Shown piece after piece: positions 1 through 64,000 of a DNA stretch of 64,000 bases. Origin of the DNA: a phage. The notes beneath the pieces are model-generated. The model made no database searches and had not been told where the DNA came from. It saw nothing but the letters and a program-made list of their open reading frames with translations. How positions within the stretch are numbered: the first letter of the stretch is position 1; the number at the start of each line of letters is the position of its first letter. The stretch is taken from NCBI GenBank assembly GCA_020241125.1, contig GCA_020241125.1_4708.1. One strand, written 5' to 3'. Both the position numbers and the translations under genes were made by a program.

Positions 1-47
1 AAAAAAAAAAAAAATGATAGTCACAGGCTCTCCAATGAAGGAGAGCC
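1..47 (-). terminator. hairpin GGCTCTCC/GGAGAGCC followed by T14 on the minus strand
   Basis: 8-bp stem at 26-33 and 40-47; plus-strand A14 at 1-14 is a T14 run 3' of the hairpin on the minus strand; lies 3' of gene 60-761. Confidence 0.5.
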
Positions 48-59
48 GTGACCGTCAGT

Positions 60-761
60 TTAAGATGCAGATAATCTCGCGTACTTCTGGCGAACATGGT
101 TCTTACGGCGAACTTCGTCGTCCTCGTCACGCCATTCGAGGTAAGCAACGAATCGACGTAACTGCGCCGCCGTCATCGTTGACGAGCGGTCTTCTACGTC
201 TAGAACAACGTAACGAACATCACCAACGCCATCGCAATCAACGTAACTGAATACCAAAAGGCCATCGCCGTACTCAACGATGGTAACTTCGAATCGTTTA
301 TCGAACAAATAAAACAGTTCCGATTCAATGATCATCGGAATGACGCATAAATCAGCACGATTGAGGATTTCCATCATCACCCGTAACGCGCGAGGAGTAT
401 GGCGAGCGAACTGGTCGTTAAAACGTTGTTTCATCGCTTGTTCCACGCCATCTGTTTTTGTTCCAAACCACGGACGTACTACAGATTTCGGTGGTGTAAG
501 ACGAAAGCGATATGCTTGTATAAACAACAGAATATCAGCGACGTTAGGAAATTCTTCCTGGTCTTCGTATATCTTGCGGATAATATCCGGAATCGTAACC
601 ATCAAGTATTTCTTATCGCCTCCCACTTTCTCGAGATTAGCAATATGTCCTTCTACCACAGGCTGGTAAACGAAATTATACCAATGACGGTATCTTTCAG
701 TACGTTGGTAGTTTGGGATAAAATTAAGAATAATACTCACTGCGCGTTTTAATGGGTTCAT
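60..761 (-). CDS. hypothetical protein (233 aa)
   Basis: Intact ORF with ATG at 761 preceded by AAGGA; followed on the minus strand by a hairpin plus T14 run (26-47, 1-14). No recognisable motif. Confidence 0.65.
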   Translation of the reverse strand: MNPLKRAVSIILNFIPNYQRTERYRHWYNFVYQPVVEGHIANLEKVGGDKKYLMVTIPDIIRKIYEDQEEFPNVADILLFIQAYRFRLTPPKSVVRPWFGTKTDGVEQAMKQRFNDQFARHTPRALRVMMEILNRADLCVIPMIIESELFYLFDKRFEVTIVEYGDGLLVFSYVDCDGVGDVRYVVLDVEDRSSTMTAAQLRRFVAYLEWRDEDDEVRRKNHVRQKYARLSAS

Positions 762-775
762 CGGAAGGATCCTTC

Positions 776-1189
776 TTATGTTTTAATATGCACATCGTCA
801 ATCCCCTCGGTAATCCAGCCGATGGGAAGGACAATCGTTGTTATCCTGTTATGGGTGTAGTGGTTGAGAAAATGGAAATAGTAATTTTTGTTAGACTGTT
901 CGATCCGCAGGTCGAGATGCGCGTCTTCAGGTAACCGTAACCAAGCACCGTACAGTTCATTAAACTTACGCTGAATTTTACCGGGGTTCATTGGAACCCC
1001 ACGACCACGACGATGTAGCTGACGTAATGATTCAATCAAACACTCAGAGATACCCGTTGTCGTTCCGTTATCGCTTGTATCAATAACGATGAACTCTCGT
1101 GACCCACGACCGAGATAAAAGCCAGCGACAAAAGCTGCAGCAACAAAAATTATCGTACCGATACCAATATACCAATAGTAAGTATCCAT
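776..1189 (-). CDS. small membrane protein (N-terminal TM helix)
   Basis: ORF 776-1210 begins with TTG; the first ATG (1189) has a GAGG RBS 6 nt upstream; hydrophobic N-terminus YWYIGIGTIIFVAAAFVAGFYL. Confidence 0.6.
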   Translation of the reverse strand: MDTYYWYIGIGTIIFVAAAFVAGFYLGRGSREFIVIDTSDNGTTTGISECLIESLRQLHRRGRGVPMNPGKIQRKFNELYGAWLRLPEDAHLDLRIEQSNKNYYFHFLNHYTHNRITTIVLPIGWITEGIDDVHIKT

Positions 1190-1200
1190 AACGACCTCAC

Positions 1201-1728
1201 TTATACCCAATAGTCGGCAAGCGGTTTTACCTTATTAATGGGCAACTGTACTTTACCGATGTTCTCTACATCCGCATCAGCGTAGAGAACAATTTTATCA
1301 CCGTCTCTTTCCCAACGAATAATGAATCGACCAGGAAGAAGATTACTCTGTTCAAGAGACGCAGTAACCTGTTGTGTTAAAACAGACAACCAAGCAGGCA
1401 TCAGTGTTGCAACATCTAAGTCATTTGACCATTCAGCGCGTTGCTCCACTGGACGTAACATACGTTCGACGGTGCGTTGAACTGTTGCGGTGATATAGCC
1501 TTTATCTTCGTCACTGATTGGATCAGGACGAGACACAAAACGTTCAGCAGGCTTGTGGGTAATATATTCATGCAAATCGATGAGTGGTGTTGTCATAGTA
1601 CTCGCTCCATCAGAATGTAATTGGGTAACCCGTAGGGTTGTCTGCATGCTATTCAGCAGCGCAAAAGCGCCATAAACAACAACGATACCAAGTATAGCCA
1701 AAACAGAAATCATTAACGTGTATTGCAT
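1201..1728 (-). CDS. membrane-anchored protein (N-terminal TM helix)
   Basis: ORF 1201-1776 begins with TTG; internal ATG at 1728 (MQYTLMISVLAILGIVVVYGAFALL) follows GGGGAG; the rest is hydrophilic. Confidence 0.6.
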   Translation of the reverse strand: MQYTLMISVLAILGIVVVYGAFALLNSMQTTLRVTQLHSDGASTMTTPLIDLHEYITHKPAERFVSRPDPISDEDKGYITATVQRTVERMLRPVEQRAEWSNDLDVATLMPAWLSVLTQQVTASLEQSNLLPGRFIIRWERDGDKIVLYADADVENIGKVQLPINKVKPLADYWV

Positions 1729-1795
1729 TGTCATCTCCCCTACATACGCATCTTGAAGATCGGTTAAAAACAACAAAAGAAAAAACGATATAAAG

Positions 1796-1823
1796 CAAGG
1801 TCCTCTGATATCAGAGGACCTTG
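1796..1823 (-). terminator. 28-bp perfect palindrome hairpin with T-rich tail on the minus strand
   Basis: CAAGGTCCTCTGATATCAGAGGACCTTG; the minus strand continues CTTTATATCGTTTTTTCTTTTGTTGTTTTT. Confidence 0.6.
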
Positions 1824-1829
1824 GATCAA

Positions 1830-2486
1830 TTAGCTTGCAGCTTCTTCATTTGTATCAGGTTTGCTTCCCCCTAACAAACCGTCAAACAGACCCGTATGTT
1901 TCAGGTAGAAGAGAGCGATAGCGCCCATTGCTGCTGCGCTCGTCGCCGTTAACGCAACCCCGGCACGATACTGCCATTTACGATCAGGCTTTTGATCAAG
2001 AGCCATACGACGCATGTATTCAGCCTCTGCTTCATTCCGATGAATTTCGGATTCAGCCAAGCGGGCTAAGGTATCGCGGTCAAGGTTATCATAACGTACG
2101 TTCATGGTGGTTTCCTCTTGTTTGGAAGTTGATTGCTTAGTGGATTCTTGGTCAACAGTCGTTTCAGATGGTTCAAACGGCTGGTTGTTCATTTTCTGAT
2201 CTTTATTGGTCATGATAGACTCCTTCGATTTTTGAGACGAAATTGATTTAAACCATCGTGGATGGCGGTATTCAGTTTTACATGTGCAGTTAAGTTTCTC
2301 GTGCAGGAAAGCGTAAAAACGTTTTGCGCCTACACGTAAGGCTTTCAGCATTACCCATCCACGAGCACTCAAACGGTGTAGCTGTTGCGGTATGTCGAGT
2401 TTCCTAGCCAAGCGAAAGTATCTTTCAATCACTTCGATAGGAAACCATTGTTGTTCCACATCGGTGAGACTGAAAGTCTTATCCAT
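1830..2486 (-). CDS. membrane protein with C-terminal TM helix (alternative start ATG 2213)
   Basis: 218-aa ORF; very strong internal RBS AAGGAG before ATG 2213 gives a 127-aa product; C-terminal hydrophobic segment GVALTATSAAAMGAIALFYL; TATATTAC-type motif 32 nt upstream of 2486. Confidence 0.6.
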   Translation of the reverse strand: MDKTFSLTDVEQQWFPIEVIERYFRLARKLDIPQQLHRLSARGWVMLKALRVGAKRFYAFLHEKLNCTCKTEYRHPRWFKSISSQKSKESIMTNKDQKMNNQPFEPSETTVDQESTKQSTSKQEETTMNVRYDNLDRDTLARLAESEIHRNEAEAEYMRRMALDQKPDRKWQYRAGVALTATSAAAMGAIALFYLKHTGLFDGLLGGSKPDTNEEAAS

Positions 2487-2517
2487 GATTGAAATCTCGC
2501 TGGCTTACTTCACTTAA

Positions 2518-2534
2518 GTAATATAGCCGTGAAA
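2518..2534 (-). promoter_or_regulatory. candidate phage early promoter (minus-strand TTTCACGGCTATATTAC)
   Basis: Exact 17-mer repeated at 15116-15132; contains TATATTAC; 32 nt upstream of the start at 2486. Confidence 0.45.
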
Positions 2535-2636
2535 AATGTTGGATTAAGTTAAATACCGCAACCGCAGCTAATTTTATAGGCTTTTAGCCTAAACCAATCA
2601 TCTTCGGAATCATCATCTTTGAAACAGGAATCTATC

Positions 2637-3458
2637 ATGGAAAAAGTATTTGTTTGTAAGTTGTTTACCAACGGCAATAGCCAACCAATGTATCTGACCG
2701 ATCCTGTTCTAGGTAATCGGAACAGTACCGTATTCAAAGAGGCTTTCGAATACGCTAAAAATAAAGCCGTGAGAACACTGACGTCTGATGACTGTATCAA
2801 CGGTATCACGTGGGCAGAGTTAATCGGTGATGCCGTTCGACACTTCGTTCGGGATGCGAGAAAACGGGAAATCTGTCTCACGACTATTGTTGTGCGTGAA
2901 AACGCAGAAATTTTATCAAACGTTTTGGTTGATTTTAATGACGTTTGTGTGTTTAATCCAGAGAACACGTTTGAACAATACCTTACTGCCCTGAACAACC
3001 AGCTCGGTAAAGATATTCATCCCGAATTCGCCAAGTTAACATATCAGTTACTTTTTGACGACGTCGATCCAAATACGAAGATCGATACCAGCTTATCGCC
3101 CCTGGTAAAGAAATACGGATCGGTTCTCGCTACGGCAACACCCACCACCGATGGTGGTTATGATATCGAATTGGATGATCCATTAAAAGAACAAGAGCCT
3201 ACTGGGGTTAGGGCGGTACATCACAACCTCGTCGTTAAATCTGATGGATGCGATGAACATTACGCTATGATAAACGATGAAAACAATTACCGTTTAAGTC
3301 AAGCGATTGGTGTTCTACGCTATACCGAACCCACTGTTGTAGACGATTATACATCGACAACAACGCACACCACGTGTTTCATTTTCATCTATCCCAATGA
3401 AAGTGTGTACATTACCGACTGCTATGGCAATACCGTAGATAGCTTACGTCGTTATTGA
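2637..3458 (+). CDS. hypothetical protein (273 aa)
   Basis: ORF 2619-3458 begins with TTG; ATG at 2637 with AGGA 8 nt upstream; followed by a classic UUCG-loop terminator at 3464-3491. Confidence 0.7.
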   Translation: MEKVFVCKLFTNGNSQPMYLTDPVLGNRNSTVFKEAFEYAKNKAVRTLTSDDCINGITWAELIGDAVRHFVRDARKREICLTTIVVRENAEILSNVLVDFNDVCVFNPENTFEQYLTALNNQLGKDIHPEFAKLTYQLLFDDVDPNTKIDTSLSPLVKKYGSVLATATPTTDGGYDIELDDPLKEQEPTGVRAVHHNLVVKSDGCDEHYAMINDENNYRLSQAIGVLRYTEPTVVDDYTSTTTHTTCFIFIYPNESVYITDCYGNTVDSLRRY

Positions 3459-3463
3459 TTATC

Positions 3464-3491
3464 GAGCCTGTCCTTCGGGGCAGGCTTTTTA
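3464..3491 (+). terminator. intrinsic terminator with UUCG tetraloop
   Basis: AGCCTGTCC-TTCG-GGGCAGGCT followed by TTTTTA, 6 nt after the stop of 2637-3458. Confidence 0.75.
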
Positions 3492-3561
3492 TGCTGTTAA
3501 ATATCAGGAATAAGAATTAACAAAATAGGAAAATGGTGTGTATATAACACAAAGGAGGGAG

Positions 3562-3684
3562 ATGATTATGTTACTCATTCTAATGGAGAGAGCATTGCTG
3601 GCGGGTATCTGCGCATTCTCTGTTAAACACGCTGTTGCTATCATGGCTGAAGAAAGGCGTAATACGCATAATGTATTACGCTGA
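3562..3684 (+). CDS. small hydrophobic peptide (40 aa), not in the ORF track
   Basis: Perfect SD AAAGGAGGGAG ending 1 nt before ATG 3562; translation MIMLLILMERALLAGICAFSVKHAVAIMAEERRNTHNVLR; TATATAAC element about 20 nt upstream. Confidence 0.45.
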   Translation: MIMLLILMERALLAGICAFSVKHAVAIMAEERRNTHNVLR

Positions 3685-3794
3685 AAACACTGTGTGCATT
3701 AGTGTATGACGAGAAATCGTCGAGGCCCCCGTCTTCACGAGGGCCAACACCTATGCATGATTATTCATCGTCTGTTAAACAAAAGGTTATAAAC

Positions 3795-4103
3795 ATGAGC
3801 AATTTGAACGTTGAATTTACTTCAACAACGCCTGTCATGAATGGTGTTGGCACTGAAACCAAAATCGTATTAGAACCCATTCCAGGGTTACGCGATCTCG
3901 GTGATTTTTATCCACTGATGCCGCGTATACGGAAGGCCTTAAACAGTATCGATCTTGATTCCAATAAAGATTTCCAACACGATACAGAAAATACCGATCA
4001 TGTATTGCTGCCATCAGGGATCGCAAAATTCACCTACACGCAAACATTGAAAGCCTCTGATGGTGAAATCCGTCGTTTTATCGTTGAAGTAGAAAGCGCA
4101 TAA
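3795..4103 (+). CDS. hypothetical protein (about 102 aa; ORF extends to 3702)
   Basis: ORF 3702-4103; the ATG at 3795 is the one with an AAGG-like RBS; ends 5 nt before conserved hairpin 4108-4139. Confidence 0.5.
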   Translation: MSNLNVEFTSTTPVMNGVGTETKIVLEPIPGLRDLGDFYPLMPRIRKALNSIDLDSNKDFQHDTENTDHVLLPSGIAKFTYTQTLKASDGEIRRFIVEVESA

Positions 4104-4107
4104 AAAC

Positions 4108-4139
4108 CATCCTCCCAACCCGTAAGGGAAGGGAGGATG
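4108..4139. terminator. conserved two-tier hairpin, family copy 1 (bidirectional)
   Basis: CATCCTCCC-AACCC-GTAA-GGG-AA-GGGAGGATG between convergent genes 3795-4103 and 4157-4786. Confidence 0.7.
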
Positions 4140-4156
4140 AAATATGCCGTTAAACG

Positions 4157-4786
4157 TTATTCAACAAACCCTGCATTCAACAGATTGTCGTAAACACGAT
4201 TAGCGACATCAACAGGAGAATGTGTGTTACTGGTATCTATACGCAGCGTTTTCGCGTCGCCGAGATAGTCCATAAAATCCATGTAACGATAACGTCGTTT
4301 ATTGAATGTCGCTTCATCGATGTTATCAAACATCTGATGTTTAGCGTGACGAACACGGAACCGCCTTAAATACGTAGGATAGTCGATATCCAGATAAACA
4401 TAGTAAGACGGCATGATAATCGACGGTAGGTTCGGCAACAATGCGTCAAACAACTTAACGTTGGCATCATTAACCTGATAAACATACGTCGAAGCAATCG
4501 AACGATCGCTAAGCACAGTCTTCCCTTCGTTAAGGGCTGGATGAATCACCTTGTTGAAGAGATGATTACGTTGCGACATCATCGCCAATAGTTCAGTTTC
4601 TGGATCGAATCTGTTCGTTGGTGTCTGATCTTCCAGGATAAGTTTACGAATGGCTTCTCCGTAGAGCGTACCACCGGGTTCACGTACGACACAGACGTTG
4701 TTTAAACGACTGTGTAAAGACGAGATAACCGAACTCTTTCCTGAATAATCCAGACCTTCAATAACGATATATTTATTACGAGACAT
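4157..4786 (-). CDS. tmk: thymidylate kinase (dTMP kinase)
   Basis: P-loop YIVIEGLDYSGKSS near the N-terminus and DRSIASTYVYQ, matching Tmk-family motifs; ATG 4786 with GGAG RBS (ORF track start 4798 is TTG). Confidence 0.8.
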   Translation of the reverse strand: MSRNKYIVIEGLDYSGKSSVISSLHSRLNNVCVVREPGGTLYGEAIRKLILEDQTPTNRFDPETELLAMMSQRNHLFNKVIHPALNEGKTVLSDRSIASTYVYQVNDANVKLFDALLPNLPSIIMPSYYVYLDIDYPTYLRRFRVRHAKHQMFDNIDEATFNKRRYRYMDFMDYLGDAKTLRIDTSNTHSPVDVANRVYDNLLNAGFVE

Positions 4787-4802
4787 TCCCCGCTCCAATT
4801 AA

Positions 4803-6029
4803 CTACTTCGTTTTCGCCGTTATCGGCTGCGATACTGTAATCTCGACCCGATCGACATCGGTACGTTTAACGATGATAAGGCTGCGTTCATCACCGAATG
4901 GTTCTGAGATCTTACAAGCCTCTTTAAGATTTTCGAGAATCGTGCCATGGGGTTCAAACACCGCAAAACCGGAACTAGCGTCGATTCTTATTAAATATAC
5001 ACGCACATTGTTTACGGTAATGGTGTCATCCGTCTTGAACCCACAGCAGGAGGGTAGACAGAACTGACCATTAACGCAATTAGCTAAGTATGCCTCACCA
5101 CCGAACATTTCTATTAACGTCACCGGTTTAAATGTTTTCTCTGGGAAAGCATTATTAAGAATATCGTTTCCATTCACAAACCAGATCGTTACTTTATCTT
5201 CGGAATACGCTAGTCTGTATGGTTGGGTTGCGGACGCCTGCGCTTTATGCTGGTTAAATAACTTTGATTTTGTCGCAATCACAGCACGACCTTGGGCGTC
5301 AAAGTACAGAACTTCATACCCAACACATCCGATAAACACGCGACGGTTATTAAGTTCCGGAATTCTGACTACTAACGCATTACCATCTTCCGTCGGTGTA
5401 ATACCACGTAGGATGATAGATTCGTTGTTCAATGTTGAGTTGCTCACGATGACGCTTCGCATTACCGCTGGCGACACTATTTCATCTGCTGCAGGTTCAA
5501 GTTGCTCCGCTGTTACAGTCACGGATCTGTCTTCCTTTTCAACTGGCCAGTTGAAAAGGATTGTTTTATTAAGACAAACAATTGGGGTAATTTCGCCGAT
5601 ACTCCGTATCTTGACTGAGGGGCAATTGCACACATACGGAACAAAAACATCAATATCGTTGGTCGCTTCTTCAAGCATGCTAGCATACGCCATTGCTTCG
5701 GGACGATCGGTGAGATGAATAACAGCATAGACGATATCGTCTTTTAACCACGCACGTTTCACTCGTCCTATAACACGATTGATGTCTACAATAACTCTCT
5801 GAGCTTTCATCTCCCATTTTACTGCATCAGTACCACCCGCAACCACGTTCGGTTTATCCGTGTTTACACGATGAAGGAAACTATTGATTATTTCCTCATC
5901 GATCTGGATATCCTTTCTCGCAAAATTCAACAACGGAATAACGAACTCATTGTTACCGCACTTCTCTGCTCCGCGAATGATAGGAGTACACTTCTTGTTC
6001 TCATCTGATCCCCAGATAACTTTAGTCAT
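4803..6029 (-). CDS. hypothetical protein (408 aa)
   Basis: ORF 4803-6056 begins with GTG; ATG 6029 has AAGGAAA RBS; N-terminus MTKVIWGSDENKK; no phosphoesterase motifs seen. Confidence 0.65.
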   Translation of the reverse strand: MTKVIWGSDENKKCTPIIRGAEKCGNNEFVIPLLNFARKDIQIDEEIINSFLHRVNTDKPNVVAGGTDAVKWEMKAQRVIVDINRVIGRVKRAWLKDDIVYAVIHLTDRPEAMAYASMLEEATNDIDVFVPYVCNCPSVKIRSIGEITPIVCLNKTILFNWPVEKEDRSVTVTAEQLEPAADEIVSPAVMRSVIVSNSTLNNESIILRGITPTEDGNALVVRIPELNNRRVFIGCVGYEVLYFDAQGRAVIATKSKLFNQHKAQASATQPYRLAYSEDKVTIWFVNGNDILNNAFPEKTFKPVTLIEMFGGEAYLANCVNGQFCLPSCCGFKTDDTITVNNVRVYLIRIDASSGFAVFEPHGTILENLKEACKISEPFGDERSLIIVKRTDVDRVEITVSQPITAKTK

Positions 6030-6062
6030 TTTCTGTTTCCTTCTTGGGTTTTGCACAAGTTT

Positions 6063-6677
6063 CTAACGGCGTTTTGTACCGACCTTCCCATTTCGATGGT
6101 CATCAAGAATACGCCATTCTTCGAACAGGAGTTCGGCTGCGAAATAACCTACAGCGATGCTGTCTATCGCATGCTCATCAAGATTCGCTAACACAACACC
6201 GTTTCTGGGTGTGATGTTCATGAGGTTCAACACTTTCTGGCGAACATCGTCCTTACCAACACGGGACGTCATAATCCCAACAGCGCGTTTTGCGCTTCGG
6301 TTATCAACCCCTAAGAAAGATACCGTAGGATCAAAATCGATAACCGTTGTCTGAATCGCTGAAAACAGCTCGCTGAGCGCCATACCGCTTTGCTTGAAAC
6401 GACCGATGAATGGCGTCTCACAAGCGACCGCTTGCGGCTGGTACTCTTGCAATAACGTTGTCAGTGAACGACGGTGTTCTTGGATACGTGCGGCACGATT
6501 ACCGTATCCAAGCGCAATATCGCCATCGGGATCATATCGACGTGAAGCGTGCCATGTCCCTGCATACAGCAGTTCAATATCTTCGACACGCACGTCCAAA
6601 CGTAGTAACGACGCACCGAGTGTATCGGTGCCAGGGTCGATTGCCAGAATATCGTAAGCGTATTCTGGTGGGATCAT
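6063..6677 (-). CDS. RuvC-like Holliday-junction resolvase
   Basis: Motifs ILAIDPGTDTLGAS, AVACETPF and DEHAIDSIAVG match the RuvC catalytic acidic residues; ATG 6677 overlaps the upstream stop as ATGA (translational coupling). Confidence 0.7.
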   Translation of the reverse strand: MIPPEYAYDILAIDPGTDTLGASLLRLDVRVEDIELLYAGTWHASRRYDPDGDIALGYGNRAARIQEHRRSLTTLLQEYQPQAVACETPFIGRFKQSGMALSELFSAIQTTVIDFDPTVSFLGVDNRSAKRAVGIMTSRVGKDDVRQKVLNLMNITPRNGVVLANLDEHAIDSIAVGYFAAELLFEEWRILDDHRNGKVGTKRR

Positions 6678-7486
6678 GGTGTTACAACAGCCTCTACTGA
6701 CCATGGGAAGGTTTTCGCAACAACACCTTCCAGGAAGCGTTCAACTTCCGATTGCTCATACACCGAAAGCTTTTCGAACGGCGTTTGGTCTTCGGTTAAA
6801 CCTATCGCGTGAATAGGACCCAGGTCTTTAACCAGAGTGACTTCGCCTTTAACGCCTTCGCGTTTAACGATGATCGCATGATCATTAACCTTGGGATCAT
6901 ACAGCACGCGCATCATGGTTACCGCGTCATCCGGTTCATGACCGAAATCGATGGCAACACGAGCATTCGTCCCTTCATCATCCAGAAGCTTGCTCAGCGC
7001 TTTACAACGGTCTTCAATCCAATCCAACGCAACCACGGTTTCTTGGCGTAGCTGAACCTCAACTTCTTTTCCTTGTTCGTCGATACGTTTCACGGTAACA
7101 AAATCGTGTAATAGGCGGTCAGGAAGGAGGGAAGCAATAAGCTCAATGTTGGGTTCAGGTTTTTCGTTTTCCAGAATGATGGTCGCTTGTGCGTCCAGAT
7201 GTTCTTTAAAACGGATGTAGCGCGTTAATCGCAGAACTTCATCTTGGGATTTTGCGTCTTCGGGAATAATCTCCGTCATGACGTTATAAATCTTTTCAGC
7301 GAACGTCGGAATTACGGTGATTGTAATTCGTGCTGGTGTACCACGCTCCTGGTACTCATCGGCTAACTTCTTCGCCATCCCGTTAAAGTAGGTCTGGAGA
7401 AACGGTTGCTGCGTTAAAAACATTTTCTCCAGATCGGAATAGCGATGCTTGCGTGCATGGCCTAGCTTCTTCATGGGTTTTTTCAT
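6674..7486 (-). CDS. hypothetical protein (270 aa) in the recombination module
   Basis: ORF with ATG 7486 and AAGGA RBS; no recognisable catalytic motif; sits between the SbcC-like and RuvC-like genes. Confidence 0.65.
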   Translation of the reverse strand: MKKPMKKLGHARKHRYSDLEKMFLTQQPFLQTYFNGMAKKLADEYQERGTPARITITVIPTFAEKIYNVMTEIIPEDAKSQDEVLRLTRYIRFKEHLDAQATIILENEKPEPNIELIASLLPDRLLHDFVTVKRIDEQGKEVEVQLRQETVVALDWIEDRCKALSKLLDDEGTNARVAIDFGHEPDDAVTMMRVLYDPKVNDHAIIVKREGVKGEVTLVKDLGPIHAIGLTEDQTPFEKLSVYEQSEVERFLEGVVAKTFPWSVEAVVTP

Positions 7487-7507
7487 CAACAGAAATCCTT
7501 ATTTGTC

Positions 7508-9964
7508 TTAAATAATCGTGACGTGTTCGTTATATGTTTCAGGGAGAATGATGTTCGTTTTATCAAGAACCATACACTCGGCTTTACGGAATGATGCATG
7601 GTTGATCACATAGTGACTGATGAACCACACCTGGCTTACGCGGTGACCATCAACCAGACGACGAACAAAATCCATGGCATTAGATTGGTGCTGCGGATCA
7701 AATGTTGATGCGAATTCATCTAACATCAACGGATAATCCGTAAACCCCTTGTAATGCATCATCGCGATGATGAACGCGATATTGATAATTTCCTTTTGTC
7801 CCTTACTCCCATAAACAATATCTTTTCGCGGTGTCGGATACTTCTCAGTTAAAAGCGGAAAACGATAGTTCAATCCTTGCGCGTCGATAGCACACGGGAG
7901 TATCTGAAGTTGGTATTCCCAAATACTCGCAATGATGCCGTTCATGTACTCAACGAACGCGTTGATGGGACCCGCAATTGTTTCGGCAATCAGTCCGTTG
8001 GATGGACTCAACTCATCCAGAACAAGTTGTGCGTAACTGAGCTGTTCTTCCACCTCTTTTTGTGTCGTTTCCAACTGAGCCAGAAGCTGCTGGTCGGTTT
8101 TAGCTTCCTGTAGTTGCTGTTCGACATGACTTATTCGGCGAACTGTATCAGACATCGCAGCACGTAACGATTTCGTGTAGAGGTGTTGCAGATACTCTAA
8201 CCACAGTTGCGTTAACGCTTTATCGCTGTTATCAGAACGTACCTGATCTTCCATAATCGCCGTAATGGTTTCCAATCTACCTTCCGTAGCTGTGATGGCT
8301 TGTGTTAACCGCTCAACGGTTGTTAACAACTCTGTCCTGTTCTTATAAAGCAATTCTCGACGTTGCTGTAACGGTTCAACATCAACCGCTTGTACACGTT
8401 CGAGCATGCCTTGAAGATGTTTACGTTCTTGTTCGGCTTGTGTATAACGTGCGAGTTTCTCGAATGCAAGCAACCAATCATTAATGATTCCAATGCTGCG
8501 GAATCCTAATCCGTTTTTACGTCCTTCTTCCAGCAGATTGTCCCACATGGGTTTAATGGCGTAATAATCCTTCGTCCAACGTGTTAACTGACGATGTTGT
8601 TCCATCCAGAGCGTATAACGCTGAACCTTCTCGCTAAGCTCAGCTAACGATTTCTCTTGTTCTTCAACCCAAGCACGGCCTTTCTGAATGCGTTGTTCAA
8701 TACTCGCTTTGCTGGTCTTTTCCGTTTCACCAACATGAAAGCGATAATTGCATTTTGGACAGCTGGTCTGGGGTTGATGATTCAGATGGTCGAGATGCGC
8801 TTCCAAATCGGCTAACGCATGTTTCGCGTTACGCAAACGCATTCTTGCTGCCTCTTCCTCCTTGATGTAAGCTTCAGCATCGTAAACATGATAGGTGTTG
8901 TCGGTATCAATCCATTCTTGCAATAGTTCCGTTAACGGAGCCTGAACTTGTGTGAGCTGTTGTAAACAAACCGCAGCGTCCAGATTCATCGTTAAAAGCT
9001 CACCTGGATGATCTTGCTGAAGTTGTTCGTCCAAACATGCAATGCGGGCTTTAATTTGATCGATATCACCTTCGCCAGACTGTTTCAACTGGTCAAGGAT
9101 ATTATCGATACCCAACAGCTCGTCAACCTGACTTTCGAGTTTTGCATTCGCATTCGCGAGTTGCTCTCTTAGTTCAGCCAGATTCTGCTGTTCTTGTTGC
9201 GATGTTCCTCCTTGGTAACGAACAACCGCACGAAGAAGCTCGCGATTAAAATGATGGGCACGTTGTGCGGATTCCAGAAGCTGTCGTTGATCAACATCGC
9301 TATCGAATAACGGCAATCCCATCATCGCTTCGAGCGCTGAGCGTTGCTGTTTTAACTCTGCTTCCAATCCCTGGTGGTCGGTGCCCGTGTATTTCGCTTC
9401 AATGCGCTGTGATGTTTCAACCAACTTATTCAGTGTATGCTCATTCACCGCTTTCAGTGAACGTACTTGTTGCTTAACAACCTGAAACAACTCGAGCGCA
9501 TAATCGACGTTAACCGGACATATCTGTGTTAATCGTTCGCGGCGTTTCATCGGTCCCATTTCGGTGAACTGATAAGCCGTTTCGTAACCTAGCAACAAAC
9601 GAATGGTGTCATCATTAAGTTCGAAATGTTCTTCAATCAGTTTCCATTGGGCCGGTTGTGTGCCACCACCGTTCAGGTTCTCGCTGTCGTTAACGTAGAA
9701 CTCATGCTTAAACCCTTTTTCTAAACGACTGATAAGACGGTATTGCTTATTACGGTGTTCGCAGCGGTACTCGTAATACCCGTCTTTATCAAAATCAGCA
9801 CGCTCAGGAACGGTCGGATACAGCAAAGGCAATAGACTACTCTTACCGGAACCATTACTGCCTAAAATGAGTTGTACGGGATTATCTGGCCGGATGACCA
9901 GCTCCCGAATCATCCCGGTATCAAAACGATTGAATCCACGTAAGTGGAGATAGGTGCATCGCAT
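7508..9964 (-). CDS. SbcC/Rad50-like SMC-type ATPase
   Basis: Walker A LILGSNGSGKSSLL, long central heptad-rich region with CPKCNYRF (CxxC zinc-hook-like), C-terminal GSKGQKE signature-like and LMLDEFAST Walker B; ATG 9964 with AAGGA RBS (ORF track start 10000 is GTG). Confidence 0.8.
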   Translation of the reverse strand: MRCTYLHLRGFNRFDTGMIRELVIRPDNPVQLILGSNGSGKSSLLPLLYPTVPERADFDKDGYYEYRCEHRNKQYRLISRLEKGFKHEFYVNDSENLNGGGTQPAQWKLIEEHFELNDDTIRLLLGYETAYQFTEMGPMKRRERLTQICPVNVDYALELFQVVKQQVRSLKAVNEHTLNKLVETSQRIEAKYTGTDHQGLEAELKQQRSALEAMMGLPLFDSDVDQRQLLESAQRAHHFNRELLRAVVRYQGGTSQQEQQNLAELREQLANANAKLESQVDELLGIDNILDQLKQSGEGDIDQIKARIACLDEQLQQDHPGELLTMNLDAAVCLQQLTQVQAPLTELLQEWIDTDNTYHVYDAEAYIKEEEAARMRLRNAKHALADLEAHLDHLNHQPQTSCPKCNYRFHVGETEKTSKASIEQRIQKGRAWVEEQEKSLAELSEKVQRYTLWMEQHRQLTRWTKDYYAIKPMWDNLLEEGRKNGLGFRSIGIINDWLLAFEKLARYTQAEQERKHLQGMLERVQAVDVEPLQQRRELLYKNRTELLTTVERLTQAITATEGRLETITAIMEDQVRSDNSDKALTQLWLEYLQHLYTKSLRAAMSDTVRRISHVEQQLQEAKTDQQLLAQLETTQKEVEEQLSYAQLVLDELSPSNGLIAETIAGPINAFVEYMNGIIASIWEYQLQILPCAIDAQGLNYRFPLLTEKYPTPRKDIVYGSKGQKEIINIAFIIAMMHYKGFTDYPLMLDEFASTFDPQHQSNAMDFVRRLVDGHRVSQVWFISHYVINHASFRKAECMVLDKTNIILPETYNEHVTII

Positions 9965-10078
9965 GCTATGATAATCCTTCTTCGATACCTTCTGAACCAC
10001 GGGTTCAGAATGCTAAGCTGAAGCCATACTTCAGCGTTATTTTCTATATCGTTATTTAAATCAGTAGGAGATTACAGC

Positions 10079-11167
10079 ATGAGCGACCTGGCAACAGACA
10101 ATCGCACAAAAGGGAGTCAGCTAGCTCCAGACAACAACGTAAGCGTTTTCCGTATCTATGCCTTGGGTACTGTTGCTGCCGACTTTTCCAATAAAAGTCT
10201 GGAGGAAGATCCTAACCAGACGCTGGAGGTCTTTCTTGATGAGATGATGTCAGGCGCTGATGGGAAAGTTGAAGCGGTGGGAAGCGTTAAAGAAGTCAGT
10301 GCAACAGACGCTCAAGGGAACAGCTATACGGCGAAAGCGGCAACAACAACCAGCATACAGTGTTACTGGTTACCCTTCGGCAGTAACCGGATGACAGCAC
10401 CTAACTTGAGGAAAGGTCAGCGTGTGGTGGTTTGGCGTACCGCGGATGAAGAACAACTCTATTGGCAACCCAAAGGAGGGGATAGCGAGCTGATGACCAT
10501 GGAATCGGTTATCCTCACCGTCAGCGCACGTCCTAGCGCCAAGAAGGACCGTAAATCGATTTCAACGGAAGACTGCTATTACCTAATGGTTGATACCTTC
10601 CTCAAGAAAGCGGTTATCGGCACCAGCGCACAGCTTGGTGAAGTTACCCAAGTCTACATGGAACTTAATCTGGACGAGGGTTACCTACAGGTTGCGGACA
10701 GCGTTCATCAAAATCTGTTGTTACTCCATTTTGTCGAGCATATGCTGCGTTATCAAAACCAGGACGACAGCATCATCGACGTGACAAAAAAGAACATCAC
10801 GTTCCAGTGCGAGGATACGCTCAAAGCAATCGCTAAGAACGATATCCGAATGAAAGCAAAAAATATTTATACGGAATGTGAGAACTTTGAACGTACCAGC
10901 AAAACAGAAAGCGTTACGAGTCAGAATGTTTCTTTGAAGTGTGATCGTTACACCGCGCAAGTATCAGGACAGACCACGTTTAAATGTCCTAATACGGTAT
11001 TCACTGGAGCTGTAAGCTTCACAGGTGAAGACGGAAACACGATGACGTTGAATGGGAACTTCGTACACATCGCAGGCTCTTGGCGTTCACCAACCGGAAC
11101 AAACGTATACACCCACGATCACGGTGGTGTAGATCGTGGTAGCGGTCGTACAGACCCGTTCCAATAA
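10079..11167 (+). CDS. hypothetical protein (362 aa), possibly beta-rich structural
   Basis: ATG 10079 with TAGGAG RBS; C-terminal THDHGGVDRGSG; ends at bidirectional hairpin 11199-11233. Confidence 0.65.
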   Translation: MSDLATDNRTKGSQLAPDNNVSVFRIYALGTVAADFSNKSLEEDPNQTLEVFLDEMMSGADGKVEAVGSVKEVSATDAQGNSYTAKAATTTSIQCYWLPFGSNRMTAPNLRKGQRVVVWRTADEEQLYWQPKGGDSELMTMESVILTVSARPSAKKDRKSISTEDCYYLMVDTFLKKAVIGTSAQLGEVTQVYMELNLDEGYLQVADSVHQNLLLLHFVEHMLRYQNQDDSIIDVTKKNITFQCEDTLKAIAKNDIRMKAKNIYTECENFERTSKTESVTSQNVSLKCDRYTAQVSGQTTFKCPNTVFTGAVSFTGEDGNTMTLNGNFVHIAGSWRSPTGTNVYTHDHGGVDRGSGRTDPFQ

Positions 11168-11198
11168 ACAGAAGAAAAAAAAAAGAAATGCAATACAA

Positions 11199-11233
11199 CC
11201 TCCTTCCCTAGCCGTCAAGGCCGGGGAAGGAGG
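11199..11233. terminator. conserved hairpin, family copy 2 (variant loop)
   Basis: CCTCCTTCCC ... GGGGAAGGAGG arms between convergent genes; A10 run at 11177-11187 is a T-run on the minus strand. Confidence 0.65.
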
Positions 11234-11248
11234 ATTATAGTTTATTTA

Positions 11249-11638
11249 TTAACGCGTTGCATTCTGGATGATTTCTTTTCCGATCTTAACCAAAGCGGGT
11301 ATCTGTACAGCGGTTGCGCCTCGATGACGAAACGCGGTCGTTAACGCGGTATCGATACTCACCGCACGTCCGTGAAGACGATCGAAATAGACTTGAGTGA
11401 TTGCGGTAGCGTAATCCTTTCGCTGTTTCTTGGTTTGGCTCAACAGCGCCGCACTATGACTAACGATGAAGTAAGCGATTAAGAAGAACGCCGCTGACCG
11501 AGAACCAGGTAGAAAACCTTGTCGCTTAGGGAGCATCTCACAATCGCGAACACTATTATCGTTCGCCAGCTCTTCCATATCAACACAGCATAATTTTGCA
11601 TAGGTGTGGAGATAGTGGGTAAAAGTTGAATTTAACAT
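11249..11638 (-). CDS. hypothetical protein (129 aa)
   Basis: ATG 11638 with GAGGAAA RBS. Confidence 0.6.
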   Translation of the reverse strand: MLNSTFTHYLHTYAKLCCVDMEELANDNSVRDCEMLPKRQGFLPGSRSAAFFLIAYFIVSHSAALLSQTKKQRKDYATAITQVYFDRLHGRAVSIDTALTTAFRHRGATAVQIPALVKIGKEIIQNATR

Positions 11639-11743
11639 TTTCTTTCCTCGATTGCCATGAGTTCAATGTATAGCTTAAACGTCACAGAACGACGTATAAC
11701 GGTTTGTTTTAATTTCTAAGGGGTTTCCTTATCTAAGATTGAT

Positions 11744-12106
11744 TTAAAGCGTTCTGAAGAGTTCTGTAGCGTTCTCGTCACGTAGGCAGGCTTCGTTCAA
11801 CAATTCAGCTAACAGCTTCGACCGAACTTCAACAAATGTCCTGAGGCGATGCTCCCATTCTAAACGGATAGTGTACGTATTATCCAGGTTTTTGTAATCA
11901 ACGACAGATGTAGAACAACGGGCCTCGCGTTTGTTCACAGCACTCCAAACATCACGGATAACCGTCACGCCTTTCTTGGTACACGTAAACGTTAAAATAA
12001 AGCGATTATTCGCAGCTTCTTCACGGACGCCAACAAATTCACTTCGCAACGATGAGACTTTGATCAGTCGGTCAATAGCTAACGATAAACCGATACGTTG
12101 TTGCAT
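11744..12106 (-). CDS. hypothetical protein (120 aa)
   Basis: ATG 12106 with AAGGA RBS; part of a leftward cluster of small genes. Confidence 0.55.
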   Translation of the reverse strand: MQQRIGLSLAIDRLIKVSSLRSEFVGVREEAANNRFILTFTCTKKGVTVIRDVWSAVNKREARCSTSVVDYKNLDNTYTIRLEWEHRLRTFVEVRSKLLAELLNEACLRDENATELFRTL

Positions 12107-12107
12107 A

Positions 12108-12533
12108 TCAAATTCCTTCTTTCAGAATCTCATTAAGACCGTCAGTAATCCAGTCGAACTTCGTCTTAATCATGGCTGGGTTCAATCCATATACTTCCCA
12201 CACAAGCTGGGGTTTATGTGTTCCATCGTCCAAACAAAGCACATCGATTGAGAGTACCATACCACCCGTCAATTTCATGTTCTCGCAACTACGAAGATAT
12301 GCGGATTCTAGCAATACTTTCCCTAACGCAGTGCAAGCAAATGTTAACCGGGAAGAGTACAGGTACGATGACGTTTTACAGTAGGTTGCTGATATCGGTT
12401 GAATATGTTTGCGGAGTTTGGCGTCTTCACGTAAAAGCAATAACGTGTGATGTAACCGCGTATGCTCGGTAACCGATGAGCTATACTCACAGATACACTC
12501 TTCGGCGACTGATTTAGGCCATTTAATTTTCAT
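12108..12533 (-). CDS. hypothetical protein (141 aa), weak paralog of 12549-12992
   Basis: ATG 12533 with GAGGA RBS; N-terminus MKIKWPKSVAEE resembles MEIKFCKSIAIV of the upstream gene. Confidence 0.55.
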   Translation of the reverse strand: MKIKWPKSVAEECICEYSSSVTEHTRLHHTLLLLREDAKLRKHIQPISATYCKTSSYLYSSRLTFACTALGKVLLESAYLRSCENMKLTGGMVLSIDVLCLDDGTHKPQLVWEVYGLNPAMIKTKFDWITDGLNEILKEGI

Positions 12534-12548
12534 GTTCGATTCCTCGTA

Positions 12549-12992
12549 TTAACACTGTGTTCCATTCGATAAGCGGGTGGTATCAAAACGATCCAGTTGG
12601 TGTACAATGCTATCAGCAACACGATGCAAATAGTGTATTTTGTCCATTCGTGAAATCGCAGAAATCGTCCAGCAAGCCTCTGACGTCCAATAGGTGCCGT
12701 CTTCACTAAGGCTAACGTTATAAACTAACTTCGTCATCACATTTCTCGCCTTATGCTCAGCAGACCAGAATATGTTTTCTAACACATCCTTCCCCGTTTG
12801 TGAAAACACGAACCCAAGCTTCACGTCGAAGTCGGATGCTTCAAGATTAACGCAGTGAAGATGATTCTCTAACGGCGCAAAAGAGGCTAAACGTTCCAGC
12901 GCATGTTGCAGTGTGGGATGATCGAGCTTTTCGAGATCATCCGCAGGTTGTTCAGGTACAATCGCGATCGATTTACAGAATTTAATTTCCAT
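12549..12992 (-). CDS. hypothetical protein (147 aa)
   Basis: ATG 12992 with AGAGGA RBS. Confidence 0.6.
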   Translation of the reverse strand: MEIKFCKSIAIVPEQPADDLEKLDHPTLQHALERLASFAPLENHLHCVNLEASDFDVKLGFVFSQTGKDVLENIFWSAEHKARNVMTKLVYNVSLSEDGTYWTSEACWTISAISRMDKIHYLHRVADSIVHQLDRFDTTRLSNGTQC

Positions 12993-13104
12993 GGTAGGTT
13001 CCTCTTGATAGTGGTTGATGATAGTAACGGGGACGGCGATGTCCCCTTGGTTTCTTATTGCCCCGCCCGAACCCGATGGGGTACAGGCGGGTGATGTTGA
13101 TGCG

Positions 13105-13512
13105 TTATAGCGGCATCAGACGTTCTTTAAGTTGGGTTAACTTATTTGCAACGATGTTCTCAACGTCGATCATCTTGTTCATGTTGTCGAGGGTATCCTG
13201 CCAGATGAAAATATCCACGGAACCGGTTCCGACTAACGCGTTCTCAGGACGATGGTCACGGGTCACGTAGCGTGGTCTCTGCGGGCAGGTTTGTAACTCG
13301 ATCCAAAGCGCATCTAACGGACCACGGTCCGTGACACCTAAGGCGAAGAATTCACCTCGTACGACCAGAACATCATCAGCCGTCCTGACACGGGTTGATC
13401 CTTCGTACACCAATTCCATCTTTGCTCGACAGGCTGGGTTCTCGTTCCACGCCTGGACGGCATCGGCAAGGGCTATTGACGTTGCGGTGGTGTTCGTTTG
13501 ATCATGTTGCAT
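13105..13512 (-). CDS. hypothetical protein (135 aa)
   Basis: Intact ORF with ATG 13512. Confidence 0.55.
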   Translation of the reverse strand: MQHDQTNTTATSIALADAVQAWNENPACRAKMELVYEGSTRVRTADDVLVVRGEFFALGVTDRGPLDALWIELQTCPQRPRYVTRDHRPENALVGTGSVDIFIWQDTLDNMNKMIDVENIVANKLTQLKERLMPL

Positions 13513-13589
13513 TCTAAGCTCCTGTAACGCTCTCTAAGCGTCGTTTTAAGTTAAGGTATAGTTTCCCTTCTTTGGATTCGTTTATTGCG

Positions 13590-13865
13590 TTATACGGCTT
13601 TTCTGTGCGCGTAGAACGCCTTCGTTCCGTTGTTGATTGCTTCAACCACATCCCGGGTTAACACAACGGCGTTATCGCTTCGAGACGACGGTGCGTAATA
13701 CCCTTCACCGTTCTCGGTAATCAGGCGATAACGGACTAAGCCTATGCTCGGTTCAACACGTAGCACCTTCTCAAGTTTGTATTTGATGATCTTCGTCAGG
13801 CTAACCGTGTCTGACACGTAGATCGCTTTATAAACTTTGTTCTTTGCTGTGGGTTTCATCAACAT
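13590..13865 (-). CDS. hypothetical protein (91 aa)
   Basis: Intact ORF with ATG 13865. Confidence 0.5.
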   Translation of the reverse strand: MLMKPTAKNKVYKAIYVSDTVSLTKIIKYKLEKVLRVEPSIGLVRYRLITENGEGYYAPSSRSDNAVVLTRDVVEAINNGTKAFYAHRKAV

Positions 13866-13905
13866 GATTTCTGTTGTATTTTCCTTTTCGCTTGTTGGTG
13901 TTGGA

Positions 13906-14205
13906 TTAATGTTTAGGTTCCGTTTTGTGTTGTGCGAGTAATGTGTTGATCTGCTCCCGTTGTTCTTTTAAGCATGCAGGAAGCTGGTCTTCCCGTACCG
14001 TTCCGATTTCCAACGTGATGTACCAACGTTGTTCGGAAGCCTGCCATTGAAAACTGCTCTGTAACCTCAGGATGCTAGGATCACGTACCTTGCTTGCACT
14101 GTAACGGTTGAACCAATCCAGGTATGCTGCTTTCCCTTCCTCGTCAGCGATGTAACGCTGCACGCTGTTCTTCCCTTTGTTCTCGTATCCCGTTGCACGT
14201 ATCAT
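13906..14205 (-). CDS. hypothetical protein (about 100 aa)
   Basis: ORF 13906-14259; ATG 14205 overlaps the stop of the upstream gene as ATGA. Confidence 0.5.
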   Translation of the reverse strand: MIRATGYENKGKNSVQRYIADEEGKAAYLDWFNRYSASKVRDPSILRLQSSFQWQASEQRWYITLEIGTVREDQLPACLKEQREQINTLLAQHKTEPKH

Positions 14206-14984
14206 GCGAACGTTTCTCCTGTAATGTGTTGCGGATGGCGTAGCATGGTAGCATCCCATTGTACGATCTGGCTTCGGCTTACCCGCATCATGATGGATTC
14301 GTCATCAAGCCCCTGTTGCGCAACCGGCAACCAACGTTCCCCAAGCACCTTCGCTTCAACACGTTTCTTGCGTGGGTTGTAACGCACCTCGCTAACCCAA
14401 GCGAATCCAAGCGGATGGACTACCCGTGGATAAAACATGCGAAGCAATTGATGCATCCGATCCGTTGCCTCCAATTTGCCATCCACCATGTAAGGTTTCA
14501 CCATGGTAAGCTTTTTGGTGTAATACGTTCCAACGGTATGGTTACGCCAACTTGGCAAGGCATGATCCCCTTCTCTCAGTTTGCTATCCGAGTTCATTGA
14601 CCAGACCTGCTGTTTACCGGCCAGCATCGCGTACTGCCGATCAACGCAACGAACCCGATCGGCGAACAATGGATCCAGGACATCATCCACCGCGCCCTTA
14701 TTGCGATAACCGTGATGTACCACCAACCTGCTTGCGCTCATCGATGCGGGATGCTGGCTCTTATGCGCATACAGCCCTCCGTCACCGCGAGCGTCGTAAA
14801 GATAACCGCATGCGCCACGCCATATCACCTTGCCTACGGTTCTCTCGTCTTCAAGCAGCATCGTCGGCCCATCAAGCAAATTGGTGAACCACTGCACCTT
14901 CACGCATTCCGCTTGGACATGCTCAGGTAATGCCTGATACTCTTTTTGGGTGTATAAGGTATCAAAAATGATTTCTTCGTTCAT
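14202..14984 (-). CDS. hypothetical protein (260 aa), first gene of a leftward unit
   Basis: ATG 14984; promoter-like motifs at 15065-15078 and 15116-15132 lie upstream on the minus strand. Confidence 0.65.
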   Translation of the reverse strand: MNEEIIFDTLYTQKEYQALPEHVQAECVKVQWFTNLLDGPTMLLEDERTVGKVIWRGACGYLYDARGDGGLYAHKSQHPASMSASRLVVHHGYRNKGAVDDVLDPLFADRVRCVDRQYAMLAGKQQVWSMNSDSKLREGDHALPSWRNHTVGTYYTKKLTMVKPYMVDGKLEATDRMHQLLRMFYPRVVHPLGFAWVSEVRYNPRKKRVEAKVLGERWLPVAQQGLDDESIMMRVSRSQIVQWDATMLRHPQHITGETFA

Positions 14985-15064
14985 TTAAAAAGTTCCTCTG
15001 TTTCACGTTAATTAAACAACGTATTGATTTCTATTTGACAGAATACGAACATCGTACGTATCTA

Positions 15065-15078
15065 TCACTTAGGTAACG
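15065..15078 (-). promoter_or_regulatory. TTACCTARGTGA motif, degenerate copy
   Basis: TCACTTAGGTAACG resembles the exact 16-mer found at 43272-43287 and 51447-51462. Confidence 0.3.
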
Positions 15079-15115
15079 CTTACGCGTCGCGTTCATGATA
15101 CCATGCATCATGAAG

Positions 15116-15132
15116 GTAATATAGCCGTGAAA
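15116..15132 (-). promoter_or_regulatory. candidate phage early promoter, second exact copy
   Basis: Identical 17-mer GTAATATAGCCGTGAAA (plus strand) upstream of the leftward small-gene cluster. Confidence 0.45.
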
Positions 15133-15367
15133 GGATTTGTGTTAACGCAAGGGTTTTGTTTGTTTTTTAAGAAGGGATGGATTTAGAAGAGGTGTTTCAA
15201 GGAAGGTAAACGAGAATAGGTATTTTGATTTAAGTAAGATGTTATCTGTATCCGTTAGAAGTGTATTGTCTAAGTTATCTTGTTTATCTTAGGTTTAATC
15301 GTTTTTATCTTGGTATGTTTAAGTTGTTTTTATTTAACTGTTAAAATGCTTATCTTCAAAACAATGG

Positions 15368-15422
15368 ATAACATGTGTTTACTACGCTCGTTGAGTTATA
15401 ACTCAACGGTAACACATGTCAT
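15368..15422. repeat. nested palindrome
   Basis: Perfect 20-bp palindrome CGTTGAGTTATAACTCAACG (15389-15408) flanked by inverted arms AACATGTGTT and AACACATGT. Confidence 0.6.
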
Positions 15423-15811
15423 CTGTGCATTACACTACGTTACATGCTAGTTAAATCGGATAACTCAAAAAAACATTTGTGATACTCTTCTTCACGTTGT
15501 TCATCAGAGTATCTCGTCTATACTCATTGCATTCGTATACGACATAACCGTTACACGCTAACGCTACGCTTATAGCTTGATAACTCTAAGGATAAAAACA
15601 TAAACTCGCTTCGCTCGTTTAGTTTTTCTTTTTCTTAGAGTTATCCTGTTGCTCGTCTCTAAAGGACTTCGCTCCTCCCCCGTCCCCCGAAGGGGCCGAG
15701 GTCGTGGAAATTTTACTTTCCAAATACATTTACAACATCTGTAAACTTTTACTCCAGGTACTTAATCTTATCATTAGAAATTATAAAAGAGAAAATAAAC
15801 ACAAACATAAA

Positions 15812-15846
15812 CCTTCCCCCGACCCGTAAGGGAAGGAGGAAGGGAG
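15812..15846 (-). terminator. conserved hairpin, family copy 3
   Basis: CCTTCCCCCGACCC-GTAA-GGGAAGGAGGAAGGG, 9 nt 3' of the stop of 15855-16748. Confidence 0.65.
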
Positions 15847-15854
15847 AGATTAAA

Positions 15855-16748
15855 TTATTCGGAAACGTTATAACCGAATACTGCTTTACCGTAGGTGTGA
15901 GTACCGTCAGCTAACGACAGCACCAACACATGGTTGTATGTAGCGTTAACGCCTTTATCGGTAGACCCGGTGGTAGCACCGTTATAGACAAAGGTAGCTG
16001 TTTGCAGATTGGTTTTCAGTTCATTGATGATATCATCACTTACACCAGTCTGTTCTTTAATCAGGGTGGTCAGGTTACCCGCTAAGCCTGCATCGATCTT
16101 GGTATCGTTACTGGTAATAGCTTGTAAACCTGCGGTGTAAGTACTGAAGTCTAACGGATAGGTTAACAGACGTGCTGAGGTCTTGGTACCATCGCCTTCA
16201 TCAACGTAGGTTAAGTTACCCAGATTGGTAACCTTGATGATGTTAGCCAGATCCAGCGTGGTGTTATAAACTTTAACTTGAACAGAGCCATACCACGCCA
16301 ACGAATCTTCTTTGGCTTCCAGGGTGATCGTCTGGATACCATGCTGGTCGAAGGTAACCGGCGTAGCTAACGTTTCGGCTTTGATGTCTTTCGCTTTATC
16401 CAGGAACTTCTCACCGGAAGGCGTGATCATACCGTAGCGTTGAGCTACAAGGTCAACCACATCACCGATGGTGGTGTTCGCCTCAACGTTAACACGTACA
16501 GCGATCTTCTGGAACCACTTAGCCAGATCCAGACGATGGTAGGTGACATCTCGGTTATTGAAGTAAGGGGTACCTTCACCAGGACTAAGTGTTAAAGTTG
16601 CTTCTGGAGCAGAAGGATTCTTTTCTTTAAGGACGTATTTAAGGTCGGTATATTTAAAGCTGGCACCAGTGTCAGCGTTAAGCTGGTTGATCTCATCAAC
16701 GATAAGTTGCCAAGGTGTTTTTAAAGTAAGCGATACTTGAGCAGTCAT
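15855..16748 (-). CDS. abundant (codon-optimised) protein, member of a six-gene paralog family
   Basis: ORF 15855-17024; ATG 16748 with GAGGAA RBS; strong host-like codon bias; motifs YHRLDLAKWF and LAWYGSV shared with 27809-31428 genes; followed by conserved hairpin 15812-15846. Confidence 0.8.
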   Translation of the reverse strand: MTAQVSLTLKTPWQLIVDEINQLNADTGASFKYTDLKYVLKEKNPSAPEATLTLSPGEGTPYFNNRDVTYHRLDLAKWFQKIAVRVNVEANTTIGDVVDLVAQRYGMITPSGEKFLDKAKDIKAETLATPVTFDQHGIQTITLEAKEDSLAWYGSVQVKVYNTTLDLANIIKVTNLGNLTYVDEGDGTKTSARLLTYPLDFSTYTAGLQAITSNDTKIDAGLAGNLTTLIKEQTGVSDDIINELKTNLQTATFVYNGATTGSTDKGVNATYNHVLVLSLADGTHTYGKAVFGYNVSE

Positions 16749-16887
16749 TTTCTTCCTCGATAGTTGGTACATCACTCTCAAAAGATGTAAGTGTTTACAG
16801 AAATTAATATATTTTATATTAAATGTGAATATTATGGAGAACGACTCCGAATCTCCTTTTCGACCATCAAAATCAGAGGACACGAAC

Positions 16888-17433
16888 ATGTCTACTTTAG
16901 ACTTTAACAAAGCAGCGAAATCCCTTCTGCTTGATCTTATTAACACCAAAGCGACCCGCACATTGGCTGAAGAAGAACTGCAGTTCGGTACTCCGCAGGA
17001 ATCTTCCGAACATGAAAAGAACACCGTTATTCAGCTGGACGCGGCGGCTGAAGCAGCTAACCTGCAGGGTACTCAGCAGTTCTACTACGATCGTCTGGCT
17101 CTGTCTGACGTTTTCGCTGATGTAACTGGTGATGTTACTTTCGAACTGCCGCACGGTACTGACAGCATTCAGGCTTCTGAGCTGGTAAGCAAGCTGGTCA
17201 CCAAATTCGGTCTGGCTTCCCTGAATGGTGAAATCAGAGAAGAAACCTTCCAGCTGTCTGCCGGTACTGTTGGTGAGGTAATTCTGAATGCGATCGAGGG
17301 TGGCCTGGTATACACTGGTACTCTGCGAGTTGCCCTGACCTACGCACTGGCACCAAAAGACGAACTGGCAACCGTTCTGGCGAATAACGTAGCTGAAGGT
17401 TTCGAGAAACCGACCGTTAGCGTTGTTGGCTAA
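16888..17433 (+). CDS. abundant (codon-optimised) protein, paralog-family member
   Basis: ORF 16825-17433; ATG 16888 follows AGAGGA; strong codon bias; QFYYDRLALSDVF motif; divergent from 15855-16748. Confidence 0.75.
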   Translation: MSTLDFNKAAKSLLLDLINTKATRTLAEEELQFGTPQESSEHEKNTVIQLDAAAEAANLQGTQQFYYDRLALSDVFADVTGDVTFELPHGTDSIQASELVSKLVTKFGLASLNGEIREETFQLSAGTVGEVILNAIEGGLVYTGTLRVALTYALAPKDELATVLANNVAEGFEKPTVSVVG

Positions 17434-17632
17434 TAAGCACATAGAGCAATAGTATGGGTTTTGTACAGCTCGGCTATTGATCTTCTACAATTTGGTTGTA
17501 ACAATCTGCGTGGTTGCACGCTTATCTTTCTCATTGAACGCTTCGTATGAAGCGTGGTGTTGAAAGGGTTGTGGATCTCCTCAAGCGGCCAGGGACCCAG
17601 ACCAACCTGAATAAACACAAACACATGTTAAG

Positions 17633-17664
17633 CCCCTCCTCATCCGTTATTGGGTGGGGGGGGG
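17633..17664 (-). terminator. degenerate family-like hairpin with G9 tract
   Basis: CCCCTCCTCA ... TGGGTGGGGGGGGG with the same upstream context (AATAAACACAAACA) as copy 3; 3' of the endolysin gene. Confidence 0.35.
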
Positions 17665-17727
17665 TCTTATACGTCTTTATGCGTTCCGTTCGTTCTGGAG
17701 CGTTTTAGGACGGTTTATGATGGTGTT

Positions 17728-18363
17728 TTACTCAACACTGAACCCGTTCAAGATGATCGCTTCATAACGCTTACGTTCACGACGTTTGCGTGCCTGCCAA
17801 CCGTAGATGAATTTCTCATCTTTCTCACGACGTTCCGCTAATTCGATGTAATAGGTGCTCTGCATGTCCAGCATCGCATCGATGAGATAATCCTTACCGG
17901 TTGCACCACGCTTAGCGATGTAAGCGTCGAGCGCGCTTAACGTCGCAGGTCCCATCAAACCGTCGGCGTTGATATTCTTCCAGTACGTTTGTCGGTTGTT
18001 CATGACGTTCAGATAACGTTGGAGGTTCTTAACCGGGACGGTTTTGCCAGCATTGATACCCAGGTCAAAGAGACGGTCAGCTAAGAACACAGAACGTTTC
18101 ATGACTTCGTCAAGTTTCATCTTATCCCAGAAGTGGGTCTTGTAGATAAAGAACGCCATTTCCGTGGTAAGGTTACGCATGTTACCGTCCCAGCCGAATT
18201 TCGTTTTCAGCGTGGTTTTGTATTGATCGGCGAGTGTTTTCGTAATGCCGTGGTTCGTGATTCCACCCGAGTCATCGGGATCGTCGACGTAACCTGCTTC
18301 GATGCTGGTTTTATCGCGAATGATAAATTCGCACGTGAAATCTTTCTCAGTAATCTTAGCCAT
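17728..18363 (-). CDS. endolysin, GH108-like N-terminal domain plus PG_binding_3-like domain
   Basis: GYVDDPDDSGGITNHGIT matches the GH108 EGGYxxDPxDxGGxTxxGIT core; DGLMGPATLSAL matches the peptidoglycan-binding DGxxGxxTxxAL motif; GAGGAG RBS 6 nt before ATG 18363. Confidence 0.85.
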   Translation of the reverse strand: MAKITEKDFTCEFIIRDKTSIEAGYVDDPDDSGGITNHGITKTLADQYKTTLKTKFGWDGNMRNLTTEMAFFIYKTHFWDKMKLDEVMKRSVFLADRLFDLGINAGKTVPVKNLQRYLNVMNNRQTYWKNINADGLMGPATLSALDAYIAKRGATGKDYLIDAMLDMQSTYYIELAERREKDEKFIYGWQARKRRERKRYEAIILNGFSVE

Positions 18364-18406
18364 TAGAACTCCTCGTTTAAATAACGATTTAGAGGAACAG
18401 GAAGGG

Positions 18407-18484
18407 TCTAGAACGCGATAAACGATTTAACCCAGGCAAACCCTAGATTAAACTTTTCGAAGCGTTACAACGCGTTCTAGAACG
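18407..18484. promoter_or_regulatory. 11-bp inverted repeat plus 12-bp palindrome upstream of the endolysin gene
   Basis: TCTAGAACGCG (18407-18417) and CGCGTTCTAGA (18471-18481), plus palindrome CGTTCTAGAACG (18473-18484), between the tail-fibre stop and the endolysin start. Confidence 0.4.
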
Positions 18485-18489
18485 TTGAA

Positions 18490-20538
18490 TTAAATACCCT
18501 TGGTTCCCTTCACGTGATGTGCAATTTCTTCAACCATTGCACGCAGAGCACGAAGTTGTTGGTCATGTTCGTACCAACCACCCAACAGAACCCCGCTATA
18601 CACCATGGTGTCAAGACTTAACAGCCCTTTATCTGATACGTTGATCATTTCCGGGAACTGTTCTTGAACACGCTGTGCGATAACACCGATCTTCTCGACA
18701 TCAGGATCGTAGTTGTGACGGAAACGGGCAAGTCCGGTATACGCCATTTCACGTAAACGATCACTGAAAGATTCCGGATGATCTTTCAGATAACGAATGT
18801 CATGTTTACTACGTTCATCCGAGCGAATGTAAGCGTTAGGAACATCGATATTGCTGTTGAAGTACAGCGCACTACCACCGCCTGCAGAGTTCCCCCAATA
18901 GAAGCGTGTGATCTCACCGCCACCATTCTCCGTGATGATGACATGTTTACCTAAACGCGTACCGCCACTACCATCAACGAAGACCAGTTTGTTTCCGCTG
19001 TAAGAACCCCAGAACAAACGTGTATCGATGATGTGCGTTGCAGCGAGGCGGGCGTTACGTGGTGTAGAATACACGGTGTTAACATCTTGCTGCGCTTGCG
19101 CATCGGAAGCGATACCATAGTTCTGTACGTTACCTAACCCAACCTGCGCTTTCGTAACCGCGTGTGGGTTATCACGACGGTTAGCGTGAGCGTTAACCAG
19201 ATCACCCGCTAATTTCTGAATTGCCCAGTTGGTAGACTGTGGTGTCATGTAACGGTTAGTTGCAGAACCACCTTGCGCTTCAGCTTGGTTAGCGGTTGGA
19301 TAGTTCTCAACGCTTCCCAACCCTACTTGTGCCTTAGACACTTGGTGTGGGTTGTTCTTGTCAGCGATGTGCGCATTAAGCGGAACTAACGCAAAGGTCT
19401 CAATGGACGCTTTGGTTGTGTTCGGTGCCATTAATCGGTTAGCTGCAACACCGGCACGCGCTTCTTCTTCAGAAGCCATCGGATAGTCTTGCACATTCCC
19501 TAACCCAACCTGCGCTTTGGTTACTCTGTGTGGGTTGTTGTAATCGGCTTTATGTGCATTAAGTGGAATCAATGCGAACTGTTCAATCGCTGCAACAGTG
19601 CGTAGCGGCGTCATGAAACGGTTGTTCGCTGTTCCGGCTTTCGCCTCATCATCCGAAGCGGTCGGGAAGTTATCAACGTTCCCAAGGTTAACCTGTGCTT
19701 TGGTGACGCTATGCGGGTTGTCTCGACGGTTAGCGTGAGCGTCGACTAGATCGCCCGCCAGTTTAGCAATCGCCCATCCAACCGTTTGTGCTGTCATGTA
19801 ACGGTCTGGTGCGGTACCGGCTTCTGCCTCCGCCTTGTTGGCAGTAGGATAGTTCTGTACATTACCTAGTCCGACTTGGGCTTTTGTGGTTTCGTGCGGG
19901 TTATCGGTACGGTTAGCATGTGCGTAATGCAGATCGGTCAGATCTTTATCCGCTGCTTGCATGTCTTTGCGTAACTGATCGATTGCCGCCCAGAGACGGT
20001 TATCGGATGCAGCATCACCGATAAGTATTGCGGCTTTCAGTGAATAGATCGCTAAGCAAAGATGTTCGGTACCGTAGATAGCACTAACGTGGTGGATGTG
20101 TGGTTCAGGCGGATAAAGTTCCGGTTTGTTCTTGATGTCGTCCCAGTTGATCGGACGATCGTCAAGTTTGAGTTCTTCGATAGCCTGATATAACGCGTCA
20201 ATAAGACTTACGTAAACACCACCGATGATACGATAGTCGTTAACTAATGTACCCTCGATATCATCGTTGATGATGGCGATGGCTGCACAGATTTCTTTAC
20301 CAGCGTAAAGCGTAGCGTCCTGATACAAGAAGATGGGCTTATAATCCACACCTCGCACCAGTGTCTTACCGGTAAGCTTTTCGGTGATAACCAGACTTTC
20401 GGTGAAGAACGGTCCGCCATCAAGAGCGTAACATTTGTTCTCGGTTCGTGGAACGGTATGCTCTTCACCAACGATGTGGTTGCTATCGAGCGTGCCGGTC
20501 CAGTCCTCGGGGTACTTCAGGGTAATTGGTGTTGACAT
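18490..20538 (-). CDS. tail fibre with C-terminal intramolecular-chaperone (S74-like) domain
   Basis: Five tandem NPHxVTKAQVGLGNVxNY repeats; C-terminus SDERSKHDIRYL ... IGVIAQRVQEQFPEMI resembles the autoproteolytic chaperone domain of phage fibres and endosialidases. Confidence 0.85.
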   Translation of the reverse strand: MSTPITLKYPEDWTGTLDSNHIVGEEHTVPRTENKCYALDGGPFFTESLVITEKLTGKTLVRGVDYKPIFLYQDATLYAGKEICAAIAIINDDIEGTLVNDYRIIGGVYVSLIDALYQAIEELKLDDRPINWDDIKNKPELYPPEPHIHHVSAIYGTEHLCLAIYSLKAAILIGDAASDNRLWAAIDQLRKDMQAADKDLTDLHYAHANRTDNPHETTKAQVGLGNVQNYPTANKAEAEAGTAPDRYMTAQTVGWAIAKLAGDLVDAHANRRDNPHSVTKAQVNLGNVDNFPTASDDEAKAGTANNRFMTPLRTVAAIEQFALIPLNAHKADYNNPHRVTKAQVGLGNVQDYPMASEEEARAGVAANRLMAPNTTKASIETFALVPLNAHIADKNNPHQVSKAQVGLGSVENYPTANQAEAQGGSATNRYMTPQSTNWAIQKLAGDLVNAHANRRDNPHAVTKAQVGLGNVQNYGIASDAQAQQDVNTVYSTPRNARLAATHIIDTRLFWGSYSGNKLVFVDGSGGTRLGKHVIITENGGGEITRFYWGNSAGGGSALYFNSNIDVPNAYIRSDERSKHDIRYLKDHPESFSDRLREMAYTGLARFRHNYDPDVEKIGVIAQRVQEQFPEMINVSDKGLLSLDTMVYSGVLLGGWYEHDQQLRALRAMVEEIAHHVKGTKGI

Positions 20539-20551
20539 AACCTGGAGGTCC

Positions 20552-23149
20552 TTATAACGTGACTGTACCTAATTTGGTTGTCTTATTGAGATTAATGACT
20601 GAGATCTGGGTATCGCTGGTCGTGATGGTGCCGATATTAACGCGCTGTCCTTTATCATCCTCTTGCTTGTGGATGGTTAATTCCAGCTCTAACTGGTTAC
20701 CATTAGGAACAACGGAAACGTACCATGTTTTATTACCTGGTGAGCTATTATAGTCTTTTAGGTTATAATGGCCTTTAGGTAAGGTCATGGCCTTACCAGC
20801 AAACAAACATGAAATATCCTCGTTGATATAAACGTCGAAACCGGAAGAAGCGATGACTGTTGAGGCCATTATTCGAGACGCGACGATACCACGATTATAG
20901 TCGTCGATTGTGGTACCTATGACATTGAATACTTGCCCCCCGTTACCCATAATGGTCGATTCGCTAGTGTTTACGTAGCCGATACCCCAAGTCGGATGAA
21001 TGTTCCAGCGGTACCCACTGTTTTGTAAATATGTATACAAGTCTTCATAGGCCGCATTCACCCAACTACCATCACTTTTTCGTCCAGCCCTAAATTGGAA
21101 TGTATTGCTATTTCCAGATGTTCCTCGGCCAAGAGGGACATGTCCCGCCACTAACCAACCATCTGTACTTTGCATATACGCGAACGAACCGTACGCTCTG
21201 TTATCGGCCCAAATATTCACGGTATCAACACGTTCAACGTAGGCGATCACCTTTTGTACGCCGGTTATAGCGATCGAACCCTTGCGTGCCGACACACTAA
21301 CTTCAGCAATTACGACACCCATTTTCCGCTGGCTGCTGTTAAATCCCAATACAACCATTAAACACGGTGCGTTTGTTGTTTCTGGAGGAATCGTTATCGA
21401 TTGTTTCCAGTCGGTGATTCCGCTGAGTTTTGTTCCAGTATATGCGTTCCAGACGGTTTGTCCAGCCGATTTCAGATTCTGTTCAGAAATAGAAATGGCC
21501 TCGCCCTCAGGGATTAACGTGTCGTAATTGAGACCAATGTTGCTGGATAGACGAAGGTCGTTTAAGTAAGATCCGCTGAGTGTGACGTTACCGTTACGAT
21601 AAATTGTCAAGAATGGCGCAGCCAGGGAGTTTAATACCGTAAAGTTACTCGATGGCATGAAACCATAGACATCGATGCCATTACCGTGGTAATGGTAGTT
21701 TGTCCAACTACCTTGATAACTTACGGTACGTGCATCGTAGTGGCCTTGTCCAAGACCGCTGCTGGATAACGTGTATATCTTGGTTGCTGATAGAAATGCG
21801 AGATATCCATGCGCTGCCAGAGCTCCAACTACCCTGTCTTTTATCTTTAACCAAGCTGAAGTATACAACGTACTGTCGGGATTCATTTTGGCTATTTCAT
21901 CGTAAGCTGTGCCTGCGAAGTTTCCGATAGTGTACGTACGTATATCCGGCTGTCCGTTATTGTCGTTCTGTACAGCAATTACTTGCCCAGAATCATTGAT
22001 ATCGATATTACCGATACAGTTGTGAGCCCCCCACACCCAATATCCATCTTTATAATTGGATTCTCCTTGTGTAAATGTCGACGGTCCTCGCCACGCGATG
22101 CCGTTCGATTCGGCGTAGTAGGTAGCTTGTCCCGATCCTGGATTCATGGCGTATCTGTTATTGGTCGGGTCAAAATCGATGTAAAAATGATGCATTCCTT
22201 GACGTTGACGGTTGTCCCGATCATTTGTCCACCACGACGAACCGACCAGAATTCGCGCCTTACCATTTTTTACAGTGGACCATAAACGTATTGCGGCGCG
22301 CCAGACGATTTGACCGATCCCGTTGGACGGGAAACTATTCGTACTGATGCTGTTGCAGACAACGAGCTCGCTGCTGTTGTTTATTTGAGTCCCTTCAATT
22401 GTAACGCCGTTTATGTTAGTAATCAGTGTTGCCGATACACTACCCCCTGTAGGGGCGATAGAGGAACGTTGAACGGTGTAAATTTTTAGTGATAATTTAT
22501 AGCCGCTCCGAATAGCTATACCAATGTAAATAGTTCCATTAATTTCCCAACAACAAACATCGGGCATTGTTTCTTTGAAATCGGATAAAGCACCGTCGAT
22601 ATACATCGCAACGTGTTTGCTGGCGTCGAATGTGCCGTCCGTTAACGCGATGAACATTTTGGCATTATTACCGTTGATATCAGCCGCTAATCCGAGTAGT
22701 ATGTTGTTCTGATGACAGTAAATGGCTTTAGGCGCTAGATCCAACATAGCTGGTTGGTACTGTCGGCTTGTTGGTATTACGCTAGTAACTGCGCCATTTT
22801 GATCCGTTTTACAAATAACGTAATATACACCGTGTATGATGCTGTTTGTCGCTGACCTCAGTAGGACGATCGTCCCGTCAGATTCACGACATATACCGTA
22901 ATGACGATAGTCGGTGATTAAACCGATAGCGCCATCGGCCGAACCTTCGATTGCCAGAGGAAAATAACTTTGGTCCCCAACCTGTTCGATATCGGTTGCG
23001 CCGATATCGATGTATTTTTCCATCTCAGTGTTGAACTCAGCGGTACTGTAGGCACCGAGATCGCTCGCCTTTAGTCCCGTTGGGTTGTCACGACTGGCGA
23101 TACGTGTAGTAACGCTACTCACCAGTTCGCTGAACTTTTTCATTGCCAT
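20552..23149 (-). CDS. tail fibre or tailspike (865 aa)
   Basis: N-terminus MAMKKFSELVSSVTTRIASRDNP is shared with the two small downstream genes (adaptor-like); long beta-rich, G/N/S/T-rich body; GAGGTG RBS. Confidence 0.7.
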   Translation of the reverse strand: MAMKKFSELVSSVTTRIASRDNPTGLKASDLGAYSTAEFNTEMEKYIDIGATDIEQVGDQSYFPLAIEGSADGAIGLITDYRHYGICRESDGTIVLLRSATNSIIHGVYYVICKTDQNGAVTSVIPTSRQYQPAMLDLAPKAIYCHQNNILLGLAADINGNNAKMFIALTDGTFDASKHVAMYIDGALSDFKETMPDVCCWEINGTIYIGIAIRSGYKLSLKIYTVQRSSIAPTGGSVSATLITNINGVTIEGTQINNSSELVVCNSISTNSFPSNGIGQIVWRAAIRLWSTVKNGKARILVGSSWWTNDRDNRQRQGMHHFYIDFDPTNNRYAMNPGSGQATYYAESNGIAWRGPSTFTQGESNYKDGYWVWGAHNCIGNIDINDSGQVIAVQNDNNGQPDIRTYTIGNFAGTAYDEIAKMNPDSTLYTSAWLKIKDRVVGALAAHGYLAFLSATKIYTLSSSGLGQGHYDARTVSYQGSWTNYHYHGNGIDVYGFMPSSNFTVLNSLAAPFLTIYRNGNVTLSGSYLNDLRLSSNIGLNYDTLIPEGEAISISEQNLKSAGQTVWNAYTGTKLSGITDWKQSITIPPETTNAPCLMVVLGFNSSQRKMGVVIAEVSVSARKGSIAITGVQKVIAYVERVDTVNIWADNRAYGSFAYMQSTDGWLVAGHVPLGRGTSGNSNTFQFRAGRKSDGSWVNAAYEDLYTYLQNSGYRWNIHPTWGIGYVNTSESTIMGNGGQVFNVIGTTIDDYNRGIVASRIMASTVIASSGFDVYINEDISCLFAGKAMTLPKGHYNLKDYNSSPGNKTWYVSVVPNGNQLELELTIHKQEDDKGQRVNIGTITTSDTQISVINLNKTTKLGTVTL

Positions 23150-23161
23150 TATTCACCTCGA

Positions 23162-23647
23162 TTAAATAGGCGAGTCGGGTAGCTGACCATCATCGATCTC
23201 GATGGTGGCCACCTTACGTGTTGCAGCAAGATGTGATGTACCCTGGATTTTGTTCCAGGTGCCGATACGCATGGCGTTTTTGTAGCTGCTATCGCTATCG
23301 TTCAGCGTGTAAACAAAACCGCTATCGGTTACGGCAAGATAGATCCAGCCTACAGACTCACTGATGCCTGACACATCCAAAGTTGCTGCTGGCACCGTCC
23401 CTACCACCGTGTTGTATTCCGCTGTACCTTGACCAATGCTGATCCGGCCGTTGCTGTAAGTGGCTGCCGGAAGCGTTTTATTTCGACTGAAGAAAAGAAA
23501 CGGAAGGTAACGCTGAGTAACAAGCGGTGCAAGTTTAGGAGCCACTTCGGTCTTAACGTAGACATTTGTTTGTGCTGGCGTTACCTCGTGAGGGTTCTTT
23601 TGGGTGAGATACGCTCCCCATTCAGAAAGCAATGTTGATAGCTTCAT
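23162..23647 (-). CDS. small tail-fibre-related protein (161 aa)
   Basis: N-terminal similarity (LSEWGAYLTQKNPHEVTPAQ) to fibre N-termini. Confidence 0.6.
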   Translation of the reverse strand: MKLSTLLSEWGAYLTQKNPHEVTPAQTNVYVKTEVAPKLAPLVTQRYLPFLFFSRNKTLPAATYSNGRISIGQGTAEYNTVVGTVPAATLDVSGISESVGWIYLAVTDSGFVYTLNDSDSSYKNAMRIGTWNKIQGTSHLAATRKVATIEIDDGQLPDSPI

Positions 23648-23651
23648 GCGG

Positions 23652-24167
23652 TTACCCCATGTAACGTTTTTGGCCGAGGATGAAGACTTTGTTGAATACC
23701 ACCGAAGTGATTCCTGTTGCGTTACAGCTCACCTGCCCGACGCGAATTGCTGTTGATGTATCGACCCCAGCACTACTCTGCCAGATCCAATCGATCGATC
23801 CGTCTTTCTGACGAATGAAAAGATAACCGGTTTTGTTCGCCCAGTCGGAAGTAAGTTTTTTGATGTCTAGCGTTCCCTTCGCCAGAATATAGTCGGTACC
23901 GGCGATCATGACGGGTATTTCAGGATACGAGATTACCGTACCGCTGGCAGTAACGTTGCTGATGCGTTCGCTACGAATATCGGTACAGTCACCGAAATAC
24001 GCTACGGGGAGTATCCCCTTAGGGAGCTTTTTGCCGATTCTCGTATCGATCGTGTTTTTATCGGGTGCGTCGATTTGCGCTGCGGTGACTTGGTTAGGGT
24101 TATCCTTCCTTGCGTACCATGTCGTCATGCGAGCACCCAATTCACTCATTTTTGTGCCCATTTTCAC
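23652..24167 (-). CDS. small tail-fibre-related protein (171 aa)
   Basis: N-terminus MSELGARMTTWYARKDNPNQVTAAQ is similar to 23162-23647 and 20552-23149. Confidence 0.6.
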   Translation of the reverse strand: MKMGTKMSELGARMTTWYARKDNPNQVTAAQIDAPDKNTIDTRIGKKLPKGILPVAYFGDCTDIRSERISNVTASGTVISYPEIPVMIAGTDYILAKGTLDIKKLTSDWANKTGYLFIRQKDGSIDWIWQSSAGVDTSTAIRVGQVSCNATGITSVVFNKVFILGQKRYMG

Positions 24168-24174
24168 ATCCTAT

Positions 24175-24212
24175 CGAAAAATAAAAAGAAGGAAAGGTGG
24201 GTAGAACCCACC
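24175..24212 (-). terminator. intrinsic terminator after tail fibre gene 24219-26372
   Basis: Stem GGTGGGT/ACCCACC (24196-24212); the minus strand continues CTTTCCTTCTTTTTATTTTTC. Confidence 0.65.
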
Positions 24213-24218
24213 CATCCG

Positions 24219-26372
24219 TTATAACGTTTCGAAGTCGGTTGCTTTGATAACCGCGTTGAAGTTGGCAAGGAATTCCTTAAGCAGTGCTTGGAAGACATCA
24301 CGAAACGCTGTGTTCGTCTGCAAGCTGGTTAAATAATCGTTCTTAAGGTAATCGCTCAGCTTACCGATCTTCTGCATCTTCTCGCCGTCTTGGTTCTCTC
24401 CAGGTTCTTGGCTGTTGATGTTAACCCATTTGATCCCTTCGAGATCGCCATCGGCAAGGAAGTTGGCGGGTGTCTCATCGTCGTTCAGGATTTTAATCGT
24501 ATCACTGGATTCAATGCCACCGTAAGCTTCCAGAAGCTGGTTGACTGTTAGCTTATTGGTGTTGATTGAACCATTGACACCATCGATACCGATGCCTGCA
24601 CCTGTGATGGATGTCGCCGAAAGATCGATCGGTCCGGTTAACTTACCACCGTTGATCGGTAACGCACCAACTTGCTCAGCGGTGTGTGTATGGTCAGCTA
24701 ACGCCGCAAACGCCACGATAGACTTATATGTCGAATACGGCGTCATATACGCTGATTGGTTGGTGTTGTCAGCCGCTTCAGTATCGGTAGCGACATTAAA
24801 GTTCTGCACGTTGCTGAGACCGACCTGCACCTTCGTTACTTCATGCGGGTTGTTCTTATTGACAACGTGTGCTGCAAAACCATCACCAGCTAAAGCAGTG
24901 ATTGCCGCTTTTGTCGCAGCCGGTGTCATATAGCGGTTGGTTGCTTCACCCGTTTGCGCCTCTTCGTCGGAAGCAACAGGATAGTTCTCAACGCTTCCCA
25001 AACCGACCTGAGATTTTGTTACTTGGTGTGGGTTTTCGGTATTCGCAATATGACTACTGAACCCTTGACCCGCCAGTTGCTCGATTGCGTAACGAACAAG
25101 TATTGGTGTCATGTACTTGTTGTTAACTTGACCATCGATAGCTTCTTGGGTGGTGGCAACCCCGAAGTTTTGCACGCTCCCCAACCCAACTTGCGCTTTC
25201 GTAACAGCGTGGGGGTTATTGGTGTTACCGATGTGATCGGTAACCGTTGGGGTGATTAATCCTGCGATAGCGGCTGCCGTGGTCGCAGGGGTCATGTATT
25301 TATCGTTAGCAACACCCGCAGCAGCTTCTACGTTAGATGCTACACCGTAGTTCAATACATTTCCTAACCCAACCTGCGCCTTGGTTACCCCGTGGGGGTT
25401 GTTCTTGTCTCCGGTATGGGTTGTCAACGTAGCGTTAACGTTATCGATACGCGTGCTTAAGCTATCAGTGATTGCTTTGATTGCGGCTCGTACACCCGCT
25501 GGTGTTGTGTACAGATCTGTGGCCGTACCGGTAATGGTTGTATTACTATCGGCTACACCGTAGTTCTCAACGTTTCCGAGTCCCACCTGGGCTTTCGTTA
25601 CCTTGTGTGGGTTGTTGTAGTTGCTGATGTGCGCAGCAGCACTATCACCACTCAGGTTAGCGATCATCTTACGCGTCATCGCCAACGTCATGTACAGATT
25701 TTCACCGATGGTTTCCAGATCGCTCTCGGTCGCCGTTGTGAAGTTCTGAACATTTCCTAACCCAACTTGAGCCTTGGTTACGCCGTGGGGGTTATCGCGA
25801 CGATTCTCGTGCTGCAGCAATGCAGTCATTGCTTTATTGAACCCTTCTTCAAGCGGTTCTTTCAATGATTCGATTGCAGCCACCACATCGTCCCACGTCA
25901 TTGTGTCGGTTTCGACATTATGTTGGTGGTTGATTGGCGGGAATACGGAAGGAACGTCAGCAACCTTTTCCCAGAACGTAACGCGAGGGTCGTAAAGGTT
26001 GTTGGCTAAAACGTTAAGAATTTGTTGTTGATCAAGTGTAAACTCACCCCCCAGTGAATAGTAGTTCAGTTGCAACTGTCCACTGAATGCGGTGTCCAAC
26101 AGCATGATGGAACCGTATAATTCCAGGCCGGTCAGCGCAGCCATGGCACGGAAGGGGTGAGTGCATAAAAAGTCAACGCCTTCTTCCAGATACGCGTTTG
26201 TTTCAGGGTTGTAGATCTTTAACCCATTGCGAAAATATGGCGCGTATTTAGGAACGAGAAAGTTAAATCCGGTCCCCGTGGAAGGACGGACAGTGACGAG
26301 TTCTTCTGGAACCCATGCGCCATCCAAATTCCCCTGCGGGTTATACGGAAGGCGTTTAATTTCATCTGTCAT
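24219..26372 (-). CDS. tail fibre (717 aa) with NPHxVTKAQVGLGNV repeats
   Basis: At least seven NPHGVTKAQVGLGNVQNF-type repeats; followed by hairpin plus T-run 24175-24212. Confidence 0.85.
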   Translation of the reverse strand: MTDEIKRLPYNPQGNLDGAWVPEELVTVRPSTGTGFNFLVPKYAPYFRNGLKIYNPETNAYLEEGVDFLCTHPFRAMAALTGLELYGSIMLLDTAFSGQLQLNYYSLGGEFTLDQQQILNVLANNLYDPRVTFWEKVADVPSVFPPINHQHNVETDTMTWDDVVAAIESLKEPLEEGFNKAMTALLQHENRRDNPHGVTKAQVGLGNVQNFTTATESDLETIGENLYMTLAMTRKMIANLSGDSAAAHISNYNNPHKVTKAQVGLGNVENYGVADSNTTITGTATDLYTTPAGVRAAIKAITDSLSTRIDNVNATLTTHTGDKNNPHGVTKAQVGLGNVLNYGVASNVEAAAGVANDKYMTPATTAAAIAGLITPTVTDHIGNTNNPHAVTKAQVGLGSVQNFGVATTQEAIDGQVNNKYMTPILVRYAIEQLAGQGFSSHIANTENPHQVTKSQVGLGSVENYPVASDEEAQTGEATNRYMTPAATKAAITALAGDGFAAHVVNKNNPHEVTKVQVGLSNVQNFNVATDTEAADNTNQSAYMTPYSTYKSIVAFAALADHTHTAEQVGALPINGGKLTGPIDLSATSITGAGIGIDGVNGSINTNKLTVNQLLEAYGGIESSDTIKILNDDETPANFLADGDLEGIKWVNINSQEPGENQDGEKMQKIGKLSDYLKNDYLTSLQTNTAFRDVFQALLKEFLANFNAVIKATDFETL

Positions 26373-26476
26373 GATGCGCCCTTTACAAGTTGTTAGTAAG
26401 TATGGGATACCCTGGGGTATCCTGTGTTAACAGCGGTAAAATATTACTGTAACTATAAAATAAGGGGGCCTCTCCC

Positions 26477-27757
26477 ATGTATACATTGGTAAAAACTTAC
26501 GGGTTACCCGTAGGTTCTGGCACGGCCTGGACAGCGCTTGAGGCGGGTGAAAGTGTCCTGAGTACGTTGTTCTCAACGTATCAAAAACTCAAGATCCAGG
26601 TCCACGAAAGCTATGCTGACCAGCAACAAGTTATTGATCTGTACACATTTCAATCCGAGCTTCAAAACAGCAGCGATACGCTCAATGCGTGGTTGAAAGC
26701 GAAATCGGATGCGCATACCAACCTTCGTGGACAGCCTGGCGAGCTGTCGATTAAAACCCACAAGCTTTATTGTCACGACGCTATTACTGTAGGCTTTCTC
26801 CCTAAAGTCGGTAATAGTGGCTATCATCCGAGCAACGCGATCCCTGAGTCGGAACGCACTGATATCCTGTTGACGAAAGCGAATACGAATTACGAAAATA
26901 TCGGCAAACACTGCTTGTTCACCGTAGGCGGTTATGTTCATCCTCACGTCTACGGTAAAGACGTCGGTGTCTATATCCATGGTGGGTTCAAGACGGCACA
27001 GCGCAGCCAAGAAAACGATATCGGCATGATTGATTTTAGCCGTATCGGGAGTTTGGAAATCCATGCTATCACAGAAGAGATGGTTGCTGATTCCACGAAG
27101 CTCTTGCCGTATAAGGACGAGATGTACTTGCGGTTACCGCGCAAGGTCGCCGAAGATGAAACCGTCGCGCTGGTGTTCGGGGGATATTTACATCTTCTTG
27201 ACGATTGTTACACGATCGTTAGCGACACGACAGCGAAAATAAACTGCATTAACATGTTTCTCTATGAACGGTACTTCCGTTCCCGTAAATACCTTGATCT
27301 AACATCTCTTGGTATTCTGTTGAACGAAGAAGACCCACAGTCCGACATTGTTGCCAATCGTTTATTGTCCGATAAAGCATTAAAAGCGTGGGTGACGCAT
27401 CCTTGCAGTTTCTGGGTGTATATCAAAGCAACATCAATTCAGGTTACGCAAGAACCTTTACCACGAAGCGGTGTACCGGGACAGTATTTCTTAGGTAAGA
27501 AACCGGAAGGATTGATTCGGGCCGATCTCGGTGAGTTACCCGCTTACGTGCAGACCTATGAAAAACCGTTATGGGTACTTCACTCGCGCTGGGGACTTCG
27601 TAAGAACATGTTGTTTGAAAATACGTTGTACAAACATACGCGCGTTAAGCGACTTAACGATACGCCTTATCTTCACCAGGTCTGGTTGGAAACGCATGCG
27701 ACGTTGCAGACAGTACACAAGCTCGAATTGATCGATTCCAGTCAGAAAAACAAATAA
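26477..27757 (+). CDS. hypothetical protein (426 aa), plus-strand gene inside the tail module
   Basis: ATG 26477; AATATTAC element about 30 nt upstream; ends at bidirectional hairpin 27768-27799. Confidence 0.7.
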   Translation: MYTLVKTYGLPVGSGTAWTALEAGESVLSTLFSTYQKLKIQVHESYADQQQVIDLYTFQSELQNSSDTLNAWLKAKSDAHTNLRGQPGELSIKTHKLYCHDAITVGFLPKVGNSGYHPSNAIPESERTDILLTKANTNYENIGKHCLFTVGGYVHPHVYGKDVGVYIHGGFKTAQRSQENDIGMIDFSRIGSLEIHAITEEMVADSTKLLPYKDEMYLRLPRKVAEDETVALVFGGYLHLLDDCYTIVSDTTAKINCINMFLYERYFRSRKYLDLTSLGILLNEEDPQSDIVANRLLSDKALKAWVTHPCSFWVYIKATSIQVTQEPLPRSGVPGQYFLGKKPEGLIRADLGELPAYVQTYEKPLWVLHSRWGLRKNMLFENTLYKHTRVKRLNDTPYLHQVWLETHATLQTVHKLELIDSSQKNK

Positions 27758-27767
27758 CCAAACATAA

Positions 27768-27799
27768 CCCTCCTCCAACCCGTAAGGGAAGGAGGAGGG
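27768..27799. terminator. conserved hairpin, family copy 4 (bidirectional)
   Basis: CCCTCCTCC-AACCC-GTAA-GGG-AA-GGAGGAGGG between convergent genes 26477-27757 and 27809-28714. Confidence 0.7.
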
Positions 27800-27808
27800 A
27801 ATATGCTG

Positions 27809-28714
27809 TTATGCTACATATAACGTCAGATAACCGTCGATGAGCGTATTCATCACACTGAGTTGAAGTACGACAGCTTTACTACCATCTGTACGTACAC
27901 CGAACGGTAGTGTTTTGAATTGCTCTGGATCGGCTATTACTTGCGCATTCTGCAAGTTGAGCGGTCCAGGCATTGCTGACAATACCCAGCGATCGTTGAC
28001 CATAAGGCCGTCGATCTCTTCAGAGAGACCCAATTGCAGTGCGTTCATTTCTGCGATTAGTGCCTCCGATTGCGTATCGCCTGAGGTTAGCGTATACCCA
28101 TCGGTAAGCGATGCCAGAACACCAGCAGATACGAACCAGTTGTACGAAACAATAGCGCCTGGGAGTTTACTGCTATCTCGATCGATGATATAATTCAACC
28201 CAGCCAACATATTGTTGCGAACGAGGTTGTTGAGGTCATTATGTCCTGAGGTTAACTCAACAAGTAACTGACCAACCCATACTTGGTTACCGGGTTTAGG
28301 TGTTATCATAACCTGTATCGGTGACTTGGACTTATCCAGATCCGCGTCGACAATCTCGGTTTTGTTGAGAAGGATACCGTACGTCGATGCTAAGACAGGT
28401 AGGATCTCAGAGACCTTGGTTAATGCATCTAAGGTTTCGATCTCGATGGGCCAGCGGTGCTGTCCGCCAGACCAGGTACCCAGTTTACCAAGATCGATGC
28501 GGTTATAATAGATGTCGACAGAGTTCACCAACCCTGAACCCGGTTGGGGATGCACGGTTAACTTGCTGTTACGCTTGTACCATGTGCTTTCAGAAGCCTC
28601 ACCGATAACCAGTTTATCCAGCGTTACGCCTCGAGCATCGAAATCGCTATGCTTTCGAATCAGCAGAAAGAGGATTTCTTTCGATTCTAACCCCAGGATT
28701 TCACTGTACTCCAT
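27809..28714 (-). CDS. paralog-family protein (301 aa), putative tail or baseplate-associated
   Basis: AAGGGG RBS; motifs YYNRIDLGKL and DRWVL shared with 30493-31428. Confidence 0.7.
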   Translation of the reverse strand: MEYSEILGLESKEILFLLIRKHSDFDARGVTLDKLVIGEASESTWYKRNSKLTVHPQPGSGLVNSVDIYYNRIDLGKLGTWSGGQHRWPIEIETLDALTKVSEILPVLASTYGILLNKTEIVDADLDKSKSPIQVMITPKPGNQVWVGQLLVELTSGHNDLNNLVRNNMLAGLNYIIDRDSSKLPGAIVSYNWFVSAGVLASLTDGYTLTSGDTQSEALIAEMNALQLGLSEEIDGLMVNDRWVLSAMPGPLNLQNAQVIADPEQFKTLPFGVRTDGSKAVVLQLSVMNTLIDGYLTLYVA

Positions 28715-28729
28715 TTAACACCCCTTAGG

Positions 28730-29614
28730 TTACGGTAGGATTTCTGCGCCCGTCGGGCCTGCCTTACGAGCTTCCAACGCACCAAGGTCGTATTTCAACG
28801 TCAGCGTATCGTTGGTGGTAAATAGGTTGTGATAAGTCGAAATCAGATCGGTAACCTGTGCGCCTACGATTTCGTTCATGTCGAAGGCAGAACCTTGACC
28901 ATCATCAGCACGAACGATTTTGTCGCCAGCAGAGACCATCCCAATTTCAGAAATAACCGCGTACTCTTCACCACCTTCGGTGAGTTTAGCCACATTGAGG
29001 TATTCGCTGATATCCCACGGCGTCCAGACCAAAGAGACTTTACAGCTATAATCGTAGTACTCTCCGGTTGCCACCAGAATTCCTGTTGTTGGAATATCCG
29101 GTCGGGGTGGGTTGAGGTTCTTGTCGGTTGGATGCCATTCAATAGTCTGAGCAACACCATCGATGTACTTGGTATATCGCGTGGAGCGGACAACGTTATC
29201 GAAATCGATGCGACGGCCGTAATAACAGATGTACTTTTTACCGTTTTCCAGTGTCTCAATACGACGTAACCCAAATCTAGCACGTTCGTCCGTGGTTAAA
29301 TCGTTACCAACTTCACGCATCACGAAAGGTTTGATTTTCCATGGTGAAAGATCGCTTGCTTCGTGAGCGATCGGCATCGAGGAAGGGATGCCGTTAGCGT
29401 TGCGGATGAATTCGTGACCTTGGTTGCCGATACAGAAGTAACGTACAGCAGGATTACCCTCGGGGTAAACCTTTGATTGAATCTGAAGCTTTTCGTTCAA
29501 GGTGCTGTGTTCTTCCCATGCGTGAGGAAGACCGAGCGTAAGGTTAGTTTGTACTTGACCGCCGATAATCGTACGGACGATACGATCGGTAGCACGGATT
29601 TGTGTAGAAGCCAT
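28730..29614 (-). CDS. hypothetical protein (294 aa), possible paralog-family member
   Basis: AGGAAA RBS; YYGRRIDFDNV resembles the family YxDRI motif. Confidence 0.65.
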   Translation of the reverse strand: MASTQIRATDRIVRTIIGGQVQTNLTLGLPHAWEEHSTLNEKLQIQSKVYPEGNPAVRYFCIGNQGHEFIRNANGIPSSMPIAHEASDLSPWKIKPFVMREVGNDLTTDERARFGLRRIETLENGKKYICYYGRRIDFDNVVRSTRYTKYIDGVAQTIEWHPTDKNLNPPRPDIPTTGILVATGEYYDYSCKVSLVWTPWDISEYLNVAKLTEGGEEYAVISEIGMVSAGDKIVRADDGQGSAFDMNEIVGAQVTDLISTYHNLFTTNDTLTLKYDLGALEARKAGPTGAEILP

Positions 29615-29630
29615 GTCTTTTCCTATTTAA

Positions 29631-30482
29631 TCAGTTATATTGCATCAACAGGATACCGCCGTAGTTCGTGCAGTAATCTTGGCTAAGCGTAACGATAACA
29701 GCGTTAGCGAACGCAGGGTTAACAGGATAACCCTGTGCGATAAGTTCTGTTGTTTTACCGGTTGCAAGCACGGTGGCTCCGTAAAGGTTGTTTTCGTCTT
29801 CACGGCCGTTATAAACCCATGGGGTTGGCGCAACGTTGTTGAATAAGCTAACCAATGCGCTTAAGTTACCACCAACTTTTAACCCGGCGAGATCGGAACG
29901 GATAGCTGTACAGTCTATAGCGTAACTGTAGACCAATGCCTGGATACGATTTGCGGTGTAGTACGGGAAATTGAGACCGGTCATCACCGAAGTCTTCATC
30001 ATCCCCGCAATATCGTGGGCACTATCGAGGAGATAGAACGTAACACTTCCCGTCCAAGCCAATCCGGTTGTTTTCAATTCTACGGTGTGAGGGAACGGAT
30101 ACTCATCACCTCGTACGATCGGAGAATCGACGCAGCTATCCTGATCGATAACGATTCCGTACGTTGATTGAATCAGAGGGATAAGATCGTGCGTTGTTTT
30201 AACCCCAGCATCGATAGCAAGCTTCGGTTCCATTCCCAAGAAGAAGTCTTGGATAGGGATACGATCGTACCACACGTAGCTGCTTTCGCGGTATTGTGCT
30301 GGTGTTACTGTTGCCGAAGGGGATACCTTAGCGCGAGTGTTTCGGCTATACGCGTGGTTTCCGTTTTCAGCAACATCCGTGATATCAATTGCATCGAAGT
30401 TAAAGTCGAAGTCAGGATTGGCTGCCTGAATAAGTTCAGCGACCAGTACTTTAGGACTTTTGTTTAACAATTTCTGACTCAT
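29631..30482 (-). CDS. paralog-family protein (283 aa)
   Basis: AAGGA RBS; motifs VWYDRIPIQDFF and LAWTGSV. Confidence 0.7.
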   Translation of the reverse strand: MSQKLLNKSPKVLVAELIQAANPDFDFNFDAIDITDVAENGNHAYSRNTRAKVSPSATVTPAQYRESSYVWYDRIPIQDFFLGMEPKLAIDAGVKTTHDLIPLIQSTYGIVIDQDSCVDSPIVRGDEYPFPHTVELKTTGLAWTGSVTFYLLDSAHDIAGMMKTSVMTGLNFPYYTANRIQALVYSYAIDCTAIRSDLAGLKVGGNLSALVSLFNNVAPTPWVYNGREDENNLYGATVLATGKTTELIAQGYPVNPAFANAVIVTLSQDYCTNYGGILLMQYN

Positions 30483-30492
30483 TGTTTATTCC

Positions 30493-31428
30493 TTAGCCTT
30501 GTTCTTCTGGAGAACGACCCTGGAGGCTTGCGGTATGTCCGTCGACGTTGTAATAGAAAATCAATGGACCGCCGACAGCAGTACAGTAGTTTTCATCCAG
30601 ACTGATCTCGATACCGTATTGGTAACCTGCTCGTGCTGGAATACGTCCACCTAACTCGCCGTTGAAAGCCACTTTAGCGTTATACAGGTTATACGGTGCG
30701 ATGTTGTCGTCTAATACCCAACGATCGGTAGTCATTTCAGCCAGAAGATCGGCAACCACCACATCGCTAATAACGGTACCTGTTACCAGCGAAGCCAGCA
30801 GTTCACCGTAATCAGAGGTATCACGACTGTAACTGTAAATCTCACCGCTAGCGCGTACGCCTTGACCAAAGAACTTAAGACCATCCAGCTCCTTGATCGC
30901 GATAATATCATCAAGATTCGGTACACGCGACTTCATCAAGATACGAACGCTCCCCGTCCAAGCCAGGCAGTTAGATGCGACACGAAGCAATTGTCCGTTA
31001 ACAGTATCCCAGTTAAGTTCGTCGTTGACGATTTCTTCCGCGGTAAGACCAAGACCGAAACGTTCTTTGATGATAGGCCAGATATCACGCATCTTGGCGG
31101 CGTCTGGCGCATCGATAAGAATAGGCGCTACGTTACGCAGATACGCACCGATATTGATACGATCGTAATACAGCGTCGTCGAACCTTCATAATCGTCTAA
31201 CTCGGTAAGCTTAGCGGTTGCTGTCGCCGTAATCTGGGTGTCGCGCTCATAGGCGCTTTGGTTGGTGGTTGGTGTTCCTAAAACCAATAATTCAGGGGTT
31301 AGGATATGCTCTCCGTTCTGAGGTGGGTTATCGTGGTTGATAAGACCATACACGAGATCGGATGAGGGTAAAGAGACGTCGACCGGGTAAAGTTCGGTGT
31401 CGTCAATAGTTGTTACCGTATCACTCAC
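30493..31428 (-). CDS. paralog-family protein (311 aa)
   Basis: GTG start with strong GAGGAGG SD; motifs LYYDRINIGAYL, LAWTGSV, DRWVL. Confidence 0.7.
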   Translation of the reverse strand: MSDTVTTIDDTELYPVDVSLPSSDLVYGLINHDNPPQNGEHILTPELLVLGTPTTNQSAYERDTQITATATAKLTELDDYEGSTTLYYDRINIGAYLRNVAPILIDAPDAAKMRDIWPIIKERFGLGLTAEEIVNDELNWDTVNGQLLRVASNCLAWTGSVRILMKSRVPNLDDIIAIKELDGLKFFGQGVRASGEIYSYSRDTSDYGELLASLVTGTVISDVVVADLLAEMTTDRWVLDDNIAPYNLYNAKVAFNGELGGRIPARAGYQYGIEISLDENYCTAVGGPLIFYYNVDGHTASLQGRSPEEQG

Positions 31429-31487
31429 GGTGACCTCCTCGCCAGGAATTAGATAAAAAAGACTTTACGATTTGCTGCGCTATCACG

Positions 31488-33899
31488 TTAAACGTCCTCG
31501 ATAGGCAAAGGTTTAACAATCAAACGATTGAGCGGATTCGATAGACGCATACTGATAGGCTTATACGCAGCATGATTCGTCTCACTTAGAGCCACTGATC
31601 TGAAACGACCGTTCAACTGTTTGTAAATCGGTTCTATCCAGAGACCTCGAAGATCACGTTTACGGAAACGTTGTTCGAACGGTTTGATTGGGGTTACGGT
31701 TAACCCACGCAACGACTCTGATGGCAGACGCTCACGAAGGTCGCGTGGTGCCCGACCTGGGAACGGTGCAAGCCACAAACCATCGAGCGGATTTTTACGG
31801 AAACGCAACGAGACAGGATCGCTAATGACTTGTGCCCAATATTGCGTACTGAATCGAACGGTTTGGGTGTTCTCGTAACCACTACAATCACACCAGGTTG
31901 GTTTCGGAGGCGCTTCCAAACTTTCAACCGCTGATTCACGCCAGTTCGTCATCGGGTTGTTATCATGCACGAATTTGATAACTTCCGTAGCCTGGTTATC
32001 CGTATCATGAACGTTTGCCTGTGCCCAGTCTTCCCACAGTTCTTCACTACCACTTACTAAACTCGAACCGAGACGAACGGCGATTTTATTTAGTGGTTTG
32101 ATTGGGTCACTGTTGATTGTCTGGATAAAATGGATGGTGTAACTGCTCAATGTCTTAAGCAGCTGCAGCATTCCGTATTGAATATCCTTAAGACTGGTGA
32201 CATCTTCCAAATCCTGGCCGGTGGCCTTTGTGAAGATATCGAGAGCCAGAATACCCGCCTCTTCTTGACTGATTGCGTCAAGCTCCCAATCCATCGATAA
32301 GAACCATTCCTTGTAAAGCTGTCCAATACCGAAGTCGACACCAACATCCATGTAGAAGTTTTCAACGATTGCTTCAGCCATGCCTCGAGCTTGATAATGT
32401 TCTTGGAGCTGATACATGAACTGATGGCGACGCCAGCCCTGGTAAATCTCGGTAACGGCGCTCAGAAACTCTTCAGTACTGACGACAGCACGCAGCGTCA
32501 CTTGCTTATCCAAACACCACCAGATCAGTTTATCGGGAATGATAGCAGGATCGGTAATGCTACGGAGATGGTCGAATGTCGGTAGCGTTAACACCCTGAC
32601 GTGGTTAGCATGGATCTTAGGTACTTCAATCAGCGTCATGCCCATCGAATAGTTCAGCAAATACAAGAACAGCTTGTATGCATCTTTCATCGACATCGTC
32701 ATGGTATCACCCGTCACCGGGTTGGTTGTCGTTAACCGTGACTGATACATGCCTATCGCGCTAAGATGAATCCATTCGTTCAGCAGGAAATCATACTTAG
32801 GATACAGTTCACTGTCTGTAAGGTCTTCGGCTTCACTTTCCAACACCTTGGTCGTTAAGGTATTGTTGTCATGCATCGACATCTTCTCTATCGTGCGGTT
32901 AAGCTCGGTATAATACTCCGCTTCGTTATCCCGCGCTAAAGGGAACTGTTGCTGCATCACGGTGGTGACCTTACGTCTTACCGTGCCATTACCGACGATC
33001 TCTTGAAGGTTAAGCGGTTTACGCTCCATGTAAACAGCAGGTTTTAACGTCTGGGGTATCTCGGAAGCGTCTTGTTTGATCGAGAACGCACCGATTGGAA
33101 TTCCACGATCGGTTAATACCTTTTGAATGAGCTTATCGTAGTTTTCCGTTCTGCCCATGTTTCTTTCAACGTAAGCGATGTTACGATAGAACCAGAGCAT
33201 TTGGGATTCGGTCATGTATCGCTTGAATCGATCGAGACCTTGATGGCTTGCCAGATAACTCCAGATATGGAAGCTATGGGCATAATGGGTATGACAGTTT
33301 TCCCAACGAATACCTTTTATCATCTCAGGTATTTGTGTGAATAGGATGGCGTATAGCGCAGGCCAATGAAGCATATCGACGCTCTCGTATGCCGGATGTT
33401 CCCAGCGTCTGAAGTAATCGTCGATTTCTTGCTGTAAACGTGGAATAAGATTGGCCTCGCGTGACTCAACATCTTGTGTATCGTACCAGAGAATCTCATG
33501 ATTGCGTGCCGCAATTGCTTTCTCGATATCGATGGGGTTAAGGATACCCAAGATCAACATACGTTGTTCCGGGTACCGCGCAATTAAACGATTGAAATAA
33601 TCTCCACCATACGCGTACTCCCTTGCCGTCATGCGATGCCGTAACATGTTTTCCTTAGTGAACTCGATCTCTTCGAGCGTATCCAGGGAATTTACGGTCA
33701 TCATTGTCTGACAAGGATGATACTCGCCAGCGAGATTCATGTAGTATAACCACGTGCGTGGGTCGTCCCCGACGGCCATCTGGTAGACTTCGGAAACCTT
33801 GAGGTTTAACCGTTCTGCCGTGATGTCGCTTTTAATAATCAGGGTGTCCGTTAGACGCTGCACGCTTTCCGAATAAAGCTGATAGTCAGTGTTGGACAC
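31488..33899 (-). CDS. large structural-type protein (about 804 aa) with C-terminal RFRK...GLW repeats
   Basis: ORF 31488-33968 begins with TTG; GTG at 33899 has GGAGGA SD; C-terminal repeats RFRKNPLDGLWLAP and RFRKRDLRGLWIEP. Confidence 0.65.
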   Translation of the reverse strand: MSNTDYQLYSESVQRLTDTLIIKSDITAERLNLKVSEVYQMAVGDDPRTWLYYMNLAGEYHPCQTMMTVNSLDTLEEIEFTKENMLRHRMTAREYAYGGDYFNRLIARYPEQRMLILGILNPIDIEKAIAARNHEILWYDTQDVESREANLIPRLQQEIDDYFRRWEHPAYESVDMLHWPALYAILFTQIPEMIKGIRWENCHTHYAHSFHIWSYLASHQGLDRFKRYMTESQMLWFYRNIAYVERNMGRTENYDKLIQKVLTDRGIPIGAFSIKQDASEIPQTLKPAVYMERKPLNLQEIVGNGTVRRKVTTVMQQQFPLARDNEAEYYTELNRTIEKMSMHDNNTLTTKVLESEAEDLTDSELYPKYDFLLNEWIHLSAIGMYQSRLTTTNPVTGDTMTMSMKDAYKLFLYLLNYSMGMTLIEVPKIHANHVRVLTLPTFDHLRSITDPAIIPDKLIWWCLDKQVTLRAVVSTEEFLSAVTEIYQGWRRHQFMYQLQEHYQARGMAEAIVENFYMDVGVDFGIGQLYKEWFLSMDWELDAISQEEAGILALDIFTKATGQDLEDVTSLKDIQYGMLQLLKTLSSYTIHFIQTINSDPIKPLNKIAVRLGSSLVSGSEELWEDWAQANVHDTDNQATEVIKFVHDNNPMTNWRESAVESLEAPPKPTWCDCSGYENTQTVRFSTQYWAQVISDPVSLRFRKNPLDGLWLAPFPGRAPRDLRERLPSESLRGLTVTPIKPFEQRFRKRDLRGLWIEPIYKQLNGRFRSVALSETNHAAYKPISMRLSNPLNRLIVKPLPIEDV

Positions 33900-33926
33900 G
33901 ATCGGTCCTCCAAGGAGCCAGTGTAA

Positions 33927-36836
33927 ATGAACGATATAAATAAAGGGCGCGTCGCCCTCGAACGTCAAATGAGCAATAATGACGTTGCGAAGGCACTCAT
34001 GAACAAATTTGTCGCTCCTGCTCCGCAGTCACGTCTTTATAATACACGTGATGCGGAAGGAGCGAACGGTCGTTTCGGGTTAGTTGTTCCCGACCAAATG
34101 ACGATGAACACGGTTACGCGTGCGACCGCGACAAACATCGAGGATAATAAAAACATCCTCGAGCTGTTCCCTGAACTTAAACGCGTGATGCAGATCTATG
34201 TTGCCGCGTTGACGAACCCTAACGATCTTAAGACGGTCGAGATGTTTATCGACAGCGAAGATTTCCCCGGCAGAGTCGCAGAAATCGTTCAGCCGATGAT
34301 CGATACCATCGACACGCATTTTAAGAATATCTATAAAATAAAGACGCTTATCCCTCGTATCATCGAAGACGTCTTCTTTATCAAGGGCAGTTATAACTTC
34401 GTTGTTCTGCCGGAAAGCACGCTCGACCGCGCCATTAATGGTAACGGTCAACTGAAACTTGAAGAATACGGATTTAAAGACAACCATTTTGCAAGTTGGG
34501 GGCTTCTAGGTAACGACAGTCGCAAACGCCACGAAAATCAATTACCTGCGACGGTTTCGATGGAAGATTATTTCTCGGGTGTTAATGAAACCATACCGTA
34601 CGATCCTGTTGTTCGCATAGACAGCATCAAGTTTACCAATACCCTGCTTCGCGATAAGGACGGTAAATTCATTGAAGCGAAGATCGATATTCCGGATATG
34701 GTTACGGTTGTCGATAACCCAGACATCCTCCGCATGCCTATTCTGCATCAACGTCGAGCAGCGACAGCAGTGCAGCGTGCGTTACGCGCAAACACGTTAG
34801 GAGGTAGTGGTTTGGTAACGCTGTCAGGCGATCCGACCCTAACCGCTAACCGACGTGAGCTGTCGCAAGAACAGGTTAACGAGATCTGGAATAAGCTCAA
34901 CATCCAGCGCCACACCAAGGTATCGCCCGTTTACGCGCTGGCAACCCCAGATACGCTTGATCGTCAAAGCGTTGGCCATCCTGGCGTGATGCATGTACCA
35001 CCTGAGGCATTAGAACCCGTACATGCGCCCGGTGATCCTGAGAACCATATCGGGTATTTGGTTCAGTTGGATGAGTTTGGTTATCCAGTACGTTTGGTTG
35101 AAGATGCGGCGTATTACAAGCAGTTGGAAGGTCGGTTGTCGAAGATCACCGCAGATATCGCAGGTACGTCAAGCAACGGCATGGCGAGCGAGATGATTGG
35201 TGCAGCCAAGAACATGATCCAAGGTACGTCATGTAATCAGGTAGACATGTCGGCCTTCGTATCATCGTACGAATCGCTGATGCAACGTTACATTGTCGAA
35301 CGTATCGTTAACGGTTATCTTGGCAGTGCGGTGGAGATCGGTGCGACATCATCGTTTTATCTGTCGATGCTTGCTCGTAGCCTCGCTCACAAGCAGACCC
35401 GTGTTTTGTTTATTCCTCGAGAGATGGTGACTTACATCGCCTATGAATACAACAAATACGGTATCGGTCGTTCGCTGCTTGAAAGTACGAAGATGATCTC
35501 ATCGCAACGAGCCATGCTCATGGTTCAAGAACTGATGGCGAAAATCAAAAGTTCGTTGAACTATACGACGCTAAGCGTAATGCTTGAAGACACCGACAGA
35601 AACCCGGTCGATACCGTCGAACAAGCACTGCATAGTTTCGCTCGTGTCTACCAGTCTGGTTTCCCGTTGGGTGAAACTAACCCGATGGATATCATCAACG
35701 CGTACGAACGAAGCTCGATTCGATTGAAGGTTGAGGGGAATAACCCACGCTTCCCGAAATTGAATACAGACGTCAGTGTTGAGCAGCGTAACTATCAGTC
35801 TCCTGATAATGAGCTGATGGATCGTTACCGTCGTGACCATTTCATGGGCTTGGGTGTGTCTCCGGAGATTATCGATACTTCCTACCAATCTGAATTCGCA
35901 GCTTCTGTGATTACAGCTAACGCGATGCAAGAGAAACAGTTCACGGTTTGTCGTGAGGTGATCACGAATGGGTTATCGGACCACATCAAGAAATATACGG
36001 CATACAGTCCCGTGTTGTTGACGTCGTTACGAAACACGGTTCGTGCGAACATGTCTAAGCTTTCCCAGGCACAATTGAAGCAGCTTTTTGGTAGCGATTT
36101 CGAAAACGGTGTTATCCGTAACGTTAACGCCTATCAGGAGATTGACGACCAATCAGCAACAATGGATCTGGATTACACTAAACCAGAAGTCCAGGAAGTT
36201 ATTGCCGATGCTTATGTGTCCATGTTCTTAAACAGCCTGCGTGTGCGTTTACCGGATAGCAATGCCCGTCGCCTTGAAGATCAGGTACGTGAATATAATC
36301 AGTACAAGGAAGCGATTACTGCGCAACTTGATGATTATTTAACGCCTGATTACGTCATGGGTCTGGGTGGGGTTGATGAAACAACGCTGCAGATGATCCG
36401 CGCATGCATTATTGGTACCGCGATGCGTACGTGGGCAAAAGAGAACAACTTCAATCAGGAGCTGGCTGATCTCTTCAGTCTTGACGATAAGAAGAATGCC
36501 GTGCAAGATTGGAAACGTATGTCCATGGAACATATTGAAGTCATGGGTAAATGCATGGGTGATTTTGCATTGTATATTCAGAATCTGACGAAGAAGATTG
36601 AAGAGAAGATGGGAGCTCAAGCACAGGACGGTAGCGTTTCATCTGATGGTTCGTGGTCATCCGATTCAAGTAGCGATACCGGTTCTTCTGATGACTTCGG
36701 TGGCGGTGACGATTTCGGAGATACCGATTTCGATACCGAAACGATGGAGGAAACCTCAACAGAAGAAACAACCACATCTGAGGAAACGACTACCGACACA
36801 ACGTCAGAAGACGATACTTCAGGTGACATTGTCTAA
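33927..36836 (+). CDS. large protein (969 aa) with acidic S/D/T/E-rich C-terminal tail
   Basis: ATG 33927 with AAGGAG RBS; last about 110 residues low-complexity acidic; ends before hairpin 36868-36902. Confidence 0.75.
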   Translation: MNDINKGRVALERQMSNNDVAKALMNKFVAPAPQSRLYNTRDAEGANGRFGLVVPDQMTMNTVTRATATNIEDNKNILELFPELKRVMQIYVAALTNPNDLKTVEMFIDSEDFPGRVAEIVQPMIDTIDTHFKNIYKIKTLIPRIIEDVFFIKGSYNFVVLPESTLDRAINGNGQLKLEEYGFKDNHFASWGLLGNDSRKRHENQLPATVSMEDYFSGVNETIPYDPVVRIDSIKFTNTLLRDKDGKFIEAKIDIPDMVTVVDNPDILRMPILHQRRAATAVQRALRANTLGGSGLVTLSGDPTLTANRRELSQEQVNEIWNKLNIQRHTKVSPVYALATPDTLDRQSVGHPGVMHVPPEALEPVHAPGDPENHIGYLVQLDEFGYPVRLVEDAAYYKQLEGRLSKITADIAGTSSNGMASEMIGAAKNMIQGTSCNQVDMSAFVSSYESLMQRYIVERIVNGYLGSAVEIGATSSFYLSMLARSLAHKQTRVLFIPREMVTYIAYEYNKYGIGRSLLESTKMISSQRAMLMVQELMAKIKSSLNYTTLSVMLEDTDRNPVDTVEQALHSFARVYQSGFPLGETNPMDIINAYERSSIRLKVEGNNPRFPKLNTDVSVEQRNYQSPDNELMDRYRRDHFMGLGVSPEIIDTSYQSEFAASVITANAMQEKQFTVCREVITNGLSDHIKKYTAYSPVLLTSLRNTVRANMSKLSQAQLKQLFGSDFENGVIRNVNAYQEIDDQSATMDLDYTKPEVQEVIADAYVSMFLNSLRVRLPDSNARRLEDQVREYNQYKEAITAQLDDYLTPDYVMGLGGVDETTLQMIRACIIGTAMRTWAKENNFNQELADLFSLDDKKNAVQDWKRMSMEHIEVMGKCMGDFALYIQNLTKKIEEKMGAQAQDGSVSSDGSWSSDSSSDTGSSDDFGGGDDFGDTDFDTETMEETSTEETTTSEETTTDTTSEDDTSGDIV

Positions 36837-36867
36837 ACGGATGTAAAAAAAAATAACACATAGTTAA

Positions 36868-36902
36868 CCTTCTCCCCAACCCGATGAGGGAAGGGGAGAA
36901 GG
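36868..36902. terminator. conserved hairpin, family copy 5
   Basis: CCTTCTCCCC-AACCC-GATGA-GGG-AA-GGGGAGAAGG with perfect 10-bp outer stem; A9 run at 36847-36855. Confidence 0.7.
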
Positions 36903-36922
36903 GCTATGCGCTATTTAATTTA

Positions 36923-37195
36923 TTACGAGGTTAACCACGATTCAATTGTGGTGAGTTTGCTTCTCAGTACGCGCCAACTAGGGTGTGGTGGGATCACAGC
37001 GCCTTTGTCGATTACGGTTAGCTGAACCTGGTACTTCTGTTGCATACGCGCTACCGTGTCGCTTATCGAGAGGAAAAGCTGGTAACGTTCATATGCCGTC
37101 AGTTCACTGTCCTGTTGAACTGCGTTGGCCGCTAACGTAATTTCGCGTAAGTCCTTTGCATCCACAGAGACGGTAATGAGTTTATATTGACTCAT
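36923..37195 (-). CDS. hypothetical protein (90 aa)
   Basis: ATG 37195 with AAGGAAA RBS. Confidence 0.55.
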   Translation of the reverse strand: MSQYKLITVSVDAKDLREITLAANAVQQDSELTAYERYQLFLSISDTVARMQQKYQVQLTVIDKGAVIPPHPSWRVLRSKLTTIESWLTS

Positions 37196-37256
37196 ACGGT
37201 TTCCTTATCAACTAGGGTATTGCAAATACAATACCCACCGTCGGACGATAAGTTAA

Positions 37257-39815
37257 TTACTGCTCTTCACGTTCCAGCAGATACTCGGAAGCGGTAATAC
37301 CGTTTACCGTACGTACTGCTTTCAGACGAGTATCATCGCTCAGAATTACAGTAACAGATTGCAGACCTTTTACTTTGGTTTCGAAGGTCTTGAACACCTG
37401 ATCCAGCATACGAGCAATGCTTGGGTTGGTTGCAGCCGATGCGTGGGTGTAACCGCTTTGGTTCAGCTTCAGAATCTTGGCGTTGGTCGGTACGCGAACA
37501 ACAACATGCGGACGCATCGCGAACACGCTGTGATTGAACCAGTAAGCATCGTTGCTATCTTCGTCGGTAACGATGTCTGGATTAACACGCATATCCTCGA
37601 CAGCCGCATCCGCCAAACGACGTTCGATTTCATCGGCGTCCAGAGAGCCATCTTTCTCCAGTTCTGCACGATACTCACTCATGGCAACCAGATGACGTTC
37701 ACGATTCGCTGCGGATTTTTCGTGAGCGGCTTTCAGGTAGTCATGCATGTTGTACAGTTCTGCCATGGAAAGACGAATGTTCCACTGACCTTCGCCGTCA
37801 CGATTGCAGTAGAGACACTTCAGCATGTTGACCCAGGTATAGTAGCAATTGGAGAATTCATCTTCAATGAACTTCTGGTCCATTTTAAGATCGTGAATCA
37901 GCCAACCGGACAGTTCTCCGATATCATCAACGAAGCTAGAGATGGTGGTTTCAGAGAAGTTCTTCGGTACGATACGTTTGATCAGCTTATTGACGTCTTT
38001 GGTCATGCTATCGTTCAGGAAATGCCAAATACGCAGAGGAATAACATCTCGATACTGTTGCATGATCTGACGATAAGCTTTGATATCGTCGCTACGACCT
38101 TTATCAATAGACAACGCATCCAGGAATTCATGGATTGCATCCAGCTCTTTGTCGGTATAGGTTCCCAGATAGGAATTGACGGTGGCAAGGAATGCTAATG
38201 CGTCGTTTTGGTTAACGTCGGTGTTGGTCTGCTGAATGATTGCCACTGAAGCTTTGGTTTCAGCATCCTCAACGCTTGACGCTGCGATTGCGTCGGTGAC
38301 GGTAAACAGTTTCATTTCGCGCTGCTCACCGACAACGATTGGCTCACGTTGAACCGGTTTGTTAAGACTAACACGAACAACTTCTGCTTGCGCGATGCGA
38401 TCCAGTTTTGCCATTTCCTGCTCTGCCATACGACGAGCGGTTGGATCTGATTCAAGTTCGATGTATTCCACTTCTTCCTCCGTGAGGGATGTAATGTCAA
38501 CAATGGTTTCATGAAGAATTCCGTTTTCGTCGATACGTGCTCGACGAGCGAAGTGCCTGAAGTCATACAACGTCGGCCAACGACTATTAGGTGCAAAGTC
38601 TTTGGCTTTCAGACGCATCTGCATAAATTCTTCATGTTGAACAACACGACCGTAACGCTTAGCATCTTCGGTCGCATCAATTGGATTAACGGTCTTTGTT
38701 ACCGTAGCAGAACGAGCCGTACGAACGGGTTCCGGTTTCACCTGCGCAGGTTCAGGTTGAACGGGTTTCTGCTGCCCAGCCTTAACATGCCATTCTGGCT
38801 CTTCGTACTGCTCAGCAAATTGCTCAGCCGCTGCAAAGATATCGTTGATACCACCAATATCTCCTTCAGGATTTGTCGAGTAAATCCGTGGTTGTGGTGC
38901 CTCGTAACGCGGTGCTGTAGTAGCAGGTACCTCATCAACGATAGGATCGTCATCACCAACATCATACAAACGGTTGAACACACAATCCTTCGAATCAATG
39001 TACGATGGCGCTTGTGGTTGGACAACCGTCGGCCGAGGTTGTGCACCGTATCCTGGTGTTGTTGGAGCCATGCCGCGCATAACTGCCGGACTAGGTTGGT
39101 ATTGCGGTTGCGGATAGGTTCCACCATACATGGCGTACGCAGGCTGTTGTGGTTGACCATACCCGCTGCTAACCATCGCGCTTGCTTGCGGCCCACGATA
39201 AGTCATCCCCATCTGCATCACCTGCTGCTTCAAACCACGTGACTTCTGAGCGATTTGCGCTAGGCTTCCGCTTTTATTCAGCTGCGTGTACTTATTCGCG
39301 GCTTCCGGGTTAATGCGTGATAATTCAATCGCGCGATAATATTCCGGGTACTGATTCGGTTCAAAGAGCCACGTTACAAGATGATACAGCGCAACTGTAC
39401 TCACGGCAGCAGAGACGATCTGGTCATCGGACGCGTTCTGCGGCATCGGGTTGATGTAAGAGAACACGTTCCAACAACAGTCTTCAACAAGAGATTCCAT
39501 CATCATATCGTTATTGGTATAACGTGCGACGAACTCGGTTTGTATTTTGTCTTGCTGAGCGAAGTCTTTCAGGACATTAAAGATGGCTTGACGGATTTTG
39601 ACGATCGTCGCTTCTTGGGTGATGAAGTTATAGTTCTGCTGATATGAGGGTTGTTGGTATTGTGGTGGTTGATAGGCGTTATTCGGGTATGCGCCGTACG
39701 GCGATTGCTGATACTGTTGCTGACGAACCTGTTCAGCCGCATAATTAACCGTGCTCGTATAAGGGTTTTCGCTATAACCCATTTGTTGATACATGTTGTT
39801 ACTGCCATTATACAT
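37257..39815 (-). CDS. abundant (codon-optimised) 852-aa protein with Q/Y/P/N-rich low-complexity N-terminal region
   Basis: Strong codon bias; N-terminus YQQSPYGAYPNNAYQPPQYQQPSYQQNYN and a second block YGQPQQPAYAMYGGTYPQPQYQPSP. Confidence 0.8.
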   Translation of the reverse strand: MYNGSNNMYQQMGYSENPYTSTVNYAAEQVRQQQYQQSPYGAYPNNAYQPPQYQQPSYQQNYNFITQEATIVKIRQAIFNVLKDFAQQDKIQTEFVARYTNNDMMMESLVEDCCWNVFSYINPMPQNASDDQIVSAAVSTVALYHLVTWLFEPNQYPEYYRAIELSRINPEAANKYTQLNKSGSLAQIAQKSRGLKQQVMQMGMTYRGPQASAMVSSGYGQPQQPAYAMYGGTYPQPQYQPSPAVMRGMAPTTPGYGAQPRPTVVQPQAPSYIDSKDCVFNRLYDVGDDDPIVDEVPATTAPRYEAPQPRIYSTNPEGDIGGINDIFAAAEQFAEQYEEPEWHVKAGQQKPVQPEPAQVKPEPVRTARSATVTKTVNPIDATEDAKRYGRVVQHEEFMQMRLKAKDFAPNSRWPTLYDFRHFARRARIDENGILHETIVDITSLTEEEVEYIELESDPTARRMAEQEMAKLDRIAQAEVVRVSLNKPVQREPIVVGEQREMKLFTVTDAIAASSVEDAETKASVAIIQQTNTDVNQNDALAFLATVNSYLGTYTDKELDAIHEFLDALSIDKGRSDDIKAYRQIMQQYRDVIPLRIWHFLNDSMTKDVNKLIKRIVPKNFSETTISSFVDDIGELSGWLIHDLKMDQKFIEDEFSNCYYTWVNMLKCLYCNRDGEGQWNIRLSMAELYNMHDYLKAAHEKSAANRERHLVAMSEYRAELEKDGSLDADEIERRLADAAVEDMRVNPDIVTDEDSNDAYWFNHSVFAMRPHVVVRVPTNAKILKLNQSGYTHASAATNPSIARMLDQVFKTFETKVKGLQSVTVILSDDTRLKAVRTVNGITASEYLLEREEQ

Positions 39816-39849
39816 TTCTTACGATCCTTTTTATTTATTCGGTTATGTG

Positions 39850-41646
39850 TCAATCGATTATGTCGTGATCGTTAATTTCTACAATTTCTTCATCGAATCG
39901 ACCGACGTCTTTCTTCAAGCCTGCATTGGTTGCTGCAACGTCATTTGCAATTTGTGGGGTAATGATTAACCGACCGCGCTCATCGATAGGTGCGTACATA
40001 CTGAACTTCTGACGTCCGGTTGGTTCGGAGTGTGGAAGATTCAGATAGCTTGCACAGAACGGGATGGAACCACTAACCAAACGACTCTCGTCAGCCAATG
40101 CAGCACCGCCTGCGTTTTGGCTCTGGAGAACAACATGCGTGCTCACTTTGAACAGCATGCAATCACCTGGTGACTGAATCGATGTTGCCACTTTCTCACG
40201 TTTATCACGATTGCTCTGGATATTGAGAATCGCTTCCGTTGCAACTTGATTTCGCAACGCCTTCTGTACATCGCGATTGGTCATCTCTTTACGGTTGTTC
40301 TGTCGTTTACCACGTTCTGTGGTTTTAAGATGGAACCCCAGTTTAAAGATGCTCTTACGCACATCCTCCATGACATATTCCAACACCATCAATTCCTTAC
40401 CGAACATCGTCGTGGTATCAACACGACTCATTTCGATAGTGACATTGTCAATCAGATACGCCATAAATTCGTAGAAGTCGTCGCAAGGAATATTTTCCTG
40501 TTTGAACTTCTTCTGCTGAATCTCGTCAACGTAAAGATCGAGACTGTCGATGTGGTGATTTACATCACGTAACAAACGCGCATCCGCGTTGTTGTTATTA
40601 AAGATAATCAAACCGAGTAATGTACGCCAATGGTCTGGCGCATTCGCGAACTCCTCAACCGGATAGTCTTCCGGAAAACGATCGTAATAACGGTCGATGA
40701 GATACAAGAATGCACCGACAAGGCCAAGAACAATACGTTCCGTGCCTCCGCGTCTTACAGCAATTTGAATATCAGGATGTTTGTAACGTACAGCGCTAGC
40801 GCTACGGCTTTTACCGCTTTTGCTGATACTAAAGCCTTTAGGAATAACCCCCATGGTGCGATAGATTACCCATTGGTCACGCGGAAAATCGCGTTCAGCA
40901 AGGTTCCGTCCGGTTACGGCTTCGACACCTGCAAAACGTCGGAAACACTCACCCACCCCATACTTCGCAAAGAGATAGTGACCCAGTGTGGTTACGCTGG
41001 TGTGGTTGATGTTGTCACCGTTCACTTTACTTTGTTTAGTAAGATGGTAGATTTGCGACCAGGGTAACGACAGGTAATGACGATAATCGATACCGGTCGG
41101 TGTATCATTGCTCAGGAACTGATACGGTGTACGTTTAACCGTGATTTTGTCACGCGGAAGCATGATGAACGCCATGTCTTTCGTGTAACTGATTACCGGG
41201 TCAGCGAGCACTGCACTGAGAATGAAGTTCGCACCACGTAGACGCATTTTACCACCCTGACCTACCGCGGGTAATAGGAGAGGATGTCGGATAATGCAGT
41301 AGTCCTTTCCGGGTTCACGACGGTCACCTGATTCCATCGCGCCGTACCAGCGGAATTCTAGCATCACCATAAACACATCGGATGGCGCAAGGTCGAAGGT
41401 CAGCTTACCGCTATCCTTCCCTTTGGTTTTCTTTCCTCCGCTTAAGTAGTGGAACTGTTCGCGGGCCATACAGCGACGCAGGCCATGATACACCAGATCC
41501 TTAGGTAAACTATCTTTGCTGTTCCGCCAAAGACGATCAACATAGGACTCAACATCTTGCATCTTATCGACGACGATGTTGCGTGCTATCTTCTCGTTCA
41601 TCTTCGGTGCAAGCCCAGCGACAGCTTTGCAGAATCTAGGATCCAT
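39850..41646 (-). CDS. hypothetical virion-module protein (598 aa)
   Basis: ORF 39850-41649 begins with GTG; ATG 41646 with AAGGAG RBS. Confidence 0.75.
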   Translation of the reverse strand: MDPRFCKAVAGLAPKMNEKIARNIVVDKMQDVESYVDRLWRNSKDSLPKDLVYHGLRRCMAREQFHYLSGGKKTKGKDSGKLTFDLAPSDVFMVMLEFRWYGAMESGDRREPGKDYCIIRHPLLLPAVGQGGKMRLRGANFILSAVLADPVISYTKDMAFIMLPRDKITVKRTPYQFLSNDTPTGIDYRHYLSLPWSQIYHLTKQSKVNGDNINHTSVTTLGHYLFAKYGVGECFRRFAGVEAVTGRNLAERDFPRDQWVIYRTMGVIPKGFSISKSGKSRSASAVRYKHPDIQIAVRRGGTERIVLGLVGAFLYLIDRYYDRFPEDYPVEEFANAPDHWRTLLGLIIFNNNNADARLLRDVNHHIDSLDLYVDEIQQKKFKQENIPCDDFYEFMAYLIDNVTIEMSRVDTTTMFGKELMVLEYVMEDVRKSIFKLGFHLKTTERGKRQNNRKEMTNRDVQKALRNQVATEAILNIQSNRDKREKVATSIQSPGDCMLFKVSTHVVLQSQNAGGAALADESRLVSGSIPFCASYLNLPHSEPTGRQKFSMYAPIDERGRLIITPQIANDVAATNAGLKKDVGRFDEEIVEINDHDIID

Positions 41647-41685
41647 CACACACTCCTTTCAGAAAGTTGCTTAAGCAGATTAAAG

Positions 41686-43128
41686 TTACTTTTTCGATGA
41701 CACTTTCTCAAGAATCTTGAAAAAGGTCATACCTATACCGACAACGGCCGCGGTTATGCTCGCAGCGGCTTTCCAAACATCGACGTTACGTTGACGTCGC
41801 GCTTCTTCCGCTTCACGTTGTCTTTTTGCCTCTTCATCACGTCGACGTATCTCAGCAGCAAACTCGTCGTGCTTACGTTTGGATTCTTCGTCTCGACGAC
41901 GAAGTTCAGCGACGAATTCTTCATGTTTGCGTTTAGCCTCGTCGTCACGACGTTTTAAATCAGCTTGATAATCTTCGTGTATTTGTCTACGTAGATCATC
42001 TTGACGCTTCATTTCGGCTTGGTGTTGTTCCATCCTACGTTTTTGTTCGTCTTTAAGCTGATCGAGTTCGGCTTTATGTTGTTCATCACGCAGCTTTGCG
42101 TCGGCGCGATGCGCCTCATGCATCTGTGCGATAACTGCCTTGTGTTCATCCGCCATACGTCGCATTTCAGCCATCACCCCTTTAAGGGTTTCTTCTGATG
42201 CCTTACGTTCGTAGCTACGTTGGTCGAAATCATTTTTGTAGGCTTCTTTTTGGATGGGGTCGCGCCAATGCAATGCCGATTCACGTGTCGGAAAAACATT
42301 GTACTTCCACATCTCTTTTTCCAAATCTTCGACCGGTACGAAGATGGAGTCATTATTCCCGAAGGTAACCAACATACCTGGCGCGCCTGCTCCATTCGTT
42401 GGTTTTATTTCGAACGCTTTCCCCAACACGTTAACCCATAAGCTATACGGATTATGAAAGTCGGGCGGCGTCCAATGGATAGTGAGTTGCGTTCCGAGAA
42501 TCCGGAAACCCTCTGTTTTTCCCGTCAAGCTCCGCGCGCACGTTGCGATGTAGGGGTGATCAATCCCTTTCGTAACGTGGTCTGCGCTTTTGTATTCTCC
42601 TTTAACTTTTACGATTGCCACGTTGATTTGCGCGACATAAGCGGGTTGATTAAAGTTCAGCGTGTTGAGGTCAATTTGACATATCTCATCCAGCGTATCG
42701 TACCAGTCTTGCTGGTCTAATAGACGCGGCATTTTCTCAGCGTTAACAATACGACGGATATGCGGTTTCCTTATCGCGTAACCTGTACCGTTTTTAACAC
42801 GGAGTATATCCCGACGTCTACCCGCGTAGACGAAGTTTCTGAATGCACCATTCGCATTAGATACGTCATGGCTGTCAACTATTACAGGACTACGAAATTT
42901 TGAACGTCGTACGATCCTGAATGTATTGCCGTCCTCAACCCTACCAGGAATGTACTGGAACATATTGTCGGAGGTGATAACCAACACGGTATGGCCAGAT
43001 TCATTAATACATGCCCATCCTAATTCCAGGTCATATAACGGTTCAGCATAACCGTCAATGCGATAAGCGTGCGTACCATCCCACGGTTCGAACGCGGTAT
43101 CACATATTGGCATGGAGGGCATCGTCAA
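41686..43128 (-). CDS. protein with C-terminal charged coiled-coil repeats and terminal TM helix (480 aa)
   Basis: GGAGG RBS; C-terminus has RRRDEEAKRKHEEF-type repeats then AAASITAAVVGIGMTFF. Confidence 0.75.
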   Translation of the reverse strand: MTMPSMPICDTAFEPWDGTHAYRIDGYAEPLYDLELGWACINESGHTVLVITSDNMFQYIPGRVEDGNTFRIVRRSKFRSPVIVDSHDVSNANGAFRNFVYAGRRRDILRVKNGTGYAIRKPHIRRIVNAEKMPRLLDQQDWYDTLDEICQIDLNTLNFNQPAYVAQINVAIVKVKGEYKSADHVTKGIDHPYIATCARSLTGKTEGFRILGTQLTIHWTPPDFHNPYSLWVNVLGKAFEIKPTNGAGAPGMLVTFGNNDSIFVPVEDLEKEMWKYNVFPTRESALHWRDPIQKEAYKNDFDQRSYERKASEETLKGVMAEMRRMADEHKAVIAQMHEAHRADAKLRDEQHKAELDQLKDEQKRRMEQHQAEMKRQDDLRRQIHEDYQADLKRRDDEAKRKHEEFVAELRRRDEESKRKHDEFAAEIRRRDEEAKRQREAEEARRQRNVDVWKAAASITAAVVGIGMTFFKILEKVSSKK

Positions 43129-43271
43129 CCTCCATCAGATTGAAAACTATCACGCATAATACATTTCCCTTTTCTTGTTCTTATCGAGCCGACAGCCGAC
43201 GGTTTCAGCATCGTTCCTAGCGCGAGAACGACCTTACGTGTTGTCTATGCCTTATTCATCGCAGGCGTCTG

Positions 43272-43287
43272 TCACCTAGGTAATGTA
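43272..43287 (-). promoter_or_regulatory. conserved 16-mer TCACCTAGGTAATGTA (candidate promoter or operator)
   Basis: Exact repeat of 51447-51462; about 145 nt upstream of the start at 43128, just after a family hairpin. Confidence 0.4.
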
Positions 43288-43330
43288 AGCGTCAAATTTT
43301 TTCTATTCGCAACAATAAACGGCATAGAAA

Positions 43331-43360
43331 CCTCCCCCAACCCTTGCGGGCTGAGGGAGG
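43331..43360 (-). terminator. conserved hairpin, family copy 6 (variant loop), 3' of the capsid candidate
   Basis: CCTCCC-CCAA-CCC-TTGC-GGG-CTGA-GGGAGG. Confidence 0.6.
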
Positions 43361-43459
43361 CTGACTTATGTATCACGGTGCCGGATGAATGTCCGGTGCA
43401 ATGAAACCATCCGCAACGTTGTCGTCAAGAATATCATCCAACGAAGCAGCTACGGTAGT

Positions 43460-45682
43460 TCAGTTAGTCTGAACAGGCAGCTTGATGTTTTCAGTGTAGA
43501 CCTTACGCAGGTTCACAACGTTAATCAGACCCAGCAGCGGGCAGTTGTTAACGAAGCGGCAGCGCGGCTGAACCATGGTTTCTTTAGAAACCTGACCGTT
43601 ACGGGTAACCTGAGCAACAGATACCAGTTCCGGTACATACAGGAACATACCGAAGGTCAGCGGATCCGGAGAACCCTGGATACCACGAGACAGGGTCACG
43701 AAGATCTTATCGCGCAGCATGACGTTCGGGTTATCTACAACTACGAAGTTGAAGCTTACACCAACGGTACGGAAATCACCATCGGTCTGCAGGAACTGCG
43801 GGATGTAGTTGTCAGTTGCTACTACGCAACGCGGTTTCTCATCAGCGTTGGAAGACAGCAGCTGCAGAGCTGGCTGATAACCAGACTCGGAGTACATGCG
43901 GTATGCCATCTCACGAATCACGTTCATGATCGCAGCAGACACTTCAGCACGACGTTCTGCAGTGGTGGTACCCTGAACAGATTTCTCCAGGTCCAGATTG
44001 ATTTCTTCGAACCACGGACGGATCAGGTAACGACCGAAACCTTCGATCTGGATGTCACCGAACTGACGGAAGCGAGAGGTCGCAACCGCTTTCAGTGCGT
44101 CTTTGTAGCTGAACAGTTTCTCAACCATCAGGTTGTCGAAACGTGCGTTAGCAGCTTGGATCAGAACGTCCAGGTCAGCAGCGTTTTCTTCCCAATCCAG
44201 CGGACGAGGAATGGAGAACGGAGCCAGCAGGCCGATTGCGTAACGTTCTTGCTTCATGTTGAAGTCAAGGTGCTTACCGCGCTCACGACGGTTGCTGTTG
44301 TTACGGCGGATACGCAGTTCGTAACCAACCAGTTTGAAGCTCAGGTCTTCAGCCAGTTGTTTGAACTCTTCGCTCTTACGCGGTTGTTCGATGTTGTCCT
44401 GATCAACCAGGCGATACAGTTCAGCGTTAGCGCCGTTAACACGCAGACCGGCTTTCTCTACGTTGGAAGAACCGTAAACTTCGATCGCCAGCTGAGCAGC
44501 AGATTTCGCATCGATGATGTCCTGCAGCGCTTCAGCTTTCGCGCCTTTAACGTCTTTGGTGTTCTCATCAACGAAGATGGAGTGGGTGTCGAACGCCAGG
44601 GTCATTTTGCGGAAGTCGCCTTCCAGGGATTTCTGGAAACCGTTGGTGATCAGACCAGATACGTCGAACGGTACGTAAGAGGTTTTGCTGTGCTTGGTAG
44701 ATTTGATTTCCACCAGGATTTTGGTCAGCGTGATCTGGGCGTCCAGCGCGTCGGTGTTGTCGCTGTAACCGTTAGCCAGGATGCTATCGTCTTCAGCAAT
44801 ACCGATCATGTCGATCAGTTTATCAACAGCCAGGTAAGACGTTTTGTAAGTTACGCCTTTAATTTCGATGTCGCGCGGAGCAACGATAGCTTTGTCAACG
44901 AAGTACTGTGCGTTAGCATCGTCAGCACGATAGATCGGATGCAGATCGGTCACGTCGTTGGACAGAACGTCGTTGTACATGAACGCATCCAGCAGCGGAC
45001 GACGTACCCAATCAGCCGGAGTACCGTCAGCGTTACGACGCAGGTGGTTGAACACCAGCGGACGACGGAAAGATACGTCGTAACCGATCTGGTTCGGAGC
45101 CAGAACGATGGTGTTGTACAGTTCGTTACCCATGCGGCTCAGACGAGAAGCCTTCACGTTGAACACAACGGAGTACGGCATCATGTCACGCAGTTCTTTC
45201 TGGTCGTAGGACAGCTGAACCAGTTCTTCAGATTCGCAACCGCAGGAATCAGCAGCCATCATGACGAAGTTAGAGCTGTCAACTTCACGGCCAGACGGAG
45301 TGGTGCTGATGTTCATGGAACGTGCTTGTTTAGCATATTCTACCGGGTTACCATGAGCCAGCATGATCAGTGCTGCTGCACGAGCCTGCTGTGCGTTCAT
45401 GGTGAACAGCTGTTCTTCAATACGCTGCTTCTCTTCCGGAGTGGTGGTTTCGAAGCCCAGCATGGACAGAACCGGTTCTTCGGCTTTACGGATGTCGCTG
45501 CTGAAGCTCTTAACATCCATTTCGTTAACCAGTTTGTCCATGGATTTGAAATCAACCTTAGAAGCAGATTCCATAGACAGGAAGGTGTTCTCCAGACCTT
45601 TGTCTGCTGGTTTGCTACCATTAGCGGTCAGGAACTGGCGAGTGGCCGCGACCTGTTGGCTAAGAAGGGTTTTATCATTCAT
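43460..45682 (-). CDS. candidate major capsid protein (740 aa)
   Basis: Strongest codon optimisation in the window, so the plus-strand ORF 43385-45685 is an antisense shadow; AAAGGA RBS; size fits jumbo-phage capsid proteins (recollection, not verified). Confidence 0.6.
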   Translation of the reverse strand: MNDKTLLSQQVAATRQFLTANGSKPADKGLENTFLSMESASKVDFKSMDKLVNEMDVKSFSSDIRKAEEPVLSMLGFETTTPEEKQRIEEQLFTMNAQQARAAALIMLAHGNPVEYAKQARSMNISTTPSGREVDSSNFVMMAADSCGCESEELVQLSYDQKELRDMMPYSVVFNVKASRLSRMGNELYNTIVLAPNQIGYDVSFRRPLVFNHLRRNADGTPADWVRRPLLDAFMYNDVLSNDVTDLHPIYRADDANAQYFVDKAIVAPRDIEIKGVTYKTSYLAVDKLIDMIGIAEDDSILANGYSDNTDALDAQITLTKILVEIKSTKHSKTSYVPFDVSGLITNGFQKSLEGDFRKMTLAFDTHSIFVDENTKDVKGAKAEALQDIIDAKSAAQLAIEVYGSSNVEKAGLRVNGANAELYRLVDQDNIEQPRKSEEFKQLAEDLSFKLVGYELRIRRNNSNRRERGKHLDFNMKQERYAIGLLAPFSIPRPLDWEENAADLDVLIQAANARFDNLMVEKLFSYKDALKAVATSRFRQFGDIQIEGFGRYLIRPWFEEINLDLEKSVQGTTTAERRAEVSAAIMNVIREMAYRMYSESGYQPALQLLSSNADEKPRCVVATDNYIPQFLQTDGDFRTVGVSFNFVVVDNPNVMLRDKIFVTLSRGIQGSPDPLTFGMFLYVPELVSVAQVTRNGQVSKETMVQPRCRFVNNCPLLGLINVVNLRKVYTENIKLPVQTN

Positions 45683-45831
45683 TGAAAGTATCCTTTACAG
45701 AATTAACTTATATAAGTCGGTCGATAGACCATAGCGTACACGCGTGCATGCGCCACTATAGTATCAGTAAACACTTACCGTTATTGAGGTCGTGATACAA
45801 CACTAAAAATGCCGCATAACTTTTCCCTACG

Positions 45832-46452
45832 TCACAAACGACGCAGGCGATAATGGATGGAACGATTGGTGCAATATGAACGGAACAGCGGCAATTGCGC
45901 AACTTCCGCAAGACTCATATTAATTCGCAGGTGTTCAATAACGGCGCTGTAGTTATCAGCAATACGATCGCTCAATAACTCTTCTGCCAATAAAGGAAGA
46001 CAATCGACAACAATCGCGATCACATCCTCATTAACATAACGCACCCGAACACTCAACGGACGTTTGTCTGGGCTGTAAGTTGGATCCGCCAAACGACGTT
46101 CAATATCACGCGGATAGCTCGTCAGTAAATGGTAATAACCATTGTCATAACGATTGATGTACTCACACAGCACATCAACATTCTTCTCTGGCGGCAAACC
46201 TGTTTCGTCATAGTGATACGCAAACATACCACCAAGCAGGTTGTTAAGATGAACCGCAGGGTTCGCTTGTTCGTGTTCTTTCGTGATGAAGAAAGGCACG
46301 TTCTGGGCTGCGAAATAAAAACCTACATCATTGGGCGATAGTATGCCGAAAAGACTTTTAGGGTCTAATAACACCTGTAAGTCATCACGCGCATTTCGAA
46401 TAATCGCGTGTTCTACCCAATTCGGAACGACGAGATATCGGAGTTCCTTCAT
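45832..46452 (-). CDS. hypothetical protein (206 aa)
   Basis: ATG 46452 with AGAGG RBS; immediately upstream of the capsid candidate. Confidence 0.65.
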   Translation of the reverse strand: MKELRYLVVPNWVEHAIIRNARDDLQVLLDPKSLFGILSPNDVGFYFAAQNVPFFITKEHEQANPAVHLNNLLGGMFAYHYDETGLPPEKNVDVLCEYINRYDNGYYHLLTSYPRDIERRLADPTYSPDKRPLSVRVRYVNEDVIAIVVDCLPLLAEELLSDRIADNYSAVIEHLRINMSLAEVAQLPLFRSYCTNRSIHYRLRRL

Positions 46453-46491
46453 TATGATTACCTCTTTGCAAGTATCGAAAGGATTGAGTCG

Positions 46492-48102
46492 ATGGACCCA
46501 AAACAGATAGCCATTAAGATTATTACGTTACTGTTTCGTAATGCACAATTGAACCATCCCGATCCCAGTACGATCGAACATGTTAAATCCGTCTTAGATA
46601 AAGTCGAACCCCCGAAAAACCATCTCGCTACAGACGTAGATAGAGAGGTTTTCAACAACCTGATGAATACCATTCATTGGATGTTGGAACAACCATTATC
46701 GGAACCTTTCGATAAACAACAGTTGTTACAAAGGATACGTTTGGATTGCCTTGAACAAAGCAATCTTTACGAGATTCTTGCCGACGGACTGTACGATATC
46801 GAAGACGACGCTCATATCAGTAAGGTCTGTTCACTCTATTACAACGAATTACGTAATCTGATTACCCGTCGTCGTGTTTTCGAAACCTTTAGAAACACGT
46901 ACATGGATATCAGTAACGGGCGACTTGGGGATAAAGAATTTTTCGATGCAATGGCGAATCTGAAATTATCGCTAGACAGTATCGAAATGGATACCGAAAA
47001 TCCCGAAGAGATGTCGTGTATGATTGACGGCTTTATCGCTGACAGCGAAGACGATATCGAGAAAGTCGAACGTATGTTCGTCAAAGCGATGGAACGTAAC
47101 AGTCCTGAAGGTGGATTTGTAACCGGCTGGCAAGGCTTTAATAAAATGTTGGGGTCGGTCGGTGTTTTACGTCGCGGTACCTTAGGACTGATTGGTGCAA
47201 TGCAGCACCGGAACAAGTCAGGCGTGTTGTTAAAACTGTTCACACATCTGGCATTGTACAACAAACCCCATTTCTTTTTCCCGGAGCGAGCAAAGAAAGC
47301 ATTACTGATTCATTTGTCGACAGAAAACGAAGTGGAAGAAAACACGCTTCAGATATACAAGAACATGCGAGAACAGGAAACAGGCGAATATGTCGATATT
47401 CGTAAGATTGACCCTCGCGAGGCATCACGTTATGTGTTGAAGGTGTTCAACGATGCGGGTTTCTCTGTTTGTATGCGTCGTGTTGATGGGATGAGTTATA
47501 AACAACTCGCTAATCTCATCGACCATTTCGAACGCATGGGTTATGAAGTCATGGCGTTGTTCATTGACTATCTGAAAATGTTCTCATCGGAAGGGCTGGA
47601 TAGAAATGGACCGACCGGCGCATGGCTCCAAGAACTCTTCAACAAAGTCCGTAACCTCTGCAGTGTTAAACGTATTTTAGGCATGACCGTACACCAGCTG
47701 TCATCCGATGCGAAGATGCGTGCACGTGATGGCAACGATGAAGAGTTTGTTGACCAAGTCGCAGGTTTAAGTTACTGGGATGGTTGTAAAGGGATTGACC
47801 GTGAGATTGACCTTGAAGTGATTGTTGATATCGTTAAGGAACCGGGCAAACGTCAAAGCTGGCAAGTCTTTGCATTAGGGAAAGACCGTCAACCGGATAA
47901 CGGTTCAACGAAACCTGAAGACAAACACTTCGCAATGCCATTCCAAACCATCGGGATGCTTCCTGATGATTACGGTAAGAAAGCAGTGTATTGCCGCAAG
48001 GTTGGCGGACAACCTGTCTCCGAGGGAGGTAAAGGTCCGTGGAACAAGTTCGATGAAAACGCAGCACCGAGTAATGAATTACAATTTGATTTAGAATTTT
48101 AA
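46492..48102 (+). CDS. possible DnaB-like (SF4, RecA-fold) helicase
   Basis: ALFIDYLKMF resembles DnaB H2/Walker B (hhhhDYLQLM); degenerate Walker A-like LIGAMQHRNKSG; QLSSDAKMRAR resembles the H3 region; start taken at ATG 46492 (ORF opens at 46408). Confidence 0.45.
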   Translation: MDPKQIAIKIITLLFRNAQLNHPDPSTIEHVKSVLDKVEPPKNHLATDVDREVFNNLMNTIHWMLEQPLSEPFDKQQLLQRIRLDCLEQSNLYEILADGLYDIEDDAHISKVCSLYYNELRNLITRRRVFETFRNTYMDISNGRLGDKEFFDAMANLKLSLDSIEMDTENPEEMSCMIDGFIADSEDDIEKVERMFVKAMERNSPEGGFVTGWQGFNKMLGSVGVLRRGTLGLIGAMQHRNKSGVLLKLFTHLALYNKPHFFFPERAKKALLIHLSTENEVEENTLQIYKNMREQETGEYVDIRKIDPREASRYVLKVFNDAGFSVCMRRVDGMSYKQLANLIDHFERMGYEVMALFIDYLKMFSSEGLDRNGPTGAWLQELFNKVRNLCSVKRILGMTVHQLSSDAKMRARDGNDEEFVDQVAGLSYWDGCKGIDREIDLEVIVDIVKEPGKRQSWQVFALGKDRQPDNGSTKPEDKHFAMPFQTIGMLPDDYGKKAVYCRKVGGQPVSEGGKGPWNKFDENAAPSNELQFDLEF

Positions 48103-48106
48103 ACGC

Positions 48107-48163
48107 AAAAAAAAAAAAAGATTGTGCGGTTCCCTCCTCCAACCCGTAAGGGAAGGAGGAGGG
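48107..48163. terminator. conserved hairpin, family copy 7, with A13/T13 run
   Basis: CCCTCCTCC-AACCC-GTAA-GGG-AA-GGAGGAGGG (48132-48163) plus A13 at 48107-48119; between convergent genes. Confidence 0.75.
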
Positions 48164-48179
48164 GTTATGACCGCTTTGA

Positions 48180-48506
48180 TTAACTTATTGTCATGAATTC
48201 ATTAGGTGAAAATTTCCAGCCGTTCTCGGTGAGAAGCGTGTTGAGTTTCGCTGCAACGATAAGCCATGCGTGCATGGCTGTTACATCGTATTGGCGATTC
48301 ACTCGACGTTGGTTTTCGATATTGATTTGCTCCTGTTCAGTGATGTTTGGATAAAGTGCGATAGCGCTAGGTTTACCCAGCGCGCTAGTCATCACCGCCG
48401 TACATTCACTGATAATGTTGTTTAAGTGGTAGTTATACACCGTTCCACGCATGACGCGATGACGGCATTCGATAATAGCGTCGTAAATGATTTCTCGAGT
48501 AATCAT
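48180..48506 (-). CDS. hypothetical protein (108 aa)
   Basis: Intact ORF; followed by conserved hairpin 48132-48163 and T13 run. Confidence 0.55.
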   Translation of the reverse strand: MITREIIYDAIIECRHRVMRGTVYNYHLNNIISECTAVMTSALGKPSAIALYPNITEQEQINIENQRRVNRQYDVTAMHAWLIVAAKLNTLLTENGWKFSPNEFMTIS

Positions 48507-48512
48507 GATAAT

Positions 48513-48914
48513 TTAAAACATACGGTCGTTTTTAGCACGGGCGTCCATTACCAGATCGTAGATGCCTGCGGTTCGTAAGCACTCTTCGTAGTAACGATGT
48601 GTGCCTTCCTCAGCCATCCACGATAACCCTCGGCTATCCGCAACGATAACCAGTTTGTTATTGTTGAACGCACACACCACACGGTATGTCGCGTTGTTAT
48701 TCGGATCGCGAGTGATGAGTTCATAGACGCCGTTAACAGGTTTACTGAATTCGCCGTTTAACGGAACGAGTTCGGTAGTACCTTCAGCAAACGTTACGTT
48801 GATCGGTGATGGATCTTTAGCGATAACAGTATATTCCACATTGTGTTCTTTACTGGTCATAATACCGAAGTAAGAACTCACAGGGGAACGCGGTACACTA
48901 AGAATATTAAACAT
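48513..48914 (-). CDS. hypothetical protein (133 aa)
   Basis: ATG 48914 with AGAGGA RBS. Confidence 0.6.
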   Translation of the reverse strand: MFNILSVPRSPVSSYFGIMTSKEHNVEYTVIAKDPSPINVTFAEGTTELVPLNGEFSKPVNGVYELITRDPNNNATYRVVCAFNNNKLVIVADSRGLSWMAEEGTHRYYEECLRTAGIYDLVMDARAKNDRMF

Positions 48915-48984
48915 AAATGTTGTCCTCTTAATTGGATTTAGATTGTTGGGTATGTGATTGGGAAATGAAAACGTTGTTTCGGTT

Positions 48985-49554
48985 TTAGACGATGAGTGAC
49001 CAGGTAGTAAGCACCCCGCTTGCGAATTCGAGCTTAAGACGTTTACCGATAAGTTGTTGCTGGATCATCTTCTCGGTGATACGTCGATCATGCTGAACCG
49101 CTTTATCAAACGCTTCTTTCGCTTCAGCTTGGTAGAAGTTCGTTTCTTCGTTTTCGTCGATCTCTTCGAGAGCATCGTCGTCGATGTCAGCAAGTTTCAC
49201 TCGACCGTTTTCATCAGGTTGTTCTGCAGGTTCATTGTCATACGGCGTGTCTTTTGTTGGTGCGACACGATGTTGCAACTCGACCTGCGTTAACATGATC
49301 TCCATCTCACCATCGATAGGAATGATTTCATCGGCGCTGCCGTTTTCGGTCAACTCTCGACTTTCCAGTAATGTCGTCGTAACAGAGAACACCTCTTCAA
49401 CAGGAACCTCATCATCGTCGATAGTGTTAACCGTATTGCTGGTAACTTCGGCAACGACCATCAAATCGAATGCGTGAGGATCGCCTGGCATTTTGATTCC
49501 TGGAAGTTTGTTGAGGTACCAAGGATCGAGAATCATGATTTCTGGATTGAACAT
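48985..49554 (-). CDS. acidic hypothetical protein (189 aa)
   Basis: Intact ORF, strongly D/E-rich. Confidence 0.6.
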   Translation of the reverse strand: MFNPEIMILDPWYLNKLPGIKMPGDPHAFDLMVVAEVTSNTVNTIDDDEVPVEEVFSVTTTLLESRELTENGSADEIIPIDGEMEIMLTQVELQHRVAPTKDTPYDNEPAEQPDENGRVKLADIDDDALEEIDENEETNFYQAEAKEAFDKAVQHDRRITEKMIQQQLIGKRLKLEFASGVLTTWSLIV

Positions 49555-49629
49555 CGTTTTTACCTTTCTATGTTAGGTGGGTTGCGGATAGAAGAATCAA
49601 TGCATAGACTGATTTAAGTTTGTTAAGGT

Positions 49630-50532
49630 TTACTTAGTCTTCGAGTTACAAGGACTGACATGTTGTTGTACTCGTTGAATCGTATCGTAGTACGGGTTAG
49701 ATTGGTTGAACATGCTGTTGTGTGGATGATAGCCGTATGGCGCATTTTGCCTTGTTGATGAGAAACCTTGTTGAGAAGGACGATTTGAATTAACCGCGAG
49801 TACGTAGTAAACCAAATTTTGACGGTCGAACGTTCCTTCGTTTTTGAAGGTGTCGGCGTAGGTGTTTATCGCTGGAGCGAGTCTATCACCATCGGCGGTA
49901 ATAATTGTACCGTCTGGGTAAACTTCACGAACGACGCACCATGTTCCGATAAGAACGTCTTTGGGCGGCGTATTGCCGTATCCGGTTGTAACGGTAAGGT
50001 AAGTATCGAACCCTTCAGAACAACAAGGATGACGATAGATAGGTCCTGTCATTTCCGTTCTATCGGTATCGTCGCATTTCTCTATCGAGAGCGATGGTGT
50101 GTCGGTTTTGAAATTGTCAAATTCTTTCTTTAAGTCGATTACAGGTTCTTTCGTATAGTACTTCTTGATTGCTTTGACGTAAAGATCAGGAACGGTTGTC
50201 AGCATTCCGTTATACCTGATTCTCAGGTTTTCGAGTAATCCAAAGATACTCGCGCATGCTTGTTCGCGAGGTTTTGTAAGATAAGAGATCCCCCCAGGAA
50301 CGCTGGGATCTTTGAGAAAGAAGATTGCGTTATTGTCGTTGTGCAGTGCGTTGAAGAAAACGATTGATTCGATATATACGGAGCATAGGCTGTCGTTGGC
50401 GTCGTCAGATAACACCCAGATGCACTCATCGGTCGTCTTGTTTAAAAGTTCTGTTTTGTCCACCAAACGTTGTTTCATTGCGAGGAAATGTGCCTGTTGT
50501 TCAGCGGATAATTCACGATAAATAGTGGTCAT
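49630..50532 (-). CDS. hypothetical protein, tandem paralog of 50618-51391
   Basis: ORF 49630-50610; ATG 50532 with AAGGAG RBS; IYRHPCCSEGFDTYLTVTTGYG ... VREVYPDGTII aligns with IYIHPECHTTYDRYLTITGG ... IREIYPDGRIV. Confidence 0.7.
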   Translation of the reverse strand: MTTIYRELSAEQQAHFLAMKQRLVDKTELLNKTTDECIWVLSDDANDSLCSVYIESIVFFNALHNDNNAIFFLKDPSVPGGISYLTKPREQACASIFGLLENLRIRYNGMLTTVPDLYVKAIKKYYTKEPVIDLKKEFDNFKTDTPSLSIEKCDDTDRTEMTGPIYRHPCCSEGFDTYLTVTTGYGNTPPKDVLIGTWCVVREVYPDGTIITADGDRLAPAINTYADTFKNEGTFDRQNLVYYVLAVNSNRPSQQGFSSTRQNAPYGYHPHNSMFNQSNPYYDTIQRVQQHVSPCNSKTK

Positions 50533-50617
50533 GTTGAGCTCCTTGATTACGATAAGGATGATTGCGGTTTTGTGATGCTGGTAGGGCCCTAAACAAAGGA
50601 GCCCTACCAATATTGGG

Positions 50618-51391
50618 TTACTCAGGATCGGCGTAGAAATGGTGAGGATAGCCGGAGTACGATCCCGCGTTACCGGCTATGGATTCTTTCTGGGAATCGA
50701 CGACGAGCGCATAGAACTGTCGGGAATTTGTTAGCGTTGAGAAATAAGCGGAAAGGACTTTTTCATTCAACGCATCGCAAGGTAGACAGGTGCGACCGCA
50801 AAACGTCACGATACGGCCGTCGGGATAGATCTCACGAATCATTCTCCACTCACCGATATCCACTGGTGATGGCGCTGCTACACCACCTGTTATCGTTAAG
50901 TAACGATCGTACGTGGTATGGCATTCAGGATGAATATAGATCGGCTTGTTCGTTTCGACAGGTTCCGAAGTATCTCGACGACTAAGAAGCTCAACGACTT
51001 CAAGATAAATCGTTGGTAGATCGCGGAGAATACCGGTGCTACGACGTTTCTTTGTGATTCGCGGACGAATCTCGTTGAGAGCGTATTCGAGCTTACGTTC
51101 AGCTTCGTACGCATCGAGTTTTATCAGGCGACCCGGTTCATCGGAATGATCCTGAGTTACGTAAACGAAATACGCGTTGCCTTTTGCAGCGTGAAAGATT
51201 CGAGCGACCTTAAATGTTTCTACGGTACGATACCCAAGGCGCGATTGATTTTCCACAGGAGAAAATATCCAATGTCGTCCTTCGTCCGCCTCAACAATTT
51301 CGTTGAAACTATCCGTTTGTTCTGGGACCTGGTAGTCAGCCATTAATGTATCAAGAGCGTCGTCAGCCAGTTTGATGTAAATATCTGTCAT
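50618..51391 (-). CDS. hypothetical protein, tandem paralog of 49630-50532
   Basis: ORF 50618-51604; ATG 51391 with GAGGAT RBS; promoter-like motif and inverted repeat just upstream. Confidence 0.7.
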   Translation of the reverse strand: MTDIYIKLADDALDTLMADYQVPEQTDSFNEIVEADEGRHWIFSPVENQSRLGYRTVETFKVARIFHAAKGNAYFVYVTQDHSDEPGRLIKLDAYEAERKLEYALNEIRPRITKKRRSTGILRDLPTIYLEVVELLSRRDTSEPVETNKPIYIHPECHTTYDRYLTITGGVAAPSPVDIGEWRMIREIYPDGRIVTFCGRTCLPCDALNEKVLSAYFSTLTNSRQFYALVVDSQKESIAGNAGSYSGYPHHFYADPE

Positions 51392-51424
51392 GTTTGTATC
51401 CTCGGCTATTAAGAGAAATTTACA

Positions 51425-51462
51425 GTGATAACAGTAACCGTTGTTATCACCTAGGTAATGTA
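51425..51462 (-). promoter_or_regulatory. conserved 16-mer plus adjacent 9-bp inverted repeat
   Basis: GTGATAACA-n8-TGTTATCAC (51425-51450) overlapping TCACCTAGGTAATGTA (51447-51462); about 35-70 nt upstream of ATG 51391. Confidence 0.4.
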
Positions 51463-51495
51463 GTCGCGAAATAAACTGGGTTAGACAGTATATGA

Positions 51496-51527
51496 CCCTC
51501 TCCCAACCCGTAAGGGAAGGGAGAGGG
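51496..51527 (-). terminator. conserved hairpin, family copy 8
   Basis: CCCTCTCCC-AACCC-GTAA-GGG-AA-GGGAGAGGG, 5 nt 3' of the stop of 51532-52899. Confidence 0.7.
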
Positions 51528-51531
51528 AATA

Positions 51532-52899
51532 TTAAACGGTTGGACGAACAGTATTGTCTTTTTCTGGTGCAATCCATAACGTGACTGTACCATGGCATGT
51601 CCACTGCGGTTCACGCACAGAAGAACCTGCCATTGTAACAGCGCAATCGGTACGCATGATAACCCCGTATGCTTCGCAGAGATTGTTATCCTGCATCCAC
51701 ACAACTTTAGCGGGCATGCCAGGATACAACAAATCCATGTTTGCGTATTCCCACACCAACTGCATCGTTCTACCGCGTAATCCGGCAGTATTGCTTAATT
51801 CACGCCATCGGTTATCGGTTACGCGTCCCATCCCTTTCGCCACTTTCACGTTATCGCTACGTTCTTCAGTTACGTACTCGCTAACGTTTACGGTACGACT
51901 GATGATCGTATCACCCCCTTTTGATAATGTCATTCCCTGACTCATCTGACTTGCCGAAACAAAACGCCCACCCGCATTACCTAACAACGAAGCCGCGTTA
52001 TTGATGTCGCTTACCGACGCCCCTCTCGTACACGCAATTTCCACGTATTTGTCACGATTGATCCAGGTCTTGTCCATGCCCGGAAACATATCGGCAGGAT
52101 AGTTGTAAAAGATCGCCGTGCGCCGACCGTCAGAGAAACGGGTTTCGTCGTATAAGGGGTAGATATACAGATACGGGGATTGATAATAACAACCGACGTC
52201 AGCTGAATAAATACCGACCTGGTTCTGTATTTTATCTACGAGATCCATCGCATTGGTACCGTGTGGAAGAATAAGCAACTTGAATGGGTTGTCGTTATTC
52301 GGTGCAACAATATCCACACCCTGCATTTTGAATCCGGTGTCAGCTTCAACCGCAGAAAGTATCTTGCTGAATTCAAGTCGCAGTACATCCAGCACTTTCG
52401 ACCCAGTATAGTTCTCACCGGTTTCTGATTGCATGAAGCTTTCAAGAACAGGATCGAACAGTTGAAATTGAAGATCGACCATTTGTTCGTAGTCTTTCTT
52501 CGAAGAATCGGTTGCGGTACGTTCGTCGGTAGCGGACATACGACTGTCTACGGTTGTTAAACAAACCGCTCGGTAGACGTAAGCTTGTGCGGCATCGTCT
52601 ACGGTTTGGCGTTGTCCGCGCATCAGGCTGTACGCCTGCACGATGATGCGCATTTTAAGTTGTTGTTGGTACGGTAGAATGTATTTTCCGTAACTGCCGG
52701 GCGGGAACTTTACAGAGATATAGAGTTCATCTCCAGCGTTACGTTCATAGTCTCGATACGTGTGGACTTGAGTCACTAAAGGAACAGACACCGTCATTGA
52801 CGGCGTGATTAATTCCGCGGTGACTTTATACGCAACAGCAACTGCTTCCTGCGCAAATGTACCGATATACCGTCCTAACGGCGTCTGTTTGTAATCCAT
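51532..52899 (-). CDS. hypothetical virion-module protein (455 aa)
   Basis: Intact ORF with ATG 52899; followed by conserved hairpin 51496-51527. Confidence 0.75.
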   Translation of the reverse strand: MDYKQTPLGRYIGTFAQEAVAVAYKVTAELITPSMTVSVPLVTQVHTYRDYERNAGDELYISVKFPPGSYGKYILPYQQQLKMRIIVQAYSLMRGQRQTVDDAAQAYVYRAVCLTTVDSRMSATDERTATDSSKKDYEQMVDLQFQLFDPVLESFMQSETGENYTGSKVLDVLRLEFSKILSAVEADTGFKMQGVDIVAPNNDNPFKLLILPHGTNAMDLVDKIQNQVGIYSADVGCYYQSPYLYIYPLYDETRFSDGRRTAIFYNYPADMFPGMDKTWINRDKYVEIACTRGASVSDINNAASLLGNAGGRFVSASQMSQGMTLSKGGDTIISRTVNVSEYVTEERSDNVKVAKGMGRVTDNRWRELSNTAGLRGRTMQLVWEYANMDLLYPGMPAKVVWMQDNNLCEAYGVIMRTDCAVTMAGSSVREPQWTCHGTVTLWIAPEKDNTVRPTV

Positions 52900-52901
52900 G
52901 T

Positions 52902-53507
52902 TTAACGACCCCGTTGCTGTTGTTGAATGATGAATTCTTCGATCTTCGTACCACGGAATTCGCTGTGACGAACCGCTTGCAGTTGCTCTTCAACGGTTGG
53001 GCCTGCATTGAGACCACCACGACGTGCGCGGTTGATGCCGATTTTACGGCGCTGACCGATTTCACGTAAACGTGAAGATAATCCGCTCATTTCGGTTGGG
53101 TCTTTAATGCGACCGCGTGCAACGTTCCACAGACCACCCATGAACTCTTCGAGGATACGGCTGGCTTCGAGAGACGGTACGCGCGCGTTAGGGTCGTTTT
53201 CGAGATTGTATTTAACGTATTCCGTATGTTCCAGAAGAAGCATGAACATCTTCATGGCGTTCACGTCAGGATTTGCAATACGCATAGGAACACCACGAGA
53301 ATGTTTTTCAGCAGCCTGCGGTACGGTAAGCTGTGCGGGCACCTCTTCGTTCATGGCCATATCGTCGATTTCTGCAACCCCTGAAGAGTAGACGCCGCTG
53401 ACCTCATTGGTGTAATTGTCCACCATGAATTTACGGGGAATCCAGAATTCGAATTTACGTTCAAATAGACGTTTGGTTGGGGTACCTTTAACGTGTTGTA
53501 GACTCAT
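52902..53507 (-). CDS. hypothetical protein (201 aa)
   Basis: ATG 53507 overlaps the upstream stop as ATGA. Confidence 0.65.
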   Translation of the reverse strand: MSLQHVKGTPTKRLFERKFEFWIPRKFMVDNYTNEVSGVYSSGVAEIDDMAMNEEVPAQLTVPQAAEKHSRGVPMRIANPDVNAMKMFMLLLEHTEYVKYNLENDPNARVPSLEASRILEEFMGGLWNVARGRIKDPTEMSGLSSRLREIGQRRKIGINRARRGGLNAGPTVEEQLQAVRHSEFRGTKIEEFIIQQQQRGR

Positions 53508-54820
53508 GGTTCAATAGCTCCTGCTCGTAACAGCATAATAACGAACGGTGTGAAATAATAACGATCCAGCGGAGAAAGCAACGGTAATGCGTCAACCATC
53601 TGTTTCAGTGCTGGATGACTGATTGCTTTCTCATCGACCATATCACGTACCATACTCTCAATGATTGTCATTGGGGCTTGATTGCGATAGAAAGCCTCTG
53701 TGAAAACATAGTACGGATCGTCCGCTACAGATGGAAACAACGGAACGCCGTCATACTCCATCGATGTAAGGTTGGTCACCAACGGATTTGTCGGTGGTGT
53801 GTTTTCAGGTACAGCCAACTCTTTACCTACGTCTTCACCGAGCGACGTGGTCGCAGGCCACATACAGAACCGCGCACCACTAAAACGAATCCCACCTGCA
53901 GCCGGGTACTGATAGAAACGCTTTGTTGACAACAGTGTGAATTTCACCGTCAACCGCGCCTCGTCTTCCCGACGTCCGTCCATTACCCATTCAAAGACAG
54001 AAATCGCATTCGCTTCCTGGCTGTCGTCTACGTTAAGACGTCCGAAGTTCCATGAAGGTTTTCCTTCAAGCGACGACCATAATTTCGTAAACGCGTTAAC
54101 ACACCAGGGATCGTAGGTTGCCGCATCCTGACCAGGAACAAGTAATGTGTTTAATTCACGGCTGTAGAATTCATGGTAGTACGCGTGACAAAGTCCCAGC
54201 GCACGACGGAGATAATCATACTTACGATTGTATTTCTCCGTTGCCATTACGGGATGTTTTCCGTGCTTTAACTGGTCTTGGTCGTACAGCGTATCCTCAA
54301 CGATTTTCGCTTCCAGTTCGATAAGCTGTTTTTCGTCAAGAATACGCTGGAAGGAAATATCGCATTCGTAAGCCGGTGCTAAGCTAATGTTCTTCGGCGT
54401 GATTCGGGTGATCGTGTACACCGCGATACGATGATCGAGACCGGAGATTAACAGCATGTTACCTAAAAGAGGAACCGATACCGCCGGAAGTATACACGTA
54501 CCCTCGGATTGAAAACGTGCGGTCCCGTTGTCGTACGACGGCGTCAATGACGACATTAACTTGATAGGGTAATGTCTGATGCGACGGTACTGCTGTTCAG
54601 CGATGTCTCGGTTAGCTTGAAAACTGCTTTGTTCATCATCGCGACCGAGAATCTGTTCGTAATAATCACATTCTACGGAATAACCGGATGCGTAATTCAC
54701 TAACCCGATTTGACTATTGTATTGCTCATCCACCACCGCAGAACGATAAACATCGTCGCGAGCCTTCGCGGGTTGTTGGGGGTTGATGGTGGGTTTCGCG
54801 GGCTTCTTAGCGAGCGCCAT
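53504..54820 (-). CDS. hypothetical virion-module protein (438 aa)
   Basis: ATG 54820 with AGGAG RBS. Confidence 0.75.
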   Translation of the reverse strand: MALAKKPAKPTINPQQPAKARDDVYRSAVVDEQYNSQIGLVNYASGYSVECDYYEQILGRDDEQSSFQANRDIAEQQYRRIRHYPIKLMSSLTPSYDNGTARFQSEGTCILPAVSVPLLGNMLLISGLDHRIAVYTITRITPKNISLAPAYECDISFQRILDEKQLIELEAKIVEDTLYDQDQLKHGKHPVMATEKYNRKYDYLRRALGLCHAYYHEFYSRELNTLLVPGQDAATYDPWCVNAFTKLWSSLEGKPSWNFGRLNVDDSQEANAISVFEWVMDGRREDEARLTVKFTLLSTKRFYQYPAAGGIRFSGARFCMWPATTSLGEDVGKELAVPENTPPTNPLVTNLTSMEYDGVPLFPSVADDPYYVFTEAFYRNQAPMTIIESMVRDMVDEKAISHPALKQMVDALPLLSPLDRYYFTPFVIMLLRAGAIEP

Positions 54821-56372
54821 AGCGTTTCACTCCTACGATGGTACCGACAAGAATTCTCGGTACGAATAAACTACGATGTTTGAACCACGAAGCGGTTGTT
54901 GGGATACGTTTGATGGCTTCGATAAGCCCGATTAGCGTATAGCACCCCCGACTGTTCTTCTTAGGCCAGTACTTTTTATCTAGACCTAATACTGCAAACA
55001 GCTCATCCACCAGATTGGGATAACAACACAACGCTTCAAGTGTTTCAACCTGTAACTGACTTAAATCTAACAGTATCGCCAGACGAACGTGGTAATCACT
55101 CCGTAAGTCTAACGGATCTTTCGCTTCAAGATCGCCAACGTCGGTTAATGTCCACGCGTCTCTTGCGTAGCGGTATTTGCCCTTCCAAACCTCAAGGAAA
55201 AAAGGAGACTGGTAATGACATTTTGACCATTCTGGGTACTCACGGAACCACCGAACAAGATCGGGATGGAATTCACCTTCTTCGGCTAACGAGTCCAACG
55301 TCACCAACAGGTTAGGTTGTTCAGGATCGATGGCAAGCAGCGCGGTGAAAAGCGTGCTTGATGGAAGTTCGGTTTCCACACTTGATGGCGGTAGCCATTC
55401 ATCCAGATCAGGATACCGATACGCTTGAATCGACGCACCCTGCTCGGGCAAGAACGAATCACGAAGAATGTCCTGATACTGCACCACCATACCACCACGA
55501 CGCGCACGGGATTTATCACGCACCGAAAGGCTCGGTTTGTAAAGGTACTCTTCGGGGAGTATCTGTTGGTGTACTTGAACAGGATACCGTGCTACGATAT
55601 GTGTTGGCGTGTCGTACGTGTAACGGTAAGAGAAGGTTGCGTTGTACGAAGAACTGTTCTCATTCTTCTCTGGCTTCGGAGCGTCGGTGAAATCAAATTG
55701 ACCAGAGATCTCTTCTTGCATTTCCCTGATAACCAATTTAACGCTCTTACCGTCACCGGCAACTGTCGTCATGGTGGTTGCGCGGTTGTCGAACCCGTCT
55801 CTAAGGTATTCGCTGAACTTATCCCCGTAACCCGCTATTGCTTCCCGGTGTGTATGAATAACTTTTAACAACATGAGAAACTGTGTTGGGATCGCATAGC
55901 TGTATTCGGCGCTAAGGAAGGCAGCGACATGCTGACTTGTGAGCAACCGTTTCATGTCGTACCACCAACGTTCGGCAGTGACCTGATCTTCGAACCGTTT
56001 GGTGATCTGCATGGTTGCAACCATCGTACTGTAAACAGGTACTAACGATACGCCAAGGTTACGGTCTTCAAATACGGGAAGACTGTTTCGTTTGTAAACG
56101 GTATCGTACATAGAGGCCTGTTCTTCAGGGACAATGTTAAGCTCAATTTGGATAAACCCGTCAGCAGGCCCCTTTACATCCTGATCAACAACTTGCGGCG
56201 GTTGCTCGTTCGCAGCACTCATTTTAGCGTGAAGAGCTTCCCCTCGAAAAAGAATGTTCTCCCGACTATAATCCCACCCGCAAAGCTCGCTGATCTGCCG
56301 TAACACCGCGATTGCAACCGGACGTGTTACCGTCGCGTATACGTCATTGATTTTTCGATCAAGTTTAGGCAT
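54807..56372 (-). CDS. hypothetical virion-module protein (about 521 aa)
   Basis: ORF 54807-56399 begins with GTG; ATG 56372 with GAGGA RBS sits 3 nt after the upstream stop. Confidence 0.75.
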   Translation of the reverse strand: MPKLDRKINDVYATVTRPVAIAVLRQISELCGWDYSRENILFRGEALHAKMSAANEQPPQVVDQDVKGPADGFIQIELNIVPEEQASMYDTVYKRNSLPVFEDRNLGVSLVPVYSTMVATMQITKRFEDQVTAERWWYDMKRLLTSQHVAAFLSAEYSYAIPTQFLMLLKVIHTHREAIAGYGDKFSEYLRDGFDNRATTMTTVAGDGKSVKLVIREMQEEISGQFDFTDAPKPEKNENSSSYNATFSYRYTYDTPTHIVARYPVQVHQQILPEEYLYKPSLSVRDKSRARRGGMVVQYQDILRDSFLPEQGASIQAYRYPDLDEWLPPSSVETELPSSTLFTALLAIDPEQPNLLVTLDSLAEEGEFHPDLVRWFREYPEWSKCHYQSPFFLEVWKGKYRYARDAWTLTDVGDLEAKDPLDLRSDYHVRLAILLDLSQLQVETLEALCCYPNLVDELFAVLGLDKKYWPKKNSRGCYTLIGLIEAIKRIPTTASWFKHRSLFVPRILVGTIVGVKRYGAR

Positions 56373-56748
56373 CGATGTCGTCCTCGCTAATTTCCTCACC
56401 TCCTTGTTGTCGATATCCGGTATAATGAATCAGACTGCTCTGTAGAAGCTCTTTAACGAGCCCTAGACGCGTTTTATCTGTTTCATTGGACGTTTCCATT
56501 AATGTTTCTATTTCGTTGTTTAAAACAGCGTATAGCGCTTCTAACGGCAATCCTTGGATGATTGGTTTGATGGTACCTTCCGGTAGTGCCGCAACAGGAA
56601 TCTGCACGACGGTTTCGTGTGCGGTATGTGGGTTAATACGGCAAATATACATACCGGGTACTGAATGTCGCGGGCACGCCGCTACCAAGCATGTCTGTTG
56701 CTGCGCACCGTTAAGTGCGAGTGAAAGAAATTTTGCTTCACGTGTCAT
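56365..56748 (-). CDS. hypothetical protein (127 aa), first gene after a terminator
   Basis: ATG 56748 preceded by leader AAACAGGAATCT, identical to the 12-mer before ATG 2637. Confidence 0.6.
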   Translation of the reverse strand: MTREAKFLSLALNGAQQQTCLVAACPRHSVPGMYICRINPHTAHETVVQIPVAALPEGTIKPIIQGLPLEALYAVLNNEIETLMETSNETDKTRLGLVKELLQSSLIHYTGYRQQGGEEISEDDIDA

Positions 56749-56800
56749 CGCAGATTCCTGTTTGAAAGATAAGATATCACATGATGGTCGACAGCATAAA

Positions 56801-56820
56801 GCCCACCCCGAAGGGCGGGC
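56801..56820 (-). terminator. GC-rich hairpin 3' of the 1125-aa gene
   Basis: GCCCACCCC-GAA-GGGCGGGC; on the minus strand followed by TTTATG; not a member of the conserved family. Confidence 0.45.
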
Positions 56821-56836
56821 TGTTTATGCGTACGGA

Positions 56837-59800
56837 TTACTTGTAGGCACCGCAATGGGCTTTGATGAGGAAAAGCACCGCTTGCATCGGTTTATTGAAC
56901 TGTTGCCATAACGTCAATGCCGGATGGAACAACCAATCTTCCAGGCCGAGAACAATACCGTAGTTAACGACATTATTAACATCGTTCTCAACGTTGAGTT
57001 CGCTATCCAGGAATTTATCGATTGAACGCAGGGTCTGCATGGCGTTGTCAGCAATAAGCCAAGCTTCATGTGCTTCACGAGCCGCACGCAGCACTGCCTC
57101 CAGTTCGCTGATAGTAGCTACCGGTAATTCCTCACTGGTGAGGTCGTCAGAAACCGTAAACTGGCGATTGATACCGGTGTAGATCCACTGCATCAGTTTC
57201 GCTGCTTCCTCGTTCGGGTTGTTACGCGTTGTCGCATAAGTCGCGCTCACCTTCACGATGTGCGTTTCACCAAGATACGCTTTGGACCCAACACCTTTAC
57301 GATCGCTGTCTTTCCACGGTTGTACGGTAGCGACCATGAGCTTATCCCATTTCTGAATAGGAATACGCTTCAGACCAACAACCGATCCAGCGGATGTTTC
57401 GGACTGGTTGCTCTTCCGCACGTCGCTGAGCTCACGATCGATCGCAACGATTAATTCACGCGTCATGTTACCAAGCATTTTGATTTCACCCAACGCAGCG
57501 ATGAGCTTCTTCACATCGGTAACAGGTTCACCACCGATGGTAAGATGACGGATGAAACGTTTCAGAATAATCCGTTCTGCTGCTGGGTTACCGCGACGCG
57601 CTTTGGCCAGCGCTTGCTGTGTTTCGGCGAACAGCTTATCCCATGGAGCCGTAGCGGCGGTATAGTAACGATGGTTGGTTTCAATCCAGTTACCGATACG
57701 GTTAACCGCGCTCTTAACGGTATCCATGAATCCTTCCATCGCAATTTCGGTAGCTTCGACGTTACCCTGGAAGTTATCGGGACCGATCTCGCGTGCCGCT
57801 ACCAGAATACCTTCCACCGCGCTCACCGCGTGGCGACCGATAGCCAGATTTCGCTGCGCTTCTTCAGCACGCTCAACGAATTCCACCACCGCAGGATTAT
57901 CAACGATTTCCGCCTCGGCAACAACACGTGTACCGGCATCGCCTTCCAGTGTTTCGATGGTGACAACAGGATCGTTTTCACCAGCAACATCCTGGTATTC
58001 TTCCTGTTTGAGATCGCCGTTATCAGCCGCTGCGACAGCGGTGAGTATACGAACGGTAACATCGCCGAGTTCTTTTGCAGCGAATCCGTAAACGGTGCAT
58101 GCGGTCGTTGCAAAGTTCATCAGGGTACGTGTGCGCTGCGTGACGTAGCGTGCGCCCGATTCGTTTTCCACTTTGTCCAGATCGCGGAGTAACTGCTCAG
58201 CCGTCTCCTGAAGTTGAGTAACTGCTTTCAGGAGGTCTTCGTCAAACAGTTTCGTTGCCGCACCGATCAGCATTTCAACGCTAACGTTGGACGGCACAGC
58301 ATCATCCTGTTGTTTCATGGCGCTAAGTTCGTCACGGAACTCACGAATGCCGTTTAACGCATCGTCGATAGAATATCCGAACGCTTTCACGCCCGCCATT
58401 CCAAGAGCTGCTTTCATTTCAGCTGGATGCTGAACTTGCTCGCCTTCCTTGCTGTTCTTTAACTCATCGAAATATTTCTTCGACGCGTCCGCAATACGTT
58501 TACTGTCTTTAACCGCATTTACGATCTTATCGACAGATTTCGAGTCGTTTGCGAGCAGCGTATCCAGTTTATTCCACTCAACGTCAACCTTCTTGGTGTC
58601 GCTCGGCGGAGGAAGCAGTTTCATCACTGGTGCTGTGCGTTGTTCTTTGGTCAGCTTGTCGGCCTTCTCTTCGATTTTTTTCTTATTAACACCAAAGAGA
58701 TTTTTCAAACGCGCCACGAGGGCTTTTAAGAACTTCGCGACCGCTTCGTAAACCGATTTCAGAATCTGTTTAAAGCGACCCGGCTGCTTTTCCCCGTCTT
58801 CCAGATTGAGATCGCTGTTCAGTGCGACATCAAGCTGTTTGTACGATTCCATGATGTATTCGTCTTTGATTTCAGGACGAATCTCGAAGCTTTCCATCGG
58901 ACCTTCAGCCGGACGGAATTCCATTTTCAGTTCGCCTTGCAGGGTAGGGTCGACAATGGCGATCGCTTCACCCTGACCATCAGCGTTAAAGCGTTCAGCG
59001 TAACGAGTACGGCGAACAATAACACTCTTATCCCCATCAAGACGACGTACCACCATGGTGCCAGGAATGTACGGTTGTTCTGTTTCAATGACGGTTACAT
59101 CTGTTTCACCCTCACCGAGAATAACAGATGCACGCTGTTCAACAACAGGAACATCTAATACACCACGGGCTTCCAGCTCTTGATGAATTTCGAACGACTC
59201 TTGTTTCAGATCTTCATCTTCTTCGTTTTCGTCGTCTTCATCATCGTCACCTTTGGTGTTTTCATCACCCTTGGTGGTTGTGTCGTCGGTGGCACCAGCG
59301 TCAGCGTCGGTGTTAGCAGGTTCTTCGGACGCAGGTTCGGTGGTGTTGTCCTCCGTGGACGACCCGTCAGTGTTATCGACATCAACATCACCTTGCAGTT
59401 CTGTTTCCTGAGCAACTGCTTCGGCTTTCTGCTCGCCGGTATTGCCGTCATTAGCGTCAACGACAGGTTGTTCGTCAGCGACGGTATCTTCAACCTTTTC
59501 TACTTTCTCCACGACACGTTTAATCACGGTGACTTTGATGGGTTCTTCCGTTGTTTTGGTTTCTGGCGTCACCTCGGTTGCCGCAGCCGCTGTTTCAGCA
59601 ACAGGTTCTGCTTTTTCCGGTTCGACGACATTACCTTTAACACCTTCGGTGGTTTCTGCAGGTTGCGCTGCCTGTTCGATTTGCGCCGGATTGGTTGGAT
59701 CGATGGCGTTAGCCGCATCCTGAATCTTGTTCTTCAGGTTGTCGCGGTCAGCGTTAACGGTCGGGTCGTTGGTCACTTTCGGTGCCGGTGTTTCGGTCGG

Positions 59801-60214
59801 TGCGTTTGCCGGATACGGGTTCTTCGGCTCTTCGCCAGGTGCGGTCGGTACCGCGATCAGAACGAACGGTTGAACATCGTTACCGTCTTCCATGGTTACG
59901 CCACCGTTGCTCGGTGTGAAACGAATTCGTAAACTACCATCAATAGGACGGGTCACAATAACAGCACGTACGACATCCTCACCGTTCTCATCCGTGCTAC
60001 GAATCACACGAACAGCGTCATCAACGGTAGCCCCTTCCTCGAGCGTATCTGATTCGATCGTCGCTTCGATGCTGTCTGGCCGTGCCGCTGTAGGTAATGC
60101 GATCACTTGCTCTTCTTTATCAGTAGAAAGCGTTGCTTTGACTTCGATAGGTGTATCGCCGCTTTCCAGGTTAAGATGCGACTTACGCATCAGATCAGCT
60201 AACGATTTTTTCAT
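56837..60214 (-). CDS. very large protein (1125 aa) with long acidic low-complexity linker
   Basis: Intact ORF; central about 200 residues E/D/T/A/P-rich (for example DDDEDDENEEDED); followed by hairpin 56801-56820. Confidence 0.8.
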   Translation of the reverse strand: MKKSLADLMRKSHLNLESGDTPIEVKATLSTDKEEQVIALPTAARPDSIEATIESDTLEEGATVDDAVRVIRSTDENGEDVVRAVIVTRPIDGSLRIRFTPSNGGVTMEDGNDVQPFVLIAVPTAPGEEPKNPYPANAPTETPAPKVTNDPTVNADRDNLKNKIQDAANAIDPTNPAQIEQAAQPAETTEGVKGNVVEPEKAEPVAETAAAATEVTPETKTTEEPIKVTVIKRVVEKVEKVEDTVADEQPVVDANDGNTGEQKAEAVAQETELQGDVDVDNTDGSSTEDNTTEPASEEPANTDADAGATDDTTTKGDENTKGDDDEDDENEEDEDLKQESFEIHQELEARGVLDVPVVEQRASVILGEGETDVTVIETEQPYIPGTMVVRRLDGDKSVIVRRTRYAERFNADGQGEAIAIVDPTLQGELKMEFRPAEGPMESFEIRPEIKDEYIMESYKQLDVALNSDLNLEDGEKQPGRFKQILKSVYEAVAKFLKALVARLKNLFGVNKKKIEEKADKLTKEQRTAPVMKLLPPPSDTKKVDVEWNKLDTLLANDSKSVDKIVNAVKDSKRIADASKKYFDELKNSKEGEQVQHPAEMKAALGMAGVKAFGYSIDDALNGIREFRDELSAMKQQDDAVPSNVSVEMLIGAATKLFDEDLLKAVTQLQETAEQLLRDLDKVENESGARYVTQRTRTLMNFATTACTVYGFAAKELGDVTVRILTAVAAADNGDLKQEEYQDVAGENDPVVTIETLEGDAGTRVVAEAEIVDNPAVVEFVERAEEAQRNLAIGRHAVSAVEGILVAAREIGPDNFQGNVEATEIAMEGFMDTVKSAVNRIGNWIETNHRYYTAATAPWDKLFAETQQALAKARRGNPAAERIILKRFIRHLTIGGEPVTDVKKLIAALGEIKMLGNMTRELIVAIDRELSDVRKSNQSETSAGSVVGLKRIPIQKWDKLMVATVQPWKDSDRKGVGSKAYLGETHIVKVSATYATTRNNPNEEAAKLMQWIYTGINRQFTVSDDLTSEELPVATISELEAVLRAAREAHEAWLIADNAMQTLRSIDKFLDSELNVENDVNNVVNYGIVLGLEDWLFHPALTLWQQFNKPMQAVLFLIKAHCGAYK

Positions 60215-60229
60215 AAAGCGTTATTCCTC

Positions 60230-61336
60230 TTAAAAGTAATATTTCAGCGCCTCGCGAGAGACATCAAGCATAGCCGCTGTTGAATTCGTAAAGAACTCGG
60301 CATAGCCCACAAGCGGCACCTTGATCCACGCGGTATACGCTGTAAGGTATCGAGAAAGGGCTACCATAGCATCATCAGAAGCAGTAGTAACTGACAACTG
60401 ACCTTGTTGACGATAAACGTCGTTAAGTTTTGCTTGTAGATTCCCTGCGATTTCGAGTAACTCGTTGGCGTACTTTTTACGATGGTAACTAACCAGTAAA
60501 TCAACACCCGTATTTACCGACTCGAGTAGCACACCAACTTGTTCTAATGTTGGCATTGTAACCACCATATCCCGTTCAACGGACGGTACATCCTGGACTT
60601 CAAACCGTGCGGATTGAATAGCGAGGGACTGTTGAATTGAACCAGAACCTGAGGTGGTAACCTGATCGAGTCGTAGCGTACGGTTGCCCAGTAACGTTAC
60701 ATTGACGAGTCTCGATTCGTTCAGCGTACTGTAGACTTTATGCAATAACGTATACGCATCACGATTAATCACATCGATTAATGCGGTATCCGTCTGTTTT
60801 AAGATAATGTCGAGTGCTCTATCTAACGTATTAGCGAACTGCTTAAAATCATCACGGAACGACGAAGACAAGAGATATTCAGCGATTGCCAAATTCTGTT
60901 TGTATAACGTATTCCCAGTTGTGAAGTCGAATCCAAAACTGTTCCCATACCGTAGGTGCGGTGCCAGCGTTGACGAAGCTTCGAAGCTTTGCGCGATGGG
61001 TTTACGACCAACGGCTTTTGTGTAGTGACGGCGGATGTTGCTGAGTTCGAGCTGTAGTGCGCGACTACGATCGATAAACCGGGCGATAAACGCAGTGATG
61101 TTCCGCAACGTTGTCCAGATCGCATCGATGATGGCTTTGATGATTTTCATCGCAAGCTGATTGTACGATTCCATCGTGAGGAGATCAGCACTTTCTGTGG
61201 TATAACCGGTTGCCGGAATACCGCCTGCTTGCTGATAAATAAGCTGGTGAATTTGTCGTTGCGTTGCTGTCTCTGGCACAGGTAATGTTTTTAACAAGCT
61301 TAACGCTTGAATCTGTCCGTCATAGGTCTGCAGCAT
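60230..61336 (-). CDS. hypothetical virion-module protein (about 369 aa)
   Basis: ORF 60230-61378; ATG 61336 with GAGGAAA RBS; overlaps the upstream gene by 17 nt. Confidence 0.7.
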   Translation of the reverse strand: MLQTYDGQIQALSLLKTLPVPETATQRQIHQLIYQQAGGIPATGYTTESADLLTMESYNQLAMKIIKAIIDAIWTTLRNITAFIARFIDRSRALQLELSNIRRHYTKAVGRKPIAQSFEASSTLAPHLRYGNSFGFDFTTGNTLYKQNLAIAEYLLSSSFRDDFKQFANTLDRALDIILKQTDTALIDVINRDAYTLLHKVYSTLNESRLVNVTLLGNRTLRLDQVTTSGSGSIQQSLAIQSARFEVQDVPSVERDMVVTMPTLEQVGVLLESVNTGVDLLVSYHRKKYANELLEIAGNLQAKLNDVYRQQGQLSVTTASDDAMVALSRYLTAYTAWIKVPLVGYAEFFTNSTAAMLDVSREALKYYF

Positions 61337-62621
61337 TGCTGGTTTCCTCAAGTTCGAGATGCGCGTCAAGATAATCATTAAGACCGTCGATGACGTCGCA
61401 GACAGTTAACAGGAATCGGGCAAAAGCAACCGCCTGGAAGCCGACGACGTTACGCGCGATACCCACACGTTGAACGATAGCGGATGCGGTGGTATCGTCG
61501 TTGTCCATCTGTTGTAGCAAACGCTCGTAAGGTTGAATCCATTCGTCCTGGTCGGCAAGGCCTGCTTCAAGACAACGTTTAAATTCCAACTGTCGTAGCG
61601 TAGACCATAATGTACTTAATGCGTTGATGATTGTATTGGTTCCGTCGATAACGTCGTTCAACGGTAAGAAACGGAATCCGTCTTTTGCTGATTGGAACGG
61701 TGCAGCCTCCCACACAACGCTGAATTGTGTTCCTGTTGCGTCTTCGATGTTGTGTAATTTAAGGTAGGAAGCACCAACAGGTGCGTCAACGACGATATCG
61801 TCTGTTCCGGTAGGCTTTAACGGCTTCTCGCATAACGCGTCGTTGATGACTTCGAGGATATTCTCCCAACAGGCTTCGTTTTCTGCAGCGATACCTTCTT
61901 TGTTATCCGCTGATGGTGCTTTTAGTAGCTGCATTAATAACGGATCGAGTTGACGATGCCATGCTGCGAGGATTCCTGTGTTCGTTACGATGTTTTCTGC
62001 GGTTTGTCGTAAATCAGCAATGCTGCTTACCGCACCGCCTTTCGGATGAAGATATCGCCAGTTGTAGGGAAAGTTCTCCCAGAATGCGTTATCTTCATCG
62101 ACGTCGTATTCGGAAATAGTTTTCAACGCAGCCGCTTTCTTTAATAACGGCTTCACCTGACGAACGAATCGACGATAACAGCGATTACAGATATCGATCG
62201 CATAGCGGTATAATTCGTTCATGTAAAGCCATAACGCTCGGGTTGCTTCTTTTGCGGTCTTGTCAAAACTTTCCATGTTCAAGCTCATCCCGCTGGAAGT
62301 TTCCTCTTCCAGACCCTCGATGATTTGGTTTGGGTCCATTCCCATTCCGGCTGCTGCGGTTGTTGCGATATGTTTGATCGTGCTGATATCGCGTTCTTCA
62401 ACTTCAGCCATGTTTGGGACAATATCCAGCCGGAGTTTATTTAATGTTTGAAGGTGTTGTTCACCTTCTTTCATCACCGTGTTTGTTTCGTCGATTGAGT
62501 GAAACTGATTCTCAATATTACTGGCATCGAGAATGTTGCCAGCGATACCGAACGATTCTACAGGTTCATCATCAATCCCTTGAAACAACGATGTCATGGG
62601 TTGTTGCAACACGTTTTCCAT
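61320..62621 (-). CDS. hypothetical virion-module protein (433 aa)
   Basis: ATG 62621 with AGGAG RBS; first gene after conserved hairpin 62729-62760. Confidence 0.75.
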   Translation of the reverse strand: MENVLQQPMTSLFQGIDDEPVESFGIAGNILDASNIENQFHSIDETNTVMKEGEQHLQTLNKLRLDIVPNMAEVEERDISTIKHIATTAAAGMGMDPNQIIEGLEEETSSGMSLNMESFDKTAKEATRALWLYMNELYRYAIDICNRCYRRFVRQVKPLLKKAAALKTISEYDVDEDNAFWENFPYNWRYLHPKGGAVSSIADLRQTAENIVTNTGILAAWHRQLDPLLMQLLKAPSADNKEGIAAENEACWENILEVINDALCEKPLKPTGTDDIVVDAPVGASYLKLHNIEDATGTQFSVVWEAAPFQSAKDGFRFLPLNDVIDGTNTIINALSTLWSTLRQLEFKRCLEAGLADQDEWIQPYERLLQQMDNDDTTASAIVQRVGIARNVVGFQAVAFARFLLTVCDVIDGLNDYLDAHLELEETSNAADL

Positions 62622-62728
62622 TTGGGACTCCTACGTAGGAAAATCTTGGCGGGTGATCATGTCCGCCATTTACCTTCTGAACCGTTGATTCAGAAGTCAA
62701 AAGATAACCGGATACCAACGCCATAAAA

Positions 62729-62760
62729 CCTTCCTCCAACCCAACAGGGAAGGAGGAAGG
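62729..62760 (-). terminator. conserved hairpin, family copy 9
   Basis: CCTTCCTCC-AACCC-AACA-GGG-AA-GGAGGAAGG, 3' of 62771-63922. Confidence 0.7.
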
Positions 62761-62770
62761 GATATAGTGG

Positions 62771-63922
62771 TTATGCTTTTTCGGTTACAGCGTCGAAGTA
62801 TTTCGCTGCAGCAAATACAGCATCCGCATATTGGCGTATCGAAGCGCGAAGAATCTTGGTTGACAATACAGTACTTAAGCGCGCCATTTCAGAAACCGCG
62901 CTTACATAAGGACGGATGGTTTCACGATCGGCTTCAGGCAGCTTGTCGAGCATATCACCCCACTTCGTTTTGATTTTCATGCCGTTGAGTTTAGCGGTAC
63001 GCTCCACAGAACCGGCCAAAGCTTCAACCATGTGGAAATAAGAGGAGTCTATCGTACGGAACACGTTAAGATAGGAAGTCAATGCACCTTTCAGTTCGTT
63101 ATCGTCTTTGAAAATGTTTGCGTTCTCTATCTCACCGGTCACCGTCGTCTCGGCTTCAACCCGAATATTTTTCACCAACGTATAGGCTTTAATCGCATCG
63201 TGTTCGTTTTCGACGGCGTCGAGACCTTGAATAACGAATTCCTTCCCACCGCTCTCTGGAAAAACAACTTTATTCAGAGCTGATTTGATCGCCAGCAGGT
63301 ATTTGTCTAAGATAGACGGAAGCAGTGTGAGGTCAGTGAGGTCTGCGACCTTTTTATTGATATCAGCCACATGCTTAAACAGTGAATCCGTCCCGCTTGC
63401 GCTTGCAGCGAGTTGTTCGATATGCTTGCTTGCAAACACGGCATTCGCTGATTTAGCATTAGGGAACATATTGACCATATTTCCAGTGGGCTTATCCAAC
63501 TGTTTGATATGGCGCTCACCTTTATTCACAGCGGTTGCGATCTTGACAATTTTGTTGTATGCAACGACCAGGTTCTTGAACAACATCTGGAACAGTTTGA
63601 ACAGTTGCTCAGCGATATTCGCAATGATTACCCAAACTGCGTATAACGCTTGTGCTGCGCGTTCTTTAAAGCCTTCCAGCACAATAGCTTGCCCTTCCAC
63701 CAAACGATCGTCAGCTTGGAACATGTCTTCATCGGACATCCCCAGGTTAGCCGCTGACGTCGAAGCAATCTGACGGATAAGGGCGATGTCGCTCGCACGT
63801 GCTTCAGGGATCGTAGGTGCGATCATGTACGCGGTATCTTCCAGCGTTGCTGAGGTACGCACCGCAATTTCAGCCAGTTCGCTGGATTCGTCGATCGTCT
63901 CGTCGGTGCGTCGAACCACCAA
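62771..63922 (-). CDS. hypothetical protein (383 aa; start uncertain)
   Basis: ORF track start is TTG; first ATG is at 63826; the upstream context runs toward the window edge. Confidence 0.65.
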   Translation of the reverse strand: MVVRRTDETIDESSELAEIAVRTSATLEDTAYMIAPTIPEARASDIALIRQIASTSAANLGMSDEDMFQADDRLVEGQAIVLEGFKERAAQALYAVWVIIANIAEQLFKLFQMLFKNLVVAYNKIVKIATAVNKGERHIKQLDKPTGNMVNMFPNAKSANAVFASKHIEQLAASASGTDSLFKHVADINKKVADLTDLTLLPSILDKYLLAIKSALNKVVFPESGGKEFVIQGLDAVENEHDAIKAYTLVKNIRVEAETTVTGEIENANIFKDDNELKGALTSYLNVFRTIDSSYFHMVEALAGSVERTAKLNGMKIKTKWGDMLDKLPEADRETIRPYVSAVSEMARLSTVLSTKILRASIRQYADAVFAAAKYFDAVTEKA

Positions 63923-64000
63923 CTCAACTTCGTCCTCTTCGATTTCTGCGTTGGGATCATTTTGCTCCGCTGGAATTGCCGCAAGAAGATCTTCGGCGCT

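Follow-up and report, generated by a model that had tools for sequence, protein, structure and literature searches.

Two genes that diverge from a short AT-rich stretch of phage DNA, both with strong codon bias, raise the question of what their products are and how both are transcribed from the region between them. The window, as the whole 64,000-nucleotide stretch analysed is called here, derives from a Goslar-like phage that is closely related to, but distinct from, the nucleus-forming jumbo phage Goslar of E. coli, with 92% nucleotide identity to Goslar over positions 15500-17700. Gene A (15855-16748, minus strand, 297 aa) and gene B (16888-17433, plus strand, 181 aa) encode the orthologues of Goslar gp22 (88.9% amino acid identity) and gp23 (88.8%), respectively, and match the Goslar gp022/gp023 annotation once an offset of +29 is applied. 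A preliminary description had placed both genes correctly, as each is an ATG-initiated reading frame preceded by a Shine-Dalgarno sequence (GAGGAAG at 16752-16758 on the minus strand for A; GAGGA at 16876-16880 on the plus strand for B). Longer reading frames opening at GTG codons (17024 for A and 16825 for B) were dismissed because homologues begin at the ATGs and the upstream DNA contains indels that are not multiples of three. The divergent long and short pair adjoining the endolysin gene is kept down to 50% identity. The neighbouring genes are fibre-like and endolysin genes, and neither tRNAs nor Rfam families at gathering score were found in the whole window. Taken as a whole, the reading developed below, namely that A and B are codon-adapted virion filament subunits orthologous to gp22 and gp23 and served by two back-to-back promoters of the non-virion RNA polymerase in the spacer, is probable (roughly 80%).

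Both proteins belong to the DUF7941 family (PF25613, gathering threshold 27 bits). Gene A encodes a full-length member with an N-terminal domain, linker and C-terminal domain (177.3 bits, E 5.7e-52, profile positions 4-275 of 276), while gene B encodes a short one with the N-terminal domain and linker only (70 bits, E 3.1e-19, positions 4-174 of 276). The window’s gp31-, gp33- and gp34-like genes likewise exceed the gathering threshold. Direct BLASTP comparison of A with B gave no significant similarity (E 0.098), and the predicted paralogy rests on the family model. The claim that A and B share a family holds, as both exceed the PF25613 gathering score and alignment of small profiles with hhalign gave E 1.7e-4. 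The two motifs that had been assigned to both proteins are each found in one of them: YxDRLxL occurs in B (YYDRLAL, residues 66-72) and is absent from A, where the homologous position reads YHRLDL, and LAWxGSV occurs in A (residues 150-156) and is absent from B, which has LVYTGTL. Fold comparison against the PDB covered the AF2 model of A (pLDDT 79), whose sole match with E <0.001 was the N-terminal domain of phiKZ gp127 (9xqd_0; E 1e-6, probability 1.00, TM 0.64 normalised by target length). A phmmer search also matched phiKZ gp127 (PDB 9xqd). Across 50,697 phage records, tblastn found family matches in jumbo phages only, with hosts including Pseudomonas, Erwinia, Salmonella, Serratia, Xanthomonas, Klebsiella and similar genera. 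DUF7941 has been described as exclusive to chimalliviruses, and other members bear carbohydrate-binding, glycoside-hydrolase or LRR domains (bioRxiv 10.64898/2026.04.21.720040).

Codon usage was compared with that of 31 E. coli K-12 ribosomal-protein, elongation-factor and rpoA genes, which supplied the weights for the codon adaptation index (CAI; reference-set mean 0.682, minimum 0.548). Gene B (0.697) and gene A (0.550) rank second and third of the 54 window genes (median 0.379, sd 0.090), behind the major capsid gene (0.811). The strong host-like bias proposed for the pair is therefore borne out for B, which equals the reference-set mean, while that of A is moderate, at the bottom of the reference-set range. 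The effective number of codons (Nc) is 34 for B and 45 for A. Genome-wide in Goslar, the gp23/gp22 pair ranks 3 and 8 of 246, and the most codon-adapted genes (major capsid protein, gp58, gp23, gp214 and nuclear shell protein) largely encode its most abundant proteins. Virion mass spectrometry of Goslar estimated ~2140 copies of gp23 and ~580 of gp22, which are among its most abundant virion proteins and were described as DUF7941 paralogues (bioRxiv 10.64898/2026.04.21.720040). The suggestion of very high expression and an abundant structural role is thus supported by these published copy numbers, with which the CAI ranking agrees. It was also already known: that such proteins are abundant in the virion, and that their codon bias reflects this, is ordinary for this phage group. 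Each virion would contain A and B in hundreds to thousands of copies, and the strong adaptation of both genes to E. coli codons would follow because so many copies are needed.

It is very improbable that the codon bias arose from base composition or recent transfer instead of from selection on expression. Nothing specific favours such an origin, although the reference set is host-derived, so a quirk of G+C or amino acid content could contribute. Against it, the GC3 of Goslar gp22 and gp23 (0.49 and 0.51) resembles that of listed genes with much lower CAI, Nc is low in both window genes, and the genome-wide CAI rank follows measured virion copy number. In addition, a CAI of 0.64-0.76 is retained in B alleles with just 39-52% protein identity, and the restriction of the family to jumbo phages, and by description to chimalliviruses, speaks against such an origin too.

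For the Goslar orthologues, earlier work established virion abundance and also filament formation by gp22, which was seen as filaments in negative-stain EM. AlphaFold models gave head-to-tail dimers, and a baseplate-anchored “fibre cloud” of gp22 and gp23 was proposed (bioRxiv 10.64898/2026.04.21.720040). On present evidence, A and B would likewise polymerise head to tail, forming flexible filaments that would be attached to the peripheral baseplate and are proposed to aid host finding. The linker of A (residues 161-200) is predicted to be ‘disordered’ (pLDDT 50-64), yet it is the most conserved stretch of the protein, which may indirectly support head-to-tail polymerisation of A. We infer the place of A and B on the virion from phiKZ gp127, which, within the outer peripheral baseplate, is found where the gp139 band ends (PMC13250141) and whose positional equivalents here are gp31, gp33 and gp34. 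Neither gp22 nor gp23 has density in the cryo-EM maps of Goslar (bioRxiv 10.64898/2026.04.21.720040). The PHROGs category of the family is ‘head and packaging’, which counts against a baseplate placement.

That category would fit a place for A and B inside the head, packaged alongside the DNA as internal or ejected proteins in the manner of gp53-gp58 (PF12699), as would the lack of assigned cryo-EM density in Goslar, the resemblance of the ~2140 copies to the ejected protein gp58 (bioRxiv 10.64898/2026.04.21.720040) and the similar CAI of B and gp58. However, the only relative with a solved structure, phiKZ gp127, is located in the outer peripheral baseplate, gp22 assembles into long filaments when purified (bioRxiv 10.64898/2026.04.21.720040), family members carry carbohydrate-binding, glycoside-hydrolase or LRR domains, and the neighbouring genes are fibre-like and endolysin genes. 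The variable centre, conserved ends and fast evolution of the proteins further suggest an exposed surface, making an internal location unlikely.

Both A and B, and B most of all, are far more variable between Goslar-like phages than the capsid protein. Relative to Goslar, dN is 0.06-0.07 for A and B and about 0.005 for most neighbouring genes, placing the pair among the more diverged genes of the window. The gp23-like subunit exists as two allele classes that are ~50% identical in otherwise near-identical phages, whereas capsid proteins are >90% identical. The B protein is conserved towards its two ends (residues 11-50 and 161-175) and variable in between, at residues 81-140. Such hypervariability in an abundant filament subunit suggests diversifying selection on an exposed virion ‘cloud’.

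The shared control region was confirmed as short and AT-rich, comprising 139 bp (16749-16887) with 33% GC versus 47% in the window. Across the window, Goslar and the relatives L008 and L010, this spacer is more conserved than the coding sequence of B, and its core blocks are retained in a clade at 77-84% identity. Upstream of gene B, the plus strand carries TATG at 16833-16836, matching the phiKZ late-promoter consensus T(-3)ATG(+1) (PMC7598289, PMC4666361), with a predicted start at G16836 and a 52-nt leader. Both the presence and the conservation of this motif were tested: seven of the eight aligned genomes retain TATGG together with the leader, and in the far relative L014 a TATG precedes the ATG by 48 nt. 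TATG is absent from the minus strand of the window’s spacer, where the candidate initiator for gene A is TCTGTAAA (16794-16801), which consists of CTGTAAA plus one base and would give a start at G16798 and a 50-nt leader. At the A-sense initiator position, the window, Goslar, L008 and L010 have TCTG, and L014 to L017 (four of eight genomes) have TATG. All eight genomes, representing three clades, carry T(C/A)TG with a GTAA..TTAC hairpin after it, 50-58 nt ahead of the ATG of A. The TCTGTAAA sequence is intergenic at 6 of its 16 occurrences in Goslar, versus 1.0 expected. In phiKZ, any single substitution in TATG severely cuts in vitro transcription (PMC4666361), and the TCTG of the window’s clade may therefore be weak, be read by another form of the polymerase or be no start at all.

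Folding also predicts a hairpin at the 5′ end of the B mRNA (16836-16856, plus strand; GGAGA...UCUCC, with the inner option GGAG-aacga-CUCC). An A3-to-G change in the L015-17 clade retains the pair as G-U, and at the matching place L014 carries a 6-bp hairpin of unrelated sequence (GAUUGG..CCAAUC). Hairpins beginning at +1 to +3 occur at 32% of sense-oriented intergenic TATG sites versus 17% of other TATG sites (Fisher P 0.0015), a modest effect in a test devised after examples had been seen. Many intergenic TATGs are terminator tails (TTTATG), which confound motif-based TATG calls. For the phiKZ late promoter P119L, downstream sequence is known to be important (PMC4666361).

From these features we infer the start sites and the roles of the hairpins. 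The spacer most likely holds two back-to-back promoters for the phage’s non-virion RNA polymerase, with predicted starts 38 bp apart that flank a 37-bp tract of 8% GC (16799-16835) containing the palindrome TTAATATA-N3-TATATTAA (16804-16822). The AT-richness of this tract is conserved, while its length and palindrome are not (L008 has a 7-nt insertion). Gene B would start at the phiKZ-type TATG and gene A at the TCTG inside CTGTAAA. Each mRNA would then have a short 5′ hairpin, a leader of ~50 nt, a good ribosome-binding site and a terminator at its end, and A and B would each form their own small transcription unit. No transcription start map for Goslar-like phages was found in the literature searched. 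The proposed back-to-back promoters, the membership of CTGTAAA in a larger dyad and the variability of A and B are new here, as read from sequence comparison.

The ends of both units show terminator-like sequences. A scan identified an intrinsic terminator for gene A at 15802-15836 on the minus strand, where a CCTTCCC..GGGGGAAGG hairpin is followed by a TTTATGTTTG tail (fold -21.9 kcal/mol, z -3.7). Its CCTTCCCTTACGGGTCGGGGGAAGG then TTTATG fits the phiKZ-type motif, which consists of a C-rich/G-rich stem-loop and a TTAT(G/T) tail (PMC10914365). Downstream of gene B, a terminator-like hairpin GCGTGGTTGCACGC with a TTATCTTTCT tail that includes TTAT was found at 17508-17531 on the plus strand. 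This assignment is weaker than that for gene A because the fold is no better than that of shuffled sequences.

The CTGTAAA element noted in the preliminary description is present in the spacer (16794-16800, minus strand) but is not a unit of its own, forming instead one arm of an enriched larger dyad, GTAA-N4-TTAC. This dyad is GTAAGTGTTTAC at 16787-16798 and reads GUAAacacUUAC on the minus strand. The GTAA-N4-TTAC class occurs seven times in the window versus 1.2 +/- 1.1 expected (0 of 100 shuffles reach seven), and 10 of its 16 Goslar sites are intergenic. The window and the entire Goslar genome each contain just two copies of the exact 12-mer, with the second copy upstream of the major capsid gene, a region that is essentially identical in all close relatives retrieved. 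Among relatives, the arms of the dyad are conserved around a centre of GTGT, GTAT or GACT. As a stand-alone repeated signal, CTGTAAA is unenriched in the window (12 versus 8.3 +/- 2.8 expected), and its copy by the capsid start codon is part of a ribosome-binding region, TGTAAAGGA, which is also found at gp58.

Alternatively, the dyad could serve neither as a start site nor as a 5′ hairpin. It might instead bind a dimeric phage regulator as an operator, or be the Goslar counterpart of AAanTTACc, the phiKZ middle-promoter element that is centred ~24 nt upstream of the start (PMC4666361). On this view it would control A, B and the capsid promoter together, with transcription of A beginning further downstream, perhaps at TGATG (G 16770), which lies 17 nt downstream of the A-sense dyad and is not conserved in the L015-17 clade. 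In the A sense the dyad reads ACACTTACA, one or two mismatches from the phiKZ motif, and several instances contain AAnnTTAC, like that motif (PMC4666361). Conserved arms around a varying centre in all relatives are the usual signature of a protein-binding dyad, and the stem shows no compensatory change. At the B and capsid promoters alike, TATGG follows the exact 12-mer at a distance of 33-34 nt. A relative whose capsid protein is 71% identical keeps a TGTAA-N4-TTACA dyad upstream of its capsid gene, and N4 is the only spacing enriched in intergenic DNA. However, the distance from dyad to TATGG varies (41 nt in L008 versus 33-34 nt elsewhere), and the 7-nt insertion in L008 weakens any model in which an activator acts from the 12-mer at a fixed distance. 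The order is reversed in the gp29/gp30 spacer, with TATGG upstream of the dyad. L014 has arms 9 nt apart that nevertheless fold into a hairpin immediately following TATG, and two further clades have a canonical TATG overlapping the dyad precisely where A is proposed to start. Enrichment of AAnnTTAC[CT] in intergenic DNA is only weak (P 0.026). An operator or middle element is thus possible but doubtful.

Two further polymerases were considered in place of the non-virion enzyme: the virion RNA polymerase, acting at an early promoter, or the host sigma-70 polymerase could drive A, B or both from the AT-rich spacer. The palindrome places TATATTAA, which matches 7 of 8 bases of the early-promoter core TATATTAC, on both strands. 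This core itself occurs in the window at 2518-2529 and 15116-15127, early motifs of this kind are found at Goslar gp214 and the nuclear shell gene, and 175 of 249 Goslar genes were detected as early as 5 min after infection. Against this, neither the palindrome nor the TATATTA core is retained in Goslar, L008 or the L015-17 clade, and a scan of the spacer returned no sigma-70-like site, with the regional count equal to chance. Either polymerase is therefore an improbable source of these transcripts.

The preferred account, in which the non-virion polymerase starts both transcripts, has wider implications if extended to other Goslar-like promoters. These may be marked by TATG plus an inverted repeat or 5′ hairpin starting at +1, and a second, oriented class, TC(T/A)G-TAAA-NN-TTTAC, may exist that contains the CTGTAAA element. 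The joint proposal of an inverted repeat from +1 beside TATG, this second class and diversifying selection on the cloud is tentative. If it is true, the A/B spacer would exemplify a minimal 38-bp bidirectional promoter and could bear on how a short phiKZ-like consensus gives promoter specificity and on the importance of downstream sequence. The conserved initiator with its hairpin and the GTAA-N4-TTAC dyad offer concrete elements for mutational testing of promoter choice with a four-base motif. Similarly, the variability of the gp23-like protein against a nearly invariant capsid provides a testable clue to the interaction partner of the proposed fibre cloud.

Among known systems, the closest is Goslar itself, whose gp22/gp23 (HOV27_gp022 and HOV27_gp023; 89% protein and about 91% nucleotide identity) have equal lengths, the same divergent layout, identical neighbours and a spacer ~94% identical to that of the window, although the start of gene B differs from that of gp23 by one extra residue. 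In phiKZ, gp127 and gp126 also form a long (290 aa) and short (147 aa) pair of one family, the N-terminal domain fold matches that of A, and head-to-tail pairing is predicted, as for the Goslar proteins (bioRxiv 10.64898/2026.04.21.720040). However, identity to A and B is just ~19-25%, the phiKZ genes are in tandem on one strand adjoining the wedge gene gp128 whereas A and B diverge, and it is gp31, gp33 and gp34, rather than gp22/gp23, that occupy the equivalent position in this genome. One gp127 is modelled per star lobe, compared with thousands of copies of Goslar gp23. The phiKZ late promoters, such as P119L, resemble that of gene B in their conserved TATG with G as +1, and resemble the spacer as a whole in having no conserved -10/-35 elements. 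They differ from gene A of the window’s clade, which has TCTG, and the hairpin or inverted repeat from +1 proposed here has not been described for phiKZ. Finally, flagellin and type IV pilin offer an analogy drawn from the conservation pattern alone, as they share no homology with A and B and differ in fold and assembly. They too are polymer subunits present in very large numbers, and their conserved terminal contact segments around a hypervariable exposed middle resemble the pattern of conservation in gene B.

The region 15500-17700 aligned over its full length with Escherichia phage vB_EcoM_Goslar at 92% identity, and no other phage record matching at that level was found. Goslar belongs to the phiKZ-like group and forms a nucleus, as a jumbo phage of that kind. 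The window keeps the Goslar gene order from gp1 to gp56 (offset about +29 at the locus studied here), and most proteins are 96-100% identical to their Goslar counterparts, which argues that the window phage is a close relative of Goslar, distinct from Goslar itself. Goslar-like genomes (236-249 kb) recur across many sequencing runs and in assemblies that carry the label Salmonella enterica, Shigella flexneri or E. coli; this is a common group of phages that infect or accompany several enteric genera.

The preliminary description had placed a divergent gene pair at this locus, and both genes stood up to analysis: gene A (15855-16748, minus strand, 297 aa) and gene B (16888-17433, plus strand, 181 aa) each have an ATG start and a Shine-Dalgarno site and are orthologous to Goslar gp22 (88.9% protein identity) and gp23 (88.8%), respectively. 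The host-like codon bias attributed to them was likewise borne out, with codon adaptation indices (CAI) of 0.697 for gene B and 0.550 for gene A against a window median of 0.379 (sd 0.090, n = 54 genes), using weights from 31 E. coli K-12 genes (ribosomal-protein, elongation-factor and rpoA) under which cryptic gsp genes, as a control, scored 0.24-0.40. The major capsid gene (0.811) was the sole window gene above the pair. Among 246 mechanically called Goslar ORFs, gp23 ranked 3rd and gp22 8th, the top five being the capsid protein, gp58, gp23, gp214 and the nuclear shell protein, and CAI was high in every gene B allele (0.64-0.76).

Both proteins passed the Pfam threshold for DUF7941, in agreement with the claim of a single family, protein A spanning the whole model and protein B its N-terminal two thirds only. 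The motifs quoted as common to them (YxDRLxL and LAWxGSV) are not shared, as each occurs in one protein only and the counterpart positions read YHRLDL and LVYTGTL. In Goslar, gp22 and gp23 have been named DUF7941 paralogues, and label-free mass spectrometry of the virion gave ~2140 copies of gp23 and ~580 of gp22 (bioRxiv 10.64898/2026.04.21.720040). Virion proteomics, proposed earlier as a check on whether both are abundant structural proteins, has thus already been done on the orthologues and is supportive, so that the original observation is confirmed and its interpretation supported. As the Goslar work had already established both as abundant virion proteins and as paralogues within a single family, the finding is of modest interest in this respect; what is new, from sequence comparison, is the predicted promoter architecture, along with the dyad motif and the hypervariability described below.

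The divergent pair beside the endolysin gene was kept in all relatives retrieved, down to 50% identity. Both proteins are fast-evolving for such abundance: dN relative to Goslar was 0.060 for A and 0.068 for B (dN/dS about 0.28), compared with values near 0.005 for most neighbours and 0.001 for the capsid protein. Orthologues of gp22 in public assemblies range from 49 to 94% identity and give about 60 clusters when grouped at 90%, and those of gp23 fall into two allele classes (74-99% and 44-54% identity), while capsid proteins of close Goslar relatives form one 90% cluster of 249 members. In one phage, gp23 is 52% identical despite a capsid protein at 99% and an endolysin at 100%. Variation in protein B is concentrated in residues 81-140, with residues 11-50 and 161-175 conserved, and the most conserved stretch of protein A is a linker (residues 161-200) modelled with low confidence in the monomer, a pattern that fits a linker serving as subunit-subunit interface and an exposed globular surface.

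The adjacent gp24-like endolysin gene (17728-18363) also has a high CAI (0.51); relative to Goslar its dS is 0.81 and its dN only 0.05, and yet another Goslar-like contig encodes a 100% identical protein, a pattern pointing to probable recombination breakpoints around the A/B locus. Genes resembling gp9, gp21, gp26 and gp56 (4803-6029, 14202-14984, 20552-23149 and 62774-64000) share 60-78% identity with Goslar beside neighbours at 96-100%, and are further variable cassettes of a mosaic genome; a Pfam search of the first three proteins gave no match. About 2 kb (49555-51531) is present in the window and absent from Goslar; in this part of the window two mutually similar minus-strand ORFs of ~300 aa each replace Goslar gp47 (62 aa), the match to which is limited to a 35-residue remnant.

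The spacer shared by the two genes (16749-16887) is AT-rich, as had been described (139 bp, 33% GC), and was aligned across eight genomes: the window, Goslar, two IMG/VR contigs, three with gp22 at 77-84% identity and one at 50%. On the gene B side, (C/T)TATGG and ~45 nt downstream are almost invariant in seven of the eight, the TATGG and leader being conserved even with protein B only 50% identical. In phiKZ, the late promoters of the non-virion RNA polymerase have the consensus TATG, whose G is +1 (PMC7598289, PMC4666361, PMC12809450). The predicted gene B transcript begins with a hairpin (computed fold), in which an A-to-G change in one clade retains the pair as G-U; in the 50% relative, a TATG 48 nt 5' of the gene B ATG is followed by an unrelated 6-bp hairpin in the same place.

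For gene A, the minus-strand sequence is TCTGTAAACACTTAC in the window clade; the 77-84% clade has TATGTAAAGTCTTAC and the 50% relative has TATGTAATGTTAAACGTTAC. In every case the element lies 50-58 nt 5' of the ATG and its G opens a GUAA..UUAC hairpin, making it likely that the CTGTAAA noted previously (16794-16800) belongs to the predicted start region of gene A. The window clade has a non-canonical C at -2, and the equivalent change in a phiKZ late promoter would cripple activity in vitro (PMC4666361). A distance of 38 bp separates the predicted starts, the intervening 37 bp having 8% GC, and each gene has its own terminator-like hairpin, that of gene A being strong and of phiKZ type. Many intrinsic terminators across Goslar end in TTTATG(C), as at 15802-15811 in the window, so that the late-promoter tetramer TATG forms part of terminator tails, which would mean either coupling of termination to re-initiation or false promoter calls.

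CTGTAAA overlaps a dyad, GTAA-N4-TTAC (16787-16798), whose exact 12-mer GTAAGTGTTTAC has only two copies in the window and, likewise, only two across Goslar. The second window copy (45767-45778) lies in the minus-strand region upstream of the major capsid gene (45683-45831), 33 nt 5' of a TATGG followed by the hairpin GGTCTATCGACC, and this region has the same building blocks as the A/B spacer. Its TC(A)GTAAA is oriented toward gp42 (antisense) and the helicase gene, in the direction opposite to the capsid gene. Where a relative has 71% capsid-protein identity, the dyad reads TGTAAAAATTTACA, the post-initiator hairpin is maintained by compensatory changes (GGUCuaucGACC to GGUCCauuGGGCC) and the proximal TATG position reads CTAG; a further TTATGCGG, 133 nt 5' of the capsid ATG, is also kept there. 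Across Goslar, 10 of 16 dyad sites are intergenic, intergenic sequence being 6.25% of the genome, and N3, N5 and N6 spacings of the same arms showed no intergenic bias in that genome; the window holds seven sites against 1.2 expected. On an alternative reading, the dyad might be an operator or might correspond to the middle-promoter element AAanTTACc of phiKZ (PMC4666361). The flanks of the dyad gave the oriented consensus TC(T/A)G-TAAA-NN-TTTAC, and TCTGTAAA is intergenic in 6 of 16 occurrences (1.0 expected).

Hairpins starting at +1 to +3 follow 22 of 68 gene-facing intergenic TATGs in Goslar versus 203 of 1225 others (Fisher P 0.0015). As the test was framed after examples had been seen, and as terminator tails account for many intergenic TATGs, this enrichment is treated as no more than a lead. 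Both element types also occur face to face in the divergent spacer between the gp29-like and gp30-like genes (26373-26476), with TATGG and an 8-bp hairpin for the plus-strand gene and CAGTAATATTTTAC for the minus-strand fibre-like gene, and the predicted transcripts would have overlapping 5' ends.

The 870 bp that separate gene A from the gp21-like gene (14985-15854, about 37% GC) hold no credible gene, are conserved in relatives and gave no match in Rfam and tRNA searches. This stretch contains an exact early-promoter-like CGGCTATATTAC facing gp21 (15116-15127, minus strand), a second TCTGTAAACTTTTAC directed toward the 3' terminus of gene A (15738-15752, plus strand) and a C-rich/G-rich hairpin near 15672-15702, and may be a source of small or antisense RNA. 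The motif (C/T)TATATTAC(C/T)T, which resembles the AT-rich early-promoter consensus of phiKZ, is found 5' of gp4, gp21, the nuclear shell gene, gp159 and gp214 (window 2518-2529 and 15116-15127, minus strand; Goslar 142 kb, 173 kb and 202 kb). As gp214 additionally has a late-type CTATG and hairpin, it may be expressed in both phases.

Protein A matched phiKZ gp127 (PDB 9xqd) by sequence (E 6e-7), and the gp127 chain of 9xqd was the sole significant PDB structural match to its AlphaFold2 model (pLDDT 79; E 1e-6). The phiKZ protein is located in the outer peripheral baseplate, where it caps the gp139 band (PMC13250141). Purified Goslar gp22 forms filaments several hundred nanometres in length by negative-stain EM, and head-to-tail polymers have been proposed to constitute a 'fibre cloud' on the peripheral baseplate (bioRxiv 10.64898/2026.04.21.720040). 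The window encodes three additional DUF7941 members, the gp31-, gp33- and gp34-like genes, which lie on either side of a DUF7208 gene and whose CAI is ordinary (0.33-0.46). The phiKZ genes for gp127 and gp126 are in tandem and adjoin the wedge gene gp128, a position occupied in the window genome by the gp34-, gp33- and gp31-like genes, so that the A/B pair is an extra long-plus-short pair, differing from the phiKZ arrangement in its location, its divergent transcription and its far higher codon adaptation.

Follow-up and report, generated by a model that had tools for sequence, protein, structure and literature searches.

The window, a 64,000-nucleotide stretch of phage DNA, derives from a chimallivirus (Chimalliviridae) closely related to Escherichia phage Goslar, which it matches with 94% identity over 82% of the query and with identical gene order. 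All five predicted ORFs were found at their coordinates. They are co-oriented on the minus strand, as are all features described below, and follow each other in the order F2, s171, s161, S865 and F1, after which comes the endolysin gene; the gaps between the five genes are, in the same order, 57, 4, 12 and 13 nt. A GC hairpin with a T-rich tail, resembling a terminator, is located in the gap that separates F2 from s171 (24195..24213) and might conceivably act as an attenuator, and the total number of terminator-like hairpin sites was not higher than in shuffled sequences. When the 315 six-frame ORFs of the window were screened with HMMs of the fibre repeat, s171 and s161, these profiles connected just the five genes, and no other ORF gave a match below E=0.1. 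The region constitutes the host-adsorption operon of a nucleus-forming E. coli jumbo phage, a chimallivirus of the Goslar type. The tail-fibre or adsorption module of the original prediction was borne out, as were the two repeat fibres, the intramolecular chaperone and the N-terminal segment shared by the three remaining proteins.

F1 (18490..20538) is a fibre protein of 682 aa orthologous to Goslar gp025, and F2 (24219..26372, 717 aa, phrog_2163/13857) is the orthologue of Goslar gp029, to which it is 99.9% identical. A gp131-like N-domain, five NPH repeats, a distal tip and a Peptidase_S74 domain make up F1; in F2 the gp131-like anchor domain at the N-terminus is followed by six NPH repeats of 61 aa and by a C-terminal tip of its own. 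Clean copies of the motif H-x5-NPHxVTKAQVGLGNVxNY number five in F1 (NPH at aa 213, 274, 335, 396 and 457) and six in F2 (NPH at aa 194, 254, 325, 386, 447 and 508), where they form a shaft of approximately aa 172-568 (24669..25859). The spacing is mostly 61 aa, and degenerate HxH-type motifs occur on both sides of the clean repeats of both proteins, so that the predicted 5-7 tandem repeats were a fair description. The repeats are visible in the protein alone: Tandem Repeats Finder detected none in the DNA. In blastp comparisons F1 aligned from residue 1 with phiKZ gp135 (E=1e-30), gp134 (E=3e-23) and gp133 (E=1e-20), and F2 with gp135 (E=1.6e-15) and gp133 (E=3e-15). The NPH repeats matched those of phiKZ gp131 (E=3e-23) and also gp132 (E=2e-11). 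Judged by these sequence matches, the two fibres are paralogues and belong with gp131/133/134/135 of phiKZ, with which they have the gp131-like N-domain and the NPH repeats in common. The fibres of phiKZ are built with the N-domains of the gp131/133/134/135 paralogues (PMC13250141), several paralogues with similar N-termini being present in one fibre; the gp131-like N-terminal domain anchors the peripheral fibres at the outer baseplate, gp131 ends in a beta-propeller, and gp132 is a small paralogue with a single repeat.

The C-terminus of F1 (aa 573-682 plus the stop codon, 18490..18822) had been predicted to resemble an intramolecular chaperone, and both the Pfam domain search and the presence of the dyad described below confirmed this. 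Residues 573-631 matched Peptidase_S74 (PF13884) with 26.6 bits (E=7.7e-6), above the gathering cut-off of 22 bits. The domain starts with S573-D-E-R-S-K578, a sequence that preserves an intact Ser-x4-Lys dyad and aligns with SDRRIK of S16 gp37 (6f45). S573 and K578 are, we presume from what is known of endoNF and T5 pb1, the catalytic residues. F1 is predicted to cleave itself before S573, which would leave a mature fibre of aa 1-572 (18823..20538) comprising the N-domain, the repeats and the distal tip. In the A-to-DL part of the Goslar peptide table all five searched peptides preceding S573 were present, and neither of the two searched peptides following it (AMVEEIAHHVK and DHPESLSER) was listed. 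Endosialidase endoNF, T5 pb1 and S16 gp37 likewise carry the S74 domain at the C-terminus of a fibre, with the S-x4-K dyad found in F1, and compared with them the F1 domain shows nothing unusual. Relatives have other tips, or a separate chaperone gene, in place of the S74 domain; in the relative L012 an F1-like fibre is accompanied by a separate Phage_tail_APC chaperone gene. The repeats of F1 and F2 and the S74 chaperone are ordinary elements of already known kinds.

Three further genes lie between the fibres. For s171 (23652..24161, orthologue of Goslar gp028) the ATG at 24161 is the most probable start, so that the protein has 169 aa, like every one of its homologues, and not 171. It is composed of a helix (aa 4-20), an invariant RRDNPNxVTAxQ loop, a second helix (aa 35-45) and a beta-sandwich (aa 53-165). 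s161 (23162..23647, 161 aa), in which aa 18-20 form an NPH motif, is the orthologue of Goslar gp027 and has further orthologues in L002, L004 and L012. S865 (865 aa), the orthologue of Goslar gp026, begins with a segment of helix, NPT motif and helix (aa 1-80, 22910..23149) that is 85-100% conserved with Goslar. In hhalign, s161 and s171 were full-length paralogues (E=2e-10 over aa 2-131). When the N-termini only were compared profile to profile, S865 matched s171 with E=1.3e-12 over 57 columns and s171 matched s161 with E=6.7e-10, while S865 and s161 compared directly gave E=0.017; in all direct comparisons of these two the similarity was weak (E=0.017-0.069). Among the ORFs of the window the s171 HMM picked out S865 (E=7e-17) and nothing unrelated. 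The N-terminal segment that the original prediction had seen in all three proteins is therefore real, but 'N-terminal adaptor' described only half of what they share: the C-terminal domain of s171 also matched the final ~90 residues of S865 (hhalign, E=1.9e-7), and both proteins matched the C-terminus of phrog_3573. Thus, s171, s161 and S865 are paralogues that share a helix-NPx-helix at the N-terminus and, at the C-terminus, a beta-sandwich of about 90 residues; s161 and s171 lack a body, and in S865 approximately 690 residues separate the two shared elements. The NPH repeat itself matched s171 (E=5.9e-8), and the N-terminal segment common to the trio corresponds to half of a fibre repeat in degenerate form.

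In the model of the s171 monomer an N-terminal helix leads into a beta-sandwich with the 'shoulder' topology of the receptor-binding proteins of lactococcal phages and of TssK, the fold matches having 6-15% sequence identity. s161 and s171 had no match in Pfam, NCBIfam or among annotated PHROGs. The shoulder is a trimeric module docking receptor-binding proteins or TssK on the baseplate, and the shoulder-fold proteins p2 RBP and TssK are homotrimers (PMC6300606). The trio has no sequence-level relation to the p2 and 1358 RBP shoulders, SPP1 gp22 or the N-terminal domain of TssK, and differs from them in comprising three paralogues, in belonging to a jumbo myovirus and in including two proteins, s161 and s171, that consist of essentially the module alone. 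In S865, unlike in the siphophage RBPs, the body interrupts the module instead of following it behind a neck. That the two ends of S865 fold together as one shoulder is suggested by their homology to s171. In the available text of the phiKZ atlas no mention of a shoulder-type beta-sandwich like that of S865, s161 and s171 was found. The trio with its split docking module is undescribed.

The body of S865 (approximately aa 81-765, 20855..22909) was predicted as a beta-propeller followed by a beta-rich region, in a model of moderate quality (pLDDT 70) in which the N-terminus and the C-terminal domain were poorly predicted. A right-handed parallel beta-helix, the fold of a depolymerase that structure prediction might have revealed, was absent; S865 is neither a fibre nor a beta-helix spike. 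No sequence similarity was detectable between S865 and phiKZ gp131-135 themselves, but its N-terminal half repeat did match the small paralogue gp132 (E=6e-4). Unlike gp131, S865 is a propeller protein without the gp131-like anchor domain and starts with a single half repeat. In Erwinia phage RAY anchor, repeats and an S865-like body are fused in a single chain. S865 is a member of phrog_3573 (E=9e-74), a family with 289 cluster representatives and 91 phage records, and its whole chain matched the fold of phrog_3573/phrog_7449 proteins with TM 0.6-0.65. These virion proteins of jumbo phages (for example of Serratia phage BF, Pectobacterium CBB, Erwinia PhiEaH1, GAP32, 121Q) range in architecture from free-standing chains of ~880-990 aa to fusions of 1100-1850 aa behind a fibre anchor, and none of the members has an assigned function.

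The body is also the part of S865 that varies. Protein identity to Goslar started at 100/85/85% in the N-terminus, fell to 45-65% in the central part and returned to 82-100% at the C-terminal end; with another relative, L002, it was 20-47% in the centre, and the C-terminal conserved domain (approximately aa 766-865, 20552..20854), the homologue of the s171 beta-sandwich, was 100% identical. At the nucleotide level identity to Goslar dropped to 52-67% only from ~20800 to ~22900, between flanks of 94-100%. This pattern marks the insert as a recombination cassette, the sole part of S865 that is hypervariable among close relatives. The receptor reported for Goslar is the LPS outer core, assigned to LPS 'GluII', and it is probably the fast-evolving, sugar-binding-type body of S865 that sets the host range. 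Whatever the assembly of the trio, the body could instead be an enzyme, a glycoside hydrolase or another activity modifying polysaccharide or LPS. We regard this as possible but rather doubtful: the top two fold matches were fucose lectins, identity to all fold matches was 5-12%, S865 had neither a Pfam or PDB sequence match nor an Asp-box motif, and the hypervariability of the centre is easier to reconcile with binding surfaces than with an active site under conservation.

How the three paralogues are arranged in the virion is suggested by published proteomics of Goslar, in which the LFQ median copy estimates were 14.3 (gp028), 13.8 (gp027) and 12.8 (gp026), compared with 87 (gp025) and 75 (gp029) for the fibres. 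The trio is thus equimolar and ~6-fold rarer than the fibres. When the table is sorted by abundance, its members fall on ranks r, r+1 and r+3, a coincidence with a chance probability of ~18/N^2 (<0.003 for N of at least 87). This equimolarity favours a fixed 1:1:1 docking complex over interchangeable adaptors, and the proposed interchangeable attachment to a common virion site fits the copy numbers, including the rarity relative to the fibres, less well than a complex of fixed stoichiometry does. s171 is 99% identical in Goslar despite the differing body of S865, and this constancy fits contacts confined to the conserved ends of S865. A small paralogue lies directly upstream of an S865-like gene also in the diverged phages L004, L012, PCH45, L010 and L011; PCH45-like phages have a single one, hence a strict 1:1:1 unit is not universal.

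From these observations we put forward an operon in which gp131-type fibres are combined with a docking trio of fixed stoichiometry, S865 targets glycans and exchange of the cassette retargets the phage, a reading to which we give about even chances. In this scheme s171, s161 and S865 would assemble into one docking unit attached at the peripheral baseplate or at the base of a fibre, most likely as a pseudo-threefold heterotrimeric shoulder of 1:1:1 composition, with S865 as the only 'armed' chain; its propeller body would bind, and possibly cleave, a host surface glycan, and a recombinational swap of the central cassette would redirect the phage with the assembly contacts undisturbed. The full structural version, a pseudo-threefold receptor-binding unit whose shoulder is formed by the gp026, gp027 and gp028 orthologues, with a propeller inserted in the shoulder of one chain and a host range changed by swapping a single cassette while assembly contacts stay constant, is a tentative proposal that we hold to be less probable than its general outline. 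To our knowledge, such a shoulder-inserted heterotrimeric architecture has not been described for any receptor-binding protein of a phage.

Alternatively, S865, s161 and s171 could be independent homo-oligomers that all attach to one virion site through their N-terminal segments, which would act as exchangeable adaptors and provide the phage with different tips and several receptor specificities. The shared segment is real, p2 RBP and TssK provide homotrimeric precedents, and the upper MS estimate, 20-22 copies, lies near the 18 copies expected if each protein formed six homotrimers. We nevertheless consider this unlikely. s161 and s171 have little beyond the docking module and could hardly serve as alternative receptor-binding tips, competition for one site does not predict near-exact equimolarity, and the three N-termini are only ~25-30% identical to one another but strongly conserved within each set of orthologues, which suggests distinct, non-interchangeable contacts. 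Somewhat less likely still, s161 and s171 might be assembly chaperones or adaptors of S865, like tail-fibre assembly proteins or gp38-type adhesins staying on the finished fibre. They are indeed small, syntenic, tightly linked to the S865 gene and present in virions, and the Phage_tail_APC gene of L012 shows a chaperone encoded separately. However, they matched no chaperone family in Pfam, NCBIfam or PHROG, their genes lie upstream and not downstream of S865 as expected of Tfa or Phage_tail_APC, and they are paralogues of the S865 ends with an RBP-shoulder rather than a chaperone fold. That s161 and s171, resembling S865 minus its body, are decaying, functionless remnants of duplicated S865-like genes is very improbable considering their intact ORFs, their conservation (31-96% identity across several phage lineages and at least 22 clusters; some motifs are invariant, and RRDNPNxVTAxQ is almost so in 19 aligned s171-family sequences) and the peptide coverage of 36-61% with which gp027 and gp028 were detected in virions of Goslar.

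Returning to the operon with a fixed docking trio, the multiple receptor specificities foreseen in the original prediction are plausible for F1, F2 and S865, because the distal parts of these proteins differ and vary between lineages; s161 and s171, having no receptor-binding body, add none. Tail fibres and the peripheral baseplate were not resolved in Goslar cryo-EM, gp26-28 are not discussed in the Goslar preprint, and in recent cryo-EM work on phiKZ and Goslar the fibres and the peripheral baseplate could be neither fully resolved nor assigned. For this density the operon offers a parts list of two gp131-type fibres and a shoulder-fold trio present in equal copies. Nucleus-forming jumbo phages are attractive in that they evade many host defences. 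A single 2-kb cassette of S865 is likely to be the host-range determinant of Goslar-like phages, and would be useful for engineering phages of this kind.

A megablast search with the tail-fibre module (18490-26372) matched Escherichia phage vB_EcoM_Goslar (Chimalliviridae, 237 kb), with 82% query cover and 94% identity; the counterpart region lies at near-identical genome coordinates and its gene order is unchanged. The original prediction had described a module with three fibres and common N-terminal adaptor segments. This observation was confirmed, and its interpretation proved right in part. The five open reading frames were found on the minus strand with exactly the coordinates that had been assigned to them. 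They encode the repeat fibre F2 (24219-26372, 717 aa; orthologue of Goslar gp029), the small proteins s171 (23652-24161/24167; gp028) and s161 (23162-23647; gp027), the long protein S865 (20552-23149; gp026) and a second repeat fibre, F1 (18490-20538, 682 aa; gp025). The gaps between the genes are 57, 4, 12 and 13 nt, thus the five genes form one tight operon. The last gene of the fibre operon (17728-18363, minus strand) encodes an endolysin with GH108 and PG_binding_3 domains. Its Goslar orthologue, gp024, was present in purified virions in approximately 51/76/120 copies (low/median/high), an abundance similar to that of the fibres, and the endolysin may be a virion-associated lysin. Between 18200 and 18400, covering the 5' end of the endolysin gene and the F1-endolysin intergenic region, nucleotide identity to Goslar dips to 82% amid flanks of 94-100%.

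The gap that separates the F2 stop from the s171 start contains a terminator-like hairpin followed by a T-rich tail (24195-24213, minus strand). Expression of S865, s161 and s171 (the trio) might be attenuated there, but F1, which is encoded farther downstream, is abundant. Terminator-like sites were not enriched over shuffled sequences. A sigma-70 promoter scan gave matches below those of shuffles, and such a scan is not applicable to a phage that has its own RNA polymerases. The module is flanked by several DUF7941 genes (15855-17433, 27809-28714 and 29631-30482), with a DUF7208 gene (28730-29614) among them; the DUF7941 family has been proposed to form the 'fibre cloud' of the baseplate (bioRxiv 10.64898/2026.04.21.720040). 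Near-complete Goslar-like genomes and proteins also occur in Salmonella enterica isolate assemblies (the 236-kb contig L002 in GCA_014829495.1; proteins P0018, P0021 and P0177), which suggests that Salmonella is either infected by Goslar-like phages or harbours them persistently, or else that the isolates were contaminated with them.

A repeat centred on H-x5-NPHxVTKAQVGLGNVxNY...YMTP occurs five times in F1 and six times in F2, with a period of mostly 61 aa. This NPH repeat was seen at the protein level only, the module being free of tandem repeats in its DNA. It lies outside all Pfam and NCBIfam models and resembles no solved structure in sequence; matches to PHROG families of tail and tail-fibre proteins were numerous. 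Matches of F2 to ribosomal protein L18e in the PDB search were chance pairings with the repeat. In local BLAST searches F1 and F2 were homologous from residue 1 to phiKZ gp133, gp134 and gp135 (E down to 1e-30), and the repeats of phiKZ gp131 also matched them (E=3e-23). Because these phiKZ proteins build peripheral fibres, F1 and F2 belong to the peripheral-fibre family of chimalliviruses and are unremarkable examples of it. In the 2026 phiKZ atlas (PMC13250141), the N-terminal domains of the phiKZ paralogues attach twelve peripheral fibres, each a hetero-hexamer, and a propeller of seven blades forms the end of gp131. phiKZ gp132 (1811-2143 of the phiKZ locus), 110 aa long, consists of one NPH repeat and lacks the anchor domain. 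It may be a functional counterpart of the small Goslar-type proteins; the passages of the atlas consulted here (PMC13250141) do not locate it in the structure.

The chaperone domain predicted at the C-terminus of F1 was borne out by a Pfam Peptidase_S74 match at residues 573-631 (26.6 bits, gathering score 22). Residues 504-675 aligned with the C-terminus of the distal fibre protein of Salmonella phage S16 (6f45, E=0.005). The S74 domain starts with S573-D-E-R-S-K578, the S16 counterpart being SDRRIK. Judging by endoNF and T5 pb1, we take S573 and K578 to be the Ser-x4-Lys self-cleavage dyad. In the Goslar virion peptide table, for peptides beginning with A to approximately DL, all five gp025 peptides searched before residue 573 were present and neither of the two searchable ones after it was (AMVEEIAHHVK, DHPESLSER), thin evidence that is consistent with release of the S74 domain. 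The F1 tip is exchangeable between lineages. In the related locus L004 (6014-7948) the F1 orthologue has 644 aa and an unrelated C-terminus with no S74 match. In L012 (5436-7926) an F1 orthologue of 627 aa is followed by a separate gene for a 197-aa Phage_tail_APC-type chaperone, and the F2 orthologue has Big_1/Invasin_D3 matches.

The N-terminal similarity claimed for the trio proved to be real when family profiles of the first ~60 residues were compared: S865 matched s171 with E=1.3e-12 (57 columns) and s171 matched s161 with E=6.7e-10, the direct comparison of S865 and s161 being weak (E=0.017). The fibre repeat profile also matched the N-termini of s171 (E=5.9e-8) and s161 (7.7e-5), and BLAST paired residues 6-67 of S865 with the first repeat of F2. 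The N-terminal segment of the trio is thus related to the fibres' own repeat. When all 315 six-frame ORFs of the window were screened with the profiles, the five module genes were linked to one another and to nothing else. The similarity extends further: s161 and s171 are homologous over almost their whole length (E=2e-10), and the C-terminal domain of s171 (80-164) matches S865 777-862 (E=1.9e-7), so S865 looks like a small protein with ~690 residues inserted between the N-terminal segment and the C-terminal domain. Independent support for the s171-S865 link came from a match of s171 to C-terminal positions 888-971 of phrog_3573, the family to which S865 belongs (E=9e-74). A weak Lyase_8 match in s161 was rejected, because it was below threshold (19.7 bits, cut-off 27) and the s171-like fold does not support it.

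The inserted part is the variable part. Protein identity to Goslar is 97-99.9% for the flanking proteins and 65% for S865; in 40-residue bins it is 100/85/85% at the N-terminus of S865, 45-65% in the centre and 82/97/100% at the C-terminus. Nucleotide identity is 52-67% within ~20800-22900 and 94-100% outside. Relative to the Goslar-like contig from the Salmonella assembly, the centre is 20-47% and the last ~80 residues 100% identical. The centre of S865 is therefore a recombination cassette, whose edges are the two elements common to the trio. Such a pattern is expected if the ends of S865 are engaged in conserved contacts during assembly and the centre is the part that encounters the host. 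s171 is 99% identical in Goslar although the S865 body differs.

S865 itself had no Pfam or NCBIfam match (the NCBIfam search was negative for all five module proteins), no meaningful PDB match in single-sequence and profile searches, no Asp-box motifs and no sequence link to the phiKZ gp131 propeller. phrog_3573 has 289 representatives at 50% clustering. The family occurs in 91 phage records, of chimalliviruses and of Rak2-like jumbo phages, and every annotation there reads hypothetical, structural or 'membrane' protein. Many free-standing representatives begin with the helix-NPH motif, and members of 1100-1850 aa carry an F1/F2-type anchor in front. A viral contig scan with the S865 alignment returned Goslar-like loci only. 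In every fetched diverged relative that has an s171-type gene, this gene directly precedes the S865-type gene. The complete trio is present in the Goslar-related lineages L004 and L012; Serratia phage PCH45 and two contigs that resemble it each have a single small paralogue. In Erwinia phage RAY the small proteins are absent, and a chain of ~1150 aa combines the fibre anchor, the repeats and an S865-like body.

A model of s171 was built from 22 s171-family proteins of 31-96% identity. It consists (pLDDT 82) of a helix (4-20), a loop with the nearly invariant motif RRDNPNxVTAxQ, a second helix (35-45) and a beta-sandwich (53-165). The fold matches were the phage 1358 receptor-binding protein (RBP; score 8.2), the cyanophage A-1(L) tail fibre (7.0), the HFTV1 tail fibre gp42 (6.4), SPP1 gp22 (5.7) and TssK (5.6 to 6n38_A, a construct of shoulder and neck only). 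The element common to these matches is the 'shoulder', the docking fold of phage RBPs and TssK. As a trimer, the TssK shoulder uses TssG loops to dock on the T6SS baseplate, which has been likened to the attachment of RBPs to the p2 and TP901-1 baseplates (PMC6300606). Given this docking role, the idea of a common attachment module was right in spirit. The module is not the N-terminal segment alone, however; by the model it is a split shoulder, made of N-terminal helices and the C-terminal sandwich, and s161 and s171 are little more than that.

Copy numbers have been estimated by label-free proteomics of purified Goslar virions (Table S4 in bioRxiv 10.64898/2026.04.21.720040); they are published values for orthologues 65-99.9% identical to the window proteins. 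The estimates (low/median/high) were 58/87/136 for gp025, 50/75/118 for gp029, 9.5/14.3/22.4 for gp028, 9.2/13.8/21.6 for gp027 and 8.5/12.8/20.1 for gp026. The trio is thus equimolar, at about one sixth of the fibres (bioRxiv 10.64898/2026.04.21.720040). In the abundance-sorted table its members occupy ranks r, r+1 and r+3; by our own arithmetic, the chance of this for three given proteins among N of at least 87 is ~18/N^2, i.e. <0.003. The preprint does not discuss gp26-28, and fibres and peripheral baseplate were not resolved in it (bioRxiv 10.64898/2026.04.21.720040).

Taken jointly, trio paralogy, the shoulder-like fold of s171, the S865 propeller, the cassette pattern and conserved synteny make a picture in which we have high confidence. 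The three chains may assemble into a single docking unit at a fixed 1:1:1 ratio. Its simplest form would be a heterotrimeric shoulder with pseudo-threefold symmetry in which one chain bears the propeller, and its place on the virion would be the peripheral baseplate or the fibre base. That the trio is a heterotrimer is a tentative proposal, somewhat less probable than its contrary. The strongest alternative, which the high mass-spectrometric estimate (~18 copies each) would allow, is that each protein forms a homotrimer of its own and that the three occupy equivalent sites. The propeller body of S865 would bind a surface glycan; genome-wide screens have assigned the Goslar receptor to the LPS outer core, GluII (bioRxiv 10.64898/2026.04.02.716166). 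s161 and s171 may instead be retained chaperones, and the S865 propeller may be an enzyme.

The F1 and F2 fibres and the S74 domain are of already known kinds. What is new in the trio is a predicted shoulder docking module that a cassette-like propeller body, inserted into it, divides in two, and body-less paralogues that accompany S865 in equal copy number. The trio provides candidates for the unresolved density in chimallivirus baseplates and, in the S865 cassette, a putative host-range determinant that can be tested.

Follow-up and report, generated by a model that had tools for sequence, protein, structure and literature searches.

Low-complexity tail and linker of a Goslar-type JADA ortholog as putative sticker-spacer tethers

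The DNA analysed here is a 64,000-nucleotide stretch of a phage genome (GCA_020241125.1, hereafter the window). The phage is closely related to Escherichia phage Goslar (genus Goslarvirus), and Goslar has been treated as a chimallivirus (PMC10299810). The gene under study (Table 1) encodes an 852-residue protein with 98.7% amino acid identity to Goslar_00038 (QBO63831), and its neighbours include PhiKZ-type capsid and non-virion RNA polymerase (nvRNAP) genes, as in the chimallin-encoding (nucleus-forming) jumbo phages. The gene order is capsid, two further genes, nvRNAP beta, the gene under study (a JADA ortholog, see below), a small gene and a convergent portal-like gene, and this capsid-to-portal-like arrangement is common to the window, L002, L023, L024, RAY, a phiKZ-like phage, 201phi2-1 and nine further jumbo phages. 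The nvRNAP beta gene, the defining neighbour of JADA, lies upstream in the same direction, 34 nt from the JADA ATG; a tblastn search placed it in 235 phages, and its annotation in RAY, PA1C and fMGyn-Pae01 is nvRNAP beta. In most relatives JADA has a small gene after it, and small genes stand at the matching position in L002, RAY, 201phi2-1 and PA1C (only position was compared).

Table 1. Features of the 852-residue protein gene and its direct neighbours (window coordinates; aa, residues of the protein)
Feature	Coordinates	Strand	Description and basis
JADA ortholog, Goslar_00038-type	37257..39815	-	Whole CDS, 852 aa (ORF listing); stop codon 37257-37259
Shine-Dalgarno-like AAGGA	39825..39829	-	9 nt 5' of the ATG; read from sequence
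LC1, aa 1-63	39627..39815	-	N-terminal tail, uncharged, Q/Y/N/P-rich, predicted disordered
N-terminal helical domain, aa 64-205	39201..39626	-	AlphaFold2 helices 56-201, pLDDT 58-76 at aa 61-150
LC2, aa 206-272	39000..39200	-	Uncharged P/Q/Y/G/A-rich block, first part of interdomain linker
Linker second part, aa 273-385	38661..38999	-	Acidic, Pro/Ala-rich; composition, pLDDT 24-36
Linker motif, aa 321-343, GGINDIFAAAEQFAEQYEEPEWH	38787..38855	-	Amphipathic helix, then acidic run, then P-x-W/F
C-terminal domain, aa 386-852	37260..38660	-	JADA C-terminal-domain homolog; hhalign, HMM, alignment A4, Foldseek
nvRNAP beta subunit (phiKZ gp123-like)	39850..41649	-	PHROG 2943, E 1e-119
Goslar_00037, 90 aa	36923..37195	-	Downstream, co-directional small gene

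The start codon of the ORF is an ATG (at 39815), and conservation of the N-terminal MYNG..NN in homologs as distant as 80% identity favours this first ATG as the start. A scan for sigma-70 promoters and terminators gave none exceeding the shuffled expectation. With weights after Sharp & Li 1987, the gene has a codon adaptation index (CAI) of 0.41, rank 5 among 42 window ORFs, and an ENC of 44.9, against 0.75 and 30.1 for the capsid gene (43460..45682). Its codon adaptation is fairly high, yet far under that of the capsid gene, and the original prediction is not confirmed in calling it codon-optimised like the capsid candidate.

Profile comparison and synteny identify the gene as the probable ortholog of PHIKZ124, RAY gp4 and Pa36 gp316, members of a family named JADA in 2026 and for which a C-terminal dimer structure is available as PDB 9RP3 (PMC12931631). 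Using hhalign, the Goslar clade aligns with the phiKZ gp124 clade at 98.9% probability (E 1e-17, 249 columns) and with the RAY gp4 clade at 96.5% (E 1e-9). When an HMM of the JADA C-terminal domain was built without the Goslar clade, its sole match among 315 window ORFs was the 852-residue ORF (E 5.6e-16); additionally, the protein matches the syntenic RisingSun gp86 in BFVD (E 6e-7). Goslar_00038 is also grouped with RAY gp4 and PHIKZ124 in the list of homologs that supplements Prichard et al. 2023. Against the PDB, single-sequence phmmer gave no match for this protein, and hmmsearch with the Goslar-clade HMM ranked 9rp3 first, weakly (E 1.3). The word-indexed homolog search with the full-length query returned Goslar-clade proteins only, and the one with a 15-sequence full-length alignment had 7 matches among the matches listed, low-complexity words having probably filled its 8,000-candidate list; the C-terminal-only alignment gave 3 matches, with three representatives only in the exhaustive HMM search. 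Pfam gave a match to Cas9_C_2 in 2 of 15 members (E 0.0017); at 18.6 bits it stays below the cut-off of 27 and was set aside as fortuitous.

Like PHIKZ124 and Pa36 gp316, the Goslar gene stands right after nvRNAP beta, co-directional with it, in a member of the Chimalliviridae, and the proteins share a homologous C-terminal domain and the succession of N-terminal domain, long disordered linker and C-terminal domain. Nevertheless, the phiKZ-type protein is only ~17% identical to the Goslar-type one, which is 131 aa longer than this comparator family and has an extra 63-residue Tyr/Gln-rich N-terminal tail, a linker richer in Tyr and Pro, and, as in the rest of the Goslar clade, an insertion of ~50 aa in the C-terminal domain. 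The RAY gp4 clade, from jumbo phages of Erwinia, Salmonella and Proteus, has the same synteny and architecture, an uncharged Q/P-rich N-terminal tail, a second Q/P-rich block and an acidic P/A-x-F/W linker motif; there, however, Met and Phe, and not Tyr, are the main hydrophobic residues of the low-complexity sequence (e.g. MYPPQMMMAQGGLYPQQGMYPQQQMMQPP and QPQFQQPQFQPQFQQ).

In Pseudomonas phages, JADA is early, very abundant and essential, is required if phage transcription, plaque formation and the amount of ChmA are to be normal, and forms foci at the early-infection (EPI) vesicle; its C-terminal domain is a rigid homodimer and the protein is sensed by Avs5, a STAND NTPase (PMC12931631, PMC12571901). 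The data on early expression, abundance, essentiality, EPI localisation and Avs5 activation come from Pa36 and phiKZ only (for the Goslar-type gene the one proxy is its moderately high CAI), and the molecular function is, according to the JADA authors, not known (PMC12931631). Our literature search on Goslar gp38, QBO63831 and PhiPA3 gp140 found nothing functional; the "gp38" of the EPI-vesicle preprint is phiKZ gp38, unrelated to Goslar gp38, and the "gp204" of the ChmC paper is PhiPA3 gp204, an unrelated protein. Nucleus-forming jumbo phages cannot do without JADA, and bacteria have a dedicated immune sensor that it triggers; placing the Goslar gene in the family provides an E. coli-tractable ortholog.

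AlphaFold2 was run twice (mean pLDDT 37.5 and 46.4) with alignments of 5-9 sequences, which makes the models usable for order, disorder and helices, but not for fold superposition. The pLDDT is ~25-35 across aa 1-54 and 208-378, and the C-terminal domain is partly confident. Structure prediction of the ordered C-terminal part had been proposed as a check in the original prediction. The model of the protein is poor (mean pLDDT 46), with chains B and A of 9rp3 as the best PDB matches: in a Foldseek search of 350,542 PDB chains, 9rp3_B and 9rp3_A took the top two places (E 0.014 and 0.020, probability 0.96 and 0.90), at a TM of just 0.21. Alignment A4 of the domain contains conserved blocks and a C-terminal h-I-T-x-D-G motif. 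In position, the helical region at aa 64-205 answers to the N-terminal domain of JADA, which in Pa36 spans aa 1-170, and the hhalign matches of the Goslar-clade region to other clades are colinear and non-significant (E 0.14-0.4). LC2 corresponds to the flexible or disordered 170-270 region of Pa36 JADA. The rest of the linker (aa 273-385) has a net charge per residue of -0.11 and is predicted to be disordered apart from one short helix. The linker motif contains a modelled helix (323-336), and its pattern recurs in P0005 and P0010 and throughout the RAY/SA002/Proteus-10 clade, with SLEEEENEEPMFNIP and EEEALFNPP as examples; a pattern search for the P-x-W/F motif in the Pseudomonas clade gave no match.

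LC1 is composed of 22% Q, 19% Y, 14% N and 10% P, with 5% charged residues, and its 12 tyrosines give an aromatic spacing of 5.5 +/- 1.7 residues; LC2 has 19% P, 15% Q, 12% Y and 12% G, with 4% charged residues. The original prediction had described a Q/Y/P/N-rich N-terminal region and a second block of this kind, unusual in composition and prion-like, and on these points it holds: both peptides that it quoted are present, YQQSPYGAYPNNAYQPPQYQQPSYQQNYN at aa 35-63 (within LC1) and YGQPQQPAYAMYGGTYPQPQYQPSP at aa 219-243 (within LC2), and the composition of LC1 is indeed prion-like or FUS-like. The Q+Y+P+N fraction per 30 residues peaks at 0.83, a value reached by none of 20,000 shuffles of the same protein (mean 0.46, maximum 0.70), and the bias of the second block was likewise matched by 0 of 20,000. 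This is the highest bias in the 42 window ORFs, the runner-up having 0.53, and the mask used for low-complexity blocks finds them in only 2 of the 42. Since the DNA under these regions is free of tandem repeats, a slippage artefact was dismissed as the source of the composition. Both blocks come out disordered, and not ordered, with pLDDT values of 27-36 in LC1 and ~25 in LC2 and negative FoldIndex-type scores (-0.28 in LC1). Phe is absent from aa 1-63 and 206-272, where the aromatic residue is Tyr, and there is no FG dipeptide, and hence no FG repeat (FxFG/GLFG) as in FG-nucleoporins, in either block; when the mask extends LC1 to aa 1-73, the segment takes in one Phe (F64, part of NFIT).

Sequence constraint on the blocks is as strong as on the folded domains. 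At dS values of 0.7-1.7, dN/dS is 0.10-0.14 in LC1 (against P0003 and P0004) and 0.09-0.11 in LC2, compared with 0.10 in the C-terminal and 0.14 in the N-terminal domain, so that in the Goslar clade purifying selection is of equal strength in low-complexity and folded regions (dN/dS ~0.1). Comparison of homologs reveals indels that change the length of LC1 while its composition is preserved. Tyrosines are not significantly more conserved than the other low-complexity residues in the Goslar clade (18/20 invariant vs 80/110, p = 0.16).

Beyond this clade, the mask finds an N-terminal low-complexity block in 25 of the 29 sampled family members, and a mid block of Q/P/G/M/Y type, at the position of LC2, in 21. 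Which residue is "sticky" depends on the lineage: the Goslar clade has Tyr, the RAY-like clade has Met, Phe or Tyr, Pseudomonas phages have Gly/Met/Gln, and Aeromonas and OBP-type phages have Asn/Gln/Gly. Uncharged polar low-complexity regions recur over most of the JADA family. The original prediction had pointed to homologs that lack the segment and retain function as evidence against it, and on this the outcome is divided. Most members carry the N-terminal block, whereas the mask finds no block in Xoo-sp14, Centimanus, SPLA10 and Kodama; P0005 and P0010 (33% identical) are without the Tyr-rich N-terminal tail and have much weaker blocks; and in Pa36 the isolated C-terminal domain is enough for Avs5 activation and toxicity (PMC12931631). 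Based on the members without tail or blocks and on this activity of the Pa36 domain, the Tyr-rich tail is best seen as a clade-specific elaboration and not as a family requirement. The published work describes the non-globular part of JADA merely as a disordered or flexible region (PMC12931631); what our comparison adds is a recurrent, selected low-complexity composition across most of the family with a lineage-dependent hydrophobic "sticker", and, for the Goslar clade, the additional Tyr-rich tail and the conserved linker motif.

In our preferred explanation, to which we assign a probability of roughly 0.6, the protein is the Goslar JADA ortholog and its low-complexity tail and linker act as sticker-spacer tethers and not as an amyloid prion domain. 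As judged from composition, tail and linker would be flexible tethers that weakly self-associate or bind partners, giving the JADA dimer reach and multivalency, and they may help to concentrate the dimer, together with the partners of the N-terminal domain or of the linker motif, at the EPI vesicle or the nascent nucleus. The likeness to the FUS and EWS low-complexity domains and to Sup35 N, one of composition only, lies in the uncharged, Q/N/Y/G/S/P-rich sequence, the regular Tyr and the predicted disorder; the aromatic spacing of LC1 is close to the 6.7 +/- 2.5 of the FUS domain. The Goslar blocks differ from these domains in being far shorter (63 and 67 aa), richer in Pro and without an attached RNA-binding domain. 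Condensation by the blocks is plausible, and amyloid formation unlikely. The foci of mScarlet-JADA in Pa36 appear only after infection, the protein being diffuse until then (PMC12931631), hence at the expression level of that experiment the linker of this ortholog does not bring about condensation on its own; likewise, Avs5 activation and toxicity need no low-complexity region, since the Pa36 C-terminal domain alone suffices. Within the literature searched, the sole chimallivirus protein tied to condensates is ChmC, which binds RNA, associates with the phage nucleus and condenses together with RNA (Enustun et al. 2024, PMC11077065), and no phage paper came up in a broad search on condensates; ChmC and JADA are both early proteins of the same virus family, but presumably unrelated as proteins, and they differ in gene position.

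The alternative with the strongest claim, which we hold possible and yet clearly less probable than the tethers, is that the blocks are passive spacers, LC2 being an entropic P/Q-rich linker between the N- and C-terminal domains and LC1 a dispensable tail, with no self-association. The JADA authors speak only of a long disordered or flexible linker, and the Pa36 protein is diffuse in the absence of infection (PMC12931631); moreover, the composition varies between lineages, the blocks are absent in some members, and LC2, with its 19% Pro, is negative on a prion-propensity scale. Bacteria use entropic linkers rich in P and Q in ZipA, FtsK, TonB and the SSB tail. The composition of LC2 is similar to that of the E. 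coli SSB tail and of the ZipA and FtsK linkers, although these bacterial linkers are Tyr-poorer, and its profile matches to the SSB tail in the PDB are weak and non-significant (E 6.6 and 9), having been rejected as compositional. Passive spacing accounts poorly for a dN/dS of ~0.1 in both blocks, which suggests sequence constraint beyond the needs of a spacer, and for the retention of 18 of 20 Tyr while spacer residues and length change. LC1, in addition, is terminal and joins nothing, and aromatic or Met residues recur within the polar tracts across clades.

The tether explanation can be carried further, to a JADA that scaffolds a liquid-like layer round the early-infection vesicle or nascent nucleus, with the C-terminal dimer providing valency, the low-complexity tracts the weak stickers, and Avs5 guarding the condensate. 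We regard this extension as doubtful. If true, the JADA phase would concentrate early mRNAs and ribosomes along with new subunits of nvRNAP and of the shell, the hand-over from vesicle to nucleus would depend on it, and JADA would do in phages what disordered scaffolds do in the viral factories of eukaryotes.

It is somewhat less probable still that the linker mainly docks host factors (e.g. the replisome clamp-loader, FtsZ or SSB partners) by short linear motifs displayed in low-complexity sequence. According to PMC11849849, which cites Van den Bossche et al. 2014, PHIKZ124 reportedly binds host DnaX/FtsZ complexes. The amphipathic-acidic-P-x-W/F motif, common to the Goslar and RAY clades, would suit such docking, but is unmatched in the Pseudomonas clade. 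The SSB C-terminal tip is DFDDDIPF, which the YDVGDDDPIV / FDYDEDDVIGI of the Goslar clade loosely recalls; as this element is internal (with no free C-terminus) and occurs only in the lineages of Goslar, P0005 and P0010, the putative SSB-tip mimic is a weak lead only.

Very improbable, in our view, is the stronger variant of the original prediction, a true prion or amyloid domain in LC1 that turns into a cross-beta scaffold during infection. The Q, Y and N content of LC1 resembles that of Sup35 N and the FUS domain, and its PAPA-like score of 0.16 (approximate weights), in a FoldIndex-negative region, exceeds the threshold of 0.05, LC2 being negative. Against this stand the Pro content of both blocks, a tail of just ~60 residues and the missing tract in P0005 and P0010. 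The Michelitsch-Weissman criterion reportedly asks for at least 30 Q+N per 80 residues; the window protein has 26, below this value, which P0003 and P0004 reach. Slow nucleated conversion would also be ill suited to an infection of tens of minutes and to an essential, abundant protein, and recombinant Pa36 JADA was purified as a soluble dimer (PMC12931631).

Hardly more credible is a head-assembly protein (scaffold or virion component), for which one could cite the major capsid gene 3.6 kb away, the adjoining convergent gene (969 aa, PHROG 3004 "virion structural", portal in the Proteus phage 10 annotation) and a helical, fairly codon-adapted protein. Against it, PHROG and Pfam searches had no structural match, PHIKZ124 occurs in abundance, and at EPI vesicles, by 10 min (PMC12931631), and Churi gp199 is placed in the non-structural list and present at 15 min. 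At the level of annotation, the neighbours gp200, gp211 and gp212 of 201phi2-1 gp204 are marked "virion protein by mass spectrometry", a mark that gp204 itself lacks, and RAY gp4 is labelled "hypothetical" beside the "virion structural" gp6-8. The structural module in which the original prediction placed the gene is accordingly not borne out: the gene belongs with the nvRNAP beta gene just upstream, as the ortholog of an early protein, and structural-protein annotation is unsuited to Goslar_00038-type genes.

The open reading frame under study had been placed correctly by the original prediction (852 aa, ATG start), and the sole tblastn match of its protein lies in Escherichia phage Goslar (98.7% identity to Goslar_00038, annotated 'hypothetical'); beyond the Goslar clade, exhaustive HMM searching against 1.84 billion representatives added just a metagenomic relative at 33% identity (P0005) and one fragment. 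The identity of the gene is given by its position and by more distant comparisons. The 599-aa protein encoded upstream has counterparts annotated as the beta subunit of the non-virion RNA polymerase (nvRNAP) in RAY, PA1C and fMGyn-Pae01, and the slot following nvRNAP beta holds a 690-890-aa hypothetical protein in RAY, phiKZ-like phage, 201phi2-1, PA1C, Noxifer and Psa21, and also in Xoo-sp14, AH06, SA002, pEa_SNUABM_37, Proteus phage 10 and nine further jumbo phages. One such protein, Pa36 gp316, was named JADA by Muralidharan et al. (Mol Cell 2026, PMC12931631), who found its gene invariably directly downstream of an nvRNAP subunit, and Goslar_00038 shares a column with RAY gp4 and PHIKZ124 in the homolog table of Prichard et al. 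(2023, supplement). A small gene (90-146 aa) follows JADA in the window and in most relatives examined, among them L002, L003, L005 and L006.

Features of the window gene and its surroundings
Feature	Residues	Window position	Strand	Description
nvRNAP beta subunit gene		34 nt upstream of the JADA gene	-	599 aa; PHROG 2943, E 1e-119
Shine-Dalgarno-like AAGGA		9 nt upstream of the ATG	-	
Gene studied	1-852	37257-39815	-	
LC1, low-complexity block	1-63		-	Q 22%, Y 19%, N 14%, P 10%, charged 5%
LC2, low-complexity block	206-272		-	P 19%, Q 15%, Y 12%, G 12%, A 12%, charged 4%
YDVGDDDPIV	284-293	38937-38966	-	after G/Q/P-rich LC2; FDYDEDDVIGI in P0005
Conserved linker motif	321-343	38787-38855	-	amphipathic helix, acidic run, then P/A-x-W/F (NDIFAAAEQFAEQYEEPEWH)
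Small gene after JADA		36923-37195	-	
Hairpin with T-run		about 36845-36903		G+C-rich; ccttctcccc … ggggagaagg
PHROG 3004 virion protein gene		33927-36836	+	969 aa
Second ORF with flagged segment	284-316	49630-50610	-	326 aa; SSTRQNAPYGYHPHNSMFNQSNPYYDTIQRVQQ

Profile-profile comparison of clade alignments joined the Goslar clade to those of phiKZ gp124 (probability 98.9%, E 1e-17) and RAY gp4 (96.5%, E 1e-9), and the latter two to each other (98.6%, E 5e-16), which shows that the C-terminal parts of the three clades are homologous; homology of the N-terminal domains was not demonstrable by the same comparison. When an HMM of the other clades, with Goslar's left out, was run against the 315 stop-to-stop ORFs of the window, the gene was its sole match (E 5.6e-16, with the runner-up at 0.83). 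Judged by sequence, position and architecture, we file it as a JADA ortholog. N609 and D827 are the only invariant residues in family alignments of 15-16 sequences. Matches to Pfam Cas9_C_2 were dismissed as chance, and those to SSB as compositional. PhiKZ124 is listed under 'non-core genome' (PMC12571901, table in section 8) despite a gene position conserved across the whole family, likely because rapid sequence divergence takes it below the 90% presence criterion.

Structural comparison was of limited resolution: the alignments available to AlphaFold2 were shallow, and the models came out poor. PDB 9RP3 ('Gp316/JADA') is matched by a C-terminal-domain profile, a circular result in that the profile contains a phiKZ-type sequence. 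With the second model, Foldseek ranked 9rp3_B (E 0.014, prob 0.96) and 9rp3_A (E 0.020, prob 0.90) first among 350,542 PDB chains, at a TM-score that is low (0.21) because the query model is poor; the syntenic RisingSun gp86 was among the best BFVD matches (E 6e-7). Two of three word-indexed searches were probably swamped by low-complexity words.

The original prediction of an N-terminal region and a second block biased towards Q, Y, P and N was borne out: the value of 0.83 Q+Y+P+N per 30 residues was never matched when the protein was shuffled 20,000 times (mean 0.46, maximum 0.70), nor was the bias of the second block, and the runner-up among the 42 large ORFs of the window stands at 0.53. 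LC1 holds twelve Tyr spaced by 5.5 +/- 1.7 residues. Disorder is predicted for residues 1-54 and 208-378, with pLDDT about 25-35 in both AlphaFold2 runs. No tandem repeat was found in the DNA of the low-complexity regions. The accompanying claim of codon optimisation like that of the capsid candidate was overstated, the CAI being 0.41 (fifth of 42) by Sharp-Li weights versus 0.75 for the capsid gene. The low-complexity mask flags two of the 42 ORFs, the other by a short Tyr/Asn/Gln-rich segment near its C-terminus.

Low-complexity tracts recur throughout the family. Among 29 JADA-position proteins sampled, a low-complexity segment of uncharged polar residues begins within residues 1-30 in 25, and one lies between the N-terminal and C-terminal domains in 21; none was detected by the mask in Xoo-sp14, Centimanus, SPLA10 and Kodama. 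The scattered hydrophobic residue varies by lineage: Tyr in the Goslar clade (13% of low-complexity residues) and Met, Tyr or Phe in RAY-like phages (e.g. MYPPQMMMAQGGLYPQQGMYPQQQMMQPP, MYQQFPQQPQYPQQP, QPQFQQPQFQPQFQQ), the tracts being Gly/Met/Gln in Pseudomonas phages and Asn/Gln/Gly in AVP1 and OBP. The Tyr-rich tail is nevertheless clade-specific: it is missing from P0005 and P0010, two 33%-identical relatives with only a short N/G/Q tract in its place. Within the Goslar clade, indels alter the length of LC1 and its composition is kept. Against two Goslar-clade homologues, P0003 and P0004, dN/dS is 0.10-0.14 for LC1 and 0.09-0.11 for LC2 (dS 0.7-1.7), about that of the folded domains (C-terminal 0.10, with P0004; N-terminal 0.14), and both blocks are therefore under purifying selection; a test for extra Tyr conservation within them was not significant. 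P0003 (L024:6001-8592) is itself a mosaic of the window and P0004 (L023:6001-8592): its LC1, N-terminal domain and LC2 are P0004-like (dS above 1 versus the window), its C-terminal domain is nearly that of the window gene (dS 0.09), and the switch lies within the disordered linker, which suggests recombination that reassorts N-terminal module and C-terminal domain.

In Pa36, a fluorescent JADA fusion stays diffuse until infection and then gathers in foci at EPI vesicles, and the C-terminal domain is by itself toxic and enough to activate the Avs5 Sir2 NADase; the authors propose that JADA acts in early transcription (PMC12931631). Gerovac et al. (Nature 2025, PMC12571901) knocked PhiKZ124 down with antisense and saw reduced plaque formation, less ChmA and, at 30 min, strongly disturbed phage transcription. 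The biological properties of the Goslar gene are transferred from these orthologs, and would comprise early abundant expression, a requirement for normal transcription and ChmA, EPI-vesicle foci, a C-terminal dimer and sensing by Avs5. JADA was named in 2026, and the Goslar gene, from a phage that infects E. coli, is a further member, set apart by the 63-aa Tyr/Gln tail, by a linker rich in Tyr and by a stretch inserted into the C-terminal domain. The literature searched describes neither these traits nor the recurrence of selected low-complexity tracts across the family: low complexity, condensates and phase separation have no occurrence in the JADA paper, and a search for chimallin with condensate gave only ChmC work and reviews.

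Identity, position, architecture, predicted disorder, composition and selection are established on the window gene itself. We infer a tethering role of the sticker-spacer type for the flexible tail and linker: on a dimeric core they would give reach and multivalent weak binding, mutual or to partners, and would help to concentrate JADA at the infection vesicle together with the binding partners of its N-terminal domain and linker motif. The chief alternative, a P/Q-type spacer that is wholly passive, is favoured by a composition that varies from lineage to lineage, by Pa36 JADA staying diffuse until infection and by its C-terminal domain sufficing for Avs5; the selection on LC1 and LC2 speaks against it, as does the location of LC1, a terminal tail that links nothing. 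Linker motifs may also dock host factors, which is compatible with tethering and is suggested by a second-hand report of DnaX/FtsZ association and by motif conservation. The motif at residues 321-343 is a candidate docking motif, common to P0005, P0010 and the whole RAY/SA002/Proteus-10 clade in a linker otherwise disordered; a pattern search did not find it in the Pseudomonas clade. The loose resemblance of YDVGDDDPIV to the acidic C-terminal tip of E. coli SSB is probably a coincidence, since this element is internal and clade-restricted; the SSB tail itself gives weak compositional matches to LC2 (E 6.6 and 9). Amyloid or prion formation, implied by the description of the tail as prion-like, is unlikely given the proline content, the short length, the loss of the tract in close relatives and a recombinant protein that is a soluble dimer; a PAPA-type score (home-made script, approximate weights) is above the usual threshold for LC1 and below it for LC2, and Q+N reaches 26 per 80 residues, below the classical threshold of 30.

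A virion or scaffold role, as the structural-module framing of the original prediction suggested, is contradicted by ortholog annotations and timing. By these annotations JADA is not part of the particle: in 201phi2-1, gp200, gp211 and gp212 carry a mass-spectrometry note and gp204 has none, RAY gp4 is 'hypothetical' beside 'virion structural' gp6-8, and Churi gp199 appears in a list of non-structural proteins that are present at 15 min. The convergent PHROG 3004 virion protein, whose Proteus phage 10 counterpart is annotated as portal, ends in about 70 very acidic Ser/Asp/Thr/Glu-rich low-complexity residues (…SSDGSWSSDSSSDTGSSDDFGGGDDFGDTDFDTETMEETSTEETTTSEETTTDTTSEDDTSGDIV). Between its gene and the small gene after JADA, the hairpin with T-run, not listed by the consensus terminator scan, may serve as a bidirectional terminator at the end of the gp40-gp37 transcription unit.

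Follow-up and report, generated by a model that had tools for sequence, protein, structure and literature searches.

Early promoters of phages that carry an RNA polymerase in the virion

The closest described counterparts of the element analysed here are the early promoters of phages that bring an RNA polymerase into the cell within the virion. In coliphage N4, this enzyme belongs to the single-subunit, T7-like polymerases, and it recognises its promoters by a DNA hairpin ahead of the start. According to PMC4496689, it transcribes the early genes from phage-specific promoters, a likeness to the Goslar-type phages treated below, which are set apart from N4 by a multisubunit polymerase and a linear-sequence motif. 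Among phages of the phiKZ type, a conserved AT-rich motif centred at about -10 has been described upstream of the early operons of every such phage, and in phiKZ and phiR1-37 transcription starts 6 nt downstream of this motif (PMC7598289). Primer extension, RNA-seq and dRNA-seq have placed 28-32 early sites on the phiKZ genome (Ceyssens 2014, Wicke 2021), and the phiKZ "consensus early promoter" is listed in PMC12676376 (Table S1) as tatattaaaaaaaatttaagatgTATATTACaaatgtG, also written TATATTAAAAAAAATTTAAGATGTATATTACAAATGTG. An early motif is found at the primary transcription start site of the shell protein gene chmA (PHIKZ054), and the subunits of the non-virion RNA polymerase are likewise expressed from early promoters; PHIKZ123 is one subunit of the solved phiKZ enzyme (7ogp). 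For Bacillus phage AR9, early promoters of the form ...TATATTAT-(6N)-G+1 have been reported, given as AAATATATATTAT-(6N)-G+1 in PMC5312081.

A conserved block around two identical 16-mers

The window, that is, the whole stretch of 64,000 nucleotides analysed here (contig GCA_020241125.1_4708.1), is assigned by megablast to Escherichia phage Goslar, a 237-kb nucleus-forming jumbo phage of the Chimalliviridae. Nucleotide identity to Goslar is about 97% (98.9% over the 3 kb tested, 95-99% in the searched region and 86-97% window-wide). The window contains exactly two copies of the 16-mer TCACCTAGGTAATGTA (plus strand), as the first-pass annotation had reported and an exact search confirms (Table 1). 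Nearly all genes of the region are encoded on the minus strand, where the 16-mer reads TACATTACCTAGGTGA, parsed as TACATTAC-CTAGGT-G-A. A mismatch search of the window and the Goslar genome reveals the 16-mer as the 3' part of a conserved block of about 40 nt, in which an A/T-rich upstream element of about 23 nt is followed by TAYATTAC, YT, three variable bases and TGA.

We propose, with a probability of roughly 0.88, that the 16-mer represents the core and initiation region of an early promoter for the virion RNA polymerase (vRNAP) of the Chimalliviridae (phiKZ-type phages). Recognition by the vRNAP, the exact start nucleotide and the early timing are inferred from sequence comparison. In the proposed scheme, a multisubunit, sigma-less vRNAP injected along with the DNA would recognise the A/T-rich upstream element (about -37 to -15) and the core TAYATTAC (-14 to -7), and RNA synthesis would start at the minus-strand G six bases past the core (predicted +1 in Table 1).

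Table 1. Coordinates of the promoter sites, hairpins and associated features (window positions unless Goslar is named).
Feature	Position	Strand	Details
Site 1	43272..43287	minus	core TACATTAC 43287-43280; spacer CTAGGT 43279-43274; predicted +1 G 43273; A 43272; next start codon 43122; predicted 5' UTR 151 nt
Site 1 upstream element, A-tract type	43288..43310	minus	GCGAATAGAAAAAATTTGACGCT; parallels phiKZ AAAAAAAATTTAAGATG
Site 2	51447..51462	minus	core 51462-51455; predicted +1 G 51448; exact match; PWM score 49.2; next start codon 51391; predicted 5' UTR 57 nt
Site 2 upstream element, second type	51463..51485	minus	TCTAACCCAGTTTATTTCGCGAC
Site 3	15109..15146	minus	upstream element + TATATTAC-CTTCAT-G; core starts 15123; predicted +1 G 15109; heads gp021-homologue operon; ATG 14984; predicted 5' UTR 125 nt
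Site 4	2511..2548	minus	upstream element + TATATTAC-TTAAGT-G; core starts 2525; predicted +1 G 2511; heads gp004-homologue operon; ATG 2486; predicted 5' UTR 25 nt
Partial copy TTACCTAAGTGA	15065..15076	minus	3' half of motif only (TTAC-spacer-TGA)
Terminator-like hairpin before site 1	43329..43362	minus	-30 kcal/mol; z = -5.3; 41 nt to core
Terminator-like hairpin before site 2	51496..51527	minus	-25.9 kcal/mol; z = -4.8; 33 nt to core
Hairpin family loci	4114-4128, 15818-15832, 27774-27788, 43336-43350	minus	
Hairpin family loci	48138-48152, 51502-51516, 62735-62749, 13066-13081, 36875-36889	minus	
Predicted 5'-terminal stem-loop, site 2 transcript	51427..51448	minus	GAUAACA-loop-UGUUAUC from +1
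Site 1 operon	39850..43122	minus	gp040 homologue 41686-43122; gp039 homologue 39850-41646
Orphan ORFs downstream of site 2	49630..51391	minus	50618-51391 and 49630-50610; not in Goslar
Goslar predicted +1, 1st-7th	2553, 15053, 43252, 49718, 86691, 113783, 142786	minus	
Goslar predicted +1, 8th-13th	160777, 166055, 172964, 187625, 201930, 226681	minus	

A single exact 16-mer pair in 64 kb is near chance, and it is the context that carries the significance. When the window is shuffled with a first-order Markov model, about 2 16-mers are repeated (maximum 8); the real window holds 69, which stem mostly from paralogous tail-fibre-like genes, the promoter family and a hairpin family described below. 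For the relaxed pattern TAYATYAC-N5-TG, 0.49 exact matches would be expected in the window and 4 are present, a number reached by 1 of 100 shuffles. All four matches lie on the minus strand between ORFs, 25-151 nt upstream of a co-oriented start codon, so that the position ahead of the next gene start, noted earlier for the 16-mer copies, applies to 4/4 family sites. The first-pass annotation had listed the two exact copies and a degenerate one; the sites at 15109-15123 and 2511-2525 are full family members that it had missed. One-mismatch matches to the core pattern are at chance level in the window (15 found, 14.3 expected), and weaker promoter variants were accordingly set aside.

A position weight matrix (PWM) spanning -30 to +20 returns exactly 13 sites, scoring 31-56, in the 237-kb Goslar genome and 4 in the window; since the matrix was built from the same 13 sites that it recovers, these scores are circular, and the informative results are the empty gap between scores of 12 and 31 in the Goslar genome and the independent comparison with phiKZ. 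Relative to the core, A is conserved at -20 and -15 and the whole stretch from -9 to -3 is conserved, with TTT(C/G)A at -9 to -5, while the T-G at core +14/+15 is invariant (13/13 Goslar sites, 4/4 window sites). Two core variants are used: TACATTAC occurs twice in the window and at 6/13 Goslar sites, TATATTAC twice in the window and at 7/13. Every Goslar and window site lies on the minus strand, and no plus-strand gene carries the motif. Inspection of the annotation places each of the 13 Goslar sites upstream of the next gene and in its orientation, with predicted 5' UTRs of 25-152 nt, and all are intergenic except one that is overlapped by the small CDS gp047. In Goslar (NC_048170.1), the annotated gp047 (49584-49772) starts upstream of the putative early promoter at 49717-49732 and spans both promoter and leader; this CDS is probably mis-called, and a conserved ATG is present about 56 nt below the predicted start. 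A pattern scan of IMG/VR yielded matches in two Goslar-like genomes. Four other IMG/VR matches, each a single hit on an unrelated contig without the downstream TGA, were judged to be chance occurrences.

Against this background, a functionless origin of the repeat, by chance or as the scar of a duplication or mobile element, has a practically negligible probability. One exact 16-mer pair is within expectation for 64 kb, and site 2 does lie near an indel boundary relative to Goslar; however, the 13 family members are strictly ordered in position and orientation, conservation of the motif extends across genera, and the indel boundary coincides with the start codon, 57 nt below the 16-mer, and not with the motif. 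Upstream of the core, the flanks of the two copies are unrelated, with the A-tract type at site 1 and AACCCAGTTTATTTCGCGAC at site 2. Because the upstream elements are of two types and identity ends at the core, the two copies are, as judged from their flanks, not a recent duplication; both are simply close to the family consensus TAtATTACcTAGGTGA.

Architecture and variation of the sites

Site 1 is an exact match with a PWM score of 48.5, and its A/T-rich upstream element is present as GAAAAAATTTGACGCT, comparable to the T-rich or A-tract element found in phiKZ-type early promoters upstream of about -19 (Wicke 2021), giving the full reading AGAAAAAATTTGACGCT-TACATTAC-CTAGGT-G. Orthologues of site 2 are found in Goslar and in two IMG/VR relatives. 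At orthologous sites in close relatives, TAYATTACYT and TGA are kept and the 3-nt spacer varies, with CTAGG, CTAGA, CTTAG and TTACG all observed; the Goslar orthologue of site 2 carries CTAGA. Site 1 provides no footprint information of its own, because the surrounding stretch is nearly identical in all three available relatives. Since the spacer changes freely at orthologous sites while TAYATTACYT and TGA remain fixed, the comparison identifies TAYATTAC, about 20 nt upstream of it and the downstream TGA as the conserved elements and argues that CCTAGG is not the recognition core. The 12-mer TTACCTAGGTGA, which had been put forward as the core, accordingly has to be redrawn: it spans the core end TTAC, the partly variable spacer CTAGG and TGA. 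CCTAGG itself lies in the spacer; its first two bases agree with the conserved YT, and the three after them are variable. Across genera, the consensus is TATATTACnTAGGTGA.

The near-palindrome TCACCTAGGTGA/TTACCTAGGTAA could alternatively be the operator of a dimeric DNA-binding protein, for example one that turns off early transcription, and would then overlap or replace the promoter. Such an operator would account for the palindromy of TTACCTAGGTGA at 10/12 positions, matched by TTACTTAAGTGA at 2511, and for the recurrence of the CTAGG spacer at 2/13 Goslar sites, at window site 2 and at three sites of one relative. Most family members, however, are non-palindromic (CTTCA, CTTTG, CTTCC, CTAAC, TTACG), palindromy being limited to the CTAGG and TTAAG spacers; the spacer switches freely at orthologous sites, and CTAGG, as the consensus spacer of the family, would recur in any case. 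We therefore consider an operator very unlikely.

Two flavours of the upstream element are seen both in Goslar-type phages and in phiKZ. The first is the A-tract type (GAAAAAAATTT...); the second has the form ATTCAAACATATTTAAACAG in phiKZ, and in Goslar it reads AAYCCAAC...TTTCACGRC. Two conserved subclasses of promoter may be indicated by this.

Comparison with described promoter classes

The phiKZ consensus, ...AAAAAAAATTTAAGATG-TATATTAC-AAATGT-G, has the core, the 6-nt gap to G and the A-tract/TTT upstream element in common with the sites described here. Of its 38 positions, 29 are identical at the Goslar chmA site and 24 at window site 1. In the first 50 kb of phiKZ (1-50 kb), no 8-mer is more enriched in front of genes than TATATTAC, and the phiKZ sites share both the layout and the upstream element. 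The chmA promoters can be compared directly, with GAAAAAAATTTGAGATT-TATATTAC-TAAATT-G in phiKZ and GAAAAAAATTTCAGGGT-TATATTAC-CTAGGT-G in Goslar. More broadly, TATAT(T/C)AC-(6N)-G is found upstream of chmA in phiKZ, PhiPA3, RAY, Eowyn, RSL2, Proteus phage 10 and Goslar, which represent seven genera; the G at the predicted initiating position is present in the six genera in which the aligned stretch extends to it. The shell proteins of PhiPA3, RAY, Eowyn, RSL2 and Proteus phage 10 are only about 22-25% identical to that of Goslar. Further likeness to phiKZ lies in the location of sites before chmA and before genes of non-virion RNA polymerase subunits, and in the presence of two upstream-element flavours in both phages. 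In contrast to phiKZ, the Goslar-like upstream flanks are richer in G+C (TTTCACGRC), an extra YT follows the core and an A follows the G. The number of sites also differs (13 in Goslar, about 30 in phiKZ), and the Goslar-like starts are predicted whereas those of phiKZ are mapped. AR9 resembles the Goslar-type phages in an AT-rich core ending in ...TATTAY, followed by 6 N and an initiating G (a predicted one in the Goslar-type phages), in the centring of this core at about -10 and in an injected multisubunit RNA polymerase. It differs in a core that is longer and purely A/T, in another upstream element and in its uracil-containing genome, and it is not a chimallivirus.

A promoter for the host RNA polymerase can be weighed on the same sequences, with TATATT/TACATT as the -10 element and TTGACG at site 1 as the -35 element for sigma-70 of E. 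coli. TATATT does agree with TATAAT at 5/6 positions, and TTGACG is located 2 nt upstream of the site 1 core. This very position is wrong for sigma-70 spacing, as only 2 nt separate TTGACG from TACATT, and at a distance of 17 nt beyond TTGACG the hexamer reads ACAGAC. A consensus scan of 41000-53000 finds no pair of TTGACA-like and TATAAT-like hexamers 16-18 nt apart at either site, which upholds the earlier remark that the element does not resemble sigma-70 boxes. The conserved AC that ends the core, the YT and the TGA at the start are not sigma-70 features. The same motif serves phages of Pseudomonas, Erwinia, Ralstonia, Klebsiella and Proteus, and phiKZ development has been reported to be independent of host RNA polymerase. 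The host-promoter reading thus has very little probability.

Two further promoter types were considered and set aside. The SP6 promoter is ATTTAGGTGACACTATAG, of which site 1 shares TAGGTGACA. This resemblance to an SP6/T7-type promoter was rejected as coincidence, because it does not extend beyond the variable spacer and start region of site 1, and the reading at site 2 is TAGGTGATA; the Goslar annotation includes no single-subunit RNA polymerase. On the plus strand, TAATGTA resembles phiEco32-type sigma promoters, a candidate that was dropped in view of the minus-strand location of all genes and all family members. The idea of a phage-specific promoter, raised in the first-pass annotation, is supported by the match to the phiKZ early consensus, by the motif upstream of chmA in seven genera and by the operon below site 1, which contains a gene for a non-virion RNA polymerase subunit.

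Gene context of site 1 and the hairpin family

Within the site 1 operon, the gp039 homologue is a PHIKZ123-type subunit of the non-virion RNA polymerase (PDB 7ogp_E, E = 4e-40); it also matches phrog_2943, "polymerase" (E = 1e-119), and the Goslar annotation agrees. The gp040 homologue has no Pfam, PHROG, NCBIfam or significant PDB matches. Directly upstream of site 1 lies a strong hairpin, followed by the major capsid protein gene (43460-45682, minus strand), which behaves as a late gene in the Goslar RNA-seq. As a late capsid unit here meets an early unit, a terminator and an independent early promoter would be required at this junction. A 766-aa ORF on the plus strand (43385-45685) runs antisense to the whole major-capsid gene and is probably a codon-usage shadow ORF.

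The gene content of this operon also bears on whether the sites could be middle or late promoters of the non-virion RNA polymerase instead of promoters of the virion enzyme. Both enzymes are phage-encoded and sigma-less, and chmA of phiKZ has both an early and a middle promoter. The motifs do not fit, however: the phiKZ late motif is TATG, with the G as start, and the window sites (...AGGTGA, ...TCATGA, ...AAGTGA) have no TATG at the conserved G, while the phiKZ middle motif, a weak AT-rich/TACT element at about -22 to -24, is likewise not matched by the window sites. The motif instead equals the phiKZ early consensus. Moreover, site 1 would drive the gene of a subunit of the non-virion enzyme, the first expression of which cannot depend on the same enzyme. 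Transcription of these sites by the non-virion polymerase is therefore improbable.

For the vRNAP early promoter, the context in Goslar is similar. A family member lies 66 nt upstream of chmA, and the gene for the non-virion RNA polymerase beta' subunit is next after chmA. The Goslar RNA-seq paper shows the chmA start in a figure in which the sequence begins 91 nt upstream of the ATG; the predicted start, 66 nt upstream of the ATG, falls inside this stretch, which is compatible with the prediction and not decisive. [quoted passage not shown]

The hairpins preceding sites 1 and 2 belong to a family, CCC-N4-GGGTYGGR, that has 9 loci in the window (7 exact and 2 with one mismatch; 10 overlapping matches) against 1.76 matches expected. 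All loci are on the minus (coding) strand, with folding energies of -22 to -30 kcal/mol and pyrimidine-rich and G-rich arms around CCC-tetraloop-GGGTYGGR. Because most of these hairpins have no U-tract, a simple terminator scan misses them; presumably they are terminators for the phage polymerases. In the proposed scheme, the strong hairpin 33-41 nt upstream would terminate the preceding unit, at site 1 the late major-capsid gene, and each terminator-promoter pair would mark the boundary between a late or structural unit and an early one, both lying on one strand. A family hairpin just upstream had been claimed for each 16-mer copy, which is correct for both exact copies and fails for the degenerate copy near 15065, about 740 nt from the nearest family hairpin. 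The alternative suggestion of a re-initiation element invokes a special mechanism that the layout does not call for, since a terminator with an independent promoter behind it accounts for what is seen.

The 150-nt leader below site 1 folds no better than its shuffles (z = +0.47), and a structured 5' UTR or riboswitch at this position was rejected on this value and on the lack of any Rfam match in the window. The 151-nt leader of the gp040 homologue contains a 10-codon upstream ORF, ATGCGTGATAGTTTTCAATCTGATGGAGGTTGA (43125-43157, minus strand), which includes the Shine-Dalgarno sequence of the gp040 homologue and has its stop 2 nt before the ATG at 43122; translational coupling of this ORF with the gp040 homologue is possible.

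A partial copy and its neighbourhood at 15 kb

The degenerate copy noticed near position 15065 is real in the sense that part of the motif is present there. It comprises only the 3' half, which was duplicated when a 43-nt insertion arose in the 5' UTR directly below the start region of the complete site at 15109-15123, as an alignment with Goslar and the IMG/VR relatives L008 and L011 indicates; the copy occupies the 3' end of this insertion. Without the TAYA of the core and without an upstream element, this partial copy is probably inactive.

The insertion itself (15066-15108, in the 5' UTR of the gp021 homologue) is common to the IMG/VR relative UViG_3300011560 and missing in Goslar. It is flanked by a 12-nt direct repeat of the promoter 3' half, TTACCTTCATGA / TTACCTAAGTGA, an arrangement that resembles a target-site duplication. 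Between the promoter at 15123 and a family hairpin, about 700 nt of AT-rich DNA (15130-15800) contain no ORF, several hairpins or inverted repeats based on GATAACTC/GAGTTATC and a perfect 20-nt palindrome at 15389-15408. This stretch could be an origin-like or non-coding RNA region; the Rfam search of the whole window, this stretch included, returned no match.

Stem-loops at the predicted RNA 5' end

The transcript from site 2 is predicted to begin with a stem-loop (Table 1), and the underlying inverted repeat is kept in Goslar and in the relative L017 despite nearby substitutions. The predicted fold of the first 40 nt begins at nucleotide 1 at 8/13 Goslar sites, compared to 25.5% of control windows (p = 0.006), and this enrichment in the folding predictions fits the predicted G being the RNA 5' end. 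The stability of the first 40 nt of the transcripts is that of the background (Mann-Whitney p = 0.19), and only the +1 position of the hairpin is enriched. Across genera, a +1 stem-loop is predicted in 6/7 chmA leaders (including L028-L033), with unrelated sequences; it was found in only 3/7 phiKZ early sites tested, so that the feature is frequent and not universal.

That the +1 stem-loop is a functional part of chimallivirus early mRNAs, as opposed to a by-product, is a reading of low probability. If it were functional, it could act as a 5' cap-like structure needed for transcript survival or, more speculatively, in the recognition of the mRNA or its export from the early-infection vesicle or the phage nucleus. 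Promoter and 5' hairpin would then form a portable early-expression module, which would fit the cassette swap below site 2.

At that position, 1.77 kb of the window (49614-51386) have no Goslar counterpart, seen as a blastn gap in place of which Goslar has about 80 bp. The two-gene cassette contained in it is also missing from L017. Its junction lies directly after the conserved promoter, the 5' hairpin and ATGAC, and the upstream neighbour of the L017 hairpin differs as well; the module of hairpin, promoter and leader thus has the look of a conserved junction, with accessory genes on either side that can be exchanged. Searches with the two orphan ORFs gave no Pfam, PHROG, NCBIfam or significant PDB matches and no DNA match in the phage collection.

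Implications for Goslar-type phages

The promoter class and its bioinformatic detectability are already well established, and no new mechanism is revealed here. For Goslar-type phages, no description of the motif was found in the searchable Goslar literature, and the Goslar RNA-seq paper uses neither the word "promoter" nor the word "motif". That study reports 175 genes as on at 5 min; 13 promoters are few for this number, which implies either very long operons or divergent early promoters missed by the PWM.

What results is a catalogue of candidate early promoters for Goslar-type E. coli jumbo phages, with 13 sites in Goslar, 4 in the window and a predicted start nucleotide for each. Such a catalogue can be used to define early operons, to design knock-ins under native early promoters and to interpret the polarity of knock-downs. 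Because core-(6N)-G is almost unchanged across phages with such divergent shell proteins (only about 23-25% identity), the comparison suggests that the way in which the virion polymerase recognises promoters is of ancient origin and under tight constraint.
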